Part shown: piece after piece, positions 1 to 4,112 of the stretch
Layout: each line of letters begins with the position of its first letter
Numbering within the stretch: the first letter of the stretch is position 1
Notes under the pieces: model-generated
What the model was told of the DNA's origin: nothing
Database searches by the model: none
The model's input: the letters and a program-made list of their open reading frames with translations, nothing else
Position numbers and translations under genes: made by a program
From: Escherichia coli
Lineage (GTDB): Bacteria > Pseudomonadota > Gammaproteobacteria > Enterobacterales > Enterobacteriaceae
Assembly: GCF_036507355.1 (NCBI RefSeq)
Contig: NZ_AP027884.1
Reading direction: 5' to 3' (one strand)
Length of the DNA stretch: 4,112 nucleotides

Positions 1-104
1 TAATGAGAGCAGAGATAGCGCTGATGTCCGGCAGTGCTTTTGCCGTTACGCACCACGCCTTCAGTAGCGTAGCAGGAAGGACATCTGATGGAAATGGAAG
101 CCAC
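1..104 (-). CDS. insA: IS1 InsA, 5' portion (GTG start at 104; frame runs off the window start and resumes at 4112)
   Basis: Reverse-strand translation [34 protein letters not shown] matches the InsA N-terminus (MASVSISCPSCSATDGVV...) including the CxxC zinc-finger cysteines. Confidence 0.85.
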
Positions 105-136
105 GCAAGCACCTTAAAATCACCATTATACACTAA

Positions 137-159
137 ATCAGCAAGTTGGCAGCATTACC
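137..159. repeat. IS1 terminal inverted repeat (IRL)
   Basis: Reverse complement begins GGTAATGCTGCCAACTT, the canonical IS1 terminus. Confidence 0.85.
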
Positions 160-294
160 CGCGAGGTGACCAATCGGGTTCCTCATGGGAATAAAAACTG
201 CTGCAGTTGGCCCAGTGCCACGGAGAATCAGTTAGGCAATGGAAGGGTAATAAATAGAACTGACTGCCCTTATTCACTTGAGGTTTATCGGGAG

Positions 295-317
295 GCCCGC
301 TATTAGCGGGCTTTTCT
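295..317 (+). terminator. Putative rho-independent terminator (GCCCGC-tatta-GCGGGC followed by TTTTCT)
   Basis: 6-bp GC-rich perfect stem, 5-nt loop, T-rich tail on the plus strand; lies between the IS1 end and the 3' end of the convergent Wzz-like gene. Confidence 0.5.
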
Positions 318-369
318 GCATCTGGCGTGTAACGGATGTTGCTAGAATACGGTTATTAATCGTTACAGG

Positions 370-1038
370 CTAATAAAAAGACCTGTTTAACTTATTTTTA
401 TATTCAAGTATAGATCTTTTTATTATATGATACGAGGAGGAAAAGATAACGGCTATAATTAACGTTAGAGCCATAATTAAAGCTGGTTTATACTTTTTAT
501 TCACTATTTCATTATTTATTGAAATGAAGTTTTTTTCTCCGGTGGTGTTTATTTTTGTTAATAATGCAACTTTTGCATATGTTTCAGTGCCATTTATATA
601 GTTGCTGTCCTGGTTGTTAACTATGCTTTTATAAGTTTTATAATCTTGGATGTACCAGTCATCAATAGCTTTATGGATAGCGTTTACTTCAGCGGTAATC
701 AGTGGTTTGTAACGGTCATCACCAGCCCATGACAGGATTATTTTTTTTCCTTTTTCATCTATATTTGATGTTATAGACTTGCTTTTATTGTTTATAATTG
801 ATTGTATGATATTCGCTTTACAATAAAAGTCAGACCCACAGTTAATAATCATACTTGGTGAATTAGCGATCATATTTAATTCGTACTTTATATTTATTTT
901 GTTTTTGTTTATCAGTAAGAAAATAGATGACAAAATCAATGAGAAAACAACAAACAAAATAATACTCACGATTTTTTTCTTAAGAAAGAGAAATAACTCG
1001 ATGAAATCAATATCAGGTGAATTGTTTTCCATTTTCAT
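370..1038 (-). CDS. Short Wzz/Cld-like polysaccharide co-polymerase family protein (222 aa, bitopic membrane protein: N-terminal TM, about 140-aa periplasmic domain, C-terminal TM)
   Basis: A 669-nt ORF in roughly 25% GC DNA, where stop codons are frequent, is very unlikely by chance. The N-terminus MKMENNSPDIDFIELFLFLKKKIVSIILFVV parallels the Wzz motif M..ENN...IDLI(D/E)LL.QLW.GK..II followed by a TM helix. The C-terminus KPALIMALTLIIAVIF plus short basic tail parallels the Wzz C-terminal P-rich/TM segment. Hydrophobic stretches at about residues 23-43 and 186-206. Confidence 0.55.
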   Translation of the reverse strand: MKMENNSPDIDFIELFLFLKKKIVSIILFVVFSLILSSIFLLINKNKINIKYELNMIANSPSMIINCGSDFYCKANIIQSIINNKSKSITSNIDEKGKKIILSWAGDDRYKPLITAEVNAIHKAIDDWYIQDYKTYKSIVNNQDSNYINGTETYAKVALLTKINTTGEKNFISINNEIVNKKYKPALIMALTLIIAVIFSSSYHIIKRSILEYKNKLNRSFY

Positions 1039-1130
1039 ATACCAACAATAGTTATTAAATTATAGCTTAAATAAATAAATAAAATTAAAATAGCCGTGAT
1101 GAATATTTTCGCTGATTTAGTATATTTCAT
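1035..1130 (-). CDS. 31-aa hydrophobic micro-protein (MKYTKSAKIFITAILILFIYLSYNLITIVGI), predicted single TM; stop overlaps the Wzz-like start (ATGA)
   Basis: Hand translation of the minus strand: ATG at complement of 1128..1130; TGA stop shares 2 nt with the ATG of the 370..1038 ORF, the arrangement typical of translational coupling. Below the ORF-track size cutoff. Confidence 0.45.
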   Translation of the reverse strand: MKYTKSAKIFITAILILFIYLSYNLITIVGI

Positions 1131-1282
1131 TTTAAAATCCAATCAAATAAAAACATTTTACCTATTATTTAGGTGTGAGAAAACTCCTAAAATCAATTTT
1201 TTTTTGTTTGTTTTTTGTTCGGTTATGTCTATGGAGAGAGTTGTTATCAGCCTGTATCCTTTCCACATATTTTAAGATCTTC

Positions 1283-1311
1283 TTGAGATCCTTGTGTTAC
1301 AGCCGTAATCT
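1283..1311 (+). promoter_or_regulatory. ColE1-type RNA II (primer) promoter: -35 TTGAGA (1283..1288), 17-bp spacer, -10 TAATCT (1306..1311)
   Basis: Position and sequence correspond to the pMB1/ColE1 RNA II promoter (ttcttgagatcc...gcgtaatct). Confidence 0.75.
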
Positions 1312-1318
1312 CTTGGTC

Positions 1319-1426
1319 TGAAAACGAAAAAACCACCCGGCAAGGTGGTTTTTCGAAGGTTCATTAAACCGGCAAGTTTATGAACCGTGGTAACAGGGTG
1401 TACAAGACCGCTGCCACCAAAATCGT
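1319..1426 (-). ncRNA. RNAI: RNA I antisense copy-number control RNA (about 108 nt)
   Basis: Complementary to the 5' region of RNA II. The 5' end is placed by alignment to the pMB1 RNA I start (ACAGUAUUUGG, here ACGAUUUUGG). The 3' stem-loop ACCACC-loop-GGTGG plus U-tract lies at 1325..1350. Confidence 0.8.
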
Positions 1427-1860
1427 CCTTCTAGTTTAGCCGCAGTCTGGCTCTAACTTCAAGAACTCTGCATCAGTAATCTCTTGTACACCCTCTACCA
1501 ATGGCTACCGCCAATGGCGATTTGTCGTGCCTTTTCGGGTTGGACTCAAGACGATAGTTACCGAAAAGAGCGTGGTAGTCGGACTGAACGGGGGGTTCGT
1601 GCATACAGTCCAGCTTGGAGCGAACTGCCTACCCGGAACTGAGTGTCAGGCGTGGAATGAGACAAACGCGGCCATAACAGCGGAATGACACCGGTAAACC
1701 GAAAGGCAGGAACAGGAGAGCGCACGAGGGAGCCACCAGGGGGAAACGCCTGGTATCTTTATAGTCCTGTCGGGTTTCGCCACCACTGATTTGAGCGTCA
1801 GATTTCGTGATGCTTGTCAGGGGGGCGGAGCCTATGGAAAAACGGCAAGCCCGCATCCTT
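1320..1860 (+). ncRNA. RNAII: RNA II pre-primer of a ColE1-type origin (approximate ends; RNA/DNA switch estimated near 1845..1865)
   Basis: Extended similarity to the pMB1/ColE1 ori, e.g. ggactcaagacgatagttaccg, ctgaacggggggttcgtgca, cagcttggagcgaac, ggaacaggagagcgcacgagggagc, cagggggaaacgcctggtatctttatagtcctgtcgggtttcgccac, caggggggcggagcctatggaaaaacg. Confidence 0.85.
1433..1462 (-). promoter_or_regulatory. RNA I promoter: -35 TTGAAG (complement of 1457..1462), -10 CTAAACT (complement of 1433..1439)
   Basis: Same layout as the pMB1 RNA I promoter (TTGAAG ... 17 bp ... CTACACT). Confidence 0.7.
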
Positions 1861-2062
1861 TTTCCGGCCTTTCTTGACCTCCGCTCCATCTCGTTACCTC
1901 GTCATTCGTGAGCCGGTACCGCTCGCCGCAGCCGAACGACCGAGCGTAGCGAGTCAGTGAGCGAGGAAGCGGAATATCTCTTGTATTGCATCTTCTGCTG
2001 ACGCGCCGGTGCCTCCTTTTTCTCCTGCCACATGAAGCACTTTCATAAAGTGTTACTCCACC

Positions 2063-2130
2063 GTAGCATATTGAGCCCATATACACTCCGCTAGCGCAAC
2101 GTGACTGGTTCAGGGCTGCGCCCCGAAACC
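2063..2130. other. ColE1/pMB1-type bom/oriT-like (nic region) sequence
   Basis: catatacactccgctagcgcaacgtgactggttcagggctgcgccccga parallels the pBR322 bom region ccagtatacactccgctatcgctacgtgactgggtcatggctgcgccccga, which lies between ori and rop in pMB1 derivatives. Confidence 0.6.
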
Positions 2131-2164
2131 CTCTAACAACCTCTCAGCTACTGGATATCACCCC

Positions 2165-2314
2165 ATGCCATCTGAATATGATGAACAACTGGATTCGACT
2201 GATACGCAGCTTCCCGGCGAATATGACCTTTTTGATTTAATGGCGCAGGTTACTGAAGAGAACCTGCACGCCCCGGTGGATTTTGGGCCGCCTGTCGGCC
2301 GTGAAGTGTTATAG
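2165..2314 (+). CDS. Hypothetical small acidic protein, 49 aa (MPSEYDEQLDSTDTQLPGEYDLFDLMAQVTEENLHAPVDFGPPVGREVL)
   Basis: Hand-translated ORF immediately downstream of the bom-like segment; no clear Shine-Dalgarno; no recognised family. Could be a chance ORF. Confidence 0.25.
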   Translation: MPSEYDEQLDSTDTQLPGEYDLFDLMAQVTEENLHAPVDFGPPVGREVL

Positions 2315-2338
2315 CTTTTTCGCTTATCCGCGTACGTG

Positions 2339-2413
2339 GTAATACGCCGGTATTACATCTTATTTCTTTATTTTCATGTAATTACAGGTGGTTGTAATAC
2401 GTTGCGTATTACA
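2339..2413. promoter_or_regulatory. Cluster of three palindromic operator-like sites sharing a GTAATAC/TGTAAT half-site
   Basis: GTAATAC-gccg-GTATTAC (2339..2356); TGTAATTACA (2377..2386); TGTAATACG-ttg-CGTATTACA (2393..2413). All arms are perfect. Confidence 0.5.
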
Positions 2414-2580
2414 TAAATAAACGGGGACTTCAGTTTTTACCTTTTAATTCATGCAATTGCGATGAAAATCGCGGTTGCGTATGGTGTATGACCATTTAAG
2501 GGATAATGTAACCTGACTTTTAAAGAATGAATCTATCTTTGGTAGCGCATGAGATCGATAAAAAGCGTTCCACATCAGGC

Positions 2581-2600
2581 GGTTCATGGATACATGAACC
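2581..2600. promoter_or_regulatory. Perfect palindrome GGTTCATG-gata-CATGAACC
   Basis: 8-bp perfect inverted arms with 4-bp spacer, immediately upstream of the phased direct-repeat array. Confidence 0.45.
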
Positions 2601-2603
2601 GGA

Positions 2604-2684
2604 AAGGACAAAAATAAGACAATTGTAGGACATTTTTTGCGTTTTACTCTTATTTTTGGACTATTATGAGACAAATGTAAGACA
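2604..2684 (+). repeat. Iteron/operator-like array: two sets of three 7-bp direct repeats (consensus T-R-R-GACA) at exact 11-bp spacing, separated by a 30-bp gap
   Basis: AAGGACA 2604, TAAGACA 2615, TAGGACA 2626; TTGGACT 2656, TGAGACA 2667, TAAGACA 2678. Spacing of about one helical turn; the array ends 14 bp before the ATG at 2698. Confidence 0.6.
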
Positions 2685-2697
2685 TTATGGGCGGTAT

Positions 2698-3066
2698 ATG
2701 GCGAATTTTAACCCTGGTCCAAGAACAGCCATTGCAGCTGTCAGGGATTCCAAGAACGATATAGAAACCTGGAAGAAAAATGGTATCCGTAGGGAAGAGA
2801 TTGTGACTGTACTGAATAAACGTTACGGCCTGAATATCTCACTGGTTGCGTTTGATAAGGCTCTTTACAGATTGAGAAAAAGTACAGATGAACCGTCTCT
2901 TGCTGATGTGGATTCTGTGTCTGCTGCAGAAACGAATTTCTCTGAAGCCAGTGGGCCTGAAAATGGTTTTTTTCTGTCCGGGAATGACTTCATGCGAGCA
3001 GAAGAAGAATCTCAAAGAATGGTTGAGTCATTCAGAGATAGCCTTGGCAGGAAGAAAGGATTCTGA
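2698..3066 (+). CDS. Hypothetical protein, 122 aa from ATG 2698 (ORF track extends to a TTG at 2656); basic N-terminal half, acidic C-terminal tail; possible DNA-binding protein
   Basis: Open frame of 120+ codons directly downstream of the phased repeats; N-terminal segment NGIRREEIVTVLNKRYGLNISLVAFDKALYRLRK is HTH-like by eye; no family recognised with confidence. Confidence 0.5.
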   Translation: MANFNPGPRTAIAAVRDSKNDIETWKKNGIRREEIVTVLNKRYGLNISLVAFDKALYRLRKSTDEPSLADVDSVSAAETNFSEASGPENGFFLSGNDFMRAEEESQRMVESFRDSLGRKKGF

Positions 3067-3272
3067 TTTTGAATTCTAAGTAGTGAAATAGTGGATCCTC
3101 TACTCGAAATTGTCGGATACCTGCAATTACCTACCGTGCCTTACGGCTTGGTCAATGCCTCACGGCCACGCAATAAATTGCGTCCCCGTTCACCGTTTTC
3201 GGATAAGAAGAACATCGGAAACAGGACTTACCCCGGCTGAATGGCGTGAATTTCCGCGCTATGCACTTGCGC

Positions 3273-3284
3273 GCATACTCATGC
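3273..3284. promoter_or_regulatory. Candidate ArgR-box-like palindrome (GCAT-actc-ATGC) in the Xer accessory region
   Basis: Palindrome centred about 109 bp upstream of the XerC arm, where cer-type sites carry an ArgR site; sequence only loosely resembles the ARG box consensus. Confidence 0.3.
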
Positions 3285-3386
3285 ATGCCGTAAAAACAGA
3301 GCCTGCGCGTTTCTGGCGGGTTTTCGGGTGGTTTGTTGCCTGTTTTACCGGTTTCCCGTCAGAAACGCCCTCAGCGCCTCTCAGGC

Positions 3387-3414
3387 GGTGCACGCAACGG
3401 ATGTTATGGTAAAT
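3387..3414 (+). other. Xer site-specific recombination site (cer/psi-like multimer resolution site): XerC arm GGTGCACGCAA, 6-bp central CGGATG, XerD arm TTATGGTAAAT
   Basis: XerD arm is identical to the cer XerD arm; XerC arm differs from psi (GGTGCGCGCAA) at one position; 11+6+11 layout. About 200 bp of potential accessory sequence lies upstream. Confidence 0.6.
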
Positions 3415-3432
3415 CCAGCTGATTGGCAGGTA

Positions 3433-3458
3433 CAAAAAAGCCCCGCAGGGCTTTTTTG
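3433..3458. terminator. Bidirectional rho-independent terminator (AAAAAA-GCCC-cgca-GGGC-TTTTTT)
   Basis: Stem flanked by an A-run upstream and a T-run downstream, between the Xer site and the IS1 right end. Confidence 0.6.
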
Positions 3459-3503
3459 CTATGAGTTAGCCATATTTTCGTGCGAATTTTTCATCGGAAT
3501 CGC

Positions 3504-3526
3504 GGTGATGACTCCAACTTACTGAT
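3504..3526. repeat. IS1 terminal inverted repeat (IRR)
   Basis: GGTGATGACTCCAACTTACTGAT, the canonical IS1 terminus. Confidence 0.85.
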
Positions 3527-3914
3527 AGTGTTTTATGTTCAGATAATGCCCGATGACTTTGTCATGCAGCTCCACCGATTTTGAAAACGACAGTGACTTC
3601 CGTCCCAGCCTTGCCAGATGTTGCCTCAGATTCAGGTTATGCCGCTCAATGCGCTGCGTATATCGCTTGCTGATAACGTGCAGTTCTCCCTTCAGGCGTG
3701 ATTCATAAAGCGGCCAGCCATCCGTCATCCATACCACGACCTCAAAGTCCGACAGCAGGCTCAGAAGACGCTCCAGTGTGGCCAGAGTGCGTTCACCGAA
3801 TACGTGCGCCACAACCGTCCTCCGAATCCTGTCATACGCGTAAAACAACCAGCGCTGGCGTGATTTAGCGCCGACGTAACCCCGCTGTTCGTCCATTTCA
3901 GCGCAGACAATCAC
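3519..3914 (-). CDS. insB: IS1 InsB (shown from first in-frame ATG; in IS1 the transposase is the InsAB' fusion made by -1 frameshift at the A6C motif, here complement of about 3959..3967)
   Basis: ORF-track protein [28 protein letters not shown]...HYLNIKHYQ matches IS1 InsB; the TTAAAAAAC slippery motif is present on the minus strand just upstream. Confidence 0.9.
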
Positions 3915-3940
3915 ATCACCGCCCGGTTGTATGCGCTAGG

Positions 3941-4112
3941 TTACCGACTGCGGCCTGAGTTTTTTAAGTGACGTAAAACCGTGTTGAGGCCAACGCCCAT
4001 AATGCGTGCACTGGCGCGACATCCGACGCCATTCATGGCCATATCAATGATTTTCTGGTGCGTACCGGGCTGAGAGGCGGTGTAAGTGAACTGTAGTTGC
4101 CATGTTTTACGG
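3941..4112 (-). CDS. insA: IS1 InsA, 3' portion (stop codon = complement of 3941..3943)
   Basis: The frame continues from the window start; 34 codons + 1 junction codon + 57 codons gives 91 aa plus stop, the InsA length. C-terminal sequence ...[16 protein letters not shown] is followed by TAA. Confidence 0.85.

Follow-up and report, generated by a model that had tools for sequence, protein, structure and literature searches.

A 4,112-bp Escherichia coli record read as a complete circular ColE1-type plasmid, opened within its single, defective IS1

The stretch of E. coli DNA analysed here (4,112 nucleotides, hereafter the window) is very probably the whole of a circular ColE1-type plasmid, written from an arbitrary point within its only IS1. 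The source record is 4112 bp long, and the window is therefore the entire record. Its circularity is deduced from comparison with other assemblies. The plasmid is already known and ordinary, as near-identical plasmids are present in public databases. Its features are listed in Table 1.

Table 1. Coordinates of features in the window, with functions predicted from homology.
Feature	Position	Strand	Basis or remark
IS1 nt 159->1	1..159	-	Coordinates, translation; IS1/IS1595 zinc-binding domain 7.9e-9
Spacer adjoining IRL	160..278	.	Common to IS1-free pSMS35_3, p64EVA-4, pVE-T9_5
222-aa Wzz-like (polysaccharide co-polymerase-like) inner-membrane protein gene, GNVR domain	370..1038	-	Pfam
ColE1-type replication region	1276..1900	+	72% identity to ColE1 598-1531, 944 columns
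RNAI antisense copy-number regulator	1324..1425	-	Rfam RF00106
bom/oriT-like site	2046..2131	-	Homology to ColE1 1436-1521
Conserved 49-aa ORF	2165..2314	+	Similarity confined to the toxin-binding tail at the C terminus of MazE/PemI antitoxins
Operator-like repeats	2339..2698	.	Function inferred only
122-aa StbA-like helix-turn-helix protein	2698..3066	+	NF041290 StbA_2, PF28167
cer-like multimer-resolution site	3321..3417	+	Homology to ColE1 3844-3941
Flank adjoining IRR	3415..3503	.	Hairpin, then TM2-domain gene end
IS1 nt 768->160	3504..4112	-	Coordinates, translation; NCBIfam transpos_IS1 2.6e-38

A sequence-only reading of the window had taken its two ends for parts of one IS1 in the same orientation, and the coordinates bear this out: the parts, of 609 and 159 bp, sum to 768 bp with no gap or overlap. 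As that reading had also proposed, the insA frame runs across the window ends, from a GTG start at the complement of 104 to a TAA stop at 3943..3941 (91 codons). An A6C frameshift motif at 3967..3959 (TTAAAAAAC, IS1 nt 305-313) then leads into the insB' frame, and NCBIfam transpos_IS1 matches both parts. This organization corresponds to that described for the IS1 family, i.e., 768 bp with insA and insB' linked by a -1 frameshift (PMC12903888). The ends of the element read GGTAATGCTGCCAACTT... and GGTGATGACTCCAACTT..., with terminal inverted repeats (IRL 159->125, IRR 3504->3538) that match each other at 22 of 35 positions. A promoter-like site lies at 152->125; consensus promoter and terminator scans of the window found sites no more commonly than in shuffled sequence, and were thus not used as evidence except for this known IS1 promoter position. 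The joined element is colinear with real copies, aligning over 1-768 in one piece to chromosomal IS1 copies (identity up to 99.3%). At least 80% of it is covered by some place in 4,950 of the 5,426 complete E. coli genomes, and the resemblance cannot be put down to chance.

The proposal that the window is a linearised circular plasmid cut inside IS1 is supported by its end-to-start junction (4112 to 1), which is internal and unbroken in other assemblies, being continuous in at least six, and up to eight, independent ones opened elsewhere. Four RefSeq/GenBank plasmids (NZ_CP080073.1, NZ_CP139187.1, NZ_JCAPUO010000003.1, and AP027812.1), three of which are flagged circular and each of which has a different opening point, contain the junction internally and contiguously. 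It is likewise contiguous in AAZSXH010000080.1 (an NCBI contig of 4112 bp opened at window 1205/1206), in a 4252-bp MEGAHIT contig with a 141-bp terminal repeat or overlap equal to its k-mer size, and in a 19.6-kb contig that represents a head-to-tail concatemer of the plasmid unit. The closest record, p713Rt_4 (NZ_CP080073.1, 4096 bp, circular), is 100% identical to the window except for one 16-bp IS1 deletion; the missing nucleotides, 401-416 of the element, lie between GCGCT repeats and are present in the window copy. Other close relatives include pCE35-5 (NZ_CP139187.1, 4112 bp), ES4 plasmid2 (4115 bp), and p2017.12.01CC_5 (AP027812.1, 4035 bp), whose backbones diverge from that of the window in parts, by 2.5-13%. 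All four share the window's gene order, both of its IS1 junctions, and its TAG stop within insB', and all four are opened at positions other than the window's.

Two alternative readings of the record would invoke assembly. First, a 3.3-kb unique segment could lie between two IS1 copies of a larger molecule (a cointegrate, chromosomal or IncF, or else a composite element), with the 4.1-kb circle produced by assembler collapse. We consider this very improbable, even though three contigs from other samples show the plasmid joined via a full IS1 to other DNA. One of these (L021, CATUBT010000057.1, 22 kb) consists of 91 bp of IS1, the plasmid, a full identical IS1, and E. coli ygaC-nrdHIEF-proVWX. 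In the other two (L033 and L034), which have the same layout, the joined DNA is a T6SS locus and an IncFII/tra region; in a related Klebsiella plasmid, an acyltransferase gene lies between two IS1 copies. However, the record measures exactly 4112 bp, and its two IS1 parts complete each other to the base, without overlap. Three complete-genome assemblies also give this circle with its single IS1, at 4096-4115 bp. Outside those plasmids, no complete E. coli genome holds 80% or more of the window, and the exact ygaC junction of L021 is without IS1 in all complete genomes, with an IS1 nearby in a few. Contigs that cross a repeat into unrelated DNA are also a common assembly error, chiefly in metagenomes. 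The three joined contigs are either cointegrates or assembler mis-joins, and integrated or cointegrate forms of the plasmid may therefore exist.

Second, and less probable still, the real plasmid could be IS1-free, or carry extra DNA between two IS1 copies, with the recorded IS1 an assembly artefact derived from chromosomal copies. IS1 is indeed abundant in E. coli, whose genomes have a median of 11 places for it, and both the backbone and the GNVR module have IS1-free relatives. Yet both junctions between unique DNA and IS1 are seen again in eight or more independent assemblies, among them long-read complete genomes and the concatemer, with the same rare IS1 variant (TAG stop) in all of them, and no IS1-free record has the two flanks joined. 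A single-IS1 circle is our preferred reading.

Judged from its reading frames, this IS1 is a defective pseudogene copy, predicted to be unable to make its own transposase. The insB' frame is stopped by a TAG at 3938..3936 (IS1 nt 334-336) where intact copies read TCG, and a zinc-finger cysteine of InsA (TGC) is changed to tyrosine (TAC), the changed base being base 1 of the window. The window copy lacks the intact InsAB' frame of an autonomous element, and PGAP marks the copy in relatives as a pseudogene with an "internal stop".

The surroundings of the element (...CGGAATCGC-IS1-CGCGAGGTG...) suggest a more complex origin than insertion. IS1 usually generates a 9-bp target-site duplication, and a second, canonical IS1 in the concatemer variant (L030) does carry the expected 9 bp (TATCCCTTA). 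At the ends of the window IS1, a search for a target duplication of any length found none, the flanks sharing only CGC. An empty site, i.e., the two flanks joined without IS1, was sought in PLSDB, and the flanks were adjacent in no record; each of them runs on into different DNA in IS1-free plasmids. On the IRL side, the spacer is preceded in pSMS35_3, p64EVA-4, and pVE-T9_5 by upstream DNA that is missing from the window (...GGAGAT, directly followed by CGCGAGG). On the IRR side, a hairpin at 3434-3457 (AAAAAAGCCC-CGCA-GGGCTTTTTT) is followed by the final ~37 nt of a TM2-domain gene, the rest of which is absent. The same junction between this flank and IS1 is found in pYLPD4c, and a Salmonella plasmid without IS1 carries the flank uninterrupted. 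A Klebsiella plasmid (L008) in which BLAST suggested an IS1 at the same site was rejected, as alignment shows its flank to be unrelated.

Given the lack of target-site duplication and flanks from unrelated plasmid contexts, we infer that a rearrangement, rather than a simple insertion, produced the junction at which this IS1 stands. Because its own transposase could not be made and a target duplication is lacking, the element is best read as the probable scar left when IS1 mediated an adjacent deletion or when two IS1 copies recombined. Such an event would have brought together the cer side and the GNVR module, each from a different plasmid context. The IS1-free plasmids pSMS35_3 (NC_010487.1), pVE-T9_5, p64EVA-4, and Salmonella pF18S038-3 carry the window's GNVR module and/or its 1276..3414 backbone, but differ from it in the DNA that runs from the XerD arm (3414) to position 160 or 279; in some of these relatives, rop or what is left of a distant IS1-family element is present.

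The earlier assignment to the ColE1 type is upheld by homology at the origin and by a full-length match to RNAI (101.6 bits versus a gathering score of 47, E 3.1e-19). RNAII reads rightwards, from a promoter that, judged by eye against ColE1/pMB1, we take to be TTGAGA...TAATCT at about 1284-1311; on the same grounds, the origin presumably lies near 1860-1880 (GGAGCCTATGGAAAAACGG...). No Rep-family protein was matched among the window ORFs, and a tblastn search with all ColE1 ORFs found no Rop in the window. This search also covered the Mbe proteins of ColE1 and those for colicin, immunity, and exclusion, and its only matches came from spurious ORFs of the origin region. Rop/Rom is an accessory protein that is optional within the ColE1-type family. 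RNAII would provide the replication primer and antisense RNAI the control, without Rop or a plasmid Rep protein. At the cer-like site, the core GGTGCACGCAA-CGGATG-TTATGGTAAAT (3387..3414) has a 6-bp central region, and homology to every relative stops exactly at its XerD arm (3414); this putative XerCD site should resolve multimers.

The plasmid had also been described as mobilizable, which would hold in cis only, since a bom/oriT-like site is present but neither a relaxase nor any other ColE1 mob protein is. The conserved arm of this site (2080-2131) matches the pBR322 bom at 47 of 52 positions, while the stretch that we take to be nic-proximal has diverged from ColE1 (TGGGCTCA versus CTGGCTTA). 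No ColE1 Mbe homologue was found in the window, whose longest non-IS ORFs are 222, 136, and 100 aa. PLSDB lists no relaxase for p713Rt_4, and MOB-suite types the same plasmid as "mobilizable". Transfer through the bom-like oriT would occur only if a co-resident plasmid supplied a relaxase and another supplied the mating apparatus.

The predicted cargo comprises a short Wzz/YkgH-like membrane protein, an StbA-like DNA-binding protein, and a MazE-tail-like peptide, and none of these three plasmid proteins matched the PADLOC defence models. Members of the Wzz/polysaccharide co-polymerase (PCP) family have two transmembrane helices around a periplasmic domain, along with Wzz and GNVR motifs. The 222-aa protein, a distant paralogue of chromosomal YkgH, matches Pfam GNVR at 4.8e-9 but Wzz only at 0.024, and scores 17.6 bits against NCBIfam WzzB (cut-off 267). 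Its model (pLDDT 85) has KpsE, WzzE, and Wzc as best folds, all weak matches (TM 0.35-0.47). The gene is AT-rich (22-33% GC), and the module at 279..1275 is common to Salmonella and E. coli relatives; a literature search found nothing specific on GNVR/Wzz genes of small ColE1-like plasmids. The StbA-like ORF is open from 2656, with relatives annotated with a 369-bp gene; it matches NF041290 StbA_2 at 2.3e-9, under the curated cut-off, and identical products carry PF28167 StbA-like. Just upstream of it, a 41-nt unit made up of (G/A)GACA motifs occurs twice as a direct repeat (2606-2646 and 2658-2698), and the other operator-like repeats are palindromes, GTAATAC-N4-GTATTAC at 2339-2356 and TGTAATACG-N3-CGTATTACA at 2393-2413. 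The 49-aa ORF, which has in-frame stops upstream, aligns with MazE 53-81/82 (E 0.0069) and with PDB 7d2n (E 0.0021), as well as 1mvf and 1ub4; no Pfam match, AbrB-fold domain, or adjoining toxin gene was found for it.

A joint reading of these elements, which we hold to be doubtful, is that a small multicopy plasmid family delivers a minimal YkgH-like polysaccharide co-polymerase together with a defective IS1 that serves as portable homology. The co-polymerase may then alter O-antigen or capsule chain length, or surface-dependent sensitivity to phages or colicins, while the IS1 may let the plasmid fuse reversibly with an IS1 of the chromosome or of an IncF plasmid and be carried along at conjugation. 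Fusion of this kind, if true, would explain the contigs in which plasmid, IS1, and chromosome or IncF DNA are joined. The main value of the present analysis is one of bookkeeping: all window features are parts of a single small plasmid and call for annotation on a circle, with the split IS1 entered as one pseudogene feature instead of two partial genes. The plasmid also illustrates clearly how an IS1 can mark a junction formed by recombination instead of a simple insertion, and it draws attention to a short, uncharacterised Wzz/YkgH-like cargo gene that small plasmids of E. coli and Salmonella commonly carry.

Compared to known systems, the plasmid shares with ColE1 (NC_001371.1) an RNAI/RNAII origin, a bom-like oriT beside the origin, and a cer-type XerCD site. 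It differs from ColE1 in an origin that is only 72% identical, in a cer core with a central region of 6 bp instead of 8 bp, and in having no rop, colicin, immunity, or mbe genes. It resembles pBR322, a bom+ mob- derivative, in that the putative cis site is present with none of the mob genes. The cargo protein is much shorter than WzzB (222 versus ~325 aa). The IS1 agrees with the reference element in its length and inverted repeats, and in having insA, the A6C motif, and the insB' frame. Its identity is 99.3% to chromosomal copies of this isoform, 88-91% to the canonical IS1 of the concatemer, and about 90% to IS1A.

The source record is 4112 bp long, all of it in the window, and its two ends hold the parts of one IS1 on the minus strand: 3504..4112 (609 bp) and 1..159 (159 bp) share an orientation and sum to exactly 768 bp. 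Both parts match the NCBIfam IS1 transposase model, and InsA matches the IS1/IS1595 zinc-binding domain model. Because the joined element aligns in a single piece, from 1 to 768, to chromosomal IS1 copies (identity up to 99.3%), the artificial join involves no indel or rearrangement. Together with the terminal inverted repeats, the A6C motif and the insB' frame, this confirms the split IS1 described in the sequence-only reading, including an insA that runs across the window ends, with all coordinates correct.

Coordinates of features in the window
Feature	Coordinates	Strand	Characteristics
IS1 terminal inverted repeats	joined 768-bp element	-	22/35 positions matching
insA	complement 104 (GTG) to TAA 3943..3941, across window boundary	-	91 codons
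A6C frameshift motif	3967..3959	-	in IS1
insB' frame	in joined IS1	-	present
222-aa protein gene	370..1038	-	AT-rich, 22-33% GC
RNAI	1324..1425	-	Rfam, 101.6 bits, full length
Conserved 49-aa ORF	2165..2314	+	resembles MazE/PemI antitoxin tail
Palindromes	2339..2413		GTAATAC/GTATTAC, two
(G/A)GACA direct repeats	2606..2698		two of 41 nt, just upstream of and overlapping StbA-like ORF start
StbA-like protein gene	2698..3066		helix-turn-helix protein
cer-like core	3387..3414		GGTGCACGCAA-CGGATG-TTATGGTAAAT, XerC/XerD-type

Comparison with other assemblies strongly supports the further proposal that the window is a linearised circle. It matches the circular RefSeq plasmid p713Rt_4 (NZ_CP080073.1; E. 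coli from human faeces, Shenzhen) at 100% identity, save for 16 bp missing from the p713Rt_4 IS1. The same content and order recur in three further plasmids, pCE35-5 (4112 bp, circular), ES4 plasmid2 (4115 bp) and p2017.12.01CC_5 (4035 bp, circular), whose records all start at different positions, and a 600-bp probe over the end-to-start junction found an internal, contiguous match in all four. Three more independent cases were reached by looking up the cargo protein: NCBI contig AAZSXH010000080.1 (4112 bp, 99.5-99.8% identical), opened at window 1205/1206; a 4252-bp MEGAHIT contig whose 141-bp terminal direct repeat, equal to the k-mer size, is the usual signature of a circle, here of 4111 bp; and a 19.6-kb contig (GCA_901482365.1), a head-to-tail concatemer of the plasmid unit in which 4112 continues into 1 in every repeat. 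Since the plasmid has been deposited repeatedly as a complete circular record, the finding is a known one.

Three contigs from other samples do lead from the plasmid through a complete, identical IS1 into other DNA, as would be expected if the window were part of a larger IS1-flanked molecule: into E. coli ygaC-ygaM-nrdHIEF-proVWX (L021, CATUBT010000057.1, 1..4205), an IncFII repA/tra region (L034) and a T6SS locus (L033). The first 91 bp of L021 and the first 123 bp of L033 come from the right (IRR) end of IS1, so in both the plasmid segment has IS1 sequence on either side. Such contigs represent either genuine cointegrates formed through IS1 or assembly paths that took a wrong exit from the repeat. 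However, no complete genome contains an IS1 at the exact ygaC junction, or at least 80% of the window anywhere except on the three plasmids; the window itself derives from none of the three contigs, and for this record we consider a larger molecule very improbable. The interpretation as a circular ColE1-type plasmid is supported with two corrections: its oriT-like site comes without mob genes, and its IS1, a dead copy, sits where recombination has joined different DNA.

This IS1 is a divergent isoform, 88-91% identical to the canonical IS1 of L030 (CABEEG010000005.1) and ~90% identical to what we take to be the IS1A sequence. In the insB' frame, three codons after the insA stop, it has TAG where intact copies have TCG, and the InsAB' frameshift product would end after ~93 residues. 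In InsA, TAC (Tyr) replaces the codon for the last zinc-finger Cys, the changed base being window position 1; this change alone is also present in an IS1 copy called intact by PGAP, which marks the IS1 copies of relatives as pseudogenes with an internal stop. Nevertheless, the window IS1 need not be immobile, because an IS1 transposase supplied in trans can work on IS1 ends (PMC12903888). In the p713Rt_4 host, the chromosome (NZ_CP080070.1, 3948469-3949220) has an IS1 with both the TAG and the 16-bp deletion (IS1 nt 401-416, between GCGCT repeats), like the plasmid copy compared with it (L004, 713-1464). The same defective variant therefore resides on both replicons, which is consistent with mobility in trans.

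No target duplication was found at the window IS1 (...CGGAATCGC-IS1-CGCGAGGTG...). On the IRR side, 3415..3503 corresponds to the DNA found after cer in other ColE1-like plasmids, and it breaks off in the 3'-terminal part of a TM2-domain gene whose remainder is present in an IS1-free Salmonella plasmid; plasmid pYLPD4c has the identical junction of this flank with IS1, but its IS1 is truncated. On the left (IRL) side, 160..278 runs into upstream DNA (...GGAGAT/CGCGAGG) in the IS1-free relatives pSMS35_3, p64EVA-4 and pVE-T9_5, and this upstream DNA is missing from the window. The two flanks lie side by side in no PLSDB record. With no duplication, and with flanks that each continue elsewhere and are not adjacent in any PLSDB record, the IS1 marks a join between two unrelated contexts. 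A junction of this kind is the expected remnant of an IS1-promoted adjacent deletion or of recombination between two IS1 copies; either an adjacent deletion or, alternatively, IS1-IS1 recombination, e.g. during cointegrate resolution, could have produced the arrangement, and the sequences fit both alike, without telling them apart. The concatemer variant provides a control: its second, canonical IS1 has a clean 9-bp duplication (TATCCCTTA, window 2497..2505). In this variant, L030, units of the same plasmid plus that IS1 follow one another head to tail (period 4888 bp); its Streptococcus pneumoniae label does not seem to fit an E. coli ColE1 plasmid. In three IS1-free relatives (L007, 434..565; L012; L015), the end of a different, highly divergent member of the IS1 family (…TTAGAGGCATCACC), together with part of its transposase gene, lies 88 bp upstream of the breakpoint at window 160, which makes this spot a repeated target of IS elements.

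Only one cargo gene is both sizeable and intact. Its 222-aa product has a GNVR domain, matches the Wzz N terminus weakly and is predicted to form two membrane helices. Fold matches of its model (pLDDT 85) are weak but consistently to polysaccharide co-polymerases (KpsE, WzzE, Wzc), and it is probably a short Wzz/GNVR-type membrane protein. It belongs to a very small family, with only 30 relatives at E <= 0.001 among 1.8 billion representative proteins; the full-length ones are all about 205-236 aa, and two periplasmic Cys are conserved. One relative is chromosomal YkgH, adjoining ykgEFG (26% identity, full length). A literature search on the function of the 222-aa protein found nothing. The (G/A)GACA repeats and palindromes upstream of the StbA-like ORF may be operator or partition-type binding sites. 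For the 49-aa ORF, the sole resemblance is to the C-terminal tail with which MazE/PemI antitoxins bind the toxin (TEENLH..DFG). It lacks a DNA-binding domain, has no neighbouring toxin gene, and could encode an orphan anti-toxin peptide or a remnant.

The backbone (1276..3414) is 88-93% identical in the relatives aligned, and all or most of it is covered by dozens more PLSDB plasmids. Because every aligned relative diverges directly after the XerD arm (3414), the alignments suggest that recombination in this group of plasmids has repeatedly had its boundary at the Xer site, and that recombination there shuffles cargo modules. A related ColE1 backbone from Klebsiella pneumoniae (NZ_CP138799.1, 5290 bp) carries two IS1 around an acyltransferase gene, a composite-transposon-like arrangement.

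Given the strand of RNAI, RNAII reads rightwards from ~1320. Window 1276..2142 is homologous to ColE1 598..1531, i.e. origin plus bom, and 3321..3417 to the ColE1 cer region, although the central region of the cer-like core is 6 bp rather than the 8 bp of ColE1. The bom-like arm (2080..2131) aligns to ColE1 1436-1521 and matches 47/52 positions of what we take to be pBR322 bom; the presumed nick-adjacent stretch differs. ColE1 proteins (Rop, Mbe proteins, colicin, immunity, exclusion) had no match in the window, and the longest ORFs outside IS1 (222, 136 and 100 aa) leave no room for a relaxase. Judged by these homologies and the lack of ColE1 proteins, the plasmid is ColE1-type, as first proposed, and at most mobilizable in trans. 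An oriT-like site is present and mob genes are absent; MOB-suite labels the PLSDB entry of p713Rt_4 'mobilizable' without a relaxase call. The plasmid would be mobilizable, at most in trans, in the same way as bom+ mob- vectors.

Follow-up and report, generated by a model that had tools for sequence, protein, structure and literature searches.

IS1 normally produces 8-9-bp direct repeats of its target. The capacity of this element to promote adjacent deletions and to form cointegrates reportedly goes back to the classical E. coli genetics of Reif and Saedler, and of Ohtsubo, Iida and colleagues, and one fixed end combined with one variable end is what IS-promoted deletions or fusions of replicons classically leave behind. 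Small plasmids also exchange modules that are bounded by Xer sites, as exemplified by cer in ColE1 and by the pdif modules of Acinetobacter, and breaks of homology at Xer cores are familiar in small-plasmid mosaics. Recombination at cer is directional, toward the resolution of direct repeats (PMC5357621), and missing target duplications around IS elements are classically due to adjacent deletions or to recombination between IS copies (PMC11708052).

The stretch of DNA analysed here (4112 bp in full, hereafter the window) has an IS1 whose two sides come from different plasmid types. In common with classical IS1 deletions and cointegrates, this locus pairs a conserved junction with a new one, lacks a target duplication and has lost the intervening DNA. 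It departs from them in that its flanks derive from two replicons, in that reduction of the fused molecule apparently proceeded via a shared cer region and not by IS1 x IS1 resolution, and in that the event is reconstructed from comparative sequence and not observed. As in Xer-bounded modules, the plasmid types cease to be homologous precisely where the XerD arm ends on its outer side (position 3414); unlike two-site dif modules, the window holds one Xer site, and its other boundary is an IS1 end. The joint is as such an ordinary instance of an already known kind of IS rearrangement, which calls for no new mechanism.

In its structure the window is a small circular E. coli plasmid of the ColE1 type, in which lie the following features:

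370..1038, minus strand: GNVR-domain gene (222 aa), cargo of the GNVR-type plasmid module
1324..1425, minus strand: RNAI of the ColE1-type replicon (Rfam RF00106, 101.6 bits)
2165..2314, plus strand: 49-aa ORF, annotated in RefSeq relatives as an AbrB/MazE/SpoVT-family protein
2656..3066, plus strand: 136-aa ORF, a 122-aa hypothetical protein in the annotation of L002 and L022

The surroundings of the GNVR gene (370..1250) have a G+C content of 27%, versus 48% for the backbone. Positions 2066..2144, which align locally to a pBR322 segment, are a putative ColE1/pBR322 bom (oriT)-like stretch, and relatives of the plasmid are typed 'mobilizable' without having a relaxase. The 49-aa ORF looks like a MazE-like antitoxin of which only the C-terminal part is present; no toxin gene adjoins it, and it returned no Pfam match at E<=0.01. 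The 136-aa ORF, for which Pfam gave no significant match, is kept in IS1-free relatives.

The IS1 element occupies 768 bp across the record junction (3504..4112 + 1..159), and is made up as follows:

3504..4112, minus strand: first part of IS1 (IRR end, insB frame and the start of the insA/insB overlap)
3936..3938, minus strand: TAG stop codon interrupting insB (SVT*RIQ), shortly after the A6C motif
1..159, minus strand: second part of IS1 (5' part of insA and the IRL end, ...GTTGGCAGCATTACC)

IS1 elements are about 768 bp long and have imperfect terminal inverted repeats of about 23 bp that start GGTGATG/GGTAATG; the copy here agrees with this in its 768 bp and in repeats that match at 18 of 23 positions. 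With 90.4% full-length identity to K-12 IS1A, and 96-99% to the IS1 copies of related plasmids, it is a divergent iso-IS1. In IS1, a -1 frameshift at an A6C motif joins insA and insB' to encode the InsAB' transposase. Here insA can be read as an open frame from a GTG start (85..104), and the A6C motif at 3959..3968 is intact. Because insB carries the TAG stop, the transposase is a pseudogene, and the copy is IS1 by descent and, as its reading frames predict, nonfunctional.

Outside the element, the two flanks begin with unlike sequences:

3495..3503, no strand: 9 bp outside the IRR end, CGGAATCGC
160..168, no strand: 9-mer next to the IRL end, CGCGAGGTG, with which the GNVR-plasmid target begins

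The original prediction, made from the letters of the window, held that these 9-mers do not match and that no target duplication surrounds IS1. This is correct, as the 9-mers agree at only 3/9 positions in register. No repeat made of flank bases alone was found when either end was moved by as much as 6 bp and lengths of 7-14 bp were tried, and within the 40-bp flanks, which have a longest exact common word of 5 bp, there is no repeat of at least 6 bp. The true flanking repeat is only 3 bp long, CGC (3501..3503 and 160..162), and is at chance level (1/64). The only near-matches, CGCGGTG[A] versus CGAGGTG[A] with one mismatch, were rejected, as they need 4-5 bases of the inverted repeat of IS1 itself. 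The right flank CGCGAGGTGAC bears some resemblance to the left junction, CGC followed by GGTGATGAC, again at chance level. An empty-site alignment, combined with a different placing of the ends, could have overturned the prediction, and as no duplication emerged from either, the observation stands.

Alignments with IS1-free plasmids set both IS1 ends to the base. In L010 and L011, which are free of IS1, the empty left site reads ...CATCGGAATCGC and passes directly into ATAGATAAAT; in L004, L013 and L014, likewise free of IS1, the empty right site reads ...AATGGAGAT and passes into CGCGAGGTGACC. The two empty sites lie in unrelated sequences and the flanks are nowhere adjacent. Neither the 8-9-bp duplication nor the contiguity of flanks in an IS-free relative that simple insertion would entail is found here. 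In IS1-free plasmids, CGCGAGGTG occurs once. The segments on either side of IS1 are:

3415..3503, plus strand: TM2-type segment (terminator-like hairpin and TM2 3' end), absent from GNVR-type plasmids
3466..3503, minus strand: TM2 remnant, the last 38 bp including the stop codon, as aligned to the intact gene in L011
160..278, plus strand: right-flank segment, found in L004/L013-type GNVR plasmids only

In L010 and L011 the left flank runs on into the TM2 gene, and in L004, L013 and L014 unrelated sequence precedes the right flank. The intact TM2-domain gene encodes 100 aa (Pfam TM2, E=9.5e-20 for an intact homologue), and many small plasmids from Klebsiella, Enterobacter, Citrobacter, Salmonella and E. 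coli have it directly beside cer. Sequence from 160 onward, the right flank, lies on the downstream side of the GNVR gene in a few plasmids of the GNVR type, and in those of the L004/L013 type 88 bp separate its segment from the inverted repeat of an IS1-family remnant. GNVR-type homology to the window extends from 160 (L004) or 279 (L005, L006, L008) via ori to 3414, the last base of the XerD arm, after which it breaks abruptly; TM2-type and L009-type homology extends from about 3153 through the cer core up to the IS1 junction. Given these opposing spans, the plasmid is a mosaic in which the part between 160 and cer is a GNVR-type replicon and the part between cer and IS1 is TM2-type, with IS1 as one joint and the cer region as the other. 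IS1 lacks a duplication because its two sides stem from different plasmid types that were joined there. The further prediction of a rearrangement at or through IS1, in place of simple insertion, is thereby borne out, in that the flanks come from two unrelated contexts and one junction is widespread while the other is lineage-specific. The material missing at the joint by comparison with L004 amounts to 704 bp (a 36-42-aa ORF, the 478-bp IS1-family remnant and the 88 bp spacer), and on the TM2-plasmid side all has been lost but cer and 89 bp. TM2-type small plasmids (4663-bp unit) carry wzz(fepE) and GNVR-type plasmids carry the GNVR gene, so both parental types bear genes related to O-antigen chain-length regulators.

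The joint opposite IS1 falls in a region with the following parts:

3153..3386, plus strand: cer accessory region common to both parental types (93-98% identity)
3387..3414, plus strand: cer-like Xer core GGTGCACGCAA-CGGATG-TTATGGTAAAT, its architecture compared with PMC5357621

Sites of the cer type, at which recombination depends on XerCD, ArgR and PepA, consist of an 11-bp XerC arm, a central region of 6-8 bp and an 11-bp XerD arm, with about 180 bp of accessory sequence upstream, and by this architecture 3387..3414 would be classed as a cer-type Xer site. The central region here is 6 bp long, compared with 8 bp in ColE1 cer. The stretch upstream of the core (3153..3386) is conserved among many ColE1-like plasmids.

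The junction pair of the window recurs in six relatives, namely four complete plasmids and two metagenome contigs (L023 and L026). The complete plasmids are L001 (p713Rt_4, NZ_CP080073.1), L002 (pCE35-5, NZ_CP139187.1), L003 (p2017.12.01CC_5, AP027812.1) and L022 (ES4 plasmid2, NZ_JCAPUO010000003.1). All four are of the same lineage as the window. The first has an extra 16-bp deletion inside its IS1 and is 100% identical to the window outside that element; the other three have backbones 90-97% and IS1 96-99% identical to those of the window. The junction is thus found stably inherited in a lineage whose backbones differ by 3-10%. All IS1 copies of this lineage are transposase pseudogenes, of which those in the window, L001, L002 and L022 have the insB TAG stop in common, and PGAP notes an 'internal stop' in L021 and L022. 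L003 is without the insB stop and has frameshifts instead; because it nonetheless has both junctions, the stop is younger than the joint. In L023 the flanks of IS1 (101..868) are 99-100% identical to those of the window, whereas the IS1 itself is only 92.4% identical, a mosaic which either gene conversion by another IS1 or collapse of the metagenome assembly would produce.

The left junction, CGGAATCGC abutting GGTGATGACTCC, is identical in three independent contexts: the window lineage, L024 and the L009 group. L024 is a metagenome contig with a full-length IS1 that is 98.2% identical and encodes an intact 167-aa InsB; its right flank is AGTTAACTT, followed by a sulfatase-family (phosphoethanolamine-transferase-like) gene, and its ori is only 71% identical to that of the window. 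In the L009 group, the first 96 bp of the TM2-inserted IS1 are kept and are cut by an IS903-like inverted repeat (GGCTTTGTTGAATAAATCAG...). These 96-bp stubs are found at:

L009, 1591..1686
L012, 581..676
L018, 3065..3160
L019, 582..677
L025, 340..435

The plasmids with these stubs bear genes that are annotated, by annotation only, as phosphoethanolamine transferase. We considered L009-type plasmids as relatives of L024 and rejected this, there being no DNA homology past the cer-TM2'-IS1 stub; L024 was likewise rejected as an assembly chimera of window-type and L027-type sequences, since its ori/rop backbone is close to neither (71-72% identity). Only the window lineage has the right junction, and the 12-15 database records with the GNVR-side site either have the junction pair of that lineage or, in all other cases, are empty there. 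One junction is hence fixed across contexts while the other end is variable, with three continuations, which is the pattern of an IS-promoted deletion or cointegrate. Going by this distribution, we infer that the left junction is older than the right.

In PLSDB (72,556 records) and 5,426 complete E. coli genomes, the predicted parental and reciprocal junctions matched empty sites only, and an exact-pattern scan of 100,044 representative genomes for the reciprocal junctions gave zero matches. A parental TM2::IS1 insertion with CGGAATCGC duplicated was not found in PLSDB, in the 5,426 E. coli genomes or in the 100,044 representative genomes, and a metagenome scan for the left junction yielded four contigs, among them no parent with a duplication.

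Related plasmids have also undergone IS1 events of their own. The IS1-family remnant of the GNVR-type plasmids is a different and internally deleted member with an insB-like 131-aa ORF; in L004 it wraps the record start (3627..3627 + 1..477), and it is flanked by a proper 8-bp duplication, CAGAATCT (3619..3626 and 478..485). At the position of this remnant, L015 and L016 contain the element in full length, annotated there as an IS1 family transposase. Another GNVR plasmid, L007, has an independent IS1 (1933..2700) that is also without a duplication, with CACTGAAATGGC on one side and TGTATTTCAGCT on the other; one of its flanks is found 111 bp beyond cer, the other falls within the insA-like part of the IS1-family remnant, and the flanks hold an inverted CTGAAAT motif. 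In p3-S1-CAM-01-C (L027), the IS1 at 2277..3044 shares with L024 the right junction, where AGTTAACTT precedes a phosphoethanolamine-transferase-like gene, but not the left one, and it too has no duplication. L028 has the same right junction, and the left junction that it has in common with L027 is situated in the GNVR-type post-cer module at 63 bp from the cer core; the IS1 of both is about 7% different. L028 (2233..3000) has the same small-plasmid segment between IS26 copies inside a 198-kb IncHI1 tet(X4) plasmid.

The history we favour, at a probability of about one half, is a fusion with a GNVR plasmid driven by IS1 transposition, followed by reduction in the cer region. A TM2-type plasmid would have received IS1 in its TM2 gene, at 38 bp from the 3' end of the gene, and if the original insertion did hit this gene, then 3495..3503 would be one copy of the duplication. 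The IRL end may then have attacked GGAGAT^CGCGAGGTG of a GNVR-type plasmid by replicative transposition, to yield a cointegrate in which IS1 and the cer region are each present twice, as direct repeats. Recombination between the two cer regions, by XerCD at the core or by RecA anywhere in the approximately 260 bp of shared sequence, would release two circles. One of these would read cer - TM2' - IS1 - CGCGAGGTG - GNVR - ori - cer, exactly the order of the window, and the other, presumably lost, would have taken with it both reciprocal junctions. The scheme agrees with how cer, TM2' and IS1 are oriented in the window and in L004/L011. Reduction of the fusion requires a crossover within 3153..3414, where the informative sites are equally close to the window in both parental types and do not discriminate; because of this equal similarity, an XerCD exchange at the core and a RecA crossover in the 260 bp or so of shared sequence are indistinguishable. 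Fusion in the cer region with an IS1 adjacent deletion thereafter would be an alternative order with the same product. As cer is directional toward the resolution of direct repeats, fusion by IS1 and then reduction at cer is a natural order. The mosaic structure, its two breakpoints and the split into shared and private junctions are directly visible in the alignments; the order of events and the enzymes are what we infer. Later decay of IS1, through the insB stop, would have frozen the structure.

The nearest competitor, which we hold to be possible but less probable, is a RecA crossover between two IS1 copies, one in the TM2 gene and one at CGCGAGGTG in the GNVR plasmid, each at first with a duplication of its own; a second exchange in the cer region would have reduced the fusion and left a hybrid IS1 with one flank from each parent. 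L024 and L027 share a right junction while their left junctions differ and their IS1 bodies are about 7% apart, and the IS1 of L023 resembles K-12 IS1A over roughly bases 97-672 and the window copy at its right end, a conversion tract unless it is an assembly artefact; the patterns in L027 and L023 suggest that IS1-IS1 recombination or conversion also operates among these plasmids. Recombination of this kind is, moreover, a standard cause of missing duplications (PMC11708052). Against it, two independent parental insertions are required and neither is seen in the records searched, and the window IS1 has no obvious two-parent mosaic by comparison with L024, from which it has 14 scattered differences, nor a clear switch point relative to L024 or L027, comparisons that discriminate poorly for the window copy. 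Recombination between copies is commonly described for IS26 and IS1 in resistance plasmids, and such cases the locus resembles in having an IS at a module boundary, mismatched flanks and mix-and-match combinations (L024 versus L027), while it differs from them in that neither parental insertion with its own duplication was found for the joint in the window. An adjacent deletion down to CGCGAGGTG by an IS1 inserted in TM2, within a single ancestor that had both the TM2 and the GNVR modules, would dispense with a second plasmid and with the cer step; it is the simplest two-step history, and the pattern of a fixed and a variable end fits it. We nevertheless consider it improbable, because no record was found with both the distal TM2 gene and the GNVR-side target, and because nested deletions from one ancestor leave the cer-TM2'-IS1 unit of L024, on its 71%-identical backbone, unexplained. 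In all GNVR-type plasmids, moreover, the post-cer module starts directly at the Xer core, where the window has TM2-type sequence. Records with hits in two places were considered as dual-module ancestors and rejected, since the 3 inspected of 4 each proved to contain a single plasmid type in multimeric or duplicated form. The deposited sequences of L029 and L030 repeat the 4663-bp TM2-type unit in tandem.

Two further explanations would make the missing duplication trivial, and to both we attach almost no weight. It might be supposed that IS1 inserted simply and that the duplication was mutated away, or that the ends were misplaced, given that the lineage has diverged (90-97% between members) and that its IS1 is decaying; the few in-register matches and the failure of 6-bp shifts to produce a repeat speak against this, and the empty sites, situated as they are in unrelated sequences, refute it. 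A chimeric assembly of two plasmids through the IS1 repeat might equally be suspected, as IS repeats commonly misassemble and as L023 and L024 are metagenome contigs. The junction pair is, however, present in four complete plasmids, sequenced independently and originating from different hosts and countries, as well as in two metagenome contigs, and for this reason the junctions are not an assembly artefact.

It is tempting to suppose that the IS1 event also removed rop and the mob genes, as the original prediction had proposed. This inference has to be corrected, since IS1-free relatives with the same ori-to-cer backbone are also without these genes. No rop was detected by tblastn in the IS1-free plasmids L004, L005, L006 and L008, and no relaxase is annotated in L005, a plasmid collinear with the window between 279 and the cer core (3414). 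Where this plasmid group does have rop, in L017, the gene sits between ori and cer, whereas the DNA that the IS1 joint has removed would lie beyond cer, outside this interval.

For annotation, the missing duplication rightly flagged IS1 as a recombination joint, and the plasmid types that contributed to it could be reconstructed. The plasmid provides a further documented case of cryptic ColE1-like plasmids, with cargo related to surface polysaccharides, being reshuffled at IS1 copies and cer sites. The recurrence of cer-TM2'-IS1 on different backbones is mildly interesting and could reflect a combined IS1-plus-Xer route by which cargo is regularly reshuffled among enterobacterial small plasmids, three contexts being too few to claim it. 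More speculatively, and with rather long odds, the unit of cer, TM2 remnant and IS1 might act as a recurrent docking device for ColE1-like plasmids, by IS1 cointegration and Xer/cer resolution. If so, then each hybrid among the small plasmids of enterobacteria would retain the replicon and cargo of the target, and cargo such as GNVR/Wzz-like and phosphoethanolamine-transferase-like genes would be subject to regular shuffling by IS and Xer together, in a manner comparable to the pdif modules of Acinetobacter.

Follow-up and report, generated by a model that had tools for sequence, protein, structure and literature searches.

The window, which is the whole stretch of DNA analysed (4112 bp), represents a ColE1-type plasmid, circular and complete. 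It is matched from end to end by the E. coli plasmids NZ_CP080073.1 (4096 bp, 99.6%) and NZ_CP139187.1 (4112 bp, 97.5%), and its RNAI is located by Rfam at 1324-1425 on the minus strand. Of 5426 complete E. coli genomes, 21 contain the segment 160-372, which holds the hairpin under study, and it is plasmid-borne every time. A single IS1, exactly 768 bp long and in minus-strand orientation, crosses the linearisation point (3504-4112 plus 1-159); the near-identical plasmid NZ_CP080073.1 carries an IS1 family transposase in its RefSeq annotation. On the plus strand IS1 is followed by the remnant of a small conserved plasmid gene, for which the name orfX is coined here, by the hairpin, by the relic of a Xer site and by a convergent gene for a GNVR-domain protein. 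The features are as follows.

1-159, minus strand: left part of IS1, which ends with IRL at 159; the direction of insA is toward position 1 and away from the hairpin.
160-273, plus strand: 3′ remnant of orfX (38 codons), a conserved hypothetical gene of ~94 aa truncated by IS1.
295-311, plus strand: terminator hairpin, stem GCCCGCT/AGCGGGC (7 bp, 6 of them G-C), loop ATT.
312-317, plus strand: T-tail TTTTCT (nT = 3.56), which opens a 10-nt spacer.
322-349, plus strand: decayed XerCD core (xrs relic), CTGGCGTGTAA, with central CGGATG and a degenerate XerD arm, TTGCTAGAATA (4/11).
370-1038, minus strand: gene for a GNVR-domain, YkgH-like membrane protein of 222 aa, its stop 58 nt from the hairpin.
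3387-3414, plus strand: intact XerCD site, GGTGCACGCAA CGGATG TTATGGTAAAT, with a cer-like accessory sequence upstream (~3300-3386).
3434-3457 (stem 3440-3451), both strands: symmetric terminator AAAAAA-GCCCCGCAGGGC-TTTTTT, d = 23.9 on the minus strand and 8.3 on the plus strand.
3504-4112, minus strand: right part of IS1, with IRR from 3504; it joins 1-159 over the circular junction.

On the plus strand the hairpin consists of the halves G295 CCCGCT301 and A305 GCGGGC311, separated by the loop ATT at 302-304. The stem is followed by TTTTCTGCAT (312-321), the 10-nt spacer that leads to the Xer-core relic. The predicted fold of a 41-nt RNA from the plus strand has an energy of -19.4 kcal/mol; its z is -3.7 relative to 200 dinucleotide shuffles, and one shuffle did equally well. 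This energy counts in G-U and A-U pairs of GGGAG with the U-tail, and the core hairpin 295-311 by itself accounts for -12 to -13 kcal/mol. Both strands of the whole plasmid were scanned with a d'Aubenton-Carafa-type terminator score, in our own implementation. The hairpin 295-311(+) reaches d = +15.9 and ranks second among the hairpins of both strands, level with the RNAI terminator at 1348-1333(-) (d = 15.7), a 3′ end that is located independently by Rfam. No site with d >= 0 appeared in 12 dinucleotide-preserving shuffles of the plasmid. A stable GC-rich stem-loop with a U-rich tract immediately 3′ is the anatomy of a Rho-independent terminator, and by this anatomy and its score 295-317 is predicted to be an ordinary, previously unannotated intrinsic terminator, competent for plus-strand RNA.

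For RNA of the minus strand, CTCCCGATAAAC comes next after this stem. The tail in that sense, CUCCCGAUAAAC (CTCCCG), contains no U-tract, and the score drops to d = -38. The sequence 5′ of the stem in the window is GGGAG, not the A-tract of a bidirectional terminator, and an A-tract at this place is present only in the variants of two relatives, L009 (AAAA) and L021 (AAA). The original prediction had described a plus-strand, intrinsic-terminator-like GC hairpin with a T-tail, lacking a U-tract on the minus strand and placed between IS1 and a convergent gene, and all of this agrees with the sequence, the scores and the coordinates. A built-in consensus terminator scanner missed 295-317, as it also missed the RNAI and 3440-3451 terminators, and the T-tail was likely consumed by its G-T-tolerant stem extension. 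A search of Rfam at E <= 1 returned only RNAI, with no family over 260-350. A second, weaker plus-strand hairpin, at 318-338, is formed by GCAUCUG...CGGAUGU through pairs that include G.U. It overlaps both the relic of the XerC arm and the central region and is conserved in L009, and it probably arises from the partial dyad symmetry within the Xer core.

The convergent gene encodes a protein with a GNVR domain (PF13807, E = 4e-9; 36.6 bits against a cutoff of 27.7). The match to the Wzz N-terminal domain lies below its cutoff (15.4 bits against 25.5), as does that to the NCBIfam WzzB model (17.6 against 267). At 222 aa, with two terminal hydrophobic segments, the protein is much shorter than Wzz, and its nearest named relative is E. 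coli K-12 YkgH, with about 23% identity over residues 52-215. The name Wzz-like, under which the gene was first described, is a loose label. The protein occurs only on small plasmids of Enterobacteriaceae (identity of 74% or more among 97 matches) and has no match in PADLOC. A 31-aa hydrophobic ORF (MKYTKSAKIFITAILILFIYLSYNLITIVGI) at 1035-1130(-), conserved in both the L008 and the L009 lineage, overlaps the GNVR gene at its start through the sequence ATGA. The arrangement suggests a two-gene operon encoding a small membrane peptide and the YkgH-like protein.

Homology of the window to IS-free or differently interrupted relatives begins exactly at position 160, in frame inside orfX. IS1 adjoins the codon for R in ...GD/REVTNR... 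(the slash marks the junction) and the 5′ part of the gene is lost. Judged against these relatives, IS1 has taken away the front of orfX together with whatever promoter drove it. The ancestral stop codon, TAG in L008, has become TAT at 271-273, and the frame continues to a TAG at 304-306 in the hairpin loop, as expected of a decaying pseudogene. The IS1 flanks at 3495-3503 and 160-168 show no 9-bp target duplication (CGGAATCGC versus CGCGAGGTG), which points to IS1-mediated deletion or recombination between plasmids rather than to simple insertion. Within IS1, a TAG at 3938-3936(-) breaks the insB′ frame, and the twin copy is labelled 'frameshifted; internal stop' in RefSeq.

Intact orfX is found in E. 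coli pYLMB53b (NZ_CP073941.1, L008; 1718-1999, 93 aa), in L009 and in L021, and the L009-type gene occurs in plasmids of Enterobacter, Kluyvera and Leclercia. A 2364-bp Salmonella plasmid, CP082446.1, also has the gene intact, and there orfX and its terminator stand between two xrs (plasmid Xer sites). Homologs can be followed to about 40% identity, with an invariant Gly-rich C-terminal tail resembling NWPSTTGNPSGGGRGN. Profile searches with orfX in Pfam, NCBIfam and PADLOC gave no significant match. The AlphaFold model has four helices and a disordered tail (pLDDT 74.6), and a Foldseek comparison of this model with the PDB yielded no match (best E = 4). A consensus scan found no convincing sigma-70 promoter for orfX, and its transcription is assumed because the coding frame is conserved. 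The idea that orfX is the immunity protein of a nuclease bacteriocin was discarded, the sole hint being an HNH-motif gene upstream in L024. The gene is broken at differing positions in L002/L004, L003/L007/L017/L018, L005/L006 and L011. The interrupting elements comprise IS1, two other IS1-family elements (one of them inserted only ~15 nt before the hairpin) as well as ISKpn26, and orfX is either an insertion hotspot or a repeatedly inactivated gene.

In relatives the hairpin is found 21-50 nt past the orfX stop and is co-oriented with the gene. In L008, where no IS1 adjoins it, the same hairpin lies 25 nt after the stop at 1999. A variant hairpin follows intact orfX in L009, and in L021, L022 and L023, which have no GNVR gene, orfX is followed by GCCTGC-GCTCA-GCAGGC and TTTAC. 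The orfX homolog of L027 has a 3′ hairpin AAAAGCCCGCTA..TAGTGGGCTTTT (stem GCCCGCTA/TAGTGGGC plus TTTT) and that of L036 has CCCCGT-ATTA-ACGGGG plus TTTTT. Even L031, L034 and L035, with an orfX about 40% identical, carry GCCCGC-CATT-GCGGGC followed by a run of seven to eight T (T7-8). These variants were gathered from PLSDB and from contigs encoding orfX homologs. The segment 275-372 matches 39 PLSDB records, and the type-A relatives inspected all have the hairpin unchanged (100%). An exact-pattern scan for TTTNCTGCATNTNGCGTNNANCGGATGTT over representative genome contigs gave zero matches, since the representative genomes do not carry these plasmids.

Among 10 distinct types of 3′ hairpin, the score in the orfX sense exceeds the antisense score in seven and is positive in five. 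In an alignment of seven rows, some of them related, pairing is kept in 93.5% of the cells; controls with slid 3′ partners reach 37-64%. Three stem pairs are changed on both sides (C-G to U-A, G-C to A-U) across these seven partly related rows. The stems of L027 and L029 contain G.U wobbles and are paired only in plus-sense RNA. The short T-runs of types B, D and E are mirrored by A-runs, and neither strand scores above zero. The L009 variant (Enterobacter-type) attains full stem pairing only in minus-sense RNA (U.G versus C.A) and has A4/T4 flanks. Such an element may act in both directions, or may even serve the GNVR transcript.

Xer sites of plasmids (xrs) were recognised by the rules of PMC11724359, namely an 11-bp XerC arm, a central region of 6-8 bp and a well-conserved 11-bp XerD arm; NNNGCGNNNAA N6-8 TTATGGTAAAT is an example of the core pattern. 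The site at 3387-3414 agrees with these rules in its arms, its central region and its XerC-side accessory sequence (putative ArgR/PepA binding), and its 28-mer is a plasmid xrs listed in the supplement of PMC11724359. Its flanks have an 'empty-site' configuration relative to L021. The accessory region at 3300-3386 (GGGTGGTTTGTTGCC...) is of the cer type, like the ColE1 and ColA accessory sequences printed in PMC11724359. This region may encode an Rcd-like RNA; Rfam gave no match over 3300-3386.

By consensus alone the core at 322-349 is indistinguishable from background. It is homologous to an intact xrs at the equivalent position in L021 (GTTGCGTACAA-CGGATG-TTATGGTAAAT), L025 (GTAGCGTACAA-CGGATG-TTATGGTAAAT), L027 and L036. 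Decay of the XerD arm is graded across the GNVR-linked lineages, from 8/11 in L009 through 6/11 in L008 to 4/11 in the window. A functional xrs at this place was considered and rejected in favour of a relic, as the XerD arm retains only 4/11 and a scan with the consensus does not recover the site. The distance from the stem to the XerC arm is 10 nt in the window and in L021, L025, L027 and L036.

In L021 two xrs, at 1069 and 1512, stand 443 bp apart as direct repeats around orfX and its terminator. L022 and L036 are likewise doubly flanked, and the spacing of the directly repeated sites in the three plasmids is 443-456 bp. L026 shares the L021 backbone (98.6% identical right of the site) and has a single xrs; L021 (1069-1539) and L026 (~189-260) form a precise pair of occupied and empty sites. 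Relatives therefore show both marks of a Xer-flanked cassette, two xrs and occupied as well as empty forms, and the copy in the window is truncated. The comparison indicates that in intact relatives orfX and its terminator constitute a unit of ~440 bp between two directly repeated Xer sites. The cargo to the right of the second core varies and includes the GNVR gene, a TM2/NINE gene and R-M genes. L025 carries a DUF3800 gene, after which come a near-identical hairpin, a spacer of 10 nt and an intact xrs. A text search of the literature for TTATGGTAAAT returned irrelevant matches only.

Taken together, these comparisons mark the element as older than the IS1 insertion and as the predicted native 3′ terminator of orfX. 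We conclude that 295-317 is probably the Rho-independent terminator of orfX, orphaned when IS1 truncated the gene. In intact relatives orfX would be read on the plus strand and its transcription would end at the hairpin and T-run, with the XerC arm 10 nt past the stem. The terminator would in this way keep orfX transcription out of the Xer core and out of the cargo beyond it. In the present lineage the cargo past the core is the convergent GNVR/YkgH-like gene, and the XerD arm has decayed. IS1 then deleted the 5′ part of orfX along with whatever promoter it had and left the terminator orphaned. By its sequence the orphan is still competent on the plus strand, with no evident plus-strand transcript arriving.

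A broader proposal is put forward only tentatively. Here, orfX and its terminator would represent an undescribed cassette of ~440 bp mobilised by XerCD among ColE1-type plasmids, in which the terminator, at its spacing of 10 nt, would shield both the core and the next module. The copy in the window would then be a decayed one, cut short by IS1 and joined to a YkgH-like cargo gene. If this is true, the repeated independent IS insertions would suggest that orfX is a preferred target or is counter-selected.

It is unlikely that the hairpin is instead primarily a DNA or RNA accessory of the Xer site, acting as a transcription shield or as a structural aid at an xrs that has no accessory sequence. 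The constant spacing from stem to XerC arm would fit such a role, as it is kept in five lineages, among them L036, whose stem is unrelated in sequence, and L025, in which another gene lies upstream. In addition, ColE1 cer as given in the supplement of PMC11724359 has a small hairpin and TTTT 7 nt before the XerC arm. However, the constant spacing may reflect common descent of a single hairpin-xrs unit, and the distant orfX homologs L031-L035 keep the terminator without any xrs. The adjoining core has decayed in the window, where the role would be vestigial, and the explanation overlaps largely with that of a terminator of orfX.

Service to the GNVR gene, as its terminator, as a stabiliser of its 3′ end or as a bidirectional terminator of convergent genes, is quite improbable. 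The hairpin does lie 58 nt downstream of the GNVR stop, no better minus-strand terminator is found in 370-160, and the L009-type stem, fully paired in minus-sense RNA alone, has AAAA/TTTT flanks that would give a U-run on both strands. The hairpin is also intact in many plasmids in which orfX is destroyed, but this retention says nothing either way, as the DNA around it is about 97% identical as well. The minus-sense tail in the window, with its d of -38, speaks against such service, as do plasmids without a GNVR gene in which the hairpin accompanies orfX or the DUF3800 gene. In a third GNVR lineage (L015/L016/L019/L020; 75-77% aa identity) the homology to the window ends at the stop codon and the hairpin is absent, which argues that the hairpin is not the GNVR gene's own. 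GNVR transcripts could meet a stem without a U-tract, where they would undergo RNA polymerase pausing or 3′-end stabilisation at most, or else run onward into orfX′ and IS1. The third lineage has an AT-rich inverted repeat (AATAACATA...TATGTTATT) in place of the GC hairpin and a co-directional ORF of 88-93 aa after the gene (L015/L016 1341-1897; L019/L020 2228-2509). A YoeB/YefM toxin-antitoxin pair lies nearby in L015 and L016.

The original prediction went further than anatomy and read the hairpin as oriented to halt plus-strand RNA from the IS1 side before it runs antisense into the GNVR gene. That it is there for this purpose is very unlikely. The geometry and orientation are suitable, the plus-strand terminator score is high, and RNA exiting through IRL would meet the hairpin 136 nt on. 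However, insA reads the other way, and the P_IRL-like promoter of IS1 (minus strand, 152-125) also points away from the hairpin. A consensus scan of 1-295 found no plus-strand promoter-like site. Any plus-strand approach to IS1 is already preceded by the 3440-3451 terminator, which lies just past the intact Xer site and is conserved (3434-3457) in L021 and L026. Together, the direction of P_IRL, the silent scan and this upstream terminator leave little evident plus-strand transcription to stop. An outward hybrid promoter at the IRL end of IS1 was considered (TTGGCA at 146-151, ACCAAT 17 nt on) and rejected, with only 3/6 in the -10 element and no signal in the scan. The hairpin is moreover identical or compensated in relatives that have no IS1 here and no GNVR gene, where it follows intact orfX; it predates IS1 and was thus not selected for guarding against it. 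The proposed purpose and the supposed transcription from the IS1 side are not supported. Insulation of the GNVR gene from antisense read-through may occur, only as an incidental effect of a hairpin older than IS1, and the blocking of IS1 read-out is a side effect at most. That the hairpin is a functionless chance palindrome is extremely improbable: short GC palindromes do arise by chance, but the shuffled plasmids contained no comparable site, the fold has a z of -3.7, and both the pairing and the position after orfX are conserved down to 40% protein identity.

As an orphaned terminator of orfX, 295-317 would be of little importance in itself, and the surrounding mosaic, as read from comparative evidence, is of more interest. 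What looks like an "IS1 insulator" would be the relic of a truncated gene, a caution against inferring function from present-day neighbours. The succession of terminator, 10 nt and Xer core would define a module boundary in ColE1-type plasmids and may help to explain swaps of cargo in small plasmids, such as that of the YkgH-like gene. Finally, orfX stands out as a conserved, uncharacterised small gene family with its own predicted terminator and as a candidate Xer cassette for study.

Several known systems offer points of comparison. Like the intrinsic terminators of Enterobacteriaceae, for example that of the plasmid's own RNAI, 295-317 has a GC-rich stem of 7 bp, a short loop and four U directly 3′, with an equal score, and its equivalents in relatives lie 20-50 nt after a stop codon. 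It differs from typical intrinsic terminators in that the loop has only 3 nt in the window, the U-tract is short (UUUUCU) and its gene now lacks the 5′ half. Recombination at Xer/cer sites has been proposed in the evolution of ColE1-like plasmids (Tran et al. 2012, as cited in PMC8683028; PMC7399989; PMC6764390). The small cargo of orfX and terminator (~440 bp) between two XerC/XerD cores resembles the pdif/dif modules of Acinetobacter. These modules typically lie between inversely oriented sites. In contrast, the sites that flank orfX are direct repeats, the mobility of the unit is suggested by comparative structure only, and the second core is degenerate in the window. Like ColE1 cer, the element places a short hairpin and TTTT just upstream of a XerC arm. 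In ColE1 this hairpin is presumably the Rcd terminator. Unlike in ColE1 cer, what comes before the 295-317 hairpin is a protein-coding gene and not an ArgR/PepA accessory sequence. A closer counterpart of the cer/Rcd region is found elsewhere on the plasmid, at 3300-3414, which resembles the accessory sequence plus core of ColE1 and ColA as they appear in the supplement of PMC11724359.

Follow-up and report, generated by a model that had tools for sequence, protein, structure and literature searches.

One of the described systems close to the locus studied here is Wzz(pHS-2), the PCP-1 regulator of chain length encoded by a 3-kb plasmid of Shigella flexneri, in which a protein of the polysaccharide co-polymerase (PCP) type stands alone on a very small enterobacterial plasmid and acts in trans on the chromosomal O-antigen machinery (PMC12004945). 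Two tiny single-pass membrane peptides from mobile elements are also relevant: Iap of phage D3, a 31-aa inhibitor of the alpha-polymerase that acts on Wzy by mimicking a transmembrane segment of Wzz (PMC12004945), and RmpD of Klebsiella, a small membrane protein with the PCP Wzc as its binding partner (PMC12648545). A further point of reference is provided by the PCP-2b adaptors of Gram-positive bacteria (CapA, CpsC and TkmA; TIGR01006), which are about 220–250 aa long and have two transmembrane (TM) helices and a short extracytoplasmic domain. Wzz(pHS-2) itself belongs to the full-length, FepE-like Wzz proteins; it has well over 300 aa and its periplasmic helices are long. The locus described here lies on a complete circular plasmid of Escherichia coli, all 4112 bp of which were analysed and are referred to below as the window. 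We read the stretch 279–1275 of this window as a self-contained, mobile two-gene operon whose products, a 'mini-PCP' and a 31-residue peptide, may modulate host glycan polymerisation in trans, and we put the probability of this reading at roughly 0.4.

The resemblances to these systems are partial. When set against Wzz(pHS-2) by description, the large protein of the window shares the N-terminal Wzz motif and a GNVR-type second transmembrane helix (TM2), but it is only 220 or 222 aa long (depending on the start codon), it fails the FepE and WzzB models (17.6 bits; cut-offs 267–300) and it is accompanied by a small partner ORF. The product of that ORF, likened to Iap and RmpD by description in the same way, has the 31 residues of Iap, but unlike Iap and RmpD it is encoded together with a PCP-like protein instead of acting alone against that of the host. 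The large protein is similar to the PCP-2b adaptors in its size and two-helix layout, and models from bacilli are among its matches in the AlphaFold database (AFDB), although at TM scores of about 0.45–0.5 these lie below the Gram-negative Wzz models; it differs from the adaptors in having no TIGR01006 match and no BY-kinase gene either on the 4.1-kb plasmid or beside any homologue.

An earlier note on this DNA had described a sharp fall in G+C between the IS1 side and the RNA II promoter, with both genes on the minus strand, and had placed it at 345–1250. Calculation bears this out: G+C is 27.0% (0.270) over 345–1250 as against 48.8% (0.488) for the remainder and 44.0% (0.440) for the whole window, a deficit of about 13 binomial standard deviations, and both ORFs are minus-strand. 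The 906-bp interval with the lowest GC starts at 342, a two-state likelihood segmentation gives an AT-rich segment of 346–1275, and the GC content of the large ORF at codon positions 1, 2 and 3 is 0.27, 0.26 and 0.31 respectively. The segment as such is therefore real, but the right limit had been set about 25 bp short of 1275 and the module reaches left to about 279, giving a conserved accessory module of 279–1275 that consists of the AT-rich core (346–1275) and a GC-rich hairpin region at its left end. The right border is defined by the point at which the homology of cassette-free ColE1 plasmids begins (query 1150–1750, query position 123–127, which is window 1272–1276), and this matches the composition change point at 1275. 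The left border is the start, at window 279–285, of the shortest stretch common to the 40 plasmids matched by query 160–420; this query matches those 40 plasmids only and the gene is present in 40/40. The leftward extension to about 279 brings in the hairpin region, of approximately 50% GC.

The surroundings of the module are those of a ColE1-type replicon with an insertion sequence. RNAI was located on the minus strand at 1324–1425 (Rfam RF00106, 101.6 bits, E 3e-19) and is the only RNA family that Rfam finds in the window; its transcription runs the same way as that of the cassette, and its end lies about 140 nt upstream of the promoter proposed for the latter. A sequence TTGAGA–17 nt–TAATCT at 1283–1311 on the plus strand, read directly from the DNA, matches the pMB1/ColE1 RNA II promoter, an assignment that agrees with both the position of RNAI and the start of ColE1 homology, and the module ends 8 bp upstream of it. 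IS1 occupies about 3498–4112 together with 1–159, spanning both window ends because the plasmid is circular. The left neighbour of the module is often IS1, with two insertion points (159/160 and 278/279).

The distribution of the module is very different from that of the origin beside it. The origin (query 1150–1750) is common to more than 5000 ColE1-type plasmids, whereas the module was found in about 40 of 72 556 plasmid records, on plasmids of 3.0–9.6 kb from eight genera (Escherichia, Salmonella, Shigella, Klebsiella, Enterobacter, Citrobacter, Leclercia and Kluyvera), and the module is therefore accessory cargo of a small minority of ColE1-type plasmids and not a common part of their backbone, as the earlier note had proposed. 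Among complete E. coli genomes it is present in 21/5426, plasmid-borne in all of these and chromosomal in none. Inside its own plasmid sub-lineage, by contrast with the ColE1 family at large, the module behaves almost like backbone, being always joined to the origin in constant orientation, and a ColE1-type contig whose protein is 40% identical (L013) likewise adjoins ColE1 RNAI/RNAII sequence. That cassette and origin had diverged together was considered and rejected, as the identities are mosaic: in one locus (L003) the cassette is 97.5% identical while the RNAI/RNAII region is 81.7% identical, and since the two sets of identities do not track one another the cassette and origin must have been shuffled by recombination. 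The same gene pair occurs in Kosakonia chromosomes as an AT-rich islet of about 1 kb, from which it follows that the pair has moved horizontally, in keeping with the acquisition that the low G+C had first suggested. A literature search for the cassette on small plasmids gave no match.

The larger of the two genes (370–1038, minus strand) encodes a mini polysaccharide co-polymerase-like protein of the YkgH family. Translation from the ATG at 1038 gives 222 aa, but relatives share the ATG at 1032 as their start (220 aa), because the first ATG reads ATA in most of them. The gene shows a dN/dS of about 0.2 against its relatives. In Pfam the GNVR domain (PF13807) is matched by residues 134–208 at E 4.8e-9, and the Wzz N-terminal domain (PF02706) is weak in the window protein itself (E 0.024); among 16 family members, at E ≤0.1, GNVR is detected in 10/16 and Wzz in 13/16, the best Wzz match being at 4.6e-9. 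The N-terminal motif and first transmembrane helix (TM1) align with those of full-length WzzB (PDB 6rbg). An AlphaFold2 model built from 28 sequences (pLDDT 85.9) has TM1 at 23–43, a domain at 47–181 and TM2 at 185–221; taking the membrane orientation to be that of a PCP, the domain would be periplasmic, and it is a compact alpha/beta structure in which the longest helix (108–142) has 35 residues. Foldseek searches returned KpsE, WzzE and Wzc at a probability of about 1 and, in AFDB, Wzz models of 300–325 aa at TM scores of 0.6–0.7, and all of the full-length fold matches are PCPs. Two transmembrane helices flanking a periplasmic domain and a PCP fold are thus both found in the model. TM2 of the window protein (KKYKPALIM...) contains one proline and no glycine, whereas the classic PCP motif is Pro/Gly-rich; a TM2 glycine is present in other family members (LSLIxGxI). 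Taken together, the model and the profile matches indicate that the large protein has the fold and domains of a PCP. That it is a canonical Wzz, FepE or WzzE was rejected on the grounds of size, model scores and the missing long periplasmic helical hairpin. At 220 or 222 aa it is 100–150 residues too short in comparison with the approximately 325–380 aa of PCP-1 Wzz proteins; it scores 17.6 bits with the WzzB model NF012015 (cut-off 267) and gives no match to the curated FepE and WzzE models, and its family relatives score 17–53 bits with the curated WzzB, FepE and WzzE models, for which the cut-offs are 267–332.

Searched exhaustively with HMMER, 1.84 billion representative proteins yielded only 34 matches, about a dozen of them full-length (211–236 aa) and none of them a canonical Wzz. 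One of these matches is E. coli YkgH (b0310), at E 4.3e-24, and by BLASTP the two proteins are 26% identical over 216 residues (5e-28). YkgH, like the window protein, is 222 aa long and has two transmembrane helices and a pair of periplasmic cysteines, and the AFDB models of YkgH and its relatives superpose at TM 0.8–0.9. The two differ in that ykgH is chromosomal, its DNA being present in 5155/5426 complete E. coli genomes (about 95%), in that there is no 31-aa ORF upstream of ykgH, and in GC content (0.37 for the ykgH gene against 0.28 for the plasmid form), although both genes are AT-rich against their surroundings; the plasmid form makes up a separate, divergent clade. By sequence comparison the large protein is accordingly placed as a distant paralogue of YkgH, an uncharacterised inner-membrane protein of E. 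coli. In published papers YkgH receives passing mentions, for a SNP found in an L-form strain, for its place in the list of a curli screen and for its use in marking an island or integration site. The family also has chromosomal members, labelled 'hypothetical' or 'GNVR domain-containing' proteins, in Salmonella enterica, the Citrobacter freundii complex, Providencia, Hafnia and Kosakonia, together with a Morganella protein named by its AFDB label, and every detectable relative with a named host belongs to the Enterobacterales. All of the members for which the DNA was measured are AT-rich relative to their surroundings (gene GC 0.29–0.37), and low GC therefore looks like a family trait and not the mark of a donor; the low-GC donor lineage that had been envisaged from the composition was not found among these relatives.

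The genomic neighbourhoods of the homologues were compared in eleven contigs and in a scan of 100 044 species genomes, and no recurrent gene partner emerged from these. On chromosomes the homologues mostly stand alone, in neighbourhoods unrelated to one another, and gene context therefore does not point to a pathway. ykgH itself adjoins ykgG/F/E. As separate observations, homologue P0099 adjoins a gene for a Wzy_C/PglL-type protein, and one homologue lies near a gene for an HMW1C-like glycosyltransferase.

Upstream of the large gene is a small ORF (1035–1130, minus strand) that would encode a 31-aa peptide with a single predicted transmembrane helix (MKYTKSAKIFITAILILFIYLSYNLITIVGI). The peptide begins MKYTKSAKIF..., its ATG lying inside a 35-codon ORF listed from TTG, and the small ORF lacks annotation in all of the records examined. 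In the window plasmid its stop codon and the ATG of the large gene overlap (ATGA); most relatives have a TAA stop, with the conserved ATG of the large gene two bases further on. All intact plasmid copies keep the 31 codons, the dN/dS is about 0.3 in the more divergent comparisons, and the substitutions include third-position changes and a synonymous change of a serine codon (AGC to TCC). These patterns of substitution, with those of the large gene, argue that both genes are real and under purifying selection, so that the two-gene membrane-protein cassette postulated earlier stands. Peptides of the form M[KR]YT..A[KR].F end 0–10 nt from the start of large genes whose products are only 18–45% identical to the window protein: they were found in three Kosakonia loci (L011, L026 and L028; large proteins 41–45% identical, peptide MKYTIPAKLFFG...), in the ColE1-type contig L013 (40%, (L)KYTTAAMAF...), in a Providencia-type locus (L018; 29%, MRYTIGAKFL...), in a metagenome contig (L016; 27%, MRYTFSAKVF...), in a Salmonella-type locus (L029; 22%, MKKYTFAARAF...) and in Citrobacter (L032; 18%, MKYTLSAKIF...). 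As the peptide is kept beside such distant large proteins, the gene pair must be an old two-gene unit. The peptide is missing upstream of E. coli ykgH and a few other members, and in one natural plasmid copy (L010) Tn5403 interrupts the small ORF, which indicates that the operon can be lost. The peptide was also compared with TM2 of its partner. Summed over six pairs, a register anchored on KY (KY-x19-Y) scores 83 and the next best 23, and 1.95% of column shuffles reach the six-pair score, single pairs being mostly not significant. Because two further pairs did not confirm the resemblance (p 0.05 and 0.21), the idea that the peptide may mimic TM2 of its own partner is only a lead.

Candidate regulatory elements flank the two genes. 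A putative operon promoter on the minus strand (1155–1183) consists of a −35-like TTTTCT (1183–1178), a 17-nt spacer and a −10 TAAAAT (1160–1155), and is preceded by a conserved motif, TTAGGAG. The combined sequence TTAGGAGTTTTCyTA...TAnAnT precedes the small ORF in the plasmid clades as well as in the 40%-identity variant and the Kosakonia chromosomes, and it is plausible from this conservation that it is the promoter. Fold calculation and conservation identify a GC-rich hairpin at 290–316, downstream of the large gene; for the plus strand of 275–375 the folding energy is −35.3 kcal/mol (z −3.2), the gene-sense strand has a 7-bp stem without a U-tract (z −2.0), and the hairpin is kept in all cassette copies, the 75% clade included. 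It is possibly a terminator. Generic promoter and terminator scans gave no more sites than in shuffled sequence and called neither the putative promoter nor the hairpin.

From these features the most likely candidate function would be to modulate, in trans, how the host polymerises O-antigen or ECA. Translation of the peptide would be coupled to that of the 220/222-residue mini-PCP, whose predicted layout comprises a Wzz-like N-terminal motif with TM1, a compact periplasmic domain and a GNVR-type TM2, one short helix probably standing where Wzz has its long helical hairpin. Expressed from a multicopy plasmid, the mini-PCP would assemble in the inner membrane as other PCPs do, together with the peptide, and its transmembrane helices could then engage the Und-P-linked glycan polymerisation machinery of the host; as an outcome, the chain lengths of a surface glycan would be distributed differently. 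Candidate targets would be the Wzy/Wzz O-antigen systems or the ECA system (WzyE/WzzE), the latter conserved in every genus that has the plasmid, and as the plasmid crosses genera with differing O-antigen polymerases the ECA system would be an attractive target. Cargo of the 'surface modification' type, one of two functions that the earlier note had offered for the cassette, would fit the modelled PCP fold of the large protein. In favour of the glycan model are the precedents of Wzz(pHS-2), Iap and RmpD and the Wzy_C/PglL-type neighbour of P0099. Against it are the facts that the cassette is without any glycan gene, that most chromosomal homologues are solitary, that the hallmark long helices are missing, that TM2 of the window protein departs from the classic Pro/Gly-rich motif, that scores with the curated Wzz models are low and that one natural copy is interrupted by Tn5403.

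Three rival explanations were weighed and all were ranked below the glycan-modulator explanation. The one that survives best, which we nevertheless consider unlikely, is that the two proteins form an inner-membrane complex unrelated to polysaccharide length, which blocks phage or colicin entry or alters the envelope and for which the PCP-like fold is a scaffold. The solitary position of the chromosomal homologues outside glycan loci, the absence of the long helices and a TM2 that departs from the Pro/Gly-rich motif are in line with such a complex, the appearance of ykgH in the curli screen and L-form mutant lists hints at a general envelope role, and defence or immunity genes are frequent cargo of small ColE1 plasmids. 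Set against this, the full-length fold matches are exclusively to PCPs, none of the 5027 PADLOC models was matched and no homologue was found in 50 697 phage records. A defence system was rejected from the same searches together with the lack of a meaningful PHROG match, and 'phage exclusion', the other function that had been offered for the cassette, accordingly found no support in them.

It is improbable that the pair is an addiction or toxin module, in which the peptide would be a membrane toxin of the Hok/TisB/Ldr type, neutralised by the downstream protein or by an antisense RNA, and would stabilise a plasmid that has no partition system. The size and hydrophobicity of the peptide are typical of type I toxins and the cassette resides on high-copy plasmids with little other cargo, but the pair is conserved in chromosomes of Salmonella, Citrobacter and Kosakonia as well; the peptide lies upstream of its partner and is translationally coupled to it, which suggests co-made subunits; the large protein occurs without the peptide as E. 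coli YkgH; a plasmid persists in which Tn5403 splits the small ORF; and no antisense promoter or RNA stands out in the window by promoter scan or Rfam. A role in cis, in which replication would be tuned by DNA ahead of the RNA II promoter that is curved, H-NS-binding or UP-like and the ORFs would be incidental, would account for a segment that abuts that promoter in constant orientation even in the 40%-identity variant, but is very hard to reconcile with the more than 5000 ColE1 origins that function without it, with two ORFs that keep their length at a dN/dS of 0.2–0.3 and with the same gene pair in chromosomes far from any origin.

The glycan-modulator reading can be taken further, to a proposal that we regard as doubtful: YkgH-type proteins would represent a fourth style of PCP, 'mini-PCPs' with a dedicated 31-residue peptide, of which ColE1 plasmids would carry one version across the Enterobacteriaceae as a mobile, trans-acting re-tuner or inhibitor of O-antigen or ECA polymerisation. 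If so, the pair would work like Wzz(pHS-2) combined with Iap of phage D3, it could serve in evasion of phage, serum or immunity, and a function would be provided for E. coli ykgH.

The genes themselves were already in the databases under the label of hypothetical proteins. The new elements are the connections with the PCP fold and with YkgH, and a conserved small ORF that had escaped annotation; between them these open the function to direct testing. Small plasmids of the ColE1 type tend to be written off as cryptic, and here one carries a conserved operon under selection in at least eight enterobacterial genera. The 31-aa ORF represents a conserved small membrane protein missed by current annotation pipelines. 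Should the mini-PCP and peptide alter the length of O-antigen or ECA, the cassette would be a portable surface-remodelling device of relevance to phage therapy, serotyping and host immunity, and YkgH would gain its first testable function.

Two details of the plasmid records may be added. Those labelled Streptococcus pneumoniae or Erysipelotrichia (MAG) turned out to be short contigs of the same enterobacterial plasmid. Plasmid p713Rt_4 of E. coli (NZ_CP080073.1) is 99.6% identical to the window across all 4112 bp.

The plasmid is complete and circular in this record, and the IS1 copy that it carries spans the ends of the sequence (3498-4112 and 1-159 of the window); in near-identical records the transposase of this element is annotated as a pseudogene, with a frameshift and an internal stop. 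In related plasmids IS1 lies next to the cassette, the AT-rich two-gene accessory module, at two distinct junctions (159/160 and 278/279), and it also interrupts ykgH, the chromosomal paralogue of the large gene of the cassette, in several E. coli strains. The two cassette junctions together with the IS1-broken ykgH copies suggest that these AT-rich genes or their edges are repeated targets of IS1. Two further plasmids carry disrupted or duplicated copies. Within NZ_CP073010.1 (Citrobacter, 9.6 kb) Tn5403, a Tn3-family transposon, lies in the 31-aa ORF upstream of the large gene, at a site equivalent to about 1115-1120 of the window, and cuts the large gene off from its upstream region. NZ_CP138403.1 (7167 bp) contains the origin-plus-cassette block twice, an arrangement like that of a heterodimer, and one of its two large-gene copies is broken into pieces 44 and 150 aa long. 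Contigs with this enterobacterial cassette are also found under the labels of an Erysipelotrichia MAG and of Streptococcus pneumoniae (SAAR01000840.1 and the contig encoding the protein P0002), and these labels are probably errors of binning or contamination.

The periplasmic domain of the large protein contains two cysteines, C67 and C73 (approximately 820-840, minus strand), spaced six residues apart (C-x5-C), and 90% or more of the family members, YkgH included, keep the pair. Conservation of this pair in a periplasmic domain suggests that the two residues form a disulfide. One homologue, P0099, is encoded on a metagenome contig (5062-8663) directly 3' of two genes, one for a Wzy_C/PglL-type protein of 605 aa and the other for a ScsC/DsbA-like thioredoxin; a DsbA/ScsC-like gene thus adjoins one member of the family. 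P0099 is the only family member seen adjoining a gene of glycan ligase or polymerase type; its gene has no small ORF upstream, and the flanks hold a fimbrial operon and genes for a reverse transcriptase and a pertussis-like toxin A subunit.

Elsewhere on the plasmid lies a 49-aa ORF (2165-2314, plus strand), which the NZ_CP080073.1 record assigns to the AbrB/MazE/SpoVT family of DNA-binding proteins; for the window copy, similarity is confined to the C-terminal portion of MazE and is weak (E 0.007), and no toxin partner for it is evident. A second, milder AT-rich stretch (2300-3100, GC 0.395) contains a 136-aa ORF (2656-3066, plus strand) that is labelled hypothetical in related records; its matches, to StbA_2, a plasmid stabilisation protein (37.9 bits against a cut-off of 100), and to phrog_22342, are below threshold.

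Follow-up and report, generated by a model that had tools for sequence, protein, structure and literature searches.

A plasmid-borne YkgH-family protein with a predicted miniature Wzz-like fold, carried as sole cargo by small ColE1-type plasmids of Escherichia coli and its relatives

The way in which Wzz proteins control polysaccharide chain length is still debated. Oligomers of polysaccharide co-polymerases (PCPs), the superfamily to which Wzz belongs, typically form an octameric bell in the inner membrane, and the hallmark of the classical proteins is a proline-rich stretch before the second transmembrane helix (TM2) together with a glycine-rich TM2, PX2PX4SPK...GGMXGAG. The Gram-positive proteins CapA, CpsC/Wzd and TkmA are similar in size to the protein described here, with a two-TM Wzz/GNVR architecture and a short extracytoplasmic domain. 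A full-length Wzz is also carried by the 3 kb plasmid pHS-2 of Shigella flexneri, where it makes very long O-antigen chains (PMC12004945). The E. coli gene ykgH appears in the literature as encoding a 'predicted inner membrane protein' without an assigned function. No paper was found stating that YkgH-type proteins are miniature PCPs, or that they are cargo of ColE1 plasmids, and the gene studied here was not mentioned in the papers found on GNVR proteins, cryptic ColE1 plasmids and Wzz, including two ColE1 and plasmid surveys.

The window, ie the whole stretch of 4112 bp that was analysed, represents one small ColE1-type plasmid in full. Aligned from end to end, it shares 99.6% identity with p713Rt_4 (4096 bp), a plasmid of E. 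coli; with pCE35-5 (4112 bp) the identity is 97.5%. With the RNAI gene also present, the enterobacterial-type plasmid supposed in the first-pass annotation is what the DNA turned out to be. Its features are collected in Table 1. The gene of interest, referred to below as the mini-PCP gene, lies in a low-GC module which is common to different ColE1-type backbones, the points of divergence being marked by the flank alignments. A copy of IS1 is found directly 3' of the gene in the window and in three related loci (L023-L025), and plasmids of the 75% clade are without IS1.

Table 1. Features of the window relevant to the mini-PCP gene (minus, the strand that carries the gene).
Feature	Position	Strand	Basis or remark
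IS1, one copy wrapping the window ends	3504-4112 + 1-160
Low-GC cargo module, ~1.0 kb	275..1276	minus	GC 0.28 vs 0.49 for the plasmid remainder; flank alignments
GC-rich hairpin GCCCGC-TATTA-GCGGGC, 3' of the gene	295..317		Sequence; downstream alignment
Mini-PCP (YkgH-family) CDS	370..1038	minus	ORF list, dN/dS, RefSeq annotation; stop codon 370-372
Basic cytoplasmic C-terminal tail, residues 207-222	373..420	minus	5 K/R, 1 D/E
Pfam GNVR (PF13807) match, residues 134-208	415..639	minus	i-Evalue 4.8e-9, model positions 1-81 of 82
TM helix 2, residues 187-206, LIMALTLIIAVIFSSSYHII	421..480	minus	Hydropathy, residue counts; zero Gly
Periplasmic domain, residues 44-186	481..909	minus
Cysteine pair, Cys67 (838-840) and Cys73 (820-822)	820..840	minus	14-sequence family alignment
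TM helix 1, ~residues 23-43	910..972	minus	Kyte-Doolittle window means up to 2.9; AF2 helix 23-43
Cytoplasmic N-terminal Wzz-like segment, residues 4-22, NNSPDIDFIELFLFLKKK	973..1029	minus	NCBIfam WzzB, family profile
AT-rich upstream region (~22-28% GC), presumed promoter region	1039..1276	minus	Upstream alignment, composition
RNAI gene	1324-1425	minus	Rfam, 101.6 bits

The region upstream of the gene is ~80% conserved between the two plasmid clades. Because it ends at the ColE1 backbone boundary, the mini-PCP gene is transcribed divergently from RNAII. Scanning for promoters gave one sigma-70-like site (1146->1119), and the number of sites was not above that expected from shuffled sequence. 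The GC content of 28% makes silencing by H-NS possible. The hairpin on the 3' side is accompanied by a T-run on the plus strand, with an A-run before it on the gene strand, and in the 75% clade TTTT comes after it on the gene strand. It was not called in a scan for terminators, where matches were no commoner than in shuffled sequence.

The reading frame has 222 codons, and its translation is identical to the one first quoted, to which the minus strand, previously unstated, can now be added. Taking a stop frequency of ~0.083 per random codon at 28% GC, we calculate the chance of an open frame of this length to be ~5e-9. Pairwise dN/dS among eight plasmid alleles was 0.16-0.35, and pairs drawn from the two main clades, for which dS is ~0.7, still fell inside that range; the frame is therefore a real protein-coding gene under purifying selection. 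Four of the eight alleles have ATA in place of the Met1 codon, and Met3 is kept in all eight, so that the product is most likely a protein of 220 amino acids starting at window position 1032. The numbering of the 222-codon frame is kept here. RefSeq places the start at codon 24, a GTG, giving 199 amino acids. This start was rejected, since other alleles have GCG or ATG at this codon and the conserved Wzz-like N-terminus and part of TM1 would be lost.

Two transmembrane segments were located by hydropathy, at residues ~23-43 and 187-206, and the 143 residues in between agree with the periplasmic stretch of about 140 residues originally estimated. Just ahead of TM1 there are three lysines in a row (KKK), and the tail at the C-terminus is basic. 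Judged from homology and from these charges, both termini would be cytoplasmic and the domain between the helices periplasmic. Within the N-terminal segment Asp11 is invariant across the family alignment. The two cysteines first noted at positions 67 and 73 are both present; in the alignment of 14 family sequences Cys73 is invariant and Cys67 occurs in at least 90% of the members, and the pair is a candidate periplasmic disulfide.

The AlphaFold2 model built from the same alignment was confident, with a mean pLDDT of 85.4 and a pTM of 0.68. After TM1 come a strand, a pair of short helices and a further two strands, which form an alpha/beta base. A single helix of 35 residues (108-142) then leads to a low-confidence tip loop (143-151) and a short return helix (152-162), from which two strands run back to TM2. 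The predicted fold is thus that of a PCP protomer, an alpha/beta base with a long periplasmic helical hairpin, the hairpin being shortened. A dimer modelled by fusing two copies through a linker, which is a crude proxy and was based on a shallow alignment, gave a pTM of 0.38 and a pLDDT of 69.7, and the copies were not confidently placed.

When the model was compared with the PDB using Foldseek, the top matches were KpsE, Wzc, WzzE and WzzB, although their E-values were modest (4e-3 to 1e-1). A structure search of AFDB50 gave 395 matches at E <= 0.001. Nearly all of the matches listed were chain-length-determinant or BY-kinase proteins, and they included PCP-like proteins of ~200-230 aa from marine Gammaproteobacteria.

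In sequence, the likeness to WzzB is weak for the single protein and becomes significant with the family. The mini-PCP alone matched the NCBIfam WzzB model (NF012015) over residues 4-48 with E = 0.0014 and a score of 17.6 bits, where the cut-off is 267. When the 14 family sequences were combined in a profile, this matched Salmonella WzzB (6rbg) with E = 6e-9 and FepE with 7.9e-5, aligning to residues 13-57 and 23-60, respectively; the stretches concerned are the N-terminus with TM1, and TM2. Against the WzzB N-terminus the i-Evalue of the profile was 4.9e-5, and among solved structures its closest sequence match was the enterobacterial WzzB. The Pfam models divide in the same manner. GNVR was matched by the mini-PCP itself at 4.8e-9, whereas Pfam Wzz (PF02706) gave only 0.024 for the mini-PCP alone, covering model positions 2-39 of 91. 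Pfam Wzz was reached at E <= 0.001 by four of the 14 family members (best 4.6e-9) and GNVR by six. Direct comparison with the plasmid-borne Wzz of the pHS-2 type was not significant by BLASTP (E = 0.15), and hhalign of the family with three Wzz(FepE) sequences aligned the N-terminal 44 columns only, with a probability of 53%.

The C-terminal likeness to Wzz held in part. The GNVR match, TM2 itself and the basic tail stand, but the proline- and glycine-rich motif is missing: KKYKPALIMALTLIIAVIFSSSY contains one proline, P186, which lies before TM2, and no glycine. The TM2 region of the mini-PCP reads KKYKP-ALIMALTLIIAVIFSSSY. The corresponding stretch is SPTLPVRKDGP...VIGGMLACG in Wzz(FepE) (FepE-type, 'SPTLPVRKDGPSNAIIVILSSVIGGMLACG') and LLGGMVGAG in WzzB ('LILAVLLGGMVGAGIVLGR'), and a distant family member, P0123, retains APK...LLGGMAGVG at this position. 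Compared with the chromosomal PCP-1 proteins WzzB, WzzE and FepE (6rbg, 8bhw, 9ski), the mini-PCP therefore differs not only in TM2, which has no G-rich motif, but also in its hairpin of one 35-residue helix and a short return helix. The helical bell of classical Wzz is much taller than such a hairpin. Unlike the chromosomal PCP-1 proteins, the mini-PCP is not encoded beside a polysaccharide cluster, and it scores far under the NCBIfam WzzB cut-off. The central proposal of the first-pass annotation, a miniature Wzz-like protein, is nevertheless borne out by the GNVR match, by the match between the family profile and WzzB, and by the predicted PCP-like fold with its two TM helices.

The suggestion that the gene had not been described did not survive. 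RefSeq labels its relatives 'GNVR domain-containing protein', and over its full length the product is homologous to a named protein of E. coli K-12, YkgH (b0310), an uncharacterised inner-membrane protein of 222 aa encoded on the chromosome. BLASTP between the two gave 27% identity over 213 aa (residues 9-215, E = 9e-32), phmmer against the YkgH cluster representative (P0105) gave 5.4e-19, and the TM-score of the mini-PCP model against that of an E. coli 'inner membrane protein' was 0.88. The two proteins are of the same length and align end to end, each with TM1, about 140 periplasmic residues and TM2. They have in common the cysteine pair, an N-terminal (E/D)IDL motif, WY and KY(K/P) motifs and the predicted fold, and both genes are below their surroundings in GC. 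They differ in that the mini-PCP gene is plasmid-borne and multicopy, with a GC of 28% compared to 37%.

An exhaustive phmmer search of 1.84 billion representatives returned just 30 relatives, all the full-length ones being 211-236 aa, and the sequence relatives are all from Enterobacterales. The named members of the family come from Salmonella enterica, Citrobacter, Providencia, Hafnia, Kosakonia and Morganella, where they are labelled hypothetical or GNVR-domain proteins. The plasmid mini-PCPs form a clade of their own with 75-100% mutual identity, and their nearest chromosome-type relatives are at 37-44%. The mini-PCP is thus a diverged, low-GC plasmid member of the YkgH family, a small family of orphan 'mini-PCPs' of ~210-236 aa that is restricted to Enterobacterales and has K-12 YkgH as its founding member. 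As a sequence family it is already catalogued (as YkgH, and as 'GNVR domain-containing protein') and is not new. That the gene is real and encodes a PCP-fold protein of this family we consider highly probable.

A tblastn search of PLSDB found the mini-PCP at 75-100% identity on ~40 small plasmids (3-10 kb) in eight genera, together with a weaker but clear match (E ~1e-10) to chromosomal E. coli ykgH on F' plasmids and mislabelled chromosomes. Among 5426 complete E. coli genomes the mini-PCP gene was present in 21-23, invariably on plasmids; the assemblies in which it occurs number several hundred. Apart from IS/Tn, replication and mobilisation functions it is the sole cargo of these plasmids, on several ColE1-type backbones and across the eight genera. 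The extra genes on the larger carriers (6.4-9.6 kb) are IS or Tn, mobilisation genes and a DUF6530 protein, none of which gives a functional hint.

The nearest parallel to this arrangement is that of pHS-2. Querying with the FepE N-terminus gave 59 Shigella flexneri and E. coli plasmids, 3-4.5 kb in size, whose sole cargo is a full-length wzz(fepE). In two of these (L026, L027) the backbone homology to the window starts exactly at position 1276, the edge of the low-GC module. It starts at exactly the same position in an 8.1 kb plasmid (L003) carrying a GT2 gene and an 'LPS biosynthesis protein' gene. Wzz(pHS-2) and the plasmid Wzz(FepE), which are PCP-1 proteins of ~370 aa, are likewise the sole cargo of ColE1-type plasmids of 3-4 kb, inserted at the same backbone boundary near the RNAII promoter, and they share with the mini-PCP the superfamily, the topology and the N-terminal motif. 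They differ from it in being ~150 residues longer, with a full helical bell, in keeping the Pro-rich and GGMxxxG motif of TM2, and in the direction of the gene relative to the origin, which is opposite. The very-long-chain function is established for Wzz(pHS-2) (PMC12004945), whereas for the mini-PCP such a role is an analogy. This recurrence of surface-glycan genes at a single site provides the principal indirect reason for supposing that O-antigen or ECA assembly is what the mini-PCP acts on.

By that analogy, the mini-PCP would assemble in the inner membrane as Wzz does, through its TM helices and base domain, and would engage a host Wzy-type polymerase, another Und-PP-glycan enzyme of the O-antigen (WzyB) or ECA (WzyE) pathway, or a resident Wzz. 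Supply from a multicopy ColE1 plasmid would then shift the chain-length distribution of surface glycans, either through a low-profile co-polymerase action or through competition with resident WzzB, FepE or WzzE, on the model of the 3-kb pHS-2 providing Wzz(pHS-2) in Shigella flexneri. Chain-length modulation, or co-oligomerisation with host Wzz or Wzy, as put forward in the first-pass annotation, stays a reasonable proposal, which gains from the pHS-2 precedent and from the cargo slot that the plasmids have in common. It suffers from the absence of the classical TM2 motif and from the fact that the chromosomal relatives are orphans outside polysaccharide loci; the score far under the WzzB cut-off, the lack of promoter-like sites above chance and the possible H-NS silencing also count against it. 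We advance the mechanism tentatively, as quite possible though somewhat short of an even chance.

Those same contexts bear on a second reading, the main rival, that the YkgH family, including the plasmid copy, has reused the PCP scaffold in another envelope process without controlling O-antigen or ECA length, for example as partner of a WaaL/PglL-type ligase, in adhesin or fimbrial glycosylation or secretion, or in envelope homeostasis. The chromosomal relatives are monocistronic orphans with a GC under that of their neighbours. No O-antigen, ECA or capsule cluster and no recurrent partner gene was found in the contexts of ten distant relatives, most of which are on short contigs; a contig scan with K-12 YkgH yielded nothing beyond two tiny contaminant contigs. 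The neighbours are variable and often adhesin-related. They include an autotransporter (L006), PapB regulators and an HMW1C-type glycosyltransferase, and the UpaB island is inserted between betA and ykgH. In one locus (L007) the relative follows a fimbrial operon, a gene for a Wzy_C/PglL/RfaL-like protein of 605 aa and a ScsC/DsbA-like gene, all on the same strand. The loss of the classical TM2 motif would also fit a role elsewhere in the envelope, as would two observations in the literature: a ykgH deletion is on the list of genes with a Congo-red phenotype from a Keio screen, and a ykgH SNP appeared in an L-form line. Against this, a Wzy_C-type neighbour was seen in just one of ~10 contexts, and as the contexts are mutually different and mostly variable islands, the adjacency to adhesin genes may mean nothing. 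The mini-PCP travels alone on its plasmids, so that a partner would have to be among the conserved proteins of the host, and sister plasmids hold genuine O-antigen genes in the slot it occupies. On balance we regard a role in some other envelope process as rather doubtful.

A third possibility, a variant of the chain-length role, is that the mini-PCP is mainly an antagonist, mixing with or displacing host Wzz/Wzy complexes so that modal O-antigen is shortened or removed. The altered surface would change susceptibility to phage, serum, bile or colicin, and the plasmid would be a surface-remodelling or exclusion element. Retention of the Wzz-like N-terminal/TM1 and TM2 regions with the upper bell missing is what such a protein might look like, and it would be provided at high gene dosage, as the sole cargo of many multicopy backbones. 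The phage-exclusion function which had been envisaged in the first-pass annotation, however, found no echo in the searches made with the mini-PCP: PADLOC gave 0 families at E <= 1, PHROG nothing below E = 0.07, and neither phage genomes (INPHARED, tblastn) nor viral contigs (IMG/VR) contained a homologue. That there is a chromosomal paralogue in the core genome, YkgH, speaks against antagonism as the sole role of the family, and we think antagonism improbable.

It is very improbable that the gene is a functionless hitchhiker or a decaying remnant moved by IS1 onto ColE1 plasmids. The IS1 just 3' of the gene (in the window and L023-L025), the very low GC and the lack of an above-chance promoter would be in keeping with such an origin, but dN/dS remains at 0.16-0.35 even at the inter-clade dS of ~0.7, the frame is intact in ~40 plasmids on several backbones in eight genera, and one clade lacks IS1 altogether; on these observations the hitchhiker explanation is disfavoured.

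The resemblance to Gram-positive PCP-2b proteins pointed out in the first-pass annotation proved to be one of size only. If the gene had come from a low-GC Gram-positive donor and its product were a PCP-2b-type transmembrane protein that activates a separate BY-tyrosine kinase, this would account for the ~220 aa, the 28% GC and the Wzz and GNVR architecture shared with CapA and CpsC. This explanation is largely refuted, and we give it next to no credence, because all relatives are from Enterobacterales, the best sequence match among solved structures is WzzB, neither the carrier plasmids examined nor the surroundings of the chromosomal relatives contained a BY-kinase gene, and none of the NCBIfam models for MPA1 or PCP-2b proteins of Gram-positive bacteria was matched. 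The entries under 'Streptococcus pneumoniae' match the E. coli plasmid protein at 100% identity and apparently come from contaminated or mislabelled assemblies. Compared to CapA, CpsC/Wzd and TkmA, the mini-PCP has no detectable specific sequence relationship and a wholly enterobacterial distribution.

Should the mini-PCP gene prove to have no glycan phenotype, it would reduce to an annotated hypothetical membrane protein. As it stands, the placement of YkgH, a core-genome protein of E. coli, among the PCPs, together with the plasmid clade, turns the chain-length role into a concrete hypothesis that is cheaply testable. A naturally miniaturised PCP which is under selection without most of the helical bell and without the TM2 motif would be a useful natural experiment. 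In its boldest form the proposal is that the YkgH family is a natural 'minimal co-polymerase', keeping just the membrane ring and base of Wzz and still programming a Wzy-type polymerase (WzyE being one candidate, since ECA, like the YkgH family, is confined to Enterobacterales), and that the plasmid clade is a mobile, multicopy and dominant switch of chain length or surface glycan across genera. This is unlikely in our estimation. If true, it would provide a natural truncation with which to probe to what extent modal length depends on the periplasmic bell of Wzz. The recurrent surface-glycan cargo of this ColE1 lineage, namely full-length wzz(fepE), the GT2 and LPS biosynthesis genes and the mini-PCP gene, suggests that 'cryptic' plasmids may be a neglected route by which the O-antigen and the cell surface vary in E. 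coli, Salmonella and their relatives, with consequences for serum resistance, phage host range and serotyping.

A single IS1 copy lies across the junction of the window (3504-4112 plus 1-160), and because this one copy spans both ends, the window is a circular plasmid. Besides the window, L023, L024 and L025 also carry IS1 directly downstream (3') of their mini-PCP genes, and the recurrence of IS1 at this position in all four plasmids suggests that it may have helped to mobilise the mini-PCP module. No IS1 is present 3' of the gene in the clade of plasmid alleles approximately 75% identical to that of the window.

The YkgH-family genes in contigs L005, L006, L015, L019 and L020 have GC contents of 30-38%, compared to 45-54% for their chromosomal surroundings, ie a consistent deficit of 10-20 points, which suggests that they were horizontally acquired and may be silenced by H-NS. 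The exception was the high-GC (64%) member in L018. In the metagenomic contig L007 (5062-8663), a fimbrial operon, interrupted by a reverse-transcriptase gene, is followed on the same strand by the gene for a Wzy_C/PglL/RfaL-like protein of 605 aa, a ScsC/DsbA-like thioredoxin gene and then the YkgH-family gene. This was the only context among those examined with a Wzy_C-type neighbour. The ScsC/DsbA-like oxidoreductase fits with the conserved cysteine pair of the family.

Features of the window plasmid and of the related alleles

Feature	Replicon or entry	Position	Strand	Remarks
InsB-type ORF	window	3519-3914	minus	IS1 transposase model match, 2.6e-38
49-aa ORF	window	2165-2314	plus	annotated hypothetical; conserved throughout this plasmid family
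Two near-identical palindromes, GTAATACG-n3/4-CGTATTAC	window	2336-2414		55 bp apart
122-aa ORF	window	2698-3066
mini-PCP gene as annotated, 75% clade	L029	4789-5694		292-301 aa
mini-PCP gene as annotated, 75% clade	L031	3306-4211		292-301 aa
mini-PCP gene as annotated, 75% clade	P0087			292-301 aa

The paired palindromes, which may be operator or centromere-like sites, are positioned upstream of the 122-aa ORF, whose product weakly matches StbA, a plasmid stabilisation protein, over the N-terminal part of the latter (1.7e-9, under the cut-off). The 49-aa ORF is similar to the antitoxin MazE at the C-terminal end of the latter (E = 0.007); no toxin gene to pair with it is present, and it may be a remnant.

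The database entries P0002 and P0083, located on a 19.6-kb contig, are labelled Streptococcus pneumoniae and are 94-100% identical to the plasmid protein; most likely these are contaminated or mislabelled assemblies. Fragments of wzz(fepE) likewise appear in PLSDB under Bacillus anthracis and Corynebacterium labels. Annotation of the start codon is inconsistent within the mini-PCP family: the long calls in the 75% clade arise from upstream extension by annotation pipelines into the AT-rich leader, and the main-clade gene is shortened to 199 aa by RefSeq.

The backbone common to the window and its sister ColE1-type plasmids L026, L027 and L003 starts exactly at 1276, and the surface-glycan cargo in this slot differs between the sisters, being full-length wzz(fepE) in L026 and L027, and a GT2 glycosyltransferase with an 'LPS biosynthesis protein' in the 8136-bp L003. 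This ColE1-type lineage thus looks to be specialised for O-antigen-related cargo.

Follow-up and report, generated by a model that had tools for sequence, protein, structure and literature searches.

The window, a stretch of 4,112 nucleotides from Escherichia coli (contig NZ_AP027884.1), carries on its minus strand a micro-ORF followed immediately by a gene for a short Wzz-like protein. The features of this cassette and its surroundings are:

370..1032, minus strand: short opvB-like gene of the Wzz/PCP class, encoding 220 aa when read from the conserved ATG at 1032 (the in-frame ATG at 1038 would give 222 aa).
1030..1038, minus strand: stop/start junction, ATGAAAATG in the window; the TGA of the micro-ORF shares bases with an ATG that is not conserved, and 2 nt separate it from the conserved one.
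1035..1130, minus strand: opvA-like micro-ORF, 31 codons plus TGA.
1127..1156, minus strand: 9-codon ORF MFLFDWILK, ending in ATGA; not a gene.
1138..1142, minus strand: TTGGA, a putative weak Shine-Dalgarno-like element 8-12 nt before the ATG of the micro-ORF.
1155..1183, minus strand: candidate promoter, with a -35-like TTTTCT (1183..1178), a 17-nt spacer and a -10 TAAAAT (1160..1155).
1324..1425, minus strand: RNAI of the ColE1-type replicon (Rfam RF00106, 101.6 bits), transcribed towards the cassette.

Translation of the micro-ORF, from the ATG at 1130..1128 to the TGA at 1037..1035, yields a peptide of 31 aa, MKYTKSAKIFITAILILFIYLSYNLITIVGI. Its N-terminus, MKYTKSAK, is lysine-rich, with three lysines in residues 1-8, and is followed by about 21 hydrophobic residues with a best 19-aa Kyte-Doolittle mean of 2.26. 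From hydropathy and charge, the product is predicted to be a single-pass, N-in membrane peptide with a hydrophobic helix of about 21 residues. An earlier note, made from the DNA letters, had described an unannotated 31-aa transmembrane micro-ORF at this position; the reading frame and the transmembrane character both hold, and none of the 20 annotated plasmid records examined carries a CDS there. Only one of ten exact variants of the peptide is present, unnamed, in a collection of 15 billion proteins, and searches of the peptide against NCBIfam, PADLOC and PHROGs gave no matches. The peptide gene has been overlooked by annotation almost everywhere, so that these plasmids seem to have just one gene here, for a “GNVR domain” protein of unknown function. 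The further 9-codon ORF (MFLFDWILK), which the same note had put down to chance, was rejected as a gene: a T-run that varies from 5 to 8 T among relatives shifts its frame and breaks it in most of them.

The cassette resides on ColE1-type mobilizable plasmids of E. coli, Shigella, Salmonella, Klebsiella, Enterobacter, Citrobacter, Leclercia and Kluyvera, which form a family of 80-100% nucleotide identity. More distant pairs consist of an ORF of 29-31 codons, encoding M-[KR]-Y-T-x-x-A-[KM]-x-[FL] and a transmembrane helix, that lies -4 to +9 nt from a partner gene of 31-42% identity. Such pairs were found at locus L030 and on Kosakonia chromosomes and at loci L032, L034 and L035, Providencia-type and metagenome contigs being included. 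The peptide and short-Wzz family is therefore also found on chromosomes of Kosakonia and probably of Providencia. This recurrence, together with the match to OpvA and OpvB of Salmonella described below, supports the proposal in the earlier note that the two genes form a membrane module. E. coli YkgH and P0099 belong to the family but have no peptide gene upstream, so the Wzz-like protein can in some cases do without it. Among phage genomes, tblastn with the peptide returned chance-level matches only, and viral contigs yielded nothing when scanned with a DNA pattern for opvA and a profile of the Wzz-like protein.

A bare open frame of 31 codons is unremarkable in DNA of such AT-richness; its conservation is the remarkable part. 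Conservation was assessed in 30 motif-carrying sequences that keep the 5' end (the window and 29 loci), which comprise 14 distinct nucleotide haplotypes of the micro-ORF. The frame is exactly 31 codons long in all 30, with no internal indels. Only one of its 96 alignment columns contains a gap, and that gap preserves a stop, versus 35 of 154 columns upstream. The TGA stop is replaced by TAA in relatives, and in one of them (L016) a 1-nt deletion likewise gives TAA. In a simulation of neutral substitution, the probability that all haplotypes remain intact was approximately 0.002-0.017.

Substitution patterns point in the same direction. Overall dN/dS of the micro-ORF is 0.2-0.46, similar to that of the partner gene; by the NG86 method, the micro-ORF gave 0.22-0.38 when the window was compared with L022, L025 and L003, pairs in which the Wzz-like gene gave 0.19-0.22. 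In frame 0, divergent pairs have a pN/pS of 0.34-0.46 (Fisher p 0.0035-0.09). No low-ratio signal is seen in frame +1, which contains 3-4 stops in every lineage, while frame +2, from very few sites, has a similarly low pN/pS in some pairs and is stop-free in the more divergent lineages; these tests use few sites, and the frame controls discriminate only partly. Between the window and the clade of plasmids at 80% identity, codons 1-13 differ by six synonymous changes and one replacement, and the hydrophobic half of the peptide is fast-evolving.

These data bear on the possibility that the micro-ORF is an untranslated open frame that arose by chance in an AT-rich 5' UTR or promoter region, its conservation reflecting constraint on DNA or RNA or shared ancestry. 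Besides the base composition, the fairly close relationship of the plasmid family (80-100%) is consistent with this view, as is a second frame that is open in the 80% clade and has been fused by annotators into a 301-aa CDS. In addition, a match to the promoter consensus, TTGATT-16-TATACT (1146..1119), spans the start of the micro-ORF; it would start transcription inside the frame, which counts against a peptide gene. However, ORFs of the same type stand upstream of 31-42% identical partners in unrelated genomic contexts, the neutral simulation makes an intact frame improbable, and indels, many upstream, are absent from the ORF. Moreover, the stop has been preserved through two different mutations, and a 1-nt indel disrupts the other open frame in the very clade in which it occurs. 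We therefore consider a chance frame very unlikely. Judged from sequence comparison, the micro-ORF is a real, conserved and almost never annotated protein-coding gene under purifying selection.

The 301-aa CDS, annotated across both regions in CP100036.1 and CP055592.1, might suggest that the micro-ORF is the remnant of an N-terminal extension of the Wzz-like protein that was split off by a frameshift. This is scarcely credible: over the micro-ORF region the 301-aa CDS is read in another frame and encodes unrelated sequence, the 220-aa protein already starts with the conserved PCP N-terminus and its first transmembrane segment, and every lineage keeps two separate ORFs in the same arrangement. 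The fused CDS was rejected as an annotation artefact, since it uses a different frame and is removed by the 1-nt indel in a sister plasmid.

The manner in which the two genes meet varies among lineages. In the window, the stop of the micro-ORF forms an ATGA overlap (1038..1035) with an ATG that is in frame with the Wzz-like ORF (370..1038), and the earlier note took this to be a coupling arrangement. The overlap exists as it was described but is not conserved across relatives, being confined to the close relatives of the window, the 80% clade and locus L034. Most plasmids, Kosakonia and L032 have a TAA-AA-ATG junction (...ATA TAA AA ATG...) instead, the opvAB junction of Salmonella is TGA-A-ATG, a published spacing of +1 nt that L042 confirms, and 9 nt separate stop and start in L035. 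The start of the Wzz-like gene that is conserved in every lineage is the second ATG (1032..1030), used by PGAP in many records to give a 663-nt CDS. Since the stop lies -4, +1 or +2 nt from the partner start in all lineages but the one with +9 nt, translation of the two genes is probably coupled on one mRNA; this would fix the ratio of their products.

The same junction would be expected if the micro-ORF were only a leader, whose translation feeds ribosomes by termination-reinitiation to a poorly initiated Wzz-like gene and whose peptide has no function. In nearly all lineages the stop abuts or overlaps the start, a reading of the sequence found no strong Shine-Dalgarno sequence before the Wzz-like ATG, and the hydrophobic half of the peptide changes fast. 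A leader, however, does not account for the persistence of M-[KR]-Y-T-x-x-A-[KM] and of transmembrane character across lineages whose DNA is unalignable, for the dominance of synonymous changes in codons 1-13, or for a length held at 29-34 aa. Furthermore, the homologue OpvA is a stable inner-membrane peptide with an LPS phenotype of its own (PMC3350482, PMC4652898). A role as leader only is thus unlikely, and we favor a functional peptide gene whose translation is probably coupled to that of its partner.

Upstream of the micro-ORF, candidate expression signals can be read from the sequence. ATTGG, which overlaps the putative ribosome-binding site, is kept at the same distance upstream of the ATG in all plasmid clades. 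The -10 element of the candidate promoter ends 24 nt before the ATG; TAGGTAAAATG at this place is conserved across plasmid clades, with ATAAAAT in the 80% clade, though the consensus promoter scan missed the 1155..1183 element. Between RNAI and the cassette lie two GATC sites, at 1276 and 1287 (-149 and -160), in what we take to be the ColE1 RNAII promoter region.

The partner protein has the layout of PCP-1/Wzz proteins, in which two transmembrane segments flank a periplasmic domain; the class is also marked by a conserved segment at the N-terminus and a TM2 region rich in Gly/Pro (Pfam Wzz and GNVR). Hydropathy places TM1 at residues ~20-42 and TM2 at ~184-204, with a periplasmic domain of ~135 aa and two conserved cysteines between them. 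Pfam GNVR is matched at 4.7e-9 and the Wzz N-terminus weakly (E=0.024), and positions 13-56 match the NCBIfam WzzB N-terminus at E=0.0021, far below the family cut-off; apart from this sub-threshold hit in NCBIfam, PADLOC and PHROGs gave no match. An AF2 model (pLDDT 84.9) comprises TM1, a short alpha/beta periplasmic domain and TM2, its longest helix spanning residues 106-140. Most of its fold matches in the PDB, including the top nine, are polysaccharide co-polymerases (KpsE, Wzc, WzzE), at TM-scores of only 0.4-0.49 and E-values of at least 2e-3. The gene is broken, with the peptide gene intact, in two plasmids, which may reflect decay or sequencing error.

The PCP-1 regulators WzzB, FepE and Wzz(pHS-2) share with the partner the TM1-periplasmic-TM2 topology, GNVR, the weak Wzz N-terminus and the co-polymerase fold matches, and Wzz(pHS-2) of Shigella flexneri is likewise carried on a small plasmid, of 3 kb (PMC12004945). 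However, these regulators, of ~325-380 aa, have a long periplasmic helical (coiled-coil) extension that is absent from the 220-aa partner, which is ~100-150 residues shorter, and they have no partner peptide gene. They also differ in outcome from the nearest characterized relative of the partner: chains are very long with Wzz(pHS-2) and FepE but very short with OpvB. Closer in size is YkgH of E. coli K-12 (222 aa), a member of the same short Wzz-like family. A tblastn search with an OpvB orthologue matches ykgH, and the window protein matches at 26% identity P0105, which is encoded next to ykgEFG-type genes as ykgH is. In contrast to the window, the betA-ykgH interval has no upstream micro-ORF on the coding strand.

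The opvAB operon of Salmonella was presented in 2012 as restricted to Salmonella enterica and lacking obvious homologues in other organisms (PMC3350482). Since then it has come to serve as a model in work on epigenetic phase variation and phage/virulence trade-offs. The operon (STM2209-STM2208) encodes OpvA, a peptide of 34 aa, and OpvB, a Wzz-like protein of 221 aa without a coiled coil; the genes lie 1 nt apart and are co-transcribed, a ribosome-binding site TGTGG has been proposed 10 nt upstream of the opvA ATG, and both gene products reside in the inner membrane and interact according to BACTH (PMC3350482). OpvA alone abolishes modal length and OpvB imposes 3-8 repeats, while the two together confer resistance to phages P22, 9NA and Det7 (PMC4652898). 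Membrane location, interaction, O-antigen shortening and phage resistance have thus been shown by others for opvAB only, and are extended here to the cassette by analogy.

The cassette has the architecture of opvAB, with the same two genes in the same order and on the same strand, and low G+C in both systems. A gene for a single-pass peptide of 30-40 aa (31 in the window, 34 in OpvA), with a basic N-terminus K-Y-T-x-x-A-[KR], lies immediately upstream of the Wzz-like gene, at an intergenic distance of -4/+2 nt in the window family and +1 nt in opvAB. The partners are of 220 and 221 aa, each with two transmembrane segments and a short periplasmic domain lacking the long coiled coil. A TAAAAT -10-like element is present upstream of both; the mapped opvAB promoter has this -10 and a 3/6 match at -35.

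Homology between the partners was supported in both directions. The sequences of OpvA and OpvB were taken from CP075030.1 and agree with the published primers. The Wzz-like protein is 24% identical to the OpvB orthologue P0136 from end to end (residues 1-212; BLASTP 1e-14), phmmer finds the OpvB-orthologue cluster among 1.8 billion representatives at E=1.7e-7, and reciprocal tblastn with P0136 retrieves the plasmid family. Similarity between the peptides is weaker, with 11 of 31 residues (~35%) identical, including a common M-K-(K)-Y-T-x-x-A-[KR]-x-F-I and several transmembrane positions. On an HMM of 12 non-Salmonella peptides OpvA scores 14.0 bits, a value that 4 of 20,000 shuffles of preserved composition attain, and family members aside it ranks first among 543 background ORFs, although the peptide is too short for database-wide significance. 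The relation of the window peptide to OpvA therefore rests on a short N-terminal motif, synteny and the homology of the partners. Taken together, homology and architecture suggest that the module is not new in kind but a plasmid-borne distant relative of opvAB. Our literature search found no paper tying opvAB or OpvB to YkgH or to small Col plasmids, which does not disprove that one exists.

The two systems differ in location and apparently in control. opvAB occupies the chromosomal setB locus, whereas the window cassette is found on ColE1-type plasmids. Upstream of opvAB lie four GATC sites and two OxyR sites that match the consensus at 10/10; the cassette has the two GATC sites given above, and its best OxyR-consensus match is 8/10. 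The 220 nt upstream of the other non-Salmonella lineages contain no GATC. Since the cassette lacks the four-GATC/OxyR region, Dam-dependent phase variation is not expected, and the absence of such a switch on multicopy ColE1-type plasmids suggests that expression is probably constitutive rather than phase-variable.

In size and composition, the 31-aa peptide, hydrophobic, single-pass and encoded on a small multicopy plasmid, is also typical of the toxins of type I toxin-antitoxin or plasmid-maintenance modules (Hok/Ldr/Ibs-like), and the micro-ORF could be such a toxin gene that adjoins the Wzz-like gene by chance. Against this, it is always linked to an OpvB-like gene, on chromosomes as well; Rfam finds only RNAI in the window and no known antisense RNA family; PADLOC gives no match; and Salmonella expressing OpvA constitutively grows in LB similarly to wild type (PMC4652898). 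A toxin is accordingly a highly improbable reading.

Another 31-aa transmembrane peptide that acts on O-antigen synthesis is Iap of Pseudomonas phage D3, an inhibitor of the alpha-polymerase according to the accounts of Taylor et al. 2013 in PMC12004945 and PMC4652898; the authors of the opvAB work likened OpvA to it (PMC4652898). Like the window peptide, Iap has a single transmembrane segment, and as described in those accounts it disturbs Wzy/Wzz-dependent O-antigen assembly so that an incoming protein imposes a different O-antigen. By the same accounts, however, Iap is phage-encoded beside the polymerase Wzy-beta, whereas the window peptide lies beside a Wzz-like protein. The Iap type, a mimic of a Wzz transmembrane segment that is phage-encoded next to a serotype-converting polymerase, does not describe the window peptide; no wzy gene is present on the plasmid. 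In the window, the peptide and the TM2 region of its partner have a common K-Y...S-Y-[NH]-[LI]-I register. Mimicry of a partner helix was considered and rejected: across 15 family members, scores of TM1 and TM2 on the peptide HMM did not exceed 8 bits and were spread equally over the two, so the idea is unsupported.

The data presented above have led us to propose, with a probability of about 0.75, that the micro-ORF is a genuine gene for a 31-aa inner-membrane peptide, the first of a two-gene operon with a short Wzz-type co-polymerase, and that the pair is a distant homologue of opvA-opvB that would work by analogy with it. [quoted passage not shown] With its O-antigen shortened, the cell would present a different surface, and phages using the O-antigen would adsorb less.

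The peptide and short-Wzz pair is part of a wider family, which several enterobacterial genera carry on small mobilizable ColE1 plasmids and which also occurs on chromosomes. We suggest tentatively, at somewhat less than even odds, that it is a mobile O-antigen-shortening module of the opvAB type without phase variation, spread on high-copy ColE1 plasmids across E. coli, Shigella, Salmonella, Klebsiella, Enterobacter and Citrobacter, which would remodel the surface of recipient cells and protect them from phages that depend on the O-antigen, probably at the expense of serum resistance. On this proposal, the M-[KR]-Y-T-x-x-A-[KR] peptides would form a wider, unannotated family of Wzz antagonists, and Salmonella could have acquired opvAB from the same pool. 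The conserved peptide motif provides a handle on how a 30-aa peptide disables Wzz-dependent length control. If the module works like opvAB, O-antigen shortening would be horizontally transferable, altering phage susceptibility, serum resistance and possibly the apparent serotype of the cells that receive it.

As the earlier note had proposed, the minus strand of the window carries a 31-codon micro-ORF, running from an ATG at 1130..1128 to a TGA at 1037..1035, with the product MKYTKSAKIFITAILILFIYLSYNLITIVGI. Its first eight residues include three lysines and are followed by a hydrophobic stretch of about 21 residues (Kyte-Doolittle mean of the best 19-residue segment, 2.26); under the positive-inside rule, such an arrangement points to a peptide that crosses the membrane once with its N-terminus inside. 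The ATG that overlaps the micro-ORF TGA is in frame with the downstream Wzz-like ORF (370..1038, 222 codons), and 6 nt beyond it a second in-frame ATG occupies 1032..1030. The ATGA overlap that had been taken as a classic coupling arrangement is present in the window but is not a conserved feature: among the plasmids it is confined to the nearest relatives of the window and a clade about 80% identical to the window. Because the junction elsewhere, in most plasmids, Kosakonia and the distant locus L032, is TAA-AA-ATG, this comparison places the conserved Wzz-like start at the second ATG (1032), which is also where PGAP starts the gene in many records (663-nt CDS). The TAA-AA-ATG junction (TAAAAATG) is common to the plasmid family, Kosakonia and L032, and its recurrence where partner proteins share just 42% identity suggests selection acting on the stop/start spacing itself. 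The stop/start junction lies at the following positions:

Window, 1030..1038
L039 (fetched relative locus), 1496..1503
L032 (fetched relative locus), 333..340

PGAP start calls for the Wzz-like gene conflict among near-identical plasmids (L002, L007, L010-L012, L014, L015, L021), a 600-nt CDS with its start inside TM1 alternating with the 663-nt CDS; the resulting 199-aa versions lack the conserved N-terminus. Two records carry a 301-aa CDS, which follows a different reading frame and was discarded as an artefact.

The cassette of micro-ORF and Wzz-like gene was found in 40 PLSDB plasmid records (Escherichia 26, Enterobacter 5, Salmonella 3, Citrobacter 2, and one each in Shigella, Klebsiella, Leclercia and Kluyvera) and, at a query coverage of at least 80%, in 21 of 5,426 complete E. 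coli genomes, with 80–100% nucleotide identity among these relatives. The loci fetched comprised 20 annotated plasmid regions together with metagenome, Logan and GTDB contigs with proteins down to 74% identity. The micro-ORF is exactly 31 codons long in all 30 sequences that keep its 5' end (the window and 29 fetched loci, 14 distinct nucleotide haplotypes), which upholds its conservation in homologous cassettes; comparison with relatives also agrees that the 9-codon ORF at 1127..1156 is due to chance. The micro-ORF lacks a CDS entry in all 20 annotated plasmid records, and only one of ten exact peptide variants, unnamed, occurs in a 15-billion-protein collection.

Gap-containing alignment columns number 1 in the 96-nt micro-ORF versus 35 in 154 upstream columns, and the sole one within it, a deletion in L016, still produces a TAA stop. 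Across relatives the stop alternates between TGA and TAA at the same position, and codon 22 is Ser as AGC in one clade, Ser as TCC in another and Thr (ACC/ACT) in the rest. Of the differences between the window and the 80% clade in codons 1–13, six are synonymous and one is a replacement. Against the three relatives most divergent from the window, Nei-Gojobori dN/dS is 0.22–0.38 for the micro-ORF versus 0.19–0.22 for the Wzz-like gene. The pN/pS ratio in frame 0 is 0.34–0.46 (Fisher p 0.0035–0.09), and frame +1 is broken by stops in every lineage; the test supports coding without being decisive, because frame +2 is open in some divergent lineages and now and then has a similarly low ratio, at very few sites. 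In neutral simulations of 59 substitutions along a minimum spanning tree of the haplotypes, the probability that all tips remain intact was 0.002–0.017.

The single exception is L021 (NZ_CP073010.1), where the first four codons are replaced. The rearrangement (~1340..1390, homologous to window ~1118..1130) lies beside a recombinase-family gene and swaps out the promoter too, so that this Wzz-like gene has no upstream peptide start. Conversely, in L001 (NZ_JBTHVH010000005.1) and L008 (AP027812.1) the 31-codon ORF is intact and the Wzz-like gene is broken in the region homologous to window 370..1032 (first ORFs of 104 aa and 55 aa; PGAP splits the gene in L001), which could reflect decay, sequencing error or a peptide kept alone.

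The strongest evidence that the micro-ORF exceeds chance comes from more distant partners. When 1.8 billion cluster representatives were searched with phmmer, filters off, a small family of 211–236-aa Wzz-like relatives with 19–42% identity emerged. In four of the six distant clusters with readable DNA, the partner gene is closely preceded on its own strand by an ORF of 29–31 codons whose product shares the N-terminal motif and has a TM helix, and by this comparison a chance ORF in a 5' UTR is less well supported. These peptides, with the distance from their stop to the partner start, are:

L030 and the Kosakonia pseudosacchari chromosome, MKYTIPAKLFFGVLAVTFVCLTYLLINVVI, +2 nt
L032, (TTG)KYTTAAMAFLALLFIAFISLAYILIKVVM, +2 nt
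L034, MRYTIGAKFLMIITLLFIFPIGYFFISELVA, -4 nt (ATGA)
L035, MRYTFSAKVFLSLMTAVFFYLSYSIYNIL, +9 nt

The K. sacchari peptide differs from MKYTIPAKLFFGVLAVTFVCLTYLLINVVI by three replacements, and the 90% protein cluster of the L034 partner includes Providencia rettgeri proteins. The peptide gene is absent from two clusters, P0099 and the YkgH type (P0105 and E. coli K-12 ykgH). K-12 YkgH (222 aa; L043 680..1348; L036), whose gene is flanked by betA and ykgG/lutC, is another of these short Wzz-like/OpvB proteins and may be a peptide-independent member of the family.

The Wzz-like protein of the window matches Pfam GNVR (4.7e-9), weakly the Pfam Wzz N-terminal domain (0.024), and NCBIfam WzzB at positions 13–56 (0.0021). 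Its hydrophobic segments lie at about residues 20–42 and 184–204, and an AlphaFold2 model (pLDDT 84.9) places a compact alpha/beta periplasmic domain between TM1 and TM2. Fold matches of the model in the PDB are mostly polysaccharide co-polymerases, including the top nine (KpsE, Wzc, WzzE), at weak scores (E≥2e-3, TM 0.4–0.49).

This organization is that of Salmonella opvAB. OpvA (STM2209) is a hydrophobic 34-aa peptide; OpvB (STM2208), of 221 aa, belongs to the Wzz superfamily, has two TMs and lacks a coiled coil. Their genes are 1 nt apart and co-transcribed, both are inner-membrane proteins that interact in a two-hybrid assay, and the 2012 study found homologues of neither beyond S. enterica (PMC3350482). 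OpvA alone yields LPS without modal length, OpvB alone is a poor competitor of WzzST, and both together give 3–8 repeat units and make the cell resistant to phages P22, 9NA and Det7, though virulence suffers (PMC4652898). Reference sequences agreeing with the published primers were taken from the Salmonella record CP075030.1 in PLSDB (OpvA, MKKYTFAARAFIFTLVLLFVISVFGLTISVLKGM; OpvB, MRGENSEIDLVDVSL...EYRIEKKTMNDRA). The window protein aligns over its full length with the OpvB orthologue P0136 (24% identity, BLASTP 1e-14; library-wide phmmer E=1.7e-7 against the cluster representative), and a reverse tblastn with the OpvB orthologue recovers the plasmid family at E values down to 7e-8. OpvA and the window peptide have in common M-K-(K)-Y-T-x-x-A-[KR]-x-F-I and several TM positions (11 of 31 residues identical). 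On an HMM of 12 non-Salmonella peptides OpvA scores 14.0 bits, modest alone, a level reached by 4 of 20,000 composition-preserving shuffles, and it is the top non-family ORF among 543 background ORFs. Since peptide similarity, synteny and partner homology combine, common ancestry of the two pairs is the simplest reading. A frameshift remnant, a leader ORF with an irrelevant peptide sequence and a type I toxin are all less well supported.

Three Salmonella plasmids, including L013 (CP082399.1, Salmonella Hadar), carry the cassette; since opvAB is also present on the chromosome in many S. enterica genomes, hosts of these plasmids may have two modules of the OpvAB type. Mimicry of a Wzz TM helix has been reported for phage D3 Iap (PMC12004945). 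The window peptide and its partner's pre-TM2/TM2 region (residues 181..205, DNA ~418..492) do form a gapless register (K-Y at positions 1–2, S-Y-[N/H]-[L/I]-I at 21–25); it is not significant family-wide, and mimicry was not supported.

The two systems differ upstream. The 220 nt ahead of opvAB contain four GATC sites and two perfect matches to the OxyR half-site, whereas the window cassette has only two GATC sites (-160 and -149), which we take to belong to the ColE1 RNAII promoter, and no good OxyR site was found there. The mapped opvAB promoter pairs a TAAAAT -10 with a 3/6 -35; its candidate counterpart in the window is a conserved TAAAAT at 1160..1155, 24 nt ahead of the micro-ORF ATG, with a poor -35. 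A consensus promoter scan instead gives TTGATT-16-TATACT spanning the ORF start, a competing candidate whose mRNA would not encode the peptide.

The window is a small ColE1-type plasmid, as marked by

1324..1425, minus strand, RNAI (Rfam, 101.6 bits)

An IS1 element runs across both of its ends (3494..4112 and 1..159), as if a complete circular plasmid had been opened within IS1. The InsB-like ORF (3519..3914) is frameshifted with an internal stop, and an identical plasmid bears the PGAP label 'IS1 family transposase, frameshifted; internal stop'; we presume the IS1 ends from this label and from the IS1 terminal repeats. A 49-aa acidic ORF (2165..2314, plus strand) is annotated in that plasmid as an AbrB/MazE/SpoVT-family DNA-binding protein, with no obvious toxin partner nearby in the window. 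About 45 nt past the Wzz-like stop, a GC-rich hairpin (GCCCGC-TATTA-GCGGGC then TTTTCT, 300..330), which a terminator scan did not report, reads as a putative plus-strand terminator that could act bidirectionally.

These data lead us to a model, built largely on opvAB, in which a single mRNA would start from a promoter near 1160-1183. The peptide would be translated first, and ribosomes terminating at 1035-1037 could reinitiate at 1032. The N-in peptide and the short co-polymerase would assemble in the inner membrane, where the peptide may disturb length control by resident WzzB or FepE and the short Wzz-like protein would then set a short modal length; the shortened O-antigen would lower adsorption of O-antigen-using phages. 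Because the plasmid is multicopy and lacks the Dam/OxyR switch, the trait would be constitutive, not phase-variable.

The earlier observation is confirmed and its interpretation is essentially right; by homology and gene order, the cassette is a distant, plasmid-borne, so far unannotated member of the OpvA/OpvB family. Our literature search found no paper connecting opvAB with small Col plasmids or YkgH, and the most recent opvAB survey it found covers Salmonella alone. The kind of system is already known and no new mechanism is revealed; what the finding adds is a conserved peptide motif and the presence of a well-studied system, so far 'Salmonella-specific', on mobile plasmids of several genera.

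What the first reader, a model, noticed from the sequence alone, without database searches (positions are those of the whole stretch)
1283..1990. ColE1-type replicon with RNA I/RNA II control and no rop gene
Promoters, the RNA I stem-loop region and the ori-proximal blocks are conserved with pMB1/ColE1. Translating both strands downstream of the bom-like segment gave no Rop-like 63-aa ORF. Absence of Rop typically raises copy number, which would amplify dosage of the AT-rich cargo genes.
Basis: partly seen in the sequence, partly recalled or inferred. Interest (0 to 1): 0.25.

Follow-up and report, generated by a model that had tools for sequence, protein, structure and literature searches.

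The report
Ordinary ColE1-type plasmid origin without rop
This is a standard ColE1-type plasmid replication origin, controlled by the antisense RNA I / RNA II pair and truly lacking the optional Rop protein, which is ordinary because about four in ten such enterobacterial plasmids lack rop.

Summary
Window 1283-1990 is the core of a ColE1-type replicon.
- RNA I matches Rfam RF00106 at 101.6 bits (E 3e-19) on the minus strand, 1324-1425. It folds into three hairpins, and covariation supports that fold.
- Window 1276-2142 aligns to ColE1. The RNA II promoter hexamers are identical, the ori-proximal block is 90% identical, and the primosome assembly site matches at 55 of 57 bases.
- No Rop homolog exists in any frame, including across the circular junction. 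The same method recovers Rop from ColE1 at E 1.4e-35.

The window is a complete 4.1 kb E. coli plasmid. Outside its IS1 it is identical to the deposited plasmid p713Rt_4. All nine backbone relatives I checked also lack rop.

Homology to ColE1, and to three plasmids with a similar ori (one carrying rop, two carrying mob genes), stops at 2141-2144, the end of oriT. Homology to ColE1 resumes at a cer-like site. So the usual rop/mob slot holds a different module: a MazE-tail micro-ORF and a StbA-like gene.

The literature reports rop in only 59% of enterobacterial ColE1-like plasmids, and p15A vectors (which to my knowledge carry no rop) run at lower copy than ColE1 with Rop. Verdict: already known, low interest.

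The parts
1283..1311 (+). RNA II (preprimer) promoter: -35 TTGAGA at 1283-1288, 17-bp spacer, -10 TAATCT at 1306-1311
   Evidence: Both hexamers are invariant in the alignment to ColE1's promoter region. The generic sigma-70 consensus scan did not call it, so the identification rests on homology.
1320..1842 (+). RNA II preprimer, about 523 nt; both ends are inferred by alignment to ColE1 (start about 1319-1320, RNase H / RNA-DNA switch in the A-run 1838-1842)
   Evidence: Aligns to ColE1 642-1197 with 391 of 556 columns identical. The 555-nt ColE1 RNA II length is from established knowledge. A rom-less relative in the literature has a predicted 521-nt RNA II (PMC5935869).
1320..1426 (-). RNA I, the antisense copy-number repressor, with three hairpins; loops CUUGUAC, UGCCG and UGCC
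   Evidence: Rfam RF00106 at 101.6 bits, E 3e-19, 1324-1425. Fold z = -4.8. Nine compensatory pair changes against ColE1. Covariation across 7 variants: 88.8% of cells paired, 0 of 500 shuffles reach the score.
1433..1462 (-). RNA I promoter: -35 TTGAAG (1462-1457), -10 TAAACT (1438-1433)
   Evidence: 23 of 30 columns identical to the ColE1 RNA I promoter region. Not called by the consensus scan.
1590..1595 (+). G6 run in RNA II (GAACGGGGGGTTCG), about 250 nt upstream of ori
   Evidence: Lies within a block that is 81% identical to ColE1. Its role in forming the persistent RNA-DNA hybrid is established knowledge for ColE1 and is inferred here.
1820..1843 (+). ori: second G6 run (1820-1825) followed by GGAGCCTATGGAAAAAC, with the RNA-DNA switch in the A-run 1838-1842
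   Evidence: Lies within the 90%-identical ori-proximal block. ColE1's +555 position falls in the aligned A-run.
1919..1975 (+). Primosome assembly site (pas / n' / ssiA) block for lagging-strand priming
   Evidence: 55 of 57 bases identical to ColE1 1309-1365. Function is inferred from ColE1.
2080..2142 (+). bom / oriT block. There is no relaxase gene in the window, so mobilisation would need mob functions in trans.
   Evidence: 54 of 63 identical to ColE1 1470-1532. Homology to ColE1, L022, L023 and L024 all ends at 2141-2144. No Mob family appears in the six-frame Pfam scan.
2165..2314 (+). 49-aa ORF lying where rop sits in ColE1; it resembles only the C-terminal toxin-binding tail of MazE-type antitoxins
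   Evidence: NCBIfam MazE profile positions 53-81 of 82, E 0.007. PDB 7d2n_E E 0.002, also 1mvf_D and 1ub4_C. Conserved in the backbone relatives. It is not Rop.
2698..3066 (+). 122-aa StbA-like protein (N-terminal HTH), preceded by GTAATAC palindromes at 2339-2357 and 2393-2413
   Evidence: PF28167 StbA-like in the precomputed annotation. NCBIfam StbA_2 at 1.7e-9, below its curated cutoff. Repeats. The gene is absent from L003, so it is dispensable for replication.
3321..3414 (+). cer-like multimer resolution site; core is XerC arm GGTGCACGCAA (3387-3397), spacer CGGATG, XerD arm TTATGGTAAAT (3404-3414)
   Evidence: blastn to ColE1 3844-3941 and alignment. The backbone shared with relatives ends at 3414/3415. 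The arm assignment comes from my own knowledge of the ColE1 cer core.
3504..4112 (-). IS1, first part. The element continues at 1-159 (768 bp in all) across the circular junction. The transposase frame carries a TAG at 3936-3938.
   Evidence: Pfam DDE_Tnp_IS1, HTH_Tnp_IS1 and Zn_ribbon_InsA hits span the junction. RefSeq marks the near-identical copy 'frameshifted; internal stop'.
1..159 (-). IS1, second part (the InsA N-terminal end and the inverted repeat)
   Evidence: Zn_ribbon_InsA hit across the junction. The sequence is continuous with 4112.
370..1038 (-). AT-rich cargo gene: a 222-aa two-TM GNVR / Wzz-like protein of the polysaccharide co-polymerase type (GC 21-33% over about 300-1280)
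   Evidence: Pfam GNVR 4.3e-9 and a weak Wzz N-terminal hit. Composition. About 97 near-identical proteins on small E. coli and Salmonella plasmids.

Best explanation
Window 1276-2142 is a working ColE1-type theta replicon. It is the only replication system of a complete 4.1 kb circular E. coli plasmid.

Inferred mechanism, by homology to ColE1:
1. RNA II is transcribed from the promoter at 1283-1311.
2. About 520 nt downstream it forms a persistent hybrid with the template. The G-runs at 1590-1595 and 1820-1825 are the conserved elements for this.
3. RNase H cuts the hybrid in the A-run at 1838-1842, and DNA polymerase I extends the primer.
4. The pas block at 1919-1975 loads the primosome for the lagging strand.
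5. Copy number is set by the roughly 107-nt antisense RNA I (1426 to 1320, minus strand). Its three hairpin loops kiss the complementary loops of nascent RNA II and divert its folding so that no primer forms.

The plasmid encodes no Rop, so this kissing step runs without the protein that stabilises it in ColE1 and pMB1. That is the normal state of this plasmid lineage, not a lesion. The segment between oriT (ending about 2142) and cer (3321-3414), which holds rop and the mob genes in ColE1, is here a different module: a MazE-tail micro-ORF and a StbA-like gene.

Shown here: the sequence and structure homology, the absence of Rop, and the absence of any Rep gene. Inferred: transcription start sites, processing, and the actual copy number.
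For: - RNA I family match at 101.6 bits, three hairpins at z = -4.8, 9 compensatory pair changes against ColE1, and covariation across 7 natural variants with 0 of 500 shuffles reaching the score and slid controls at 34-50% paired against 88.8%.
- Colinear homology to ColE1 at E 9e-128, with identical RNA II promoter hexamers, a 90% identical ori block and a 55/57 pas block.
- No Rep or Rop family in a six-frame Pfam scan of the circularised plasmid; the only hits are IS1 and GNVR. Controls are positive.
- The window is a whole plasmid. It covers 100% of complete circular records NZ_CP080073.1 (identical outside IS1) and NZ_CP139187.1.
- The backbone 1276-3414 recurs in complete plasmids as small as 2,573 bp. 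All nine relatives tested lack Rop, with best E >= 0.11.
- Homology breaks at 2141-2144 against ColE1 and three plasmids with a similar ori that carry rop (L023) or mob genes (L022, L024).
- Literature: rop is present in 59% of enterobacterial ColE1-like plasmids, and oriT and cer flank the exchangeable rop-relaxase region (PMC8683028). Rom-less natural members include pCS36-4CPA, pHW15 and pRK10 (PMC5935869).
Against: - Nothing contradicts the identification.
- The generic sigma-70 scan called neither promoter. The hexamers are weak matches to consensus and were placed by homology only.
- Transcript ends, RNase H processing and Pol I dependence are inferred, not observed.
- A non-homologous functional analogue of Rop cannot be excluded by sequence search.
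- Copy number was not measurable. No usable read-depth information was available.
Confidence: 0.95

Rival explanations
1. Rop function is present after all, supplied either by a protein on this plasmid too diverged or unrelated to be recognised, or in trans by a rop gene on a co-resident ColE1-like plasmid. Rop recognises the loop-loop complex rather than a specific sequence (established knowledge).
For: E. coli hosts often carry several Col-type plasmids: 1,840 of 5,426 complete genomes have a match to this plasmid's non-IS1 part. A plasmid whose ori matched the window's at about 91% identity in the plasmid search does carry rop. Two small conserved ORFs lie in the usual rop slot.
Against: No PF01815 signal in any frame at E <= 10, with a positive control at 1.4e-35. 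The two backbone ORFs resemble a MazE tail and StbA, not a helical-hairpin RNA-binding protein. In the host of the identical plasmid, the two smaller co-resident plasmids (14 kb and 563 bp) have no Rop. Its two other plasmids were not fetched or checked.
Confidence: 0.12
2. The plasmid replicates through a plasmid-encoded initiator, as suggested by the 'replication initiation protein' CDS annotated inside the ori of related records, and the ColE1-like sequence is not the working control system.
For: PGAP names a 41-52 aa CDS 'replication initiation protein' in L003, L004 and ColE1 itself. The equivalent 43-aa ORF is at window 1473-1604 on the minus strand.
Against: These ORFs lie inside RNA II and match no Pfam or NCBIfam family. 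The same name is attached to ColE1, whose replication needs no plasmid protein (established knowledge). In other relatives the same ORF is labelled only 'hypothetical'. No Rep family appears in the six-frame scan.
Confidence: 0.02
3. Absence of Rop makes this a high-copy plasmid that amplifies dosage of the Wzz-like cargo.
For: Rop reduces steady-state copy number 3- to 5-fold in ColE1/pMB1 vectors (PMC10407733). Presence or absence of Rop is one cause of the copy-number spread among ColE1-family vectors (PMC12307069).
Against: p15A vectors, which to my knowledge carry no rop, are lower in copy than ColE1+Rop. 41% of natural enterobacterial ColE1-like plasmids lack rop. The RNA I region here is strongly diverged from ColE1 (53% identity, all loops different), so its kinetics cannot be read across from ColE1. 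No depth data could be obtained.
Confidence: 0.3

Closest known systems
ColE1 (NC_001371) and pMB1/pBR322-type replicons
   Same: Colinear layout: RNA II promoter, RNA I, ori, pas, bom/oriT. The RNA II promoter hexamers are identical, the ori block is 90% identical and the pas block matches at 55/57. RNA I has three hairpins, and a cer-like Xer site is present.
   Different: No rop and no mob genes. The RNA I region is only 53% identical and all three loops differ, so incompatibility specificity is presumably different. RNA II is about 523 nt instead of 555. The cer core has a 6-bp spacer where ColE1 has 8 bp.
E. coli plasmid p713Rt_4 (NZ_CP080073.1), pCE35-5 (NZ_CP139187.1), and the backbone lineage typed rep_cluster_2358
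   Same: p713Rt_4 is 100% identical over window 160-3503 and 99.6% overall. pCE35-5 has the same length (4112 bp) and is 97.5% identical. Relatives share the ori-oriT-MazE-tail-StbA-like-cer backbone and all lack rop.
   Different: Small differences inside IS1. Other lineage members carry different cargo (a toxin-antitoxin pair, DUF3800, an LTA synthase family gene, or almost none), and their RNA I regions are only 74-86% identical to the window's.
Natural rom/rop-less ColE1-like plasmids (pCS36-4CPA, pHW15, pRK10)
   Same: ColE1-type RNA I / RNA II origin with ssi and mrs/cer elements and no rom gene. pCS36-4CPA has a predicted 521-nt RNA II (PMC5935869).
   Different: pCS36-4CPA carries mobABCD, whereas this plasmid has only oriT. 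I made no sequence comparison with these plasmids here.
p15A replicon
   Same: A ColE1-family RNA I / RNA II replicon that, to my knowledge, carries no rop gene in its vector form (for family membership and copy class).
   Different: It is a different incompatibility group, is used as a low-to-medium copy origin, and was not compared by sequence here.
pHS-2 of Shigella flexneri (small plasmid encoding Wzz-pHS-2)
   Same: A small (about 3 kb) plasmid whose cargo is an O-antigen chain-length regulator of the Wzz class (PMC12004945). The cargo here is a GNVR / Wzz-like two-TM protein.
   Different: The cargo here is only 222 aa and is below the NCBIfam WzzB and Pfam Wzz cutoffs. I made no direct comparison with Wzz-pHS-2, and its function is untested.

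Membership tests
ColE1-type (RNA II-primed, RNA I-controlled) theta replicon | Antisense RNA I of about 100-110 nt with three stem-loops, overlapping the 5' end of the preprimer | tested here: met
   Rfam RF00106 at 101.6 bits against a gathering score of 47. MFE fold has three hairpins, z = -4.8. Covariation: 9 pairs change on both sides, 0 of 500 shuffles reach the score.
ColE1-type (RNA II-primed, RNA I-controlled) theta replicon | RNA II promoter about 500-560 bp upstream of the origin, reading toward it | tested here: met
   TTGAGA, 17-bp spacer, TAATCT at 1283-1311, identical to the ColE1 hexamers, about 523 nt upstream of the aligned ori A-run. Placed by homology only; the consensus scan did not call it.
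ColE1-type (RNA II-primed, RNA I-controlled) theta replicon | Conserved ori-proximal block with G-runs for hybrid formation and the RNase H / RNA-DNA switch site | tested here: met
   128 of 142 columns identical to ColE1 over 1701-1842. G6 runs at 1590-1595 and 1820-1825. A-run at 1838-1842 aligned to ColE1 +555.
ColE1-type (RNA II-primed, RNA I-controlled) theta replicon | Primosome assembly site (pas / ssiA) downstream of ori | tested here: met
   55 of 57 identical to ColE1 1309-1365.
ColE1-type (RNA II-primed, RNA I-controlled) theta replicon | No plasmid-encoded initiator protein | tested here: met
   The six-frame Pfam scan of the circularised plasmid finds only IS1 and GNVR. A 2,573-bp relative consists of little more than the backbone. 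The short ORFs annotated 'replication initiation protein' have no family support.
ColE1-type (RNA II-primed, RNA I-controlled) theta replicon | Dependence on host RNase H and DNA polymerase I; replication continues without protein synthesis | not testable with these tools
   Requires polA/rnhA host tests or chloramphenicol amplification.
Rop/Rom (Pfam PF01815) | A small ORF of about 63 aa matching the Rop profile, in any frame | tested here: not met
   No PF01815 hit at E <= 10 in six frames including the junction. tblastn best E 0.43 and phmmer --max best E 0.88. Controls: 1.4e-35, 2.6e-40, 4.7e-20 for a 59%-identical Rop.
Rop/Rom (Pfam PF01815) | Gene located beyond bom/oriT, on the strand opposite to RNA II, as in ColE1 | tested here: not met
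   ColE1 rop lies at 1612-1803 on the minus strand, about 80 bp beyond the end of homology. The equivalent window stretch holds a plus-strand 49-aa MazE-tail ORF.
ColE1-type bom/oriT with MOB-P (HEN) mobilisation | oriT/bom sequence block | tested here: met
   54 of 63 identical to ColE1 1470-1532. MOB-suite types the near-identical records as mobilizable.
ColE1-type bom/oriT with MOB-P (HEN) mobilisation | Relaxase (MbeA/MobA) and accessory mob genes on the plasmid | tested here: not met
   No Mob family in the six-frame Pfam scan. No relaxase typing for these records, unlike ColE1, L022 and L024.
cer / mrs Xer multimer-resolution site | XerC arm, short spacer and XerD arm, with upstream accessory sequence homologous to ColE1 cer | tested here: met
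   Window 3321-3417 matches ColE1 3844-3941. The XerD arm TTATGGTAAAT is identical, the XerC arm matches at 8 of 11, and the spacer is 6 bp against 8 bp. Recombination activity is not testable.

The most novel reading that the evidence does not exclude
The segment between oriT and cer is a distinct accessory module that replaces rop and mob in this lineage. Its parts may have functions of their own. The 49-aa peptide keeps only the toxin-binding tail of a MazE-type antitoxin and could act as a free 'anti-addiction' decoy against MazF/PemK-type toxins of competing plasmids. The StbA-like DNA-binding protein, with its GTAATAC palindromes, could position or stabilise a multicopy ColE1 plasmid, or modulate its mobilisation. 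Neither role has been described for ColE1-type plasmids as far as I found.
Probability: 0.1. Interest if true: 0.5.

Novelty: already known. Interest (0 to 1): 0.08.

Why it matters
It matters little beyond correct annotation. The window is a complete small E. coli plasmid whose only replication system is a textbook ColE1-type origin, and lack of rop is common in this family.

Practical points:
- The short CDS named 'replication initiation protein' inside such origins is very probably an annotation artefact.
- Copy number should not be inferred from the absence of rop alone.
- The oriT and cer boundaries mark where accessory modules are exchanged. This explains why rop presence is patchy among plasmids with near-identical origins.

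Tried and rejected
- The generic sigma-70 promoter and terminator scan of 1200-3500 called neither the RNA II nor the RNA I promoter, nor the RNA I terminator. It is too strict for these natural hexamers, so I relied on alignment to ColE1.
- I tried to get a copy-number estimate from contig names. Only one metagenomic contig carried a cov_ value and there was no chromosomal baseline, so I abandoned this.
- A literature search for the cer core sequence returned only unrelated primer matches.
- A search for the MOB-suite cluster name rep_cluster_2358 found only surveillance papers with no biology.
- I considered a Rep-protein replicon because of the 'replication initiation protein' annotations. 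I rejected it because these are 41-52 aa ORFs inside RNA II with no family support, and the same label is attached to ColE1 itself.
- I considered that IS1 might have disrupted rop. I rejected it because IS1 lies beyond cer in the cargo region, and relatives without IS1 also lack rop.
- I fetched NZ_CP080075 expecting a co-resident plasmid, but it was another strain's chromosome.
- The weak recurring 16-aa tblastn match to Rop (E 0.11-0.26) in relatives is noise.

Full report
WHAT THE WINDOW IS

The 4112-base window is a complete circular plasmid that was linearised inside an IS1 element.
- IS1 occupies 3504-4112 and continues at 1-159, 768 bp in all. Pfam hits to InsA and InsB run across the junction of a circularised copy.
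- The window covers 100% of two complete circular E. coli plasmids: p713Rt_4 (NZ_CP080073.1, 4096 bp) and pCE35-5 (NZ_CP139187.1, 4112 bp).
- Outside IS1 (160-3503) it is 100% identical to p713Rt_4.

CHECKING THE OBSERVATION

RNA I is present and well supported.
- An Rfam scan finds RNA I (RF00106) at 1324-1425 on the minus strand, over the full model, at 101.6 bits and E 3.1e-19. The gathering score is 47. ColE1's own RNA I scores 73.8 bits on the same model.
- The predicted 107-nt transcript (1426 to 1320) folds into three hairpins at -41.6 kcal/mol, with z = -4.8 against shuffles.

The replicon is colinear with ColE1. I fetched ColE1 (NC_001371) as a reference. blastn aligns window 1276-2142 to ColE1 598-1531 at E 9e-128. 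The base-level alignment, scored by block, shows:
- RNA II promoter hexamers TTGAGA (1283-1288) and TAATCT (1306-1311), 17 bp apart: identical to ColE1.
- RNA I promoter region: 23 of 30 identical.
- G-run hairpin region: 81% identical.
- The 142 nt up to the origin: 90% identical.
- pas block (1919-1975): 55 of 57 identical.
- bom/oriT block (2080-2142): 54 of 63 identical.

ColE1's RNA II start aligns to window 1319-1320. ColE1 position +555 falls in the aligned A-run at 1838-1842, which gives an inferred RNA II of about 523 nt.

One correction is needed. The RNA I region is conserved as a fold, not as sequence. It is 53% identical to ColE1. Of the 36 model base pairs, 9 differ on both sides while staying paired, and all three loops differ: CUUGUAC, UGCCG and UGCC here against CUGCUGA, UGGUA and GUAG in ColE1.

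I tested the three-hairpin structure on seven natural RNA I variants: the window, ColE1 and five backbone relatives. 88.8% of cells are paired, compared with 34-50% when partners are slid by one to three columns. Nine pairs change on both sides, and 0 of 500 shuffles reach the observed covariation score.

IS ROP REALLY ABSENT?

Yes, and the negative result is backed by controls.
- tblastn with the Rop sequence against the circularised window gives nothing better than E 0.43. phmmer --max against all stop-to-stop segments gives nothing better than E 0.88. My remembered Rop sequence matches the ColE1 record apart from its GTG start codon.
- A Pfam scan of all six frames, with stops masked and 300 bases of wrap-around, finds only IS1 and GNVR/Wzz. 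There is no PF01815 hit at E <= 10 and no Rep family.
- The same masked-frame method on ColE1 recovers Rop at 1.4e-35 and 121 bits.
- tblastn finds ColE1 Rop at 2.6e-40 and a Rop only 59% identical, in pEc673-5, at 4.7e-20. So diverged Rops would have been seen.

WHY ROP IS ABSENT: A MODULE DIFFERENCE, NOT A LESION

In ColE1 the order in the RNA II direction is ori, bom, rop (minus strand), then the mob genes. Homology between the window and ColE1 stops at 2142, about 80 bp short of ColE1's rop. It resumes at 3321-3417, which matches ColE1 3844-3941, the cer site. The cer-like core here reads XerC arm GGTGCACGCAA, spacer CGGATG, XerD arm TTATGGTAAAT. The arm assignment comes from my own knowledge of the ColE1 cer core.

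Between these two points the window carries two ORFs.
- A 49-aa ORF at 2165-2314. Residues 18-48 align only to the C-terminal toxin-binding tail of MazE-type antitoxins.
- A 122-aa StbA-like gene at 2698-3066.

The stretch 1276-3414 is a conserved backbone found in many complete small plasmids with different cargo, the smallest being 2,573 bp. All nine relatives tested lack Rop, with best E >= 0.11. One of them (L003) also lacks 2503-3152, so the StbA-like gene is not needed for replication.

Three plasmids outside this lineage have an ori 88-93% identical to the window's.
- L022 has mob genes directly after oriT and no rop.
- L024 has the same arrangement.
- L023 has rop.
In all three, homology to the window ends at 2141-2144.

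This matches the published picture. rop occurs in 59% of enterobacterial ColE1-like plasmids, and oriT and cer are recombination points at the two ends of the rop-relaxase region (PMC8683028). Rom-less natural members have been described before: pCS36-4CPA, pHW15 and pRK10 (PMC5935869).

HOW IT MOST LIKELY WORKS

By homology to ColE1 (established knowledge, with steps inferred here):
1. RNA II starts at about 1320 and is elongated through the origin.
2. It forms a persistent hybrid with the template, using the conserved G-runs.
3. RNase H cuts it in the A-run at 1838-1842, and DNA polymerase I extends it.
4. The pas block primes the lagging strand.
5. RNA I, made constitutively from the opposite strand, kisses nascent RNA II through its three loops and prevents primer formation. 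This gives negative feedback on copy number.

Without Rop the kissing complex is not protein-stabilised. No plasmid protein is needed for replication.

THE COPY-NUMBER INFERENCE

- Rop lowers copy number 3- to 5-fold within a given replicon (PMC10407733).
- p15A vectors, which to my knowledge carry no rop, are classed as lower in copy than ColE1+Rop in the same paper.
- Within this very backbone the RNA I region is hypervariable, 74-86% identical where the rest is 90-93%. Its kinetics therefore cannot be read across from ColE1.
- Rop could also be supplied in trans. In the host of the identical plasmid, the two smaller co-resident plasmids have none, but I did not fetch that strain's two other plasmids.
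- No read-depth information could be recovered.

THE CARGO

The AT-rich stretch (GC 21-33% over about 300-1280) encodes a 222-aa two-TM protein. It has a GNVR domain and a weak Wzz N-terminal match. The protein is widespread on small E. coli and Salmonella plasmids but is uncharacterised. A plasmid-borne Wzz on a small plasmid has a precedent in pHS-2 of Shigella flexneri (PMC12004945).

VERDICT

The feature is a known kind of replicon on a plasmid already deposited in public databases, and absence of rop is common in the family. Interest is low.

Noticed in passing
window 2165-2314 (+): A 49-aa ORF conserved across the backbone lineage. Residues 18-48 align only to the C-terminal toxin-binding tail of MazE-type antitoxins (PDB 7d2n_E E 0.002; NCBIfam MazE positions 53-81 of 82). 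The N-terminal AbrB-like DNA-binding half is missing, and no toxin gene is nearby. It may be a remnant cut at the oriT recombination point, or a free-standing toxin decoy.
   Followed up: partly
window 2330-3066 (+): A 122-aa StbA-like gene (PF28167; NCBIfam StbA_2 N-terminal HTH 1.7e-9). It is preceded by two GTAATAC-type palindromes (2339-2357, 2393-2413) and a 41-nt direct repeat (2606-2646 and 2658-2698), which are possible operator or binding sites. It is missing from relative L003, so it is dispensable for replication.
   Followed up: partly
window 2141-2144 and 3414/3415: Sharp homology breakpoints. ColE1, L022, L023 and L024 all lose similarity to the window at 2141-2144, the end of oriT. 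The backbone shared with the lineage relatives ends at 3414/3415 in seven of the nine relatives compared, at the last base of the XerD arm of the cer-like site. This is consistent with module exchange by recombination at oriT and cer.
   Followed up: yes
window 1320-1470, compared with L003, L006, L008-L010: The RNA I / promoter region is hypervariable (74-86% identity) inside a backbone that is otherwise 90-93% identical. L003 and L004 share hairpins 2 and 3 with the window but have a different hairpin 1. In four of five distinct variants, loops 2 and 3 carry the same core motif (TTGCCG here, TTGCTG, TCCCCA, and TTGGTAGC in ColE1), so the two loops seem to change in concert.
   Followed up: partly
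window 3504-4112 and 1-159 (-): The IS1 copy has no 9-bp target-site duplication (flanks cggaatcgc and cgcgaggtg). It carries a TAG at 3936-3938 where, from my memory of the canonical IS1 sequence, there is a TCG serine codon in the InsAB' frame, so its transposase is probably inactive. insA starts with GTG. RefSeq marks the near-identical copy as 'frameshifted; internal stop'.
   Followed up: partly
L018 1-13227 (GCA_958327965.1, contig CATUBT010000057.1): The whole plasmid sequence (99.8-100% identical) sits between IS1 sequences and is joined to chromosomal genes (nrdHIEF, proVWX). This is either an IS1-mediated cointegrate in the chromosome or an assembly join through IS1.
   Followed up: partly
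window 1473-1604 (-); L003 1995-2120; L004 22-147; ColE1 784-942: RefSeq/PGAP names a 41-52 aa CDS inside RNA II 'replication initiation protein'. It has no Pfam or NCBIfam family, is labelled only 'hypothetical' in other relatives, and the same label is attached to ColE1, which needs no plasmid initiator. It is very probably an annotation artefact.
   Followed up: yes
window 370-1142 (-): The AT-rich cargo is a 222-aa protein with a TM segment at each end, a GNVR domain and a weak Wzz N-terminal match. This is much shorter than typical Wzz proteins of about 325 aa. A 35-aa hydrophobic ORF lies just upstream of it, at 1035-1142. The same cargo occurs with a different downstream module (mob genes) in Enterobacter plasmid L022. 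Larger related plasmids (8.1-13.9 kb) carry a family 2 glycosyltransferase gene, and some also a gene annotated 'lipopolysaccharide biosynthesis protein'.
   Followed up: partly

Follow-up and report, generated by a model that had tools for sequence, protein, structure and literature searches.

The window, that is, the whole stretch of 4,112 bp that was analyzed here, is a complete circular ColE1-type plasmid of Escherichia coli. Without its IS1 copy, the window is 100% identical to p713Rt_4 (NZ_CP080073.1), a plasmid of the human faecal E. coli strain 19SZHZ713Rt, and the IS1 junctions of two sister plasmids, pCE35-5 and ES4 plasmid2, are the same as those of the window. The features of the plasmid are listed in Table 1. 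RNAI served as the landmark for the location of the oriT (bom) block with respect to the replication origin, and when placed from the RNAI position, the RNA/DNA switch should be near position 1875. The oriT block is followed by a short open reading frame for 49 amino acids (ORF49), a StbA-like gene, a cer-like block, and IS1, and the Wzz/GNVR-like gene is located on the other side of the origin.

Table 1. Features of the 4,112-bp window and oligonucleotide pairs for the nick region. A slash outside parentheses marks the nick.
Feature	Position	Strand	Basis or remark
Short AT-rich Wzz/GNVR-like gene	370-1038	minus	Pfam
RNAI, ColE1-type replicon (landmark for oriT versus ori)	1324-1425	minus	Rfam RF00106, 101.6 bits
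oriT (bom) block	2073-2144	minus (nicked strand)	homology
Nick core	2073-2085	minus	window 5'-GTGTATATGGG/CTC-3' versus canonical 5'-GTGTATACTGG/CTT-3'
Conserved segment CTCCGCTAGCGC(A/T)ACG, between nick core and hairpin	2086-2101	minus	contains the palindrome CGCTAGCG
GC-rich imperfect hairpin GGTTCAGGGC-TGC-GCCCCGAAACC	2107-2130	minus	folding, conservation
Spacer beyond the scar	2145-2164	none	unrelated to mob+ plasmids; conserved in all mob-less family members
ORF49, 49 aa	2165-2314	plus	MazE-tail match
122-aa ORF, StbA-like	2698-3066	plus	NCBIfam, sub-threshold
cer-like block	3153-3414		similarity to relatives
IS1, 768 bp, spanning the circular junction	3504-4112 and 1-159	minus	sequence comparison
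Nick-region oligonucleotide pair, short form			GTGTATATGGGCTCAAT and GTGTATACTGGCTTAAC
Nick-region oligonucleotide pair, 5' to 3'			5'-GCGGAGTGTATATGGGCTCAATATGC and 5'-GCGGAGTGTATACTGGCTTAACTATG

The minus strand of positions 2072 to 2131 was compared with the 60-mer published as the “ColE1 type” oriT of p61P-1m, a plasmid of the same backbone family (gggtttcggggcgcagccctgaaccagtcatgtagcgctagcggagtgtatactggctta; PMC11213556), and 55 of the 60 positions were identical. As a control, the window was shuffled 200 times and the best match on either strand was scored against the 60-mer. The mean best match of the shuffled sequences was 28/60 with a maximum of 31/60, and a chance resemblance to an oriT was rejected on this basis. 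Positions 2073 to 2130 were also identical to ColE1 itself, a 6,647-bp cea/imm/rop/mob plasmid (L002 in the survey described below), in 52 of 58 cases. Homology to ColE1 and to the mob+ plasmid pKKo003_3 (L004) was collinear from the ori region up to positions 2142 to 2144, where it ended; in the BLAST comparison, ColE1 positions 3138 to 4071 were collinear with 1276 to 2142 of the window. The distance from the replication origin downstream to the nick should thus be about 200 bp, as in ColE1 and pBR322. A sequence-only reading of this DNA had claimed a bom-like block at the place expected relative to ori, and both the presence of the block and its location are borne out directly by these alignments, with RNAI as the reference point. 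The conserved block comprises positions 2073 to 2144 and reaches slightly past 2130, where that reading had ended it. A 201-bp query around the site matched 4,684 plasmid records, 4,296 of them typed as mobilizable, and 30 surveyed loci with the same oriT family possessed MbeC and MbeA immediately downstream. On the level of sequence comparison, the block is confirmed as a genuine homologue of the ColE1/MOBP5(HEN)-type oriT (bom).

The ColE1 nick is reportedly located at CTGG/CTTA, where Varsaki et al. are said to have found it in 2003. In keeping with this, the published 60-mer ends with ...gtatactggctta, and the nick of the window should be on the minus strand between positions 2076 and 2075. 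The nic site of pBR322 is near position 2254. The hairpin is located 5' of the nick on the nicked strand, and it was the centroid structure in the window, in ColE1, and in pKKo003_3 when the nicked strand was folded as DNA. Its z-scores between -0.06 and -1.6 were not significant, and thermodynamics alone give no support for the structure. One base pair of the hairpin covaried, being T2109-A2128 in the window and most of its relatives and G-C in ColE1/pMB1-type sequences. A repeat search with 6-nt seeds yielded no inverted repeats in the region from 2030 to 2170, the hairpin being too short and too imperfect for this method. The conserved segment between the nick core and the hairpin is a possible candidate for a contact region of the accessory protein MbeC.

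Evaluation of the site needs to consider the sequence of the nick core, which is TATGGG/CTCA in the window compared to the canonical TACTGG/CTTA. The canonical core 5'-(G)TATACTGG/CTTA-3' was not found: the window contains GTATATGGG/CTCA where the canonical sequence is GTATACTGG/CTTA. Counted from the nick on the minus strand, the window differs at -4 (2079, C>T), -3 (2078, T>G), and +3 (2073, T>C). The canonical CCAGTATAC would be restored by two plus-strand changes, C>A at 2078 and A>G at 2079, and two forms of an oligonucleotide pair for the nick region are included in Table 1. Outside of the nick core, 53 of 55 positions agreed with the published oriT and the hairpin was intact. The statement that the block closely resembles bom is consequently true of the overall identity of 55/60 but not of the nick core, where three of the five differences (2073, 2078, and 2079) are located. 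The sequence-only reading itself had named a poor base-by-base match at the nic core as the result that would speak against it, and this comparison went partly in that direction, with the canonical core absent and the remainder of the block matching.

A survey with one genome per species contained 62 loci, each sorted according to what adjoins the site downstream. The canonical AGCCAGTATACAC was present in 28 of the 30 relaxase-linked loci, ColE1 and pKKo003_3 counted, and the two exceptions were a locus with a truncated relaxase (L019) and one with a single change (L025). Position -3 was invariant and position -4 nearly invariant in these relaxase-linked oriTs (28/30). Among the mob-less lineages, 8 with a canonical core stood against 5 with variants, which exhibited different nick-proximal changes. 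These were the lineage of the window, L005, L007, L048, and L013, in which the nick half was gone altogether. Fisher's exact test of canonical core versus relaxase linkage resulted in p=0.019 with the lineages collapsed and p=0.06 for the unbiased genome scan alone, both for loci that are few and phylogenetically related. The exact 30-mer of the variant occurred in 8 of 72,556 plasmids. All five distinct variant carriers that were examined, the window/p713Rt_4, pCE35-5, ES4 plasmid2, L080, and L081, were without MbeA and MbeC, and a one-step intermediate, CCCGTATAC, was found in the mob-less L027 and L082.

Within the mob-less family, the mean pairwise divergence was 0.168 for positions 2066 to 2085, 0.060 for 2086 to 2101, and 0.025 for the hairpin, the last value reflecting in part an ascertainment effect since the scan pattern lay within the hairpin. 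The synonymous divergence of ORF49, 0.111, was used as the local neutral yardstick. The nick core in the mob-less family diverges at or above the local neutral rate, and from these sequences, it appears to behave as unconstrained after the loss of the relaxase. An excess conservation of the oriT block was not found in this family, with 93% compared to 95% in the linked mazE' module, which gives no sign of selection on oriT. As a separate observation, the mean pairwise identity in the mob-less family was about 93% from 2073 rightwards and about 65% for positions 1991 to 2072, which are on the ori side. This step at the nick could be the result of a fast-evolving spacer or the record of a recombination at oriT.

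Mobilization genes were directly searched for and not found. Comparison of MbeA (516 aa), MbeB, MbeC, and MbeD from pKKo003_3 with the doubled (circularized) window by tblastn gave a best E value of 0.13, DNA homology to the mob region of the mob+ plasmid was absent past position 2144, and the ORFs of the window contained no relaxase or RHH accessory domain of Pfam or NCBIfam. Pfam assigned only GNVR/Wzz and the IS1 transposase to ORFs of 40 to 222 aa, and the NCBIfam matches in the window were to a MazE tail, a StbA-like protein, and a WzzB-like protein. The largest ORF outside the IS element encodes 222 aa. With tblastn, DNA homology, and Pfam all empty, the window does lack an MbeA-like relaxase ORF, as had been claimed from the sequence alone. 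The adjacent mobC-mobA operon, which is the usual context of such an oriT, is absent in the window, and this makes the site an orphan.

In the 30 relaxase-linked loci of the survey, mobC starts about 120 bp beyond the hairpin and is followed by mobA. ORF49 occupies the place where mobC would begin, after a 20-bp spacer. Its residues 18 to 48 match only the C-terminal, MazF-binding tail of MazE, covering chain residues 49 to 78 of 80 in PDB entry 7d2n (E=0.002), residues 53 to 81 in MazE 1mvf/1ub4, and positions 53 to 81 of 82 in the MazE model of NCBIfam. ORF49 has no room for an AbrB-type N-terminal DNA-binding domain, and no mazF is located downstream. Because ORF49 represents the MazE tail only and abuts the end of the homology to mob+ plasmids, the junction at about 2144 is a scar, at which oriT was fused to a 5'-truncated mazE. 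ORF49 was intact in 16 of 16 family members with a pN/pS of 0.34. Judging from its sequence, it may be a maintained small gene, for instance, a decoy for a chromosomal MazF-type toxin, rather than debris. Two palindromes built on GTAATAC/GTATTAC, GTAATACGCCGGTATTAC (2339 to 2356) and TGTAATACGTTGCGTATTACA (2393 to 2413), were seen 55 bp apart; they are operator-like and located where mazF would be expected.

The sequence-only reading had connected the loss of the mob region with a deletion associated with IS1, and this part had to be abandoned. The oriT breakpoint at 2144 and the nearest IS1 end at 3504 are 1,360 bp apart, and the truncated mazE, the StbA-like gene, and cer are located between them. 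An identical oriT/mazE' junction was present in IS1-free and mob-less relatives from E. coli (L005), Salmonella (L006), and Citrobacter (L003), the same junction in contigs from Serratia, Pseudocitrobacter, and Enterobacter (L027, L045, L059, and L066) and in plasmids from E. coli and Klebsiella (L008 and L080 to L082). In the mob-less relatives, the common junction reads ...CCCGAAACCC(T/G)CTAACAACCTCTCAGCTACTGGATATCACCCCATGCCA. A contig binned to a Bacillota MAG (L048) was mob-less with a slightly diverged junction. None of these junction-sharing plasmids and contigs, L048 included, contained MbeA or MbeC. Since IS1-free relatives with the same junction are equally mob-less, the loss of mob long predates IS1 and is common to the whole plasmid family.

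An adjacent deletion mediated by IS1, which took the mob region and thereby orphaned the oriT, is extremely improbable in view of these relatives. IS1 is indeed not flanked by a 9-bp target duplication (flanks cggaatcgc at 3495 to 3503 and cgcgaggtg at 160 to 168) and sits at the junction of two modules. However, the endpoint of the deletion is not at an IS1 terminus, the rearrangement at IS1 is separated from the oriT breakpoint by cer, many IS1-free plasmids of several genera have exactly the same oriT/mazE' junction, and, contrary to the expectation for an IS1 deletion, the IS1-free close relatives are without the deleted segment. Moreover, both IS1 flanks are module boundaries in IS1-free plasmids, too, the left one ending at the same base in L079 and the right one in L005, and the cer-side junction of pYLPD4c (L078) is identical to that of the window. 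With the joined IS1 flanks as the query, no plasmid with both flanks contiguous was found. The missing target duplication and the module junction indicate that IS1 took part in some rearrangement, which was one of the cargo region and not of mob.

The other plasmid records of the p713Rt_4 host (GCF_023516075.1) included no MOBP5 or conjugative plasmid; these 3 records were a 16.7-kb IncX1 remnant without a T4SS, a 13.9-kb tet(X4) plasmid, and a 563-bp fragment. In JX21CE35, the host of a sister plasmid, the ColE1-like pCE35-4 contained only a 93-aa relaxase fragment and pCE35-3 was without a T4SS. Among the co-resident plasmids examined, which were the three records of the first host and pCE35-3 and pCE35-4 of the second, there was no ColE1-type helper, and a co-residence with a relaxase donor and a conjugative plasmid was not found. 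p713Rt_4 was typed “mobilizable” with no relaxase listed (MOB-suite via PLSDB). This call is probably based on the oriT, and standard pipelines would then already see the site. Action of bom in cis with mob proteins in trans has been established for ColE1 derivatives, according to the citation of Finnegan and Sherratt 1982 in PMC9282650. For any conjugative use, the window plasmid would depend on two helpers, one that provides MbeA/MbeC-type proteins in trans and one that is conjugative. That the plasmid would be mobilizable only with Mob proteins supplied in trans is consistent with the missing relaxase and with the trans supply established for pBR322/ColE1 derivatives, and this claim was retained.

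To explain these data, the region from 2073 to 2144 is likely a genuine orphan ColE1/MOBP5(HEN) oriT that was inherited vertically in a widespread relaxase-less plasmid family, with a loss of mob before the arrival of IS1 and a nick core that has drifted. In an ancestor of the family, the mobC-mobA/B/D operon, whose usual start is about 120 bp past the hairpin of oriT, would have been removed by an event that fused oriT at about 2144 to the 5'-truncated mazE, long before the entry of IS1. If the site works, it should do so only with a relaxase in trans. MbeC and MbeA would come from a MOBP5 plasmid in the same cell, and the cut by MbeA would be made on the minus strand between 2076 and 2075, with MbeA remaining bound to the 5' end. 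Export of the strand would depend on a third, conjugative plasmid with its T4SS and coupling protein, and the ori side would enter first and the hairpin/mazE' side last. Because the substitutions concern -3 and -4, positions that are almost invariant where a relaxase is linked, the site may on balance be weakened or inactive, full proficiency being the lesser but still sizeable chance.

Alternatively, the oriT may be a fully functional “hitcher,” an efficient substrate for an MbeA-type relaxase in trans that is routinely mobilized with a MOBP5 and a conjugative plasmid, which is in line with the sequence-only reading. The nick-core substitutions would be neutral or adaptive in this case. The high overall identity (55/60) and the intact hairpin agree with such a function, as do the established in-trans mobilization of bom-only ColE1 derivatives (PMC9282650), the abundance of ColE1-like pOriT plasmids that co-occur with other plasmids (PMC10123127), and the maintenance of the adjoining module as judged from ORF49 (16/16 intact, pN/pS 0.34). 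Moreover, the variant lineage exists in E. coli and Klebsiella with at least 4 cargo sets (Wzz-like, WbaP, BstXI R-M, and none). Occurrence in two genera with different cargo indicates that the variant spread after the substitutions had arisen and could reflect continuing mobilization, which argues that variant plasmids still move somehow and keeps the functional interpretation alive. On the other hand, -3 and -4 are invariant or nearly so in the relaxase-linked oriTs (28/30) and no examined variant carrier has a relaxase, the nick core in the mob-less family diverges at or above the neutral yardstick, and the co-resident plasmids examined in two hosts included no MOBP5 helper. A fully functional oriT is possible but rather doubtful on this evidence.

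The block may also have been kept for a function in cis that has nothing to do with transfer, for instance, in lagging-strand priming, as a primosome assembly signal, or as a structural or terminator element, and the nick would then be irrelevant. ColE1-type replicons contain priming signals in the general area downstream of ori, and the hairpin diverged less than the nick core in the mob-less family (0.025 versus 0.168), both of which would fit. However, the hairpin is thermodynamically unexceptional, with z-scores as given above, and its conservation is inflated by the search pattern. Conservation is at about the same level (93 to 95%) throughout the downstream module, so that linkage explains that of the hairpin, and it is specifically the block that relaxase-carrying plasmids have in common with the window. 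A non-transfer function in cis is, in sum, quite improbable. It is also improbable that oriT, the mazE-tail ORF, and the StbA-like unit are together a selected “hitcher” module, for which the change from CTGG to TGGG would be a shift in specificity to another relaxase subgroup and the drop in homology at the nick (93% to the right, 65% to the left) the result of a relaxase-catalysed oriT-oriT recombination in trans. If this were true, the module would have been shuffled onto different ColE1-type origins.

The orphan oriT with a drifted nick core, which is the preferred explanation, can be compared with known systems. It shares with the bom of ColE1/pMB1 (pBR322) the same block, its orientation, its distance downstream of the RNAII/RNAI origin, and the GC-rich hairpin, in which one pair covaries. 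Like pBR322, the plasmid has no mob genes of its own, and these would have to be supplied in trans. Unlike in ColE1/pMB1, the nick core is TATGGG/CTCA and not TACTGG/CTTA, and beyond the hairpin, the window contains a truncated mazE and neither rop, as in ColE1/pMB1, nor mobC. The loss of mob was a laboratory construction in pBR322 but a natural event in a shared ancestor in case of the window plasmid.

ColE1-like “pOriT” plasmids, which are relaxase-less and contain an oriT, have been described and, in E. coli, quantified by Ares-Arroyo, Coluzzi, and Rocha (NAR 2023; PMC10123127), who interpret them as descendants of mobilizable plasmids that lost the relaxase and as dependent on both pMOB and pCONJ helpers. 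The window plasmid is likewise small, of the ColRNAI type, and without a relaxase, and it carries a ColE1-like oriT. That study dealt with the co-occurrence of helpers at the population level, whereas the sequenced host of the identical plasmid is without a MOBP5 or conjugative plasmid among its plasmid records and the nick core is mutated. Relaxase genes had been noted earlier to be missing from a substantial share of ColE1 replicons (PMC5864857), and Branger et al. 2019 (PMC6807383) reported relaxase-negative ColE1-type families (RelN_RNA), including the p9123/pCERC1 family, of which every plasmid “carried a MazE TA system.” This p9123/pCERC1-type backbone has the same ori, oriT, truncated mazE (ORF49), and cer module as the window; L003, a plasmid of the pCERC1 type with sul2-strA-dfrA14-strB, shares positions 1276 to 2497 and 3153 to 3415. 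The cargo of the window is the short Wzz/GNVR-like gene, the StbA-like gene, and IS1, and not resistance genes. L003 and p61P-1m possess the canonical nick core, unlike the window, and the putative ColE1-type oriT of this backbone is already in print (PMC11213556).

ColE1-type replicons that contribute only a cis site, in some cases together with an accessory protein, and borrow the relaxase are also known from pSe-Kan/pKPN2 (F-type oriT) and from the NTP16/pCERC7 group (nikA plus an R64-type oriT; PMC9282650). In these plasmids, the relaxase comes from the conjugative plasmid itself, which is the one helper, whereas a ColE1-type oriT requires two. The finding is an ordinary instance of an already known and described class. 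Since orphan oriTs seem to undergo drift in the nick core after loss of the cognate relaxase, a prediction as “mobilizable” from oriT homology alone may overstate mobility, and a check of the nick core could refine such calls. Blaming a gene loss on the nearest IS element can mislead, and IS-free relatives settle the matter.

Several additional observations were made in the survey and on the cargo. Contigs with ColE1-type oriT/mob sequences were present in assemblies labelled Streptomyces, Novosphingobium, Pseudomonas, Hymenobacter, Bacillota and Paceibacterota MAGs, and others (L012, L020, L038, L048, L052, L067, and others). Such contigs are most likely contaminating enterobacterial plasmids, vector sequences, or mis-binned contigs. 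L038 (Rhodococcus) and L051 (Lachnospiraceae) were rejected as chance matches of the pattern without an oriT inside.

The 222-aa product of the Wzz/GNVR-like gene matched the Pfam GNVR model with E=4e-9, with a weak Wzz N terminus, and is far shorter than the usual O-antigen chain-length regulators of about 325 aa. Relatives with this backbone carry other surface-polysaccharide genes, for a glycosyltransferase, an LPS biosynthesis protein, and WbaP. Together, these genes suggest that the plasmids form a family of small replicons for the modification of surface polysaccharides.

In its first 60 residues, the product of the 122-aa ORF is similar to StbA, a plasmid stabilization protein (NCBIfam StbA_2, E=1.7e-9, 38 bits at a cut-off of 100 bits). 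This 122/136-aa ORF was also considered as a hidden transfer protein, which was rejected because it contains only the StbA-like N-terminal domain and its size is far below that of a relaxase. Just 5' of it, a direct repeat of 41 nt occurs twice, at 2606 to 2646 and at 2658 to 2698, 52 bp apart, and the repeats contain AGACA(A/T)(A/T)TGTA(A/G)GACAT motifs. From their sequence and location, they could be binding sites of the StbA-like protein.

In a record that is nearly identical to the window, the IS1 transposase is annotated by RefSeq as frameshifted with an internal stop. The cer-like block is 91 to 95% identical in many relatives and ends exactly at a cer-like XerC/XerD core (3387 to 3414), GGTGCACGCAA-CGGATG-TTATGGTAAAT. 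The central region of this core is 6 bp long, compared to 8 bp in cer of ColE1.

Follow-up and report, generated by a model that had tools for sequence, protein, structure and literature searches.

What is the 49-codon reading frame that lies beside the bom-like site of a small Escherichia coli plasmid, and is its product of any use to the plasmid? The earlier note on this DNA had described a highly acidic frame with no obvious ribosome-binding site and had suggested either a small protein, for example an anti-restriction or modulator protein, or the eroded remnant of a mob-region gene. The frame, hereafter ORF49, is present with exactly the sequence reported there, and its acidic character is borne out by direct count: 6 Asp and 6 Glu stand against 1 Arg and 1 His, for a net charge of about -11. 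In-frame stops occur 5' of ORF49, the nearest ~20 codons before the ATG. Since the window (the whole 4,112-nt stretch analyzed, NZ_AP027884.1) holds 46 ORFs of at least 30 aa, the length of ORF49 could by itself be due to chance, which cannot be said of its homology and its pattern of conservation. Its parts are as follows.

2165-2314, plus strand: ORF49, ATG to TAG, 49 codons, product MPSEYDEQLDSTDTQLPGEYDLFDLMAQVTEENLHAPVDFGPPVGREVL.
2165-2212, plus strand: codons 1-16, an acidic N-terminal leader that evolves neutrally with its frame preserved and in which AbrB homology is undetectable.
2213-2311, plus strand: codons 17-49, a homologue of the MazE-type C-terminal tail by hhalign, BLASTP, NCBIfam, and PDB matches.
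2151-2158, plus strand: CTGGATAT block, a possible weak Shine-Dalgarno sequence 7-14 nt 5' of the ATG, singled out by its invariance across haplotypes.

ORF49 has no Pfam match at E-values up to 1, and its relationships emerge from closer comparisons. By BLASTP, residues 20-48 align without gaps to residues 53-81 of E. coli MazE at 41% identity, reaching the MazE end; positions 53-81 of the 82 in the NCBIfam MazE model NF007312 also match, as do the PDB chains 7d2n_E, 1mvf_D, and 1ub4_C. When the ORF49 family was compared with 13 canonical MazE proteins using hhalign, residues 17-49 fell on columns 49-81 of the 81-column MazE profile with a probability of 98.9% and an E-value of 3.3e-17. Canonical tails have six invariant residues (L55, T60, N63, H65, G71, and E77 in the reference), and all are kept, as L25, T30, N33, H35, G41, and E47 of ORF49, within the common pattern Y/F-x-L-x-x-L...T-x-E-N-L-H...D-(F/W)-G-x-P-x-x-x-E-V. 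In MazE, a SpoVT/AbrB DNA-binding domain at the N-terminus is followed by a disordered C-terminal region, which wraps MazF and acts partly by filling the RNA-binding groove of the toxin (PMC4803016). Given this two-part architecture, a match confined to the tail means that ORF49 represents the toxin-binding half only; judged by its sequence, it is a truncated mazE that is predicted to encode just the acidic, disordered MazF-binding tail. The homology is secure, as is the architecture of an orphan reduced to the tail. The idea of a remnant thus holds to the extent that a larger gene has been truncated, whereas the mob origin does not: Pfam and NCBIfam give no Mob match, no Mob protein is found among 123 + 43 homologues, and descent from a ColE1 mob gene (MbeA-D / MobA-D) was rejected because the sole homology is to the MazE C-terminal tail. 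In an AF2 prediction of MazF-linker-MazF-linker-ORF49 as a single chain (13-row MSA), pLDDT was 85-93 for MazF and 30-44 for ORF49, and the positive control with residues 34-82 of E. coli MazE, the cognate tail, gave 33-41 for that segment; neither model had a confident pose, so that this set-up is blind even to the cognate pairing.

Relatives of ORF49 were sought exhaustively across 1.8 billion representative proteins and in a genome scan. The full-length MazE relatives are 79-82 aa long, carry a KKWGNS..VRIP AbrB domain, and have tails 57-63% identical to ORF49 that end in GPPVGRE(V/A)(W/L), with an overlapping PemK/MazF gene directly 3'. No full-length close ancestor was recovered: a word-indexed search of proteins yielded nothing beyond near relatives of 49 aa and variants with frameshifts or run-on ends, and the best full-length relatives share at most 63% tail identity, with no DNA-level similarity beyond patches of ~30 nt. 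MazE proteins of enterobacterial plasmids (IncN and others) reach 48-58% tail identity. Synteny does not support an IncN origin of ORF49, as IncN mazEF lies near repA and resolvase and not by oriT.

The remainder of a mazEF module is missing from the plasmid. Across the whole window, tblastn with five MazE/MazF pairs at E-values up to 100 matched only the tail, at 2216-2311. The five MazE proteins found no N-domain (AbrB) anywhere in the 4,112-bp plasmid, nor does it hold a MazF/PemK gene, the best MazF matches being scattered and having E-values of at least 0.1; a MazF remnant downstream of ORF49 and an AbrB remnant upstream are thereby ruled out. No palindromic operator or autoregulated promoter was found 5' of ORF49, where the DNA is the bom-like region, and the palindromes near ORF49 lie downstream and match an IncN oriT. 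The same absence extends to the 139 ORF49-bearing loci (653 kb), none of which has a MazE N-domain or a MazF adjoining ORF49; the single PemK comes with its own PemI, 1.2 kb away. This case is a 21-kb metagenome contig with ORF49 (L076, 5805-8480) in which a complete pemI-pemK pair lies ~1.2 kb from ORF49; tblastn shows 100% identity of the pair to PemI and PemK of R100, and the contig is probably a cointegrate or larger plasmid.

Set against E. coli MazE (mazEF; PDB 1UB4, 1MVF; NF007312), ORF49 shares the acidic, disordered tail, which in MazE binds MazF (PMC4803016), and is without residues 1-50, the SpoVT/AbrB swapped-hairpin domain responsible for dimerization and operator binding. It likewise has no downstream mazF and no upstream operator or promoter. 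With the AbrB domain, the linked toxin, and the operator all absent, ORF49 is better filed as a MazE-derived fragment than as a MazE toxin-antitoxin (TA) system. Tails 48-63% identical to ORF49 occur in plasmid-borne MazE-MazF pairs of Enterobacterales (for example on IncN pCFSAN004085, on pK432-IMP, and on an E. coli plasmid of 104 kb) and in environmental MazE proteins that end in GPPVGRE(V/A)(W/L); the C-terminus reads ...FGAPVGKEVL in the IncN MazE versus ...FGPPVGREVL in ORF49. Unlike ORF49, each of these MazE proteins is full-length (79-82 aa, PF04014), and a PemK/MazF gene comes next.

The replicon that carries this fragment is a complete small ColE1-type plasmid of E. coli, linearized within IS1. 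Because IS1 runs across both ends of the window, the window represents the whole circular plasmid. Among its relatives, NZ_CP080073.1 is 100% identical over the test segment and the 4,112-bp pCE35-5 is 98.8% identical. Besides ORF49, the plasmid carries the following.

1324-1425, minus strand: RNAI (Rfam).
3504-4112 plus 1-159, spanning the window ends: IS1 copy, 768 bp.
3504-3526 (plus strand, 3 mismatches) and 137-159 (minus strand, 1 mismatch): IS1 inverted repeats.
3519-3914, minus strand: InsB-like ORF inside IS1.
2698-3066, plus strand: StbA-like ORF of 122 aa, its N-terminus matching NCBIfam NF041290 (E 1.7e-9, residues 8-65).
370-1038, minus strand: AT-rich Wzz/FepE-like ORF of 222 aa, with GNVR domain PF13807 (E 4e-9) and weak Wzz/WzzB N-terminal matches.

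As RNAI is on the minus strand, ORF49 is co-directional with RNAII. Upstream of ORF49, at ~2072-2133, lies a bom-like site, a putative equivalent of the pBR322 bom sequence; pi in the bom core is 0.059. Downstream, starting ~70 bp 3' of ORF49, the 120 nt at 2385-2505 show 83% column identity (~73% by blastn) to the IncN/MOBF oriT region. The counterpart of this segment in pR16.0676_34k is intergenic, with a traK-like/T4CP/MobF operon on one side and stbABC on the other. The match includes the hairpin TGTAATACG-TTG-CGTATTACA (TGTAATACGTTGYGTATTACA) and a nic-like motif (TTGCGTATGGTGTAT..CCATTAAGGGATA). Hairpins lie at 2339-2356 and 2393-2413, and GTTGCGTAT occurs twice, at 2401 and 2474. Across 97 haplotypes, the hairpin arms (2338-2358 and 2393-2413) hardly vary whereas the loops do, and 780 PLSDB records match the IncN-oriT-like segment. 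Relaxase-less relatives of the plasmid are typed "mobilizable" by MOB-suite. These relaxase-less ColE1-type plasmids thus seem to carry a second, IncN-type oriT beside their bom-like site, and ORF49 is situated between the two putative transfer origins, the ColE1-type bom-like site and the IncN-type oriT. The StbA-like gene stands 3' of the IncN-like oriT, in the same order as stbA in IncN and IncW plasmids, and imperfect 41-nt direct repeats (2606-2646 and 2658-2698) precede and overlap its start. At 3387-3414 on the plus strand, GGTGCACGCAA-CGGATG-TTATGGTAAAT forms a XerC/XerD-type core with a 6-bp central region (1 match against 0 expected by chance), a putative multimer-resolution core like those of ColE1 cer and CloDF13 parB. 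From its domain matches, the ORF at 370-1038 is predicted to encode a short polysaccharide chain-length determinant of the Wzz/FepE type, and it probably corresponds to the "fepE" accessory gene that PMC6807383 mentions on RelN-RNA type 3 plasmids.

ORF49 is far from peculiar to this plasmid. A 191-nt segment around it occurs in 565 PLSDB plasmids, all 90-100% identical, hosted by E. coli (260), Klebsiella (156), Salmonella (65), and Shigella (58), among others; 513 of the 565 are typed "mobilizable." Among complete E. coli genomes, 253 of 5,426 carry it, at 286 plasmid and 12 chromosomal places. ORF49 sits within a conserved block (window ~1950-2502) outside of which the cargo varies: of 139 ORF49-bearing loci, a StbA-like gene is present in 42 and Rop in 40, and further cargo includes Rop plus HTH, entry exclusion, sul2-strAB, and others. 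Both the 6.2-kb and the 8.4-kb sul2-strAB plasmids of the p9123 type carry ORF49. It is a fixed part of the ori/bom backbone in a large family of small multicopy ColE1-type plasmids of Enterobacteriaceae.

Existing annotation places ORF49 among MazE-type proteins. Among the matches listed, RefSeq often names it [quoted passage not shown]; one annotated CDS is NZ_CP080073.1 3470-3619 (PGAP). In older records it appears as "hypothetical protein" or "PbsX family transcriptional regulator, partial." The DNA-binding domain of the PGAP name is precisely the part that is absent. A literature search by the RefSeq protein accessions of ORF49 found no papers. A "MazE TA system" has been reported on all RelN-RNA type 1 (p9123-family) and some type 3 plasmids (Branger et al. 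2019, PMC6807383), and this system is very probably ORF49; the type 3 family is described with a fepE accessory gene, and the studied window has one likewise. In that paper, the TA system was taken from annotation only, the missing toxin and DNA-binding domain go unmentioned, and no functional or evolutionary analysis is given. What is already known, then, is that ORF49 is labeled MazE-type; what is new here is that it is tail-only and an orphan.

Whether the fragment still matters to its carriers was approached through its variation. We gathered 146 copies of ORF49 from plasmid records, genome contigs, and a metagenome scan whose search pattern fixed 23 nt of ORF49, and 138 of them are intact with the same start and stop. 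Stops and frameshifts in homologous plasmids, which the earlier note had held to speak against a protein, do occur, but breakage is limited to 8 of the 146 copies (5.5%): Q8 to stop in two backgrounds, Q15 to stop, two start losses, and one 1-nt deletion. The protein database holds additional frameshift and stop-loss variants. The earlier note had also proposed examining conservation and dN/dS across related plasmids; here, substitutions were mapped by Fitch reconstruction on a neighbor-joining tree of 97 haplotypes. In codons 20-49, 58 synonymous versus 39 nonsynonymous events give an omega of 0.26 (p 3e-11), event counts being inflated by recombination and homoplasy; when each distinct change is counted once, 19 synonymous and 19 nonsynonymous changes give 0.38 (p 0.003). 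In codons 1-19, omega is ~1.3 and variable sites are spread 10/10/10 over the three codon positions. Twenty-three pseudo-frame controls from the same region and its flanks ranged from 0.39 to 2.6 by events and from 0.68 to 2.3 by distinct changes, so the true-frame tail has the lowest omega of the 25 frames tested; the lowest control is an antisense frame whose third positions coincide with those of the true frame. The NG86 (Nei-Gojobori) method applied to 29 plasmids gave 0.23 for the tail and 0.51 for the N-terminus.

Tail events fall 26/15/56 by codon position; variable sites alone, at 9/6/15, are not significantly skewed (p 0.12), and the case for selection is built on the sorting of synonymous from nonsynonymous changes, the pseudo-frame controls, and the depletion of indels. 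Indels are depleted ~7-fold relative to the flanks, with 1 distinct indel in the 150 nt of ORF49 versus 15 in 269 nt of flanks, where ~7-8 would be expected in ORF49 (Poisson p ~0.002-0.007). Nonsense events number 3 against ~5.7 expected, which is not a significant depletion, and substitution density is similar inside ORF49 (1.1-1.2 events per site) and in the flanks (1.2-1.9). Two residues of the tail vary notably. Nearly half of the copies have Ser in place of F40, the counterpart of MazE Trp73 and a position at which almost every canonical tail has an aromatic or hydrophobic residue; Asn33, invariant in canonical tails, is replaced by Ile in ~12 copies. The tail codons are apparently under purifying selection, whereas the N-terminal leader, 16-19 acidic residues without a set sequence, only needs to keep the frame. 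Since all copies carry the truncation, their divergence post-dates it and is no ghost of selection on the full-length gene; the periodic substitutions and the preserved frame after truncation argue that the tail is translated and that its sequence matters.

Signals for that translation are faint. There is no canonical Shine-Dalgarno sequence 5' of ORF49, in agreement with the earlier note; the sole candidate is a GGA 9 nt before the ATG, whose duplex with the anti-Shine-Dalgarno is -3.1 kcal/mol. Positions 2152-2158 show zero parsimony changes across the 97 haplotypes and adjacent positions vary, and it is possible that the CTGGATAT block serves ORF49 as a Shine-Dalgarno sequence. No sigma-70-like promoter was found on the plus strand at 1900-2750, and the promoter/terminator scan found no terminator near ORF49. 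Rfam at E-values up to 1 returned RNAI only, with no RNA family over ORF49.

The reading we prefer, to which we would give an even chance, is that ORF49 is an expressed, tail-only orphan antitoxin that neutralizes MazF-family toxins in trans. The peptide would be made at a low per-copy level through RNAII read-through and the weak Shine-Dalgarno sequence, and plasmid copy number may compensate for this low expression. It would then act in trans as a minimal orphan antitoxin or decoy, binding MazF-family toxins from the chromosome or from co-resident plasmids and blunting their activity, and the outcome might be an anti-addiction or anti-post-segregational-killing effect. For a toxin-less MazF-binding module, the most economical function would be to neutralize a MazF-family toxin made elsewhere. 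Counted against this proposal are the absent promoter, terminator, and true Shine-Dalgarno sequence, the 8 broken copies, F40S and N33I, and a tail that is only 41% identical to that of E. coli K-12 MazE. A further point against it is that a monomeric tail would be expected to be without the avidity that dimerization gives MazE and to be short-lived through rapid degradation.

Comparable tails occur in MazE-like proteins from metagenomes and genomes that also lack AbrB (P0125, P0132, P0135, P0129, P0131, P0145, and P0149), which have the same C-terminal module as ORF49; some of these relatives are 47-54 aa long with acidic or disordered N-termini, like ORF49. AbrB-less MazE-tail modules elsewhere are located as follows.

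L170, 2501-3288: AbrB-less MazE-tail module.
L026, 279-446: AbrB-less MazE-tail module.
L028, 1223-1378: AbrB-less MazE-tail module.
L171, 834-977: AbrB-less MazE-tail module.
L173, 187-351: AbrB-less MazE-tail module.

P0125 (144 aa, from a 5.7-Mb genome) has two tandem tails and no AbrB domain, and its gene, unlike ORF49, directly overlaps a PemK toxin gene; this precedent suggests that a tail can serve without the AbrB domain. End to end, P0129 shares 51% identity with ORF49, the M-x-S-E-x-D-E start included, and is encoded on a GC-rich, non-ColE1 contig beside a transpeptidase-family gene. Tail-only orphans of 47-54 aa with no adjacent toxin are P0129, P0149, P0145, and P0136, in unrelated contexts that are GC-rich or unassigned. 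Orphan antitoxins and anti-addiction modules are a reviewed concept (PMC10790755, PMC7354431). Like ORF49, orphan antitoxins have no toxin on the same replicon, are widespread and retained, and could act in trans. Those described are normally full-length proteins with a DNA-binding domain, encoded on chromosomes, whereas ORF49 is a neutralizing tail alone on high-copy, relaxase-less plasmids. No cognate toxin shares a replicon with ORF49 as part of its own module, and its variation points to selection rather than decay, with the broken copies and the F40S and N33I changes as caveats.

A narrower version of the antitoxin proposal, which seems unlikely though worth stating, is that a relaxase-less "hitcher" plasmid uses ORF49 as a minimal, free-standing 49-aa antitoxin against a MazF-type toxin of its conjugative helpers or its host. 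IncN-type helpers are candidate toxin sources because the plasmid carries an apparent copy of their oriT 70 bp downstream. If this were true, the small plasmid, together with its host, would be spared post-segregational killing or growth arrest by MazF, and ORF49 would be an anti-addiction or anti-defense peptide without a DNA-binding domain, of which orphan MazE tails elsewhere might be the same class.

The main competitor to an expressed antitoxin, a tentative possibility that deserves serious weight, is a non-functional relic: an old recombination would have deleted mazF entirely together with the 5' half of mazE, leaving no useful product, and the leftover would persist by lying in a young, often recombining backbone between two cis-acting transfer origins. 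A relic would account for the combined absence of promoter, Shine-Dalgarno sequence, operator, and toxin partner, for the 5.5% of copies with nonsense, start-loss, or frameshift changes and the other disrupted variants known, and for substitutions in the tail at sites that are conserved elsewhere (F40S in about half of the copies, N33I). The neutrality of the N-terminal 19 codons, a per-site substitution density similar to that of the flanks, and the lack of significant nonsense depletion point the same way, and the similar toxin-less, tail-only ORFs elsewhere could be independent relics. A relic does not, however, readily explain a tail omega of 0.26-0.38 that is the lowest of 25 frames, the ~7-fold indel depletion, or start and stop codons that stay in place in 138 of 146 copies in the face of a nucleotide divergence reaching ~10%, all of it accumulated after the truncation and so not attributable to earlier selection on a full-length gene. 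With purifying selection on the tail and indels depleted, a simple eroded remnant is not the best fit.

It is decidedly improbable that ORF49 is a functional small acidic protein unrelated to toxins, such as a relaxosome/oriT modulator or an anti-restriction or anti-defense nucleic-acid mimic. Its place between two putative transfer origins, its strongly acidic composition, and the evidence of selection and frame preservation would suit such a role, and mimicry is plausible in principle because the MazE tail partly occupies the RNA-binding groove of MazF (PMC4803016). Yet ORF49 has no similarity to ArdA, Ocr, KlcA, or any defense or anti-defense family; the anti-restriction protein suggested earlier finds no match in Pfam, PHROGs, or PADLOC at E-values up to 1, and acidity alone is not diagnostic. 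Moreover, the selected part is exactly the MazF-binding module with its signature residues all kept, whereas the more acidic N-terminus is neutral, and the many different modules found downstream (StbA-like, Rop plus HTH, entry exclusion) argue against a dedicated partnership with any of them. Least credible of all is a non-coding, cis-acting DNA or RNA element (an oriT/bom accessory part or sRNA) with ORF49 incidental, for although conserved neighbors, the bom core and the near-invariant hairpin arms, flank ORF49 and expression signals were not found, tail substitutions concentrate at third positions of the true frame, where omega is lowest, such an element would cause neither three-base periodicity nor selection against only frame-breaking indels, no Rfam family lies at ORF49 at E-values up to 1, and the protein-level homology to MazE is highly significant.

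Should ORF49 be no more than a relic, both the name "DNA-binding domain-containing protein" and the published tally of a "MazE TA system" on these plasmids mislead, and plasmids with ORF49 should not be scored as carriers of toxin-antitoxin stability. If it is functional as an orphan antitoxin, the neutralizing tail of a type II antitoxin would have been retained as a gene in its own right, 49 residues long, on multicopy plasmids that are very common: they occur in ~5% of complete E. coli genomes as well as in Klebsiella, Salmonella, and Shigella, and the sul2-strAB resistance plasmids are among them. Helper-dependent plasmids could then interfere with the addiction or defense toxins of other replicons, which would bear on plasmid-plasmid conflict, the persistence of resistance plasmids, and the role of orphan antitoxins.

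Follow-up and report, generated by a model that had tools for sequence, protein, structure and literature searches.

Two palindromes on a small ColE1-type plasmid are candidate TrwA/TraK-type accessory-protein sites of an orphan IncN/IncW-type oriT

The architecture of the IncW and IncN oriTs is already known, as are the binding of TrwA to IR4, the StbA arrays, and small plasmids that lack a relaxase gene and carry a conjugative-type oriT. In the IncW plasmid R388, the oriT has two sites for TrwA; this RHH accessory nicking protein binds the oriT, acts as a repressor of trwABC, and stimulates nicking (PMC3264647, PMC4853378). TrwA binds IR4 (sbaB), IHF binds IR3, and TrwC binds IR2 and nic (PMC4814116), with nic located just 3′ of IR2 (PMC3264647, PMC4814116). 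R388 StbA binds arrays of 9-bp direct repeats with an 11-bp cycle, which form two sets beside the oriT. Exchange of oriT by recombination has been reported in ColE1-like plasmids, and a published ColE1-like case concerns an R64-related oriT (oriT-pCERC7).

The window analyzed here, that is, the whole stretch of 4,112 bp, represents an entire small plasmid of the ColE1 type, its backbone resembling that of pJHCMW1, and IS1 spans the window ends. The backbone (1276‒3417) is 91% identical to the Klebsiella plasmid pJHCMW1, and ColE1 matches the window only at the ori/bom segment (1276‒2142) and a cer-like segment (3321‒3417). From this match and the pBR322 bom sequence, we take a region at about 2070‒2140 to be a bom-like ColE1 site. 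The Rfam search found RNAI on the minus strand at 1324‒1425 as the only family in the window, with no match at the palindromes. Like the orphan-oriT ("pOriT") plasmids, the window combines a small ColE1-like replicon and a conjugative-type oriT with the lack of a relaxase gene; unlike the R64-related case, its oriT belongs to the R46/R388 family and is accompanied by the stb repeats of the helper. An "oriT" has been reported for pJHCMW1 and the qnrB19 plasmids, which may be this site or the bom-like site.

The window resembles the R388 oriT in the order and distances of its elements. In both, two accessory sites lie about 55 bp apart, each consists of two short repeats 11‒12 bp apart, an inverted repeat stands directly 5′ of the nick, the nick is 82‒85 bp from the center of site 2, the nic regions are homologous, and an stbA gene with 11-bp-phased direct repeats occupies the leading side. 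On the other hand, the subsite is GTAGTG in R388 and GTAWTAC in the window, and R388 encodes TrwA, TrwB, and TrwC beside its oriT whereas the window encodes none of them. R388 IR3 contains a perfect IHF consensus by inspection, but no IHF consensus within 1 mismatch was found between or after the window sites, including the position equivalent to IR3. The IncN oriTs (R46/pKM101/pCU1, p7_2.3, and pR16.0676_34k) are homologous to the window in their subsites, inverted repeat, GGTGT/AT nic, downstream hairpin, and stb repeats. p7_2.3 further agrees with the window in its subsites (GTAATAC), its nic type (GCGTATGG), and the class of its repeats (RGACA).

The original prediction described a triad of inverted repeats sharing one half-site. 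All three repeats were confirmed, at 2339‒2356 (palindrome 1, GTAATAC-GCCG-GTATTAC), 2377‒2386 (palindrome 2, TGTAATTACA), and 2393‒2413 (palindrome 3, TGTAATACG-TTG-CGTATTACA). The 7-mer GTAWTAC occurs four times in the window, always inside the triad, against 0.7 occurrences expected from shuffles, and is absent from ColE1. To follow the palindromes among homologues, we used an anchor outside them; with 126 further loci from genome and metagenome scans, 88 distinct sequences were obtained. The arms of palindrome 1 are invariant in all 88 variants, an invariance that by itself would not exclude a hairpin in a sample of such closely related small plasmids, and its 4-nt spacer has 10 variants. 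In 86/88 variants, palindrome 3 retains the arms TAATAC/GTATTAC, and its spacer varies in both sequence and length (4 or 5 nt); only the core of 6‒7 bp is conserved, and the extension to 9-bp arms in the window is not. Palindrome 2, in the T-rich spacer separating the other two, is palindromic in only 33/88 variants and reads TGTGATTACA in 40/88; alignment to p7_2.3 and pR16.0676_34k shows that it is not conserved in these IncN-type conjugative plasmids either. Direct motif counts are more reliable here than the column-wise variability statistic (Fisher p = 5e-4), because slippage of the alignment around the 4/5-nt spacer blurs the latter at palindrome 3.

The arms of palindromes 1 and 3 are kept, so these two repeats are under sequence constraint, whereas palindrome 2, mostly not palindromic, has no conserved dyad and is probably incidental. 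The triad really comprises two sites and one incidental palindrome. A literature search for the motif returned only irrelevant oligonucleotides, and the ColE1 repeats of Lin et al. 2013, considered as a candidate, are 15 bp long and unrelated.

A sensitive DNA search with the region right of the triad as the query revealed diverged matches (70‒83%) on plasmids of ~31‒35 kb. Two of these, p7_2.3 and pR16.0676_34k, are ~34-kb plasmids typed as IncN, MOBF, and MPF_T. The window from 2339 to about 2700 aligns with their intergenic region between two operons, with an identity of about 69‒72% over the aligned part. One flanking operon contains a traK-like gene for a 115-aa protein, followed by the coupling protein (T4CP) and the MobF relaxase, and the other contains stbA-like/stbB(/stbC). 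This position is that of the oriT in R388 and R46. The synteny of Dtr operon, oriT, and stb operon is complete in L136, L138, R46, and R388, whereas the window retains the stbA-like gene and repeats on the leading side and lacks the Dtr genes for the accessory protein, T4CP, and relaxase. In place of the IncN traK-T4CP-relaxase operon, the window has a truncated antitoxin ORF and the ColE1 replicon. The ORF (49 aa, 2165‒2314) is the acidic C-terminal tail of an AbrB/MazE-family antitoxin without the DNA-binding domain. We considered a remnant of a toxin-antitoxin operon because of this MazE-type tail and rejected it, as the full-length loci have no DNA similarity to the block.

The homology places palindromes 1 and 3 at two candidate accessory-protein sites. 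Putative site 1 (palindrome 1, 2339‒2356) consists of GTAATAC at 2339‒2345 and GTATTAC at 2350‒2356, 11 bp start to start, and putative site 2 (the core of palindrome 3, 2394‒2412) of GTAATAC at 2394‒2400 and GTATTAC at 2406‒2412, 12 bp start to start. In p7_2.3 and pR16.0676_34k, site 2 is TGTAATAC-GTTGT-GTATTACA, nearly identical to the window. Site 1 of the IncN-type plasmids, GTAATAC-CGAT-GTAATAC, is a direct repeat located 13‒34 bp from the start of the traK-like gene, such that 13 bp separate its beginning from the start codon for the 115-aa protein; it is inverted in the window, and the inter-site spacer and post-nick bases also differ. Equivalents of site 1 as paired 7-mers are present in R46, R388, and the Pseudomonas and Xanthomonas plasmids. 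We propose that site 1 is the equivalent of the trwA-proximal TrwA site of R388. By its position this is presumably sbaA, the documented equation being that of IR4 with sbaB. Outward from nic, R388 carries IR2 (GCGCACC-GAAA-GGTGCG), IR3 (AGTCATTG-TAAA-TCAATGACT), and IR4 (GTAGTG-GCATAA-CACTAC), and palindrome 3 occupies the position of the IR4 dyad GTAGTG-N6-CACTAC. Judged from these alignments, putative site 2 is the positional equivalent of IR4 (sbaB), the published TrwA site.

The geometry is conserved over a wide range of plasmids. The distance from the start of site 2 to the nick is 93 bp in the window, p7_2.3, and pR16.0676_34k, with slightly lower values for R46 (92 bp) and R388 (90 bp); measured from the center of site 2, the distance to nic is 84.5 bp in the window and p7_2.3, compared with 84 bp for R46 and 82 bp for R388. 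Ten plasmids share a layout in which, counted from the start of the first 7-mer, four subsites are at 0, +11, +55/56, and +66/68 and the nick is at +144 to +149. The subsites are at 0, +11, +55, and +67 in the window and pJHCMW1 (nick at +148 in both), in the small plasmid L004 (+149), and in R388 (+145); at 0, +11, +56, and +67 in pFP119 and R46 (+148 in both); at 0, +11, +56, and +68 in p7_2.3 and pR16.0676_34k (+149 in both); and at 0, +11, +55, and +66 in the Pseudomonas (+144) and Xanthomonas (+146) MOBF plasmids.

Within this fixed layout, the 7-mer sequence changes along with the adjacent TrwA/TraK-type protein. The subsites are GTAATAC/GTATTAC in the window and the IncN-type plasmids; GTATTAC, GTAATAA, TTAATAC, and TTATTAC in R46; GTCTGAC, GTCAGAC, GTCTTAC, and GTATTAC in the Pseudomonas plasmid; GTTTTAC, GTCTTAC, GTAATAC, and GTCTTAC in the Xanthomonas plasmid; and three copies of GTAGTG plus CACTAC in R388. 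In every case (IncN-type, R46, R388, Pseudomonas, and Xanthomonas), the gene adjoining the sites encodes a protein of one family, such that five accessory-protein lineages (25‒45% identical, with TrwA similar only in the C-terminal part) correspond to five subsite sets on one layout. The 115-aa protein (WP_001139329.1) matches R46 TraK over its whole length (E = 6e-10), whereas its match to R388 TrwA is C-terminal (E = 5e-9); the identity is 45% to the Pseudomonas homologue and about 36% to the Xanthomonas one. An RHH-like N-terminus is common to the 115-aa protein and its relatives. Since the 115-aa protein has no match in Pfam or NCBIfam, its putative assignment as RHH rests on the homology to TrwA/TraK. 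It is encoded in 131 PLSDB records, 122 of which are conjugative, and the 97 records with a protein more than 90% identical come from the enterobacterial genera in which the small plasmids also occur. No TrwA/TraK homologue was found among the ORFs of the window, so the protein would have to act in trans.

The covariation also bears on whether the palindromes are bound by a protein of the host, either a nucleoid protein or a transcription factor such as one of the GntR/FadR type, which we consider very unlikely. GntR/FadR-type operators have a GT-N3-AC core, and GTAATAC fits this generic pattern; the sites are moreover kept in plasmids that encode no DNA-binding protein. However, the subsite changes with the plasmid-encoded accessory protein even in enterobacterial hosts (GTAGTG in R388, GTAATAC in IncN), and the sites are always at a fixed distance from nic. 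To our knowledge, none of the motifs of host factors (LacI, GntR, TyrR, PurR, ArcA, Tus/Ter, and others) fits.

The same comparison clarifies what is conserved in the palindromes. Each arm, GTA-W-TAC, is a two-fold symmetric 7-mer, and its central base, A or T, sets whether the arm pair looks inverted, as in the window, or direct, as in site 1 of the conjugative plasmids. Because the arms are self-symmetric and the first IncN-type site is a direct repeat, the palindrome is a by-product of the 7-mers. Since IncN-type site 1 is direct rather than inverted, the conserved feature is the 7-mer, repeated at a distance of one helical turn as in protein sites on duplex DNA, and not the potential to form a hairpin. 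Hairpins in single-stranded nucleic acid, either in the transferred strand (termination or priming) or in a plus-strand transcript (a terminator or 3′ UTR of the 49-aa ORF), are for this reason very unlikely, although palindromes 1 and 3 have hairpin energies better than shuffles, a T-rich tract follows palindrome 1, the stems are invariant around loops of free sequence (and, at palindrome 3, of variable length), and two rare arm variants would keep G·U pairing on the plus strand. When folded, IncN-type site 1 has a central A·A mismatch, and with GTATTAC/GTAATAA in R46 and the direct repeat GTAGTG-N5-GTAGTG at R388 site 1, the hairpin potential is not conserved. The stems are weak as DNA (-4.3 and -6.6 kcal/mol), no terminator passed the scan, and the arms are without compensatory change, unlike the neighboring hairpins at 2451‒2480 and 2580‒2601.

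These two hairpins flank the predicted nick. The plus-strand inverted repeat at 2451‒2480 (GCAATTGCGAT-GAAA-ATCGCGGTTGC) folds into a strong hairpin immediately 5′ of it, and its position equals that of IR2 in R388, making it the candidate relaxase hairpin. Its arms show compensatory change, A..T and G..C being perfectly linked in 45 and 43 of the 88 variants, respectively, and the p7_2.3-type hairpin GCATTTACGAT-GAAA-ATCGTAATTGC differs from that of the window by several paired changes. The dyad at 2580‒2601 (CGGTTCATG-GATA-CATGAACCG), located past the nick and before the stb repeats, likewise has compensatory arm changes among lineages; it is present in R46 and p7_2.3, and R388 has an equivalent dyad.

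The predicted nic region lies on the plus strand at 2477‒2493. It reads GCGTATGGTGT/ATGACC in the window and aligns with GCGTATTGTCT/ATAGCC in R388, GCGTTAGGTGT/ATAGCA in R46, and GCGTATGGTGT/ATAGCC in p7_2.3, and the Pseudomonas and Xanthomonas plasmids also align. Over a longer stretch, the p7_2.3-type sequence GCGTATGGTGTATAGCC...TTAAGGGATACC matches the nic regions of R388 (GCGTATTGTCTATAGCC...TTAAGGATACC) and R46 (GCGTTAGGTGTATAGCA...TTAAGGGATAA). Based on what we take to be the exact nick position within the R388 sequence, cleavage is predicted between T2487 and A2488. Around the predicted nic, the window has 6 nt 5′ and 2 nt 3′ of the IncN type, and its next bases deviate from those in conjugative plasmids (ATGACC instead of ATAGCC), a difference that might lower relaxase activity. 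However, R388 TrwC needs 6 nt 5′ and only 2 nt 3′ of nic (PMC3264647), and in pCU1, post-nick mutations alone left relaxase activity unreduced.

A similarity of this stretch to cer led us to consider a second, degenerate cer-like Xer site with the core GGTGTATGACC-ATTTAAGG-GATAATGTAAC, for which the block with the palindromes would be the accessory region. The block is about 180 bp long, which resembles Xer accessory sequences, the homology breaks just after GGTGTATGACCATTT, and there is a 20-nt local match to the cer core (CATTTAAGGGATAATGTAA), a score that 11/500 shuffles reach. However, the cer-like stretch is the MOBF nic region itself; TTAAGGGATA(C) also follows nic in R388, R46, and p7_2.3, and the right arm in other lineages is unlike a XerD site. 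Canonical Xer cores are located elsewhere in every relative, at 1139 in pFP119 and at 3387‒3416 in the window, where the real core is GGTGCACGCAA-CGGATG-TTATGGTAAAT. This reading, suggested by GGTGTATGACCATTTAAGGGATAATG and the homology break, was rejected as extremely improbable, given the marginal similarity and a block without a XerD arm.

The apparent end of homology at about 2497 is a junction at the nick, and diverged homology continues through 2580‒2601 into the stb repeats. Among the small plasmids, the left-of-nick types GCGTATGG and GCGTTAGG each combine with three right-flank types. Such mixing of the left and right flanks is as expected for an exchange of modules at the nick. TrwC catalyzes oriT-specific recombination (PMC3264647), and recombination at oriT has been proposed for the qnrB19 plasmids.

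Downstream of the nick, the gene for the 122-aa protein is located on the plus strand at 2698‒3066, starting with the ATG at 2698. The N-terminus of this protein matches StbA_2, the NCBIfam model for the R388 stabilization protein StbA (E = 1.7e-9), as well as annotated stbA genes on more than 1200 larger plasmids, and the full-length protein is 39% identical to the StbA-like protein of p7_2.3 (E = 4e-31). Directly upstream of the gene, at 2606‒2698 on the plus strand, there are two sets of three direct repeats (RGACA...) with an 11-bp phase, and p7_2.3 has repeats of the same RGACA class upstream of its own stbA-like gene. Since R388 StbA binds 11-bp-phased direct repeats, these repeats, and not the palindromes, would be the expected sites of the 122-aa protein, and they probably represent an StbA-like (stbS-like) binding array.

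This assignment bears on the main idea of the original prediction, in which a dimeric regulator binds the palindromes cooperatively as operators, with the 122-aa protein as the one to test. For the plasmid's own protein, such an array would mean autoregulation or the formation of a partition complex. The 122-aa protein is indeed a DNA-binding StbA-like protein, R388 StbA is published to regulate several promoters, and the palindromes are about 290‒360 bp upstream of the gene. Nevertheless, we consider such an array highly improbable, since relatives that lack the gene, or that have other repeat classes, keep the same arms. L004 has unchanged arms and lacks the 122-aa gene, carrying rop and an unrelated HTH protein instead, and pFP119, also with unchanged arms, has no candidate gene and only a 9.6-copy array of an 11-bp unit. 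The direct repeats differ by lineage (RGACA, ACTAC, or TACATCA), whereas the palindrome arms are constant, and the characterized StbA of R388 binds 9-bp direct repeats of the kind found at 2606‒2698. The presence and sequence of the palindromes thus do not follow the proposed regulator gene, and they overlap no promoter, since the scan found no promoter- or terminator-like site at the triad. The second suggestion of the original prediction, a cis-acting relaxosome accessory site, gains support from the homology, synteny, and conserved geometry with the IncN/IncW oriTs and from the published TrwA-IR4 assignment.

We therefore favor the interpretation, with a probability of roughly 0.8, that palindromes 1 and 3 are TrwA/TraK-type accessory-protein sites of an orphan IncN/IncW (MOBF) oriT, on the strength of sequence homology, synteny, a conserved geometry, and a subsite that changes with the accessory protein. 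According to this model, the small ColE1-type plasmid would carry an orphan oriT of this family in addition to its ColE1 bom-like site, and palindromes 1 and 3 would be the two binding sites of an RHH "nicking helper" protein of the TrwA/TraK family. One RHH dimer would bind each 7-mer, giving a stoichiometry of one tetramer per site, at sites 55 bp apart, the second about 85 bp upstream of the predicted nick. The accessory protein, relaxase, and coupling protein would be supplied in trans by a co-resident IncN-type conjugative plasmid. By analogy with R388, the bound accessory protein may shape the DNA for the MobF relaxase of the helper at 2451‒2480, which would nick the plus strand at 2487/2488, and mobilization would proceed with the stbA-like side leading.

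The element is of a known kind and implies no new mechanism or regulatory system. What is mildly new is the assignment of the palindromes, the four-subsite layout across distant MOBF plasmids, and the copying of the stb repeat class together with the oriT. More tentatively, and with somewhat less than even odds in our estimation, these widespread small ColE1-type resistance plasmids may have copied the entire cis-acting "front end" of IncN-type plasmids, comprising the sites of the accessory protein, the hairpin for the relaxase, the nick, and the array of StbA repeats, thereby hijacking in trans both the transfer functions and the StbA positioning of the helper; the subsites and stb repeat classes would then form a code that predicts the helper, and relaxase-mediated exchange at the nick would shuffle the modules.

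If this is true, the class of the 7-mer (GTAWTAC or others) together with the stb class (RGACA, ACTAC, or TACATCA) would predict which helper moves which plasmid. The four-subsite layout, extending from R388 to Xanthomonas, provides a rule for locating accessory sites in uncharacterized MOBF oriTs. The segment with the palindromes is found in about 580 PLSDB records from Escherichia, Klebsiella, Salmonella, Shigella, and their relatives, most of them without a relaxase gene, and the pJHCMW1-like and qnrB19/sul2-strA small plasmids that share the block are common in clinical Enterobacterales. Recognition of an IncN/IncW-type oriT would explain the mosaic structure of these plasmids by exchange at the nick and give them a testable route of spread, with the relaxase and TraK provided in trans by IncN-type plasmids of ~34 kb.

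A perfect hairpin, CGGTTCATG-GATA-CATGAACCG (window 2580-2601), separates the predicted nick from the stb repeats. Its arms show compensatory changes among lineages, such as GTTCATAC-TT-GTATGAAC and TGGTCATGC-AAG-CATGACCA, and an equivalent dyad is found at the same position in the IncN plasmid R46, the IncN-typed conjugative plasmid p7_2.3, and the IncW plasmid R388. The stb array itself (2606-2698) consists of RGACA direct repeats, arranged 2 x 3 in an 11-bp phase, and is directly followed by the StbA-like gene (2698-3066). The observation also covers L005 (707-810) and L140 (20320-20490). Some related small plasmids carry repeats of the class ACTAC, matching the IncN lineage of pR16.0676_34k, and some carry the class TACATCA, matching the IncN lineage of R46. 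Since pFP119, a small relative with the same palindrome arms, retains a 9.6-copy repeat array without the stbA gene, StbA, too, may be borrowed in trans.

A region at ~2070-2140, where the match to ColE1 ends, is ColE1 bom-like and resembles the bom sequence of pBR322. Given the presence of this region, the plasmid seems to have two distinct origins of transfer, ~400 bp apart. A canonical Xer site of the mwr/cer type occupies 3200-3416 (core 3387-3416, GGTGCACGCAA-CGGATG-TTATGGTAAAT), and its accessory sequence is homologous to those of ColE1 cer and pJHCMW1 mwr.

The acidic micro-ORF of 49 aa (2165-2314) encodes an AbrB/MazE-family antitoxin in truncated form. Its residues 19-49 share 58-68% identity with the toxin-binding C-terminal tail of full-length antitoxins of 81 aa, and the DNA-binding N-terminal domain is absent. 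Since the ORF is unbroken in >540 plasmid records, the truncated product is suggested to be a free-standing toxin-neutralising peptide. An AT-rich ORF of 222 aa on the minus strand (370-1038) has a weak N-terminal match to WzzB-like proteins (E=0.0014). An IS1 copy, identified by eye, extends across the ends of the window, which join in the circular plasmid (~3500-4112 plus 1-168), and IS1 is annotated in relatives.

The oriT-like block is also present in PLSDB record NZ_CP047105.1 and in loci L008 and L011, which between them bear the labels Bacillus anthracis (for a 1294-bp 'plasmid'), Pseudomonas yangonensis (for a 314-bp contig), and Bacillota (for a MAG). Most likely, a small plasmid from Enterobacterales contaminated these data or was binned wrongly.

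Across window 2477-2510 and the homologous loci, the two types of left flank at nic, GCGTATGG and GCGTTAGG, are each combined with three right-flank types. This pattern suggests that exchange has taken place repeatedly at the predicted nick or beside it. Such exchange, if true, would account for the mosaic structure of these small plasmids.

Follow-up and report, generated by a model that had tools for sequence, protein, structure and literature searches.

The question raised by this locus is which protein binds a set of short, helically phased repeats in front of a small open reading frame, and what the resulting complex would do on the plasmid that carries it. The window (the whole stretch analysed, 4112 bp) is a complete small plasmid, with a 98.9% match to an E. 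coli record of the same length. An earlier sequence-only reading had described two triplets of repeats preceded by a palindrome, and had compared them with type II partition centromeres and with autoregulated operators. Our analysis makes a more specific answer likely. The repeats are read as an stbS-type array, predicted to bind a StbA-like protein, and the whole module as a transplant from a MOBF (IncN/IncW-like) plasmid into a ColE1-type plasmid. The features are collected in Table 1.

Table 1. Sequence features of the window around the repeat array.
Feature	Position	Strand	Description
GTAATAC palindromes	2339..2413 (2339-2356, 2393-2413)		Word adjoins the trwA-like gene in L015/L009
Predicted MOBF-type oriT core	2460..2506	+	IR2-like hairpin GCGATgaaaATCGC (2460-2473), then GGTTGCGTATGGTGT/ATGACCATTTAAGGGATA (slash, predicted nick); aligned to L015/L009/L010/L012 and R388
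AAAAAGCGTTC box	2560..2570	+	5' of the palindrome; conserved in L015, L009, L010, L018; variants in L012, L014, L020
Palindrome CGGTTCATG-gata-CATGAACCG	2580..2601		Perfect 9-bp arms 2580-2588 and 2593-2601; 4-nt spacer
stbS-like set 1	2602..2634	+	11-bp units GAAAGGACAAA, AATAAGACAAT, TGTAGGACATT; RGACA cores 2606, 2617, 2628
Inter-set spacer TTTTGCGTTTTACTCTTAT	2635..2653	+	11 bp shorter in the Salmonella-type lineage; weak promoter candidates only
stbS-like set 2	2654..2686	+	11-bp units TTTTGGACTAT, TATGAGACAAA, TGTAAGACATT; cores 2658, 2669, 2680
stbA-like gene, 122 aa	2698..3066	+	N-terminal StbA-type HTH (residues ~8-65), disordered linker (70-90), C-terminal helix/tail

The repeat array and the start of the gene

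The array consists of six cores on the plus strand, spaced by exactly 11 bp within each set. The number of copies and their phasing are as first described. On the other hand, the word TRRGACA given for all of them is strictly fitted by four of the six, since copy 1 reads AAGGACA and copy 4 reads TTGGACT. The core common to all six copies is RGAC[A/T]. The 30-bp gap reported between the triplets is correct if counted from the start of copy 3 to that of copy 4, but the sequence lying between the two 7-mers is 23 bp. The two sets belong to a 41-nt unit that occurs twice at a distance of 52 bp (2606-2646 and 2658-2698, 73% identical). Two phased RGACW triplets were observed in the window against none in 5000 dinucleotide shuffles of it, and the local AT-rich region gave none when it was shuffled (0/5000); the motif for this test was picked post hoc, and the same word and phasing were found independently in distant loci. 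No further phased RGACW run is present elsewhere in the window.

The gap between the sets had been considered large enough for a core promoter. A sigma-70 and terminator scan gave no consensus-grade promoter on the plus strand in or around the array, and no terminator. Inspection by hand yielded the weak promoter candidates AGGACA-18-TATTTT and TTGCGT-19-TATTAT, and a better one, AAGACA-18-TAAAAT, in a second lineage of small plasmids represented by Salmonella p805-4. In distant relatives a TTGAC(A) -35 box occupies the last inter-set gap, and it is degenerate in the window. The proposal that translation starts at ATG 2698 and not at TTG 2656 was borne out. All homologues align from ATG 2698, and in the Salmonella lineage the frame opened by the TTG closes at once (TTG GAC TAA). 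Therefore, ATG 2698 is confirmed as the start.

The downstream protein is StbA-like

Sequence and model comparisons place the 122-aa protein in the StbA family, as an unannotated relative of R388 StbA. Residues 8-65 matched the NCBIfam family NF041290 (StbA_2, 'plasmid stabilization protein StbA') with an E value of 1.7e-9 and 38 bits, a score below the equivalog cut-off of 100 bits; R388 StbA itself scores lower on the same model, at 19 bits. The protein cluster of the ORF carries the precomputed Pfam family PF28167 (StbA-like), and our own Pfam-A scan, made with a copy that did not include PF28167, returned noise only. The sole sequence match in the PDB was 7pc1, the DNA-binding domain of R388 StbA (E 0.012), and pairwise comparison with R388 StbA gave 28% identity (E 0.002). 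ParR families gave no sequence match.

The structure prediction agreed with this assignment. In an AlphaFold model built from a 14-sequence alignment, residues 10-64 had a pLDDT of ~90 and four helices were formed in 11-64, followed by a disordered linker at 70-90 and a C-terminal helix of low confidence. The best Foldseek match against the PDB was again 7pc1 (prob 0.94, rmsd 2.3 A, 30% identity). R9 and R16 align with R17 and R25 of R388 StbA, which form a putative DNA attachment site (Quebre et al., 10.1101/2022.04.29.490116). L56, Y57, R58 and R60 are invariant (LYRxR motif), and the C-terminal helix/tail is conserved as ...DF..EE....S....KKGF. The first expectation of a phased, promoter-proximal binding array for a small DNA-binding protein encoded just 3' is thus supported at the sequence level. 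The parallel drawn with the type II ParR/parC family of R1 has to be withdrawn, since the predicted fold is helix-turn-helix of the StbA type and not ribbon-helix-helix as in ParR.

The gene is listed as a 'hypothetical protein' in every plasmid record examined, and a 2019 review of pJHCMW1 described it as 'of unknown function' (PMC6764390). A literature search on StbA-like proteins or StbA in ColE1 or small plasmids returned nothing relevant, and no paper was found that connects StbA with small plasmids of the pJHCMW1 kind. The second 122-aa ORF of pRHEcCUB-2 proved unrelated.

Homologous loci share the layout and differ in the repeat word

An exhaustive search recovered homologues that are 42-58% identical over the N-terminal domain. 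Their contigs have an R388-like gene order, with TrwA-like protein, T4 coupling protein and TrwC relaxase on one side and, on the other, stbA followed by genes for proteins of ~240 aa and ~120 aa. In the conjugative Raoultella plasmid pMQB_Silv108.1 (NZ_CP104454.1; MOBF, MPF_T) the latter two are annotated stbB and stbC, and the product of the gene upstream (115 aa) is a homologue of R388 TrwA. The StbA of this plasmid (147 aa) has 39% full-length identity to the 122-aa protein (E 1e-30) and 61% in the N-terminal domain, and it shares the C-terminal tail.

The trwA-stbA intergenic regions of four homologous loci, L015, L009, L010 and L012, align with positions 2320-2700 of the window and hold their elements in equal order. 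These are GTAATAC repeats (L015, L009), a short hairpin, the stretch TTGCGTATGGTGTAT(A/G)(G/A)CC...TTAAGGGATA, the AAAAAGCGTTC box, a palindrome TTCATG-N4-CATGAA and then RRGAC[A/T] sets of two to four units at exact 11-bp spacing. The sets number 2+3+4 in L015 and L009, 2(3)+3+4 in L010 and 3+4+3+3 in L012. Within the 8-12 kb taken per locus, phased RRGAC[A/T] runs occur only upstream of stbA and on the stbA strand. R388 has a comparable layout, in which GCGCACCgaaaGGTGCGTATTGTCT/ATAGCC...TTTAAGGATACC is followed by the palindrome CCCAATGCGCtatGCGCATTGGG and then by ATGATGCA repeats.

The 11-bp period is kept while the repeat word changes from one StbA homologue to another. The word is GGATAC in L014 (5+1+2), [A/G]ACTAC in L020 (3+4+3), ACGACA in L018 and ATGATGCA in R388. 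This covariation of motif and protein fits the plasmid's own StbA as the binder and speaks against a host factor.

The array lies at the leading end of a predicted transfer origin

A point missed in the first reading concerns what lies upstream. An IR2 hairpin and a nic core with G17, T18 and T23 are present, the window reading GCGATgaaaATCGC GGTTGCGTATGGTGT/AT where the R388 nic region reads GCGCACCgaaaGGTGCGTATTGTCT/AT. The core (2475-2493) is on the same strand as the array and ~115 bp upstream of it. The substrate of TrwC has been described, as have the nic positions conserved in MOBF (G17/T18/T23), with G21 occurring only in pKM101 and F (PMC4176350). The window sequence GTTGCGTATGGTGT/ATGACC matches these positions, and its position 21 is G, as in pKM101 and F. 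Therefore, a nick is predicted between 2487 and 2488 on the plus strand. With the nick at this site, stbS-stbA would be the first DNA to enter the recipient. By sequence, the block as a whole corresponds to the nic-proximal leading end of a MOBF-type oriT.

The GTAATAC palindromes had been taken for a separate DNA-protein interaction. This is supported by the recurrence of the word beside a trwA-like gene in two of the related loci (Table 1), and L012, L010 and L020 have other words in its place. The palindromes are probably bound by a relaxosome accessory protein of the TrwA type, which would be supplied in trans.

The palindrome between nic and the repeats was confirmed, with arms one base pair longer than the 8 bp first given. 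As single-stranded DNA it folds with -10.2 kcal/mol (z = -5.7). Across nine loci the inner six pairs (TTCATG/CATGAA) are invariant, the three outer pairs covary and the loop sequence varies freely. The covariation comprised 12 double-change cells, and pairing stood at 96%; none of 500 shuffles reached this value, and slid controls were 27-44% paired. Between the two lineages of small plasmids the arms are constant and the loop is GATA, GCTA or TAGC. Wholly different palindromes are found at the equivalent position in L018 and R388, which argues that symmetry or hairpin potential is the selected property. It may be a hairpin on the transferred strand or the site of a plasmid-specific dimer. On the T-strand as it enters, the palindrome may serve as a structural signal common to the whole oriT family. 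An intrinsic terminator was also considered and rejected, as a T-run follows the palindrome in L010 only, and neither in the window nor in most relatives.

Plasmid setting, distribution and constraint

The plasmid is a high-copy ColE1-type replicon (RNAI at 1324-1425) that is relaxase-less and lacks stbB, stbC and trwABC. The ORF list of the 4112-bp plasmid contains no Rep initiator and no ParM-like or other partition NTPase gene. The cognate relaxase and the TrwA accessory protein were likewise not found among the ORFs of the window. Therefore, transfer would need a helper. After position 3066 there is no ORF resembling stbB (ParA-like ATPase) or stbC, both of which accompany the homologues in L010, L012, L015 and L018; the sequence 3' of the stbA-like gene is non-coding and includes a Xer-like site.

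In PLSDB the stbS-stbA block occurs in ~89 records, which come from Escherichia, Salmonella, Klebsiella and Shigella and are mostly 2.5-14 kb in size. Of 5426 complete E. coli genomes, 61 contain it. The main protein cluster of the stbA-like gene has 493 member sequences. L015-like candidate helper plasmids were present in 45 of the 5426 E. coli genomes. In a coarse check, the two listed sets (61 and 45 genomes) had no strain name in common. This non-overlap gives no evidence for helper dependence and speaks weakly against it.

At least 600 further small plasmids share the nic-proximal sequence to 10-19 nt past the predicted nick and then diverge, and they are without the stbS-stbA module. Divergence just past the predicted nick suggests module exchange at nic. 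A study of qnrB19 plasmids has reportedly noted exchange of oriT/Xer modules. In a widespread lineage of 12.6-13.9 kb plasmids, IS2 is inserted at ~2679, inside set 2. The persistence of this lineage indicates that an intact array is not essential for maintenance. Some plasmids have 5' deletions or a truncated stbA-like ORF.

The second lineage of small plasmids (Salmonella p805-4, metagenomic contigs and Mangrovibacter; ~80% DNA and 72% protein identity) allowed constraint to be assessed. Between the two lineages 16 of 50 positions outside the GAC[A/T] cores have changed, against none of the 24 within them (Fisher p = 8e-4). The R position of the repeats differs in three of the six copies, each time purine to purine, and the inter-set spacer is shorter by exactly 11 bp in the Salmonella-type lineage. 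In both lineages the ORF is full-length and none of the six cores is lost. For the stbA-like gene dN/dS was 0.48 at a dS of ~0.32, a ratio only moderately below 1.

Proposed function and rival explanations

The proposed function is drawn from R388. The stbS of R388 consists of 9+2 bp stbDRs in two sets of five, to which StbA binds cooperatively, and StbA represses PstbA and four other promoters (10.1101/2022.04.29.490116). R388 StbA needs stbS for stability and acts without a plasmid NTPase, and it inhibits conjugation unless StbB is present (10.1101/2022.04.29.490116; PMC3098194). The observation of the first reading that no partition NTPase is encoded here fits this centromere-like system (10.1101/2022.04.29.490116; PMC3098194).

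By analogy, StbA-like subunits would bind consecutive 11-bp units cooperatively, with about one dimer per two units. Because the 11-bp period is one helical turn, the bound subunits would share a single face of the DNA. Together the two sets would then assemble into a nucleoprotein complex that covers the region of the stbA promoter and represses stbA, as in R388. The module order of nic site, AAAAAGCGTTC box, palindrome, repeats and stbA would represent the leading end moved from a MOBF conjugative plasmid. We infer from the R388 precedent that the protein binds the array cooperatively and represses its own gene, and the same holds for any influence on transfer or positioning. On the same analogy, the StbA-stbS complex is most likely an autoregulated operator in this plasmid, rather than an efficient partition centromere. 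In the presence of a MOBF helper it may also modulate use of the neighbouring orphan MOBF oriT.

The rival that lies nearest to this reading is a working partition centromere, in which StbA on stbS would tether or position plasmid copies on the nucleoid and improve inheritance as in R388. The array and its protein are homologous to the only known NTPase-independent partition system, the two-set arrangement is present, and the C-terminal tail is retained, a domain that R388 StbA requires for positioning and segregation (10.1101/2022.04.29.490116). The evidence from pJHCMW1 points the other way. This plasmid has the same array bar one R-position change and an intact gene, and published imaging in E. 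coli showed it to be nucleoid-excluded, polar, diffusive and randomly partitioned (Reyes-Lamothe et al., PMC3902917). Nucleoid exclusion and random partition are the phenotype of R388 without stbA (PMC3098194). In R388, 5+5 units are needed for segregation and arrays of 2-3 units are operators only (10.1101/2022.04.29.490116); the present array has 3+3. The high copy number of a ColE1-type plasmid and the many isolates that keep IS2-disrupted arrays also argue against it. A working centromere in such a plasmid, as the comparison with partition systems had implied, is therefore doubtful; we regard it as an unlikely explanation, and the array is probably not an effective centromere here. A similarly low probability is given to the view that the block is left over from a captured leading region and now decays without function, its repeats surviving only through recent capture. 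The IS2 insertions, the 5' deletions and truncated ORFs of some plasmids, the dN/dS of the gene and the more than 600 small plasmids with nic-proximal sequence but no module would agree with decay. However, the two small-plasmid lineages, at a dS of ~0.32, have both preserved the complete ORF and six cores, with the substitutions falling outside the cores, and the inter-set indel is one exact repeat period of 11 bp. The size of the protein cluster and the presence of the module in Escherichia, Klebsiella, Salmonella and Shigella also stand against a relic.

Three further explanations replace StbA by another protein, and all of them appear improbable. Boxes for a host winged-helix response regulator of the PhoB/OmpR type, which are also 11-bp direct repeats, have some superficial appeal. 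The pho box is CTGTCAT repeated at 11 bp, and the complementary strand of the present repeats reads TGTCY. In the pho box, however, TGTC is followed by A, and here by T or C. The repeat word also varies with the StbA homologue across plasmids of equal host range, and the arrays lie upstream of stbA only, so that a response regulator is very improbable. A literal type II ParR/parC-like centromere is still less credible. Two sets of 11-bp iterons that flank a promoter and precede the gene for a small DNA-binding protein do resemble R1 parC, and Quebre et al. liken stbS to the ParR centromeres of pB171 and pSK41 (10.1101/2022.04.29.490116). Against this, the predicted protein is an all-helical StbA-type HTH instead of a ribbon-helix-helix, ParR families do not match it and a ParM-like gene is absent from the window. 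Least probable of all are replication iterons for a Rep initiator. Direct repeats within an AT-rich region would be expected of them, but the replicon is of the ColE1 type, a Rep gene is absent and the 11-bp units are homologous to stbS arrays beside oriT in plasmids with replicons elsewhere.

Significance

The stbS-type array and the stbA-like gene do not reveal a new kind of system. Their identification accounts for a conserved non-coding block that some 80-90 small plasmids of the Enterobacteriaceae (several with resistance genes) have in common, and predicts MOBF helpers with RRGACA-type stbS as the mobilisers. It also adds a putative new DNA-specificity class of StbA, and the pairs of protein and repeat word may be useful for a recognition code. 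In addition, the small plasmids provide a natural test of whether StbA/stbS alone is a centromere or mainly a transfer regulator.

A more speculative proposal, to which we give a rather low probability, is that the orphan StbA-stbS is a hitch-hiker's device coupling the small plasmid to the StbA/StbB transfer switch of an RRGACA-type MOBF helper. The StbA of the small plasmid would have a DNA specificity equal to that of the helper's StbA. If so, the plasmid's own oriT could stay masked until StbB of the helper arrives, or else ~20 copies of stbS together with excess StbA could tilt the helper's balance of stability and conjugation toward mobilisation of the small plasmid.

Comparison with known systems

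The closest characterised system is StbA/stbS of R388 (IncW). At the sequence level, all of its features that were looked for were found in the window except stbB and stbC. The DNA-binding domains are homologous, and both plasmids have direct repeats of 11-bp period in two sets immediately 5' of stbA, on the leading side of a MOBF nic and with a palindrome between nic and repeats. The stabilising role of R388 StbA needs no NTPase, and none is encoded here. On the other hand, the repeat word is RRGAC[A/T] here and ATGATGCA/TTGCATCAT in R388, the units number 3+3 against 5+5, and the palindrome sequences differ. Moreover, the present plasmid is without stbB, stbC and trwABC in cis, its replicon is high-copy ColE1 and the identity between the two proteins is 28%.

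The stbABC loci of MOBF/MPF_T plasmids (for example pMQB_Silv108.1 and E. coli plasmids of ~34 kb such as NZ_CP023823.1) are alike in the word, phase and strand of the repeats. They also share the TTCATG-N4-CATGAA palindrome, the AAAAAGCGTTC box, the nic core TTGCGTATGGTGTAT and the GTAATAC sites. They differ in having 2+3+4 units, a clear TTGACT -35 box in the last gap, stbB/stbC downstream, trwA-T4CP-relaxase upstream and a longer linker in the 147-aa StbA. The IncN StbA of R46/pKM101 (NF041290) is the best-scoring curated family, and the G at position 21 of the nic core is common to the window and pKM101. However, the score is below the equivalog cut-off and the identity is ~39% over the N-terminal domain. 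The R46 oriT is said to contain thirteen 11-bp direct repeats.

Type II ParR/parC systems (R1, pB171, pSK41) and type III TubR/tubC systems belong to other protein folds and families, and they require a cognate NTPase (ParM or TubZ), for which no gene is present in the window. The setting of the module resembles that of small plasmids served by a relaxase in trans, pSe-Kan with its F-type oriT and pBuzz, whose orphan oriTs have been described (PMC9282650). Like them, the present small ColE-like plasmid combines a ColE-type bom with a second oriT of conjugative type and has no mob genes. In contrast to them, the captured oriT is IncN/IncW-like MOBF and came with the leading-region regulator StbA and its array. 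The system is therefore of a known type, and what is new is the putative RRGAC[A/T] specificity class and the orphan setting on a relaxase-less high-copy plasmid.

Possible module exchange at the nick

Window positions 2440-2506 were compared with 735 plasmid records. In more than 600 small Enterobacteriaceae plasmids, the similarity ended at window position ~2497-2506 and the sequences were divergent beyond it. The end of the common sequence lies 10-19 nt past the predicted nick. Similarity extended further into the palindrome and the repeats in only about 83 of the records. Because so many plasmids diverge just past the nick and so few continue, the alignments suggest that recombination at nic has led to module exchange. 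On the other side of the block, downstream of the stbA-like gene, GGTGCACGCAACGGATGTTATGGTAAAT at window position ~3387-3414 resembles a cer/mwr-type Xer recombination core. The similarity with a Salmonella plasmid was 90-100% across 3161-3400 and collapsed past ~3400, which is the expected outcome of exchange at an Xer site. Thus, the stbS-stbA block is flanked by nic on one side and by a putative Xer site on the other.

Features of the plasmid around and outside the stbS-stbA block
Feature	Position	Strand	Remark
222-aa ORF	370-1038	-	AT-rich, hydrophobic ends
49-aa ORF	2165-2314	+	conserved, annotated in relatives
GTAATAC/GTATTAC palindromes	2339-2356, 2393-2413		also GTAATTAC at 2378-2385
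Predicted oriT core, MOBF (R388/pKM101-like)	2460-2506	+	IR2-like hairpin and nic core GGTTGCGTATGGTGT/ATGACC...TTAAGGGATA (slash, nick)
AAAAAGCGTTC box	2560-2570		10 bp upstream of palindrome
IS1-like transposase fragment	3519-4112, reaching window end	-	131-aa ORF at 3519-3914

The MOBF-type core is predicted from its sequence to be a second origin of transfer in the window. Neither a relaxase gene nor a TrwA gene is encoded in the window, and transfer via this core would therefore require a relaxase in trans. The GTAATAC palindromes are probably sites of a TrwA-type accessory protein, whose gene is not on the window plasmid. Such palindromes adjoin a trwA-like gene also in L015 and L009, two compared loci with more distant stbA homologues. 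At other loci of this kind, GTAATAC is replaced by GCTATACGC (L012), GTTAAAC (L010), or GGTAATACC (L020). The AAAAAGCGTTC box was kept even in L018, a further such locus, despite its different palindrome and different repeat word.

Damaged arrays in relatives

In a widespread family of 12.6-13.9 kb plasmids, IS2 sits within repeat set 2 at window position ~2679 (for example, L021, NZ_CP042590.1, 10862-12121), and the stbA-like gene is intact just downstream of it. These plasmids therefore either can do without the native array or promoter, or have their stbA-like gene driven by IS2. An instance of module decay is the E. coli plasmid L002 (AP027812.1). Its set 2 and the 5' end of its stbA-like gene are deleted or scrambled at 1600-1700, and its nic region, palindrome and set 1 are all intact.

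Other regions of the plasmid

The 222-aa ORF, probably foreign cargo, gave a weak hit (E 0.0014) to the N-terminal part of WzzB, which determines O-antigen chain length. For the 49-aa ORF, the weak match (E 0.007) was with the C-terminus of MazE, an antitoxin, and no toxin partner for this ORF is present in the window. The position equivalent to the IS1-like fragment carries an annotated IS1 in relatives.

On the minus strand, window positions ~2048-2125 (...GGAGTGTATATGGGCTCAATATGC...) bear a close likeness to the bom (oriT) region of ColE1/pBR322 and form a candidate bom. If this region is bom, the window plasmid would hold two different orphan oriTs. In that case it would be like pSe-Kan, which likewise holds two different orphan oriTs (PMC9282650).

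Follow-up and report, generated by a model that had tools for sequence, protein, structure and literature searches.

The locus analysed here encodes a protein of 122 residues, directly downstream of phased direct repeats on a small plasmid, and raises three questions: to which family the protein belongs, which DNA it is likely to recognize, and what it might do for a plasmid of this kind. A first-pass annotation made from the letters and a list of open reading frames had left the protein unclassified, and the RefSeq annotation of the frame is a CDS for a "hypothetical protein". In this work, we followed up that annotation by family and profile searches, structure prediction and comparisons of homologous plasmid loci.

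The plasmid and its transfer origin

The window, i.e., the whole stretch of DNA analysed (4,112 bp), is an entire circular plasmid of the ColE1 type, with end-to-end plasmid matches in E. coli NZ_CP080073.1 (99.6%) and pCE35-5 (97.5%); the main features of the locus are collected in Table 1. The plasmid carries no relaxase, coupling protein, accessory protein, stbB or stbC gene, and tblastn searches of the circularised window using two StbB and one StbC queries gave no match for stbB or stbC below E=2. On the 3' side of the stbA-like gene there is a cer-like region followed by an IS1 element, stbB being absent from its expected slot. The core of the cer-like region (3387-3414, with an upstream part at ~3190-3386) reads GGTGCACGCAA-CGGATG-TTATGGTAAAT, with a 6-bp central region, and we take it to be an Xer core comparable to that of ColE1 cer; presumably, it is a multimer-resolution site.

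Table 1. Features of the stbA-like locus and its surroundings (window positions)
Feature	Position	Strand	Remarks
RNAI	1324-1425	-	ColE1-type replicon
GTAATAC/GTATTAC inverted repeats of the IncN-type oriT	2339-2356 and 2394-2412		by alignment
nic region	2459-2505	+	hairpin GCGATgaaaATCGC 2459-2472, GCGTATGGTGTAT 2477-2489, TAAGGGATA 2497-2505
Conserved AAAAAGCGTT box and inverted repeat TTCATG-N4-CATGAA	2560-2598		box 2560-2569, inverted repeat 2583-2598; just 5' of the array
Repeat set 1	2606-2632	+	three RGACW cores, 11-bp spacing: GGACA 2606, AGACA 2617, GGACA 2628
Putative stbA promoter	2637-2667	+	inferred; -35 TTGCGT 2637-2642, -10 TATTAT 2662-2667, 19-bp spacer
Repeat set 2	2658-2684	+	three RGACW cores, 11-bp spacing: GGACT 2658, AGACA 2669, AGACA 2680
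stbA-like gene	2698-3066	+	122 aa plus stop; ATG 2698, TGA 3064-3066
N-terminal HTH DNA-binding domain (predicted)	2698-2895	+	residues 1-66; predicted recognition helix 49-64
Acidic, Ser-rich linker, predicted disordered	2902-2991	+	residues 69-98; AF2 pLDDT <50
Conserved C-terminal tail FFLSxxDF...SFxxSxGxKKGF	2968-3063	+	residues 91-122; motif common to IncN StbAs

Upstream of the gene, positions 2330-2604 align with the IncN oriT, the MOBF-type transfer origin itself occupying 2330-2512, and because this segment shares its elements, 2330-3066 may be regarded as one block composed of an IncN/R46-type oriT, the repeat array and stbA. The stretch TGTAATACGTTG(C/T)GTATTACA of the GTAATAC inverted-repeat region is common to the window and to L003, an IncN plasmid locus (NZ_LN824136.1), and these inverted repeats are probably sites for a relaxosome accessory protein encoded by a helper. 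The nic core displays 82-84% identity to the oriT cores of L003, of a second IncN locus (L004) and of R46, and the nick presumably falls where it does in GTCT/ATAGC, which we take to be the R388 nic sequence. The nic region is located 190-240 bp 5' of stbA in the IncN orientation, with no relaxase operon in the plasmid from which the gene could diverge. The AAAAAGCGTT box and the TTCATG-N4-CATGAA inverted repeat are kept in every aligned IncN-type locus, whatever its repeat class. R46-like oriTs in relaxase-less plasmids, termed "pOriT", have already been described in the literature.

Apart from this block, a contiguous segment at ~2060-2150 (TATACACTCCGCTAGCGC...GACTGG...GCTGCGCCCCGA) is what we take to be a ColE1/pBR322-type bom (nic) region, by its resemblance to the pBR322 bom sequence; with the IncN-type oriT, the plasmid may thus hold two distinct transfer origins ~400 bp apart. 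A split ColE1 bom, with its distal part at positions 1-159, was also considered and rejected, the segment being the left end of IS1. The IS1-family element is complete (768 bp), spans the circular junction (3504-4112 joined to 1-159) with its insA and insB frames on the minus strand, and has terminal inverted repeats matching at 21 of 30 positions; the plus-strand ORFs 3-194 and 166-306 are therefore spurious. Two further genes were observed in the plasmid. A 222-aa Wzz-like gene (GNVR domain, O-antigen chain-length-regulator type) occupies 370-1038 on the minus strand, within a stretch (370-1300) of 26-28% GC, against 44% for the plasmid as a whole, that looks like foreign cargo. A 49-aa ORF on the plus strand (2165-2314) resembles MazE/PemI-type antitoxins in their C-terminal part alone (NCBIfam E=0.007), carries the RefSeq label AbrB/MazE/SpoVT family in a related plasmid, is also kept in the Salmonella plasmid p467-3, and has no adjoining toxin gene.

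The reading frame and its family

The 122-codon frame was found as called, from ATG to TGA, and its conservation across homologous plasmids, the lack of which would have spoken against the first-pass annotation, was borne out: at 80% coverage or more, 177 of the 187 PLSDB plasmids that match carry the frame uninterrupted. We therefore regard it as a genuine gene and not as an accidental ORF. Homologs begin at the same N-terminus, with MANFN(P/L)GPRT... in the small-plasmid copies and MTSANLGPRT... in the IncN protein of L003, and the ATG at 2698 is therefore favoured over an upstream TTG at 2656. The copy in Salmonella p467-3 (L005) also has 122 codons and shares 73% amino-acid identity with the window protein, with a dN/dS of 0.48 between the two (significantly below 1; Fisher p=0.012), a value that indicates moderate constraint and no more. 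The gene is present in 61 of 5,426 complete E. coli genomes, and the 90%-identity UniRef cluster of the exact sequence contains 493 member sequences.

The view that no family could be assigned had to be abandoned. For this protein, a search of NCBIfam returned a single match, namely StbA_2 (NF041290, "plasmid stabilization protein StbA"; E=1.7e-9, residues 8-65), with a score of 38.3 bits; this is below the curated cutoff of 100, so the protein is no equivalog of R46 StbA, which scores 217.6 bits, and other operon-type StbAs range from 30 to 96. When the single sequence was used as query, the sole PDB match, at E=0.012, was to the R388 StbA DNA-binding domain (7pc1_A), and a profile of 13 homologs from which 7PC1 had been left out retrieved the same chain at E=2.8e-10. 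Further, precomputed Pfam records place PF28167 ("StbA-like") on proteins 83-98% identical to the window protein, and the UniRef name of the exact sequence is StbA. In three other searches, Pfam-A, in a release that does not contain PF28167, gave only noise, PHROGs gave one weak family of unknown function, and Foldseek gave nothing significant against the PDB; this last result and the low NCBIfam score speak against the assignment. Judged by these profile and database matches, the protein belongs to the StbA family, and this membership supports the earlier proposal of a centromere-binding, relaxosome-accessory or autoregulatory protein with a DNA-binding N-terminus. The family itself, its fold and the logic of its repeats are already known, and UniProt and Pfam label this protein.

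Gene order points in the same direction. In ~34-kb IncN conjugative plasmids, full-length homologs that share 38.8% and 31% identity with the window protein stand in the place of stbA, i.e., directly 5' of stbB, with the oriT between stbA and a divergent operon encoding the accessory protein, the coupling protein and a MOBF relaxase; R46 constitutes the annotated stbA-stbB-stbC reference. The distant homologs P0031 and P0032 display the same synteny as the IncN stbA loci.

Architecture of the protein

The protein shows the two-domain organization of StbA, with a conserved N-terminal domain and a variable, largely unstructured C-terminal part, according to both AF2 and the alignment. The N-terminal domain is an HTH domain homologous to StbA residues 1-75; AF2 models residues 11-60 with pLDDT >90 and places helices at 11-17, 19-27, 32-43 and 49-64, from which a three-helix, DNA-binding HTH is predicted. 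Structure prediction and profiles thus answer the question of fold that had been left between ribbon-helix-helix and HTH in favour of the latter. A PadR-type regulator, with a winged HTH, a beta-hairpin wing and a C-terminal dimerisation helix, was also considered, and these traits were not found.

The description of a basic N-terminal half followed by an acidic tail applies to both halves, and leaves out the extreme C-terminus. Residues 1-61 contain 13 K/R and 6 D/E (net +7, pI 10.4), and residues 62-122 contain 6 K/R and 13 D/E (net -7, pI 4.25) together with 10 of the 12 serines; the acidic charge resides in residues 71-110 (net -7), and over the final 12 residues the charge returns to basic (net +3). 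The part that is least conserved comprises residues 67-90 (dN 0.31). In the tail, AF2 places a low-confidence helix at 96-119, and the window sequence, FFLSGNDF...SFRDSLGRKKGF, carries a motif common to the IncN StbAs of L003, L004 and L010; over the last 35 residues the identity to the L003/L004 tail, the closest type, is 43%.

Between the two domains, the small-plasmid proteins differ from their relatives. A linker motif, (G/V)(L/M)HN(P/T/S), is present in one to three copies in 8 of 10 aligned family members outside small plasmids (compared using L003 5001-5441, L004 4977-5408, L006, i.e., R46, 20506-20922, and proteins P0032-P0038), and LHN[PTS] is missing from all three solo StbAs of small plasmids, including the window protein. 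The motif may mediate contact with some partner from the host or the plasmid, and in a linker without it some StbA activities may be lost.

The repeat array and its co-variation with the protein

Phased RGACW triplets, defined as RGACW cores separated by N6, occur in the plasmid only as sets 1 and 2, and in 0 of 200 shuffles; without the phasing, RGACW displays no overall enrichment. The triplets are separated by 30 bp, set 2 ends 13 bp before the ATG, and 2606-2646 shares 73% identity with 2658-2698 (blocks of 41 nt). The array thereby has the form known from the StbA family, namely direct repeats of 11-bp period, grouped in sets, in the promoter region of the family member's own gene. Regarding the proposal that the protein is the partner of the upstream repeats, it holds for the RGACW array at 2606-2684, and probably not for the GTAATAC inverted repeats (2339-2412), which belong to the IncN-type oriT.

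The Salmonella p467-3 locus is informative on this point: its repeat cores are kept while its spacers have diverged, and an indel of exactly 11 bp (p467-3 ~665-680 against window 2633-2657) shortens the gap between sets from 30 to 19 bp and preserves the helical phase. The same indel takes out TTGCGT, the putative -35 of the window. The distance between this putative -35 and the ATG equals that of TTGACT in L003, and TTGAC-type, -35-like hexamers occur within the inter-set gap in L003, L004, L008 and R46; a consensus scanner found no plus-strand promoter upstream of the gene.

We compared the arrays of seven stbA loci (Table 2). In all seven, the repeats lie on a single strand, that of stbA, with an 11-bp period; in six, the sets are parted by gaps of 19-32 bp, mostly of ~30 bp, L010 having a single set, and the gap before the last set measures 30-31 bp in L003, L004, L008 and R46.

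Table 2. Repeat arrays of stbA loci, and identities of StbB and of the StbA tail to those of L003
Locus	Repeat core	Repeats per set	StbB identity to L003	StbA tail identity to L003
Window	RGACW	3+3		
L005 (Salmonella p467-3)	RGACW	3+3		
L003 (IncN)	RGACW	2+3+4	reference	reference
L008 (P0031)	RGACW	2+3+4	48%	11%
L010 (P0032)	RGACW	3	67%	37%
L004 (IncN)	TACTAC	3+3+4	100%	97%
R46	TACA(A/T)C	5+2+6	58%	26%

The repeat core changes along with the recognition helix. The helix motif is (D/A)K(A/S)LYR in the five RGACW loci, DMALYR in L004 (TACTAC), DTSLYR in R46 (TACA(A/T)C) and RSYLYR in R388 (TTGCATCAT). The two IncN loci L003 and L004 have identical StbB proteins (100%) and StbA tails of 97% identity, with N-terminal domains of only 44% identity and different arrays; from the segments L003 4850-6167 and L004 4780-6134, this looks like a joint swap of the DNA-binding domain and the array (RGACW vs TACTAC). 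Because the layout is common to all stbA loci compared, the core follows the recognition helix, and p467-3 keeps both cores and phase, the array is a candidate binding site, and there is strong comparative evidence that it constitutes the cognate site of the StbA-like protein.

At the other end of the protein, with L003 as reference, the identity of the StbA tail drops along with that of StbB, and the identity of the N-terminal domain does not follow that order. This co-variation, which is correlative and comprises only five loci, fits StbB acting through StbA's C-terminal domain, an action on which the authors of the R388 work have speculated.

Proposed role of the module

With these comparisons as its basis, we consider it probable that the StbA-family protein binds the repeats cooperatively, represses its own promoter and forms a complex similar to stbS. 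If it behaves like R388 StbA, the protein would occupy the six RGACW repeats in a cooperative manner, on a single face of the DNA helix, and once bound it would occlude the putative promoter between and over the two sets, leading to autorepression. The resulting stbS-like nucleoprotein complex would be built beside the oriT, where it could serve two ends: to improve the distribution or retention of the small plasmid copies, and to gate the mobilisation that starts from the neighbouring oriT when relaxase, coupling protein and StbB are provided by an IncN helper, the conserved tail being the probable StbB contact. It is because the module is found alone on a relaxase-less, multicopy plasmid of the ColE1 type that we propose such a twofold role, combining retention with gated mobilisation.

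This physiological role is much less certain than the family, the binding and the autoregulation. There is little apparent reason for a multicopy ColE1 replicon that carries a cer-like site to require partition, which speaks against the retention part, and since the plasmid lacks stbB, stbC, the coupling protein, the accessory protein and the relaxase, one defining piece of an Stb system is missing.

A more specific reading, which we put forward tentatively and regard as unlikely, is that the solo StbA-repeat module is an interface to the helper: by carrying its own DNA-binding domain the plasmid would be freed from the DNA specificity of the helper's StbA, and the tail would plug into the helper's StbB. 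With a helper present, copies would be released to the transfer apparatus, and in its absence the complex would tether the ColE1 plasmid to the nucleoid. If true, this would represent the first NTPase-free partition protein on a high-copy, relaxase-less plasmid, as well as direct comparative evidence for the StbA tail as the StbB contact.

The distribution of the gene introduces the next alternative. When 2315-3066 was compared to other plasmids, 779 matched, only 62 of them at 80% coverage or more, most matches being confined to the first ~190 bp, i.e., the oriT core; ~700 small plasmids hold the oriT core without array and stbA. In AP027812.1 (L007, 1650-2300), stbA is decayed, with several indels and no start codon; in a widespread lineage of 12.6-13.9-kb plasmids (L012, NZ_CP019003.1, 1069-2696), an IS2 lies within set 2, directly 5' of an intact stbA; and protein P0023 is a fusion of IS1 InsA with StbA. 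As most plasmids with this oriT are without the gene and one lineage has a decayed copy, stbA looks dispensable. These observations, together with the absence of stbB, the shorter linker without LHN motifs and the relatively high dN/dS, would be expected of a relic, i.e., of stbA and its repeats having been captured along with an IncN-type oriT when part of an IncN leading region entered a ColE1 backbone by recombination, and being useless at present. Conversely, small backbones of many kinds (2.5-7 kb) carry the ORF intact at full length across 27% amino-acid divergence, its dN/dS is significantly below 1, the repeat cores are kept while spacers diverge, with an indel of exactly 11 bp that keeps the phase, and the C-terminal motif is conserved about as well as the DNA-binding domain when compared to the IncN proteins. 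On balance, we judge a useless relic to be quite improbable.

We give slightly less credit still to a pure transfer factor similar to TraK of RP4, in which the protein would act at the oriT as an architectural or relaxosome accessory component that the small plasmid has to provide itself if its oriT is to be processed by a helper's relaxase and coupling protein, with no role in vegetative stability. The gene adjoins an R46-like nic region, TraK_RP4 is described in the literature as a distant StbA homolog forming a nucleoprotein complex at oriT, the tail is of the type found in StbAs paired with the common IncN StbB, and the LHN motifs, possibly serving other StbA functions, are lost; all of this would suit such a factor. 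However, R388 transfer does not need StbA, conjugation increases 50-fold upon its deletion, and transfer is prevented by bound StbA where StbB is missing; moreover, the ~700 small plasmids that keep the oriT core without the gene indicate that it is not required for the persistence of the oriT. Co-residence with IncN helpers was not seen either: no strain name is common to the 61 E. coli genomes with the gene and the 48 with a transfer region of the L003 type, yet only ~0.5 shared genomes are expected by chance, which makes this result uninformative. Finally, a ribbon-helix-helix centromere-binding or accessory protein (ParG/omega/MobC-like) is extremely unlikely, for although small size, a basic N-terminus and direct repeats 5' of the gene recall, on general grounds, the partition adaptors of type Ib, the N-terminal domain is all-helical in AF2 and the family and profile searches returned no ribbon-helix-helix family.

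Comparison with known systems

The reading that we prefer, in which a StbA-family protein acts on its own array beside an oriT, is modelled on R388, whose StbA is a centromere-binding protein, autorepressor and conjugation regulator encoded next to oriT (Guynet 2011; Quebre 2022). Its site, stbDR/stbS, consists of 9-bp repeats with 2-bp spacers, five to a set, with both sets inside the stbA promoter; R388 StbA binds these repeats, represses its own promoter, needs the repeats for stabilisation, and forms a complex that retains plasmids within the nucleoid area, with the block on transfer described above. The window protein resembles R388 StbA (PDB 7PC1) in having an N-terminal HTH followed by a disordered C-terminal part, 11-bp-period sets in its own promoter, and an adjoining oriT of MOBF type. 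It differs in sequence, with ~26% identity over the DNA-binding domain, and in its site, the core being RGACW instead of TTGCATCAT and the arrangement 3+3 instead of 5+5; furthermore, R388 is a low-copy conjugative IncW plasmid, whereas the window is a multicopy ColE1-type plasmid without stbB, stbC and a relaxase operon. TraK of RP4, reported as a very distant StbA homolog that emerged only after seven PSI-BLAST iterations, builds a specialised nucleoprotein complex in the interval from nic to its own gene, and unlike the window it belongs to a MOBP system.

The closest operon-type relative is the StbA of L003, encoded by a ~34-kb IncN plasmid and annotated as a "hypothetical protein", with 38.8% full-length identity and 56% identity in the N-terminal domain. 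Both loci share the RGACW core, a set gap of ~30 bp, the oriT elements and a related C-terminal tail; unlike the window protein, the L003 protein has 147 aa and three LHN[PS] linker motifs, and its gene has nine repeats (2+3+4), is followed by stbB and faces a MOBF relaxase operon. StbA of the IncN plasmids R46/pKM101 (NF041290) belongs to the same family, occupies the same position beside oriT and has an array of 11-bp period (13 repeats), and is more distant from the window protein in its N-terminal domain (29% identity), its tail (23%) and its core, TACA(A/T)C.

The literature searched contained no paper in which StbA is linked to small ColE1-like plasmids, and the occurrence, on multicopy ColE1-type plasmids that lack a relaxase, of a shortened StbA standing alone with a 3+3 array appears to be undescribed. 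The basic mechanism of the StbA family as known is unchanged by these results, which provide a name and a testable mechanism for a RefSeq "hypothetical" protein of widespread small enterobacterial plasmids, and two leads for the StbA field, namely that the repeat core co-varies with the recognition helix and that the tail co-varies with StbB.

The nearest parallels in lifestyle are the pOriT plasmids with an R46-like oriT and the NikA-encoding pCERC7 group, which, like the window, are small plasmids with a helper-type oriT and helper-dependent transfer; the pCERC7 group also keeps, as the window does, a single DNA-binding protein adjacent to its oriT. In the pCERC7 group this protein is the nicking accessory protein NikA, whereas the window keeps StbA, a partition and conjugation-control factor, and some oriT-only hitch-hiker plasmids evidently retain StbA and its binding array beside the oriT of presumed IncN helpers.

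Follow-up and report, generated by a model that had tools for sequence, protein, structure and literature searches.

A probable multimer-resolution site of the mwr sub-type on a small ColE1-type plasmid of Escherichia coli

Positions 3207-3414 of the window (the whole stretch of DNA analyzed, 4,112 nucleotides) very probably form the multimer-resolution site of a small ColE1-type plasmid, and this site would belong to the mwr sub-type of the cer family. Positions 3100-3417 are 97.2% identical over 318 bp to mwr of plasmid pJHCMW1 (L037 3028-3345), and from this near-identity we infer that the site supports conditional resolution dependent on XerCD, ArgR and PepA. Judged by its sequence, the site is of a sub-type that is already known and well studied. 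Two points appear to be mildly new: the organization of the site, which is found in two parts in pJHCMW1, and the support from covariation for an Rcd stem-loop, combined with a promoter that has apparently decayed in the mwr clade.

Results

The plasmid and its cargo

The window is a complete small ColE1-type plasmid. Another E. coli plasmid, p713Rt_4 (4096 bp), is 100% identical to it over positions 3080-3520. RNAI was found on the minus strand (Table 1), so that RNAII, the primer, and the Xer site are both read on the plus strand. All ColE1-like plasmids are reported to carry their resolution site in the orientation of RNAII (PMC2831885). The window follows this rule, with the ArgR side of the site reached first by read-through from the origin. 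The Xer module sits between an ORF for a hypothetical protein of 136 aa (2656-3066) and an IS1 element.

Some features of the rest of the plasmid may be recorded here. The 136-aa ORF, on the plus strand, has a weak, sub-threshold Pfam match only. A second plus-strand ORF (2165-2314, 49 aa) is AbrB/MazE/SpoVT-like according to the annotation of p713Rt_4. Both belong to the backbone shared with pJHCMW1 and pLAO95, which have similarly sized ORFs at the corresponding positions. The cargo segment 201-1400 is low in GC (0.24-0.35, against about 0.5 elsewhere in the window). Its minus strand encodes, at 370-1038, a protein of 222 aa that contains a GNVR domain (Pfam PF13807, E 4e-9). The protein resembles a fragment of a Wzz-like polysaccharide chain-length regulator and here adjoins IS1 on a 4-kb ColE1-type plasmid.

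Table 1. Features of the predicted resolution site and its surroundings, in window coordinates
Feature	Position	Strand	Evidence or remark
RNAI	1324-1425	-	Rfam RF00106, 101.6 bits
Accessory sequences, about 180 bp	3207-3386	+	homology to ColE1 cer and mwr; DNA bound by PepA and ArgR in the family
ARG box (predicted ArgR-binding 18-mer)	3270-3287	+	half-sites CGCAT (3272-3276) and ATGCA (3281-3285); aligns with ColE1 TGCAT-AGGT-ATTCA
Position homologous to the -10-like hexamer of candidate Pcer	3291-3296	+	TAAAAA, or AAAAAC in register; degenerate
Rcd-like stem-loop	3300-3378	+	14-bp stem 3307-3320 / 3355-3368; covariation, covariance model, fold
Conserved 15-nt block GGGTGGTTTGTTGCC	3326-3340	+	near-invariant; identical to ColE1
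Inner pairs of the Rcd-like stem-loop	3327-3332 with 3338-3340 and 3347-3349	+	consensus fold
XerC-binding arm GGTGCACGCAA	3387-3397	+	pattern match; identical to mwr XerC arm
Central (strand-exchange) region CGGATG, 6 bp	3398-3403	+	CGGATG also in second pJHCMW1 site and in pLAO95; mwr has CAGATG
XerD-binding arm TTATGGTAAAT	3404-3414	+	identical to ColE1 cer
Symmetric hairpin CAAAAAAGCCC-cgca-GGGCTTTTTTG with A6/T6 flanks	3433-3458		bidirectional intrinsic-terminator shape
3' remnant of TM2-domain gene, 11 codons and stop (DSDEKFARKYG*)	3466-3501	-	matches C-terminus of WP_031942343.1 in L038
IS1 right end	3504-4112	-	inverted repeat GGTGATGACTCCAACTTACTGAT at 3504; element wraps the window ends to 159, 768 bp in total

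The Xer core and its accessory DNA

The pattern GGTGC-N4-AA-N6-TTATGKTAAAY matches the window once, at 3387-3414 on the plus strand and without mismatch, where 0.01 matches are expected by chance. The match has the build of a cer-family core, with an 11-bp XerC arm, a centre within the range of 6-8 bp and an 11-bp XerD arm. This bears out the 28-bp site with a perfect cer-type XerD arm that a preliminary description of this DNA had proposed, the arm being that of ColE1 cer, as well as its distance of about 90 bp from IS1 (89 bp to the start of the inverted repeat at 3504). The XerC arm had been called psi-like; 10 of its 11 bases do match psi, but it is identical to the XerC arm of mwr, and the site is otherwise not psi-like. 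In the cer-family set the centre is 6, 7 or 8 bp long and the 6-bp versions CGGATG, GGGATG and CAGATG recur, so a core of 28 bp falls within the usual natural variation. About 200 PLSDB plasmids, mostly of E. coli and Klebsiella, contain the core of the window unchanged, and searching the full-text literature for the core sequence strings returned unrelated primer matches only.

The stretch of about 180 bp upstream of the XerC arm, an extent taken from the literature (PMC2699498), is homologous to ColE1 cer in a pairwise alignment with NC_001371, in which the ARG box, the core and a long conserved block all correspond. The similarity to cer-family accessory regions on which the earlier reading depended is thus present, being alignable with ColE1 cer and reaching 97.2% with mwr. 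A unique core combined with such accessory DNA upholds the classification as an Xer multimer-resolution module of the cer family.

The palindrome GCAT-actc-ATGC, previously placed about 109 bp upstream of the core at the position where ArgR would bind, is supported in that role by the alignment: it is part of CGCAT-ACTC-ATGCA at 3272-3285, centred 108.5 bp before the core, and falls column for column on the ARG boxes of ColE1 and mwr. The bare motif TGCAT-N4-ATGCA, with at most one mismatch, is expected 0.26 times by chance and was matched in 44 of 200 shuffles; its meaning as an ARG box therefore comes from homology. As is typical of the family, one ARG box precedes the core by about 100 bp; its match is suboptimal. 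For the family the consensus reads TGCAT-N4-ATGCA. Where the window and mwr have CGCAT, several otherwise near-identical sites have TGCAT, which makes C3272 the position at which two forms differ. The ARG box as a whole is identical to that of mwr, where this base is known to be suboptimal. It is the base affected in the improved site mwrT, which carries a C-to-T change in the ArgR site (PMC7399989).

An undivided counterpart of the two sites of pJHCMW1

The mwr sub-type is recognizable in the window by three features: the XerC arm reads GGTGCACGCAA, the centre is 6 bp long, and the first T of the ARG box is replaced by C. The core of mwr, GGTGCACGCAA-CAGATG-TTATGGTAAAT, is one base apart from that of the window in the centre, and two further bases differ just ahead of the XerC arm. 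To the right of the XerD arm the window follows not mwr, but a second site in pJHCMW1 (L037 466-529). Window positions 3395-3457, which comprise the centre, the XerD arm, the downstream sequence and a hairpin, are 96.9% identical to this second site. Its XerC arm is poor, and it is without accessory sequences. We take it to be dxs; a literature search for 'dxs' together with pJHCMW1 gave no match.

Plasmid pLAO95 (L040, 2857 bp) is colinear with pJHCMW1 466-3342 at 99.4% identity and without gaps, and it has one site only, with the core and the right flank of the window. This colinearity indicates that pJHCMW1 is built like pLAO95 except for a module, Tn1331 together with about 480 bp, that has been inserted at the core and now lies between two Xer cores. 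In pJHCMW1 the breakpoint falls between the XerC arm and base 2 of the centre, on the side where XerC cleaves, and is consistent with the footprint of an XerC-side exchange and with Xer-mediated insertion of the module. On these alignments, the site of the window is the natural, undivided form of what occurs as two sites in pJHCMW1.

Comparison with further plasmids bears on how such sites are used. A pattern scan of one genome per species found 32 loci with cer-family sites. An alignment of 31 distinct sequences was then made from the scan loci, the window, ColE1, and the separately added CloDF13 and pJHCMW1. Many of the matches (L003-L034) are on short contigs in Pseudovibrio, Streptococcus, Bradyrhizobium, Corynebacterium and Clostridia MAGs; these are most likely contaminating enterobacterial small plasmids rather than evidence of true hosts.

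More than a dozen loci combine near-identical accessory DNA with differing cores and with unrelated flanks to the right of the XerD arm, and mosaicism associated with Xer sites is a known pattern (PMC6764390). This speaks for the idea that the site serves mainly as a junction for the Xer-mediated gain and loss of DNA modules, with dimer resolution being negligible. The structure of pJHCMW1, in which the module is placed exactly at the core of an otherwise gapless pLAO95 sequence, points in the same direction, as do the failure of mwr to stabilize pJHCMW1 in L broth (PMC2699498) and the role in cointegrate formation and resolution with which Xer sites have been credited (PMC6764390). However, the whole 180-bp accessory region, which imposes intramolecular selectivity, is more than 95% conserved across these plasmids, which argues that resolution is selected. 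Moreover, roles in module exchange and in resolution are compatible. We consider it unlikely that the site is mainly a module junction, and favor multimer resolution as its function.

A stem-loop of the Rcd type

In ColE1 the cer site gives rise to Rcd, a regulatory RNA that is made in cells containing dimers and delays their division by way of tryptophanase and indole. Rcd is about 70 nt long and is transcribed in the direction of RNAII from the promoter Pcer within cer, which has a 15-bp spacer. It folds into one stem-loop, and its conserved sequence of 15 nt has an identity of 86.7% in CloDF13 and ColE1 (PMC2831885, PMC5935869, PMC4393325). In our alignment exactly 2 of the 15 bases of the block differ between CloDF13 and ColE1 (13/15 match), in agreement with the published figure.

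The RNAalifold consensus of the 31 sequences contains a 14-bp stem that surrounds the 15-nt block, and compensatory double changes occur at 8 pairs of this consensus. Although the sequences are related and had been chosen by means of a pattern, the stem columns lie outside this pattern. Over the 31 sites, 99.2% of the stem cells are paired, as compared to 87.3% in shuffles (none of 500 is as high) and a maximum of 66.6% with slid partners, a control that keeps the relatedness. A covariance model trained on 14 non-mwr sites only has one match in the window, at 3300-3378 on the plus strand, with 77.9 bits, an E-value of 6e-18 and standard pairs throughout. Rfam has no Rcd family, and ColE1 cer itself obtains just a chance miRNA match there, so that the absence of an Rfam match in the window is uninformative. 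On this evidence the window holds an intact Rcd-type element. The preliminary description had held that an Rcd-like transcript was possible and not demonstrable. Conservation of the stem-loop is in fact demonstrable by covariation.

The inverted repeat 3307-3320 / 3355-3368 might alternatively act at the level of DNA, as a PepA contact, a bend or a cruciform, and not as RNA. It is located within the accessory DNA that is wrapped by PepA, no convincing promoter is found upstream of it in the mwr clade, and the relatedness and pattern selection of the sequences used also have to be kept in mind. A constraint on double-stranded DNA would nevertheless be symmetric, and the data are not: there are 86 G·U wobble cells and no A·C cells on the plus strand over 15 columns of the stem, and the plus strand folds to -39.5 kcal/mol (z -3.7) as compared to -30 for the minus strand, which is better by 9.5 kcal/mol. 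This asymmetry points to an RNA read on the plus strand. The description of Rcd as a single stem-loop with a 15-nt sequence, whose 86.7% figure the block fits (PMC5935869), also argues against a role as DNA alone. We give the DNA-level explanation little credence, and prefer an Rcd-type RNA element.

Whether this RNA could be made from a promoter of the ColE1 type is a separate matter. We infer that Pcer consists of xTGCAT-15 bp-TAAAAT, overlapping the ARG box, because the spacing fits the literature and because 15 of the 17 non-mwr members have a -10 hexamer matching in 5/6 positions (TAAAAT, TATGAT or TACAAT, 15 bp after xTGCAT). This -10-like hexamer is kept in ColE1, CloDF13 and other cer-family sites (alignment columns 29-34, window 3291-3297). 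All 14 mwr-type members, including the window, instead have AAAAAC in register, or TAAAAA one base earlier. The aligned hexamers are thus GCGCAT and AAAAAC in the window (or TAAAAA with a 14-bp spacer), as opposed to TTGCAT and TAAAAT in ColE1. A consensus scan of 3000-3600, which allows only spacers of 16-18 bp, found no sigma-70-like promoter. The degenerate -10 in the mwr clade makes expression of the stem-loop in the window uncertain.

It is conceivable, though we would call it improbable, that in the widespread mwr clade the stem-loop has been kept by selection while the -10 of a ColE1-type Pcer has been lost, so that the RNA does not come from a dimer-sensing promoter. It could then be produced by read-through from the origin or the upstream ORF and end at the hairpin 3433-3458, or else the stem could have another purpose. 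If true, a large group of small clinical plasmids would have a differently wired Rcd checkpoint or lack one.

The downstream hairpin and the IS1 junction

The two arms of the hairpin to the right of the core (3433-3443 and 3448-3458) are 11 bp long, 100% complementary and separated by a 4-nt loop, with folds of -16.9 kcal/mol (z -2.8) on the plus strand and -18.9 kcal/mol (z -4.1) on the minus strand. A consensus terminator scan of 3000-3600 missed it, since its T-run belongs to the stem. The same hairpin is present after the second site of pJHCMW1 and after the site of pLAO95, and similar ones follow the core in L009 and L003.

In related plasmids, a gene for a 100-aa protein with a TM2 domain lies on the minus strand and ends just to the right of the hairpin; WP_031942343.1 of L038 is annotated as a TM2 domain-containing protein. 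In the window this gene is truncated by IS1, and the hairpin begins 7 nt past the TAA stop codon of the remnant, which marks it as the probable terminator of the TM2 gene. The hairpin is accordingly a predicted terminator of a convergent gene and not a part of the cer module. The flanking bidirectional terminator of the preliminary description is therefore real in that the hairpin is terminator-shaped on both strands, but it belongs to the TM2 gene and not to the Xer module. Its A6/T6 symmetry would also let it stop plus-strand transcription leaving the site, and it probably also protects the site against transcription that arrives from the cargo.

An intact TM2 gene is found in the Salmonella plasmid NZ_CP127218.1 (L038, 1121-1325), in which centre, XerD arm and hairpin are the same as on the right side of the window. 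Its left side scores only 13.4 bits with the stem-loop model and directly follows rop, which makes it a site whose accessory DNA is different or reduced.

An identical plasmid is annotated with a frameshifted IS1 family transposase. The IS1 element (768 bp) has no 9-bp target-site duplication, its flanks being cggaatcgc and cgcgaggtg, and plasmid pYLPD4c (L039) has the same IS1 junction as the window. These observations suggest that IS1 mediated a deletion or rearrangement here and did not simply insert.

Open reading frames across the site

It is highly improbable that the ORFs 3110-3412 (100 aa), 3328-3525 (65 aa) and 3259-3435 (minus strand, 58 aa) are real small proteins: all three are open in the window and one related record annotates a hypothetical protein there, but the frame of 3110-3412 is interrupted by stops in 27 of 29 homologous sites, near-identical mwr-type sites included, indels of 1-2 bp separate cer-family members, none of the three has a Pfam match, and 3328-3525 extends over the core, the hairpin and the remnant of the antisense TM2 gene to a stop within IS1, which makes it a product of the junction. 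We have therefore rejected a coding reading, as had been anticipated for 3110-3412 and 3328-3525.

Discussion

A model for the action of the site may be taken from cer and mwr. Both need ArgR and PepA, and XerC forms the Holliday junction, which at mwr is resolved independently of Xer (PMC2699498). In the window, ArgR would bind the ARG box (3270-3287) and PepA the flanking accessory DNA, so that two directly repeated copies of the site on a plasmid dimer would be interwrapped. XerD would bind 3404-3414 and XerC 3387-3397. XerC would then exchange the top strands where its arm meets the centre, and the resulting Holliday junction would be resolved without further Xer catalysis to give two monomers.

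The mwr site is sensitive to osmolarity and supercoiling, which has been attributed to its ARG box and core, and in standard L broth its resolution of dimers is too poor to stabilize its plasmid (PMC2699498). As the window has C3272 in common with mwr and also a 6-bp centre, we expect resolution in E. coli to be conditional and, as for mwr, efficient only at high negative supercoiling (low osmolarity). Given how poorly mwr resolves in L broth, the site of the window may contribute little in E. coli.

The analysis allows an unannotated stretch of 250 bp, for which matching RefSeq and PLSDB records have no feature, to be labeled as a plasmid stability site of the mwr/cer type. Three spurious ORFs can be dropped as well, and the hairpin and the IS1 junction are accounted for. 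Beyond annotation its significance is small. For plasmid biology there are two modest points, namely the unsplit site as compared to the two sites of pJHCMW1, and the stem-loop that is kept in the mwr clade while its presumed promoter has decayed.

Comparison with known systems

Among the known Xer sites, psi of pSC101 shares with the window a 28-bp core with a 6-bp centre and a XerC arm, GGTGCGCGCAA, that is identical in 10 of 11 positions. However, its XerD arm (TTATGTTAAAC) differs, and psi employs ArcA and not ArgR (PMC5357621). blastn with a word size of 7 detected no similarity between pSC101 and window 3100-3520, and pSC101 has no match to the covariance model of the Rcd-type stem-loop. 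Membership of the psi type is rejected on these two grounds. The proposed alignment with known sites thus has a divided outcome: ColE1 cer, mwr and CloDF13 parB are related to the window, but psi has no accessory similarity.

The parB site of CloDF13 shares the 6-bp centre (GGGATG), the XerD arm, the architecture of the stem-loop and a related A-rich sequence 3' of the core. It differs by a very unlike XerC arm (GGTACCGATAA) and by 2 of the 15 bases of the conserved block. CloDF13 (L035) has another XerD-type arm on the minus strand at about 5540-5575, in GGCGCCCAGCT-TGCGACG-TTATGGTAAAT with TGCGACG as the centre; this second site is without cer-like accessory sequence and resembles the second site of pJHCMW1.

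The cer site of ColE1 has the same layout as the window, from the ARG box through accessory DNA with the Rcd stem-loop to the XerC arm, centre and XerD arm. It also has an identical XerD arm and 15-nt block and the same orientation relative to RNAII. Overall identity is about 73%. The centre of cer is 8 bp long as compared to 6 bp in the window, the XerC arms are 3 bases apart, and the ARG box half-sites match TGAAT/ATTCA in 9 of 10 positions in ColE1 cer, but more poorly, in 7 of 10, in the window. The -10-like hexamer TAAAAT of cer is replaced by AAAAAC/TAAAAA. In the ColE1 reference NC_001371 (L002, around 3840) the 5' arm of the stem is one G short (GATCGCGCAG), which leaves one position unpaired; close relatives of ColE1 (e.g., L033 and L028) all read GATCGCGGCAG, and the missing G may be an error in the old sequence.

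The closest known system is mwr of the Klebsiella pneumoniae plasmid pJHCMW1, studied by Tolmasky, Sherratt and colleagues, which has the same XerC and XerD arms, the same ARG box and the same length of the centre as the window. The likeness extends to the backbone of pJHCMW1, which from the origin to the site (ori and two small ORFs) is 90.7% identical to the window over 2.1 kb.
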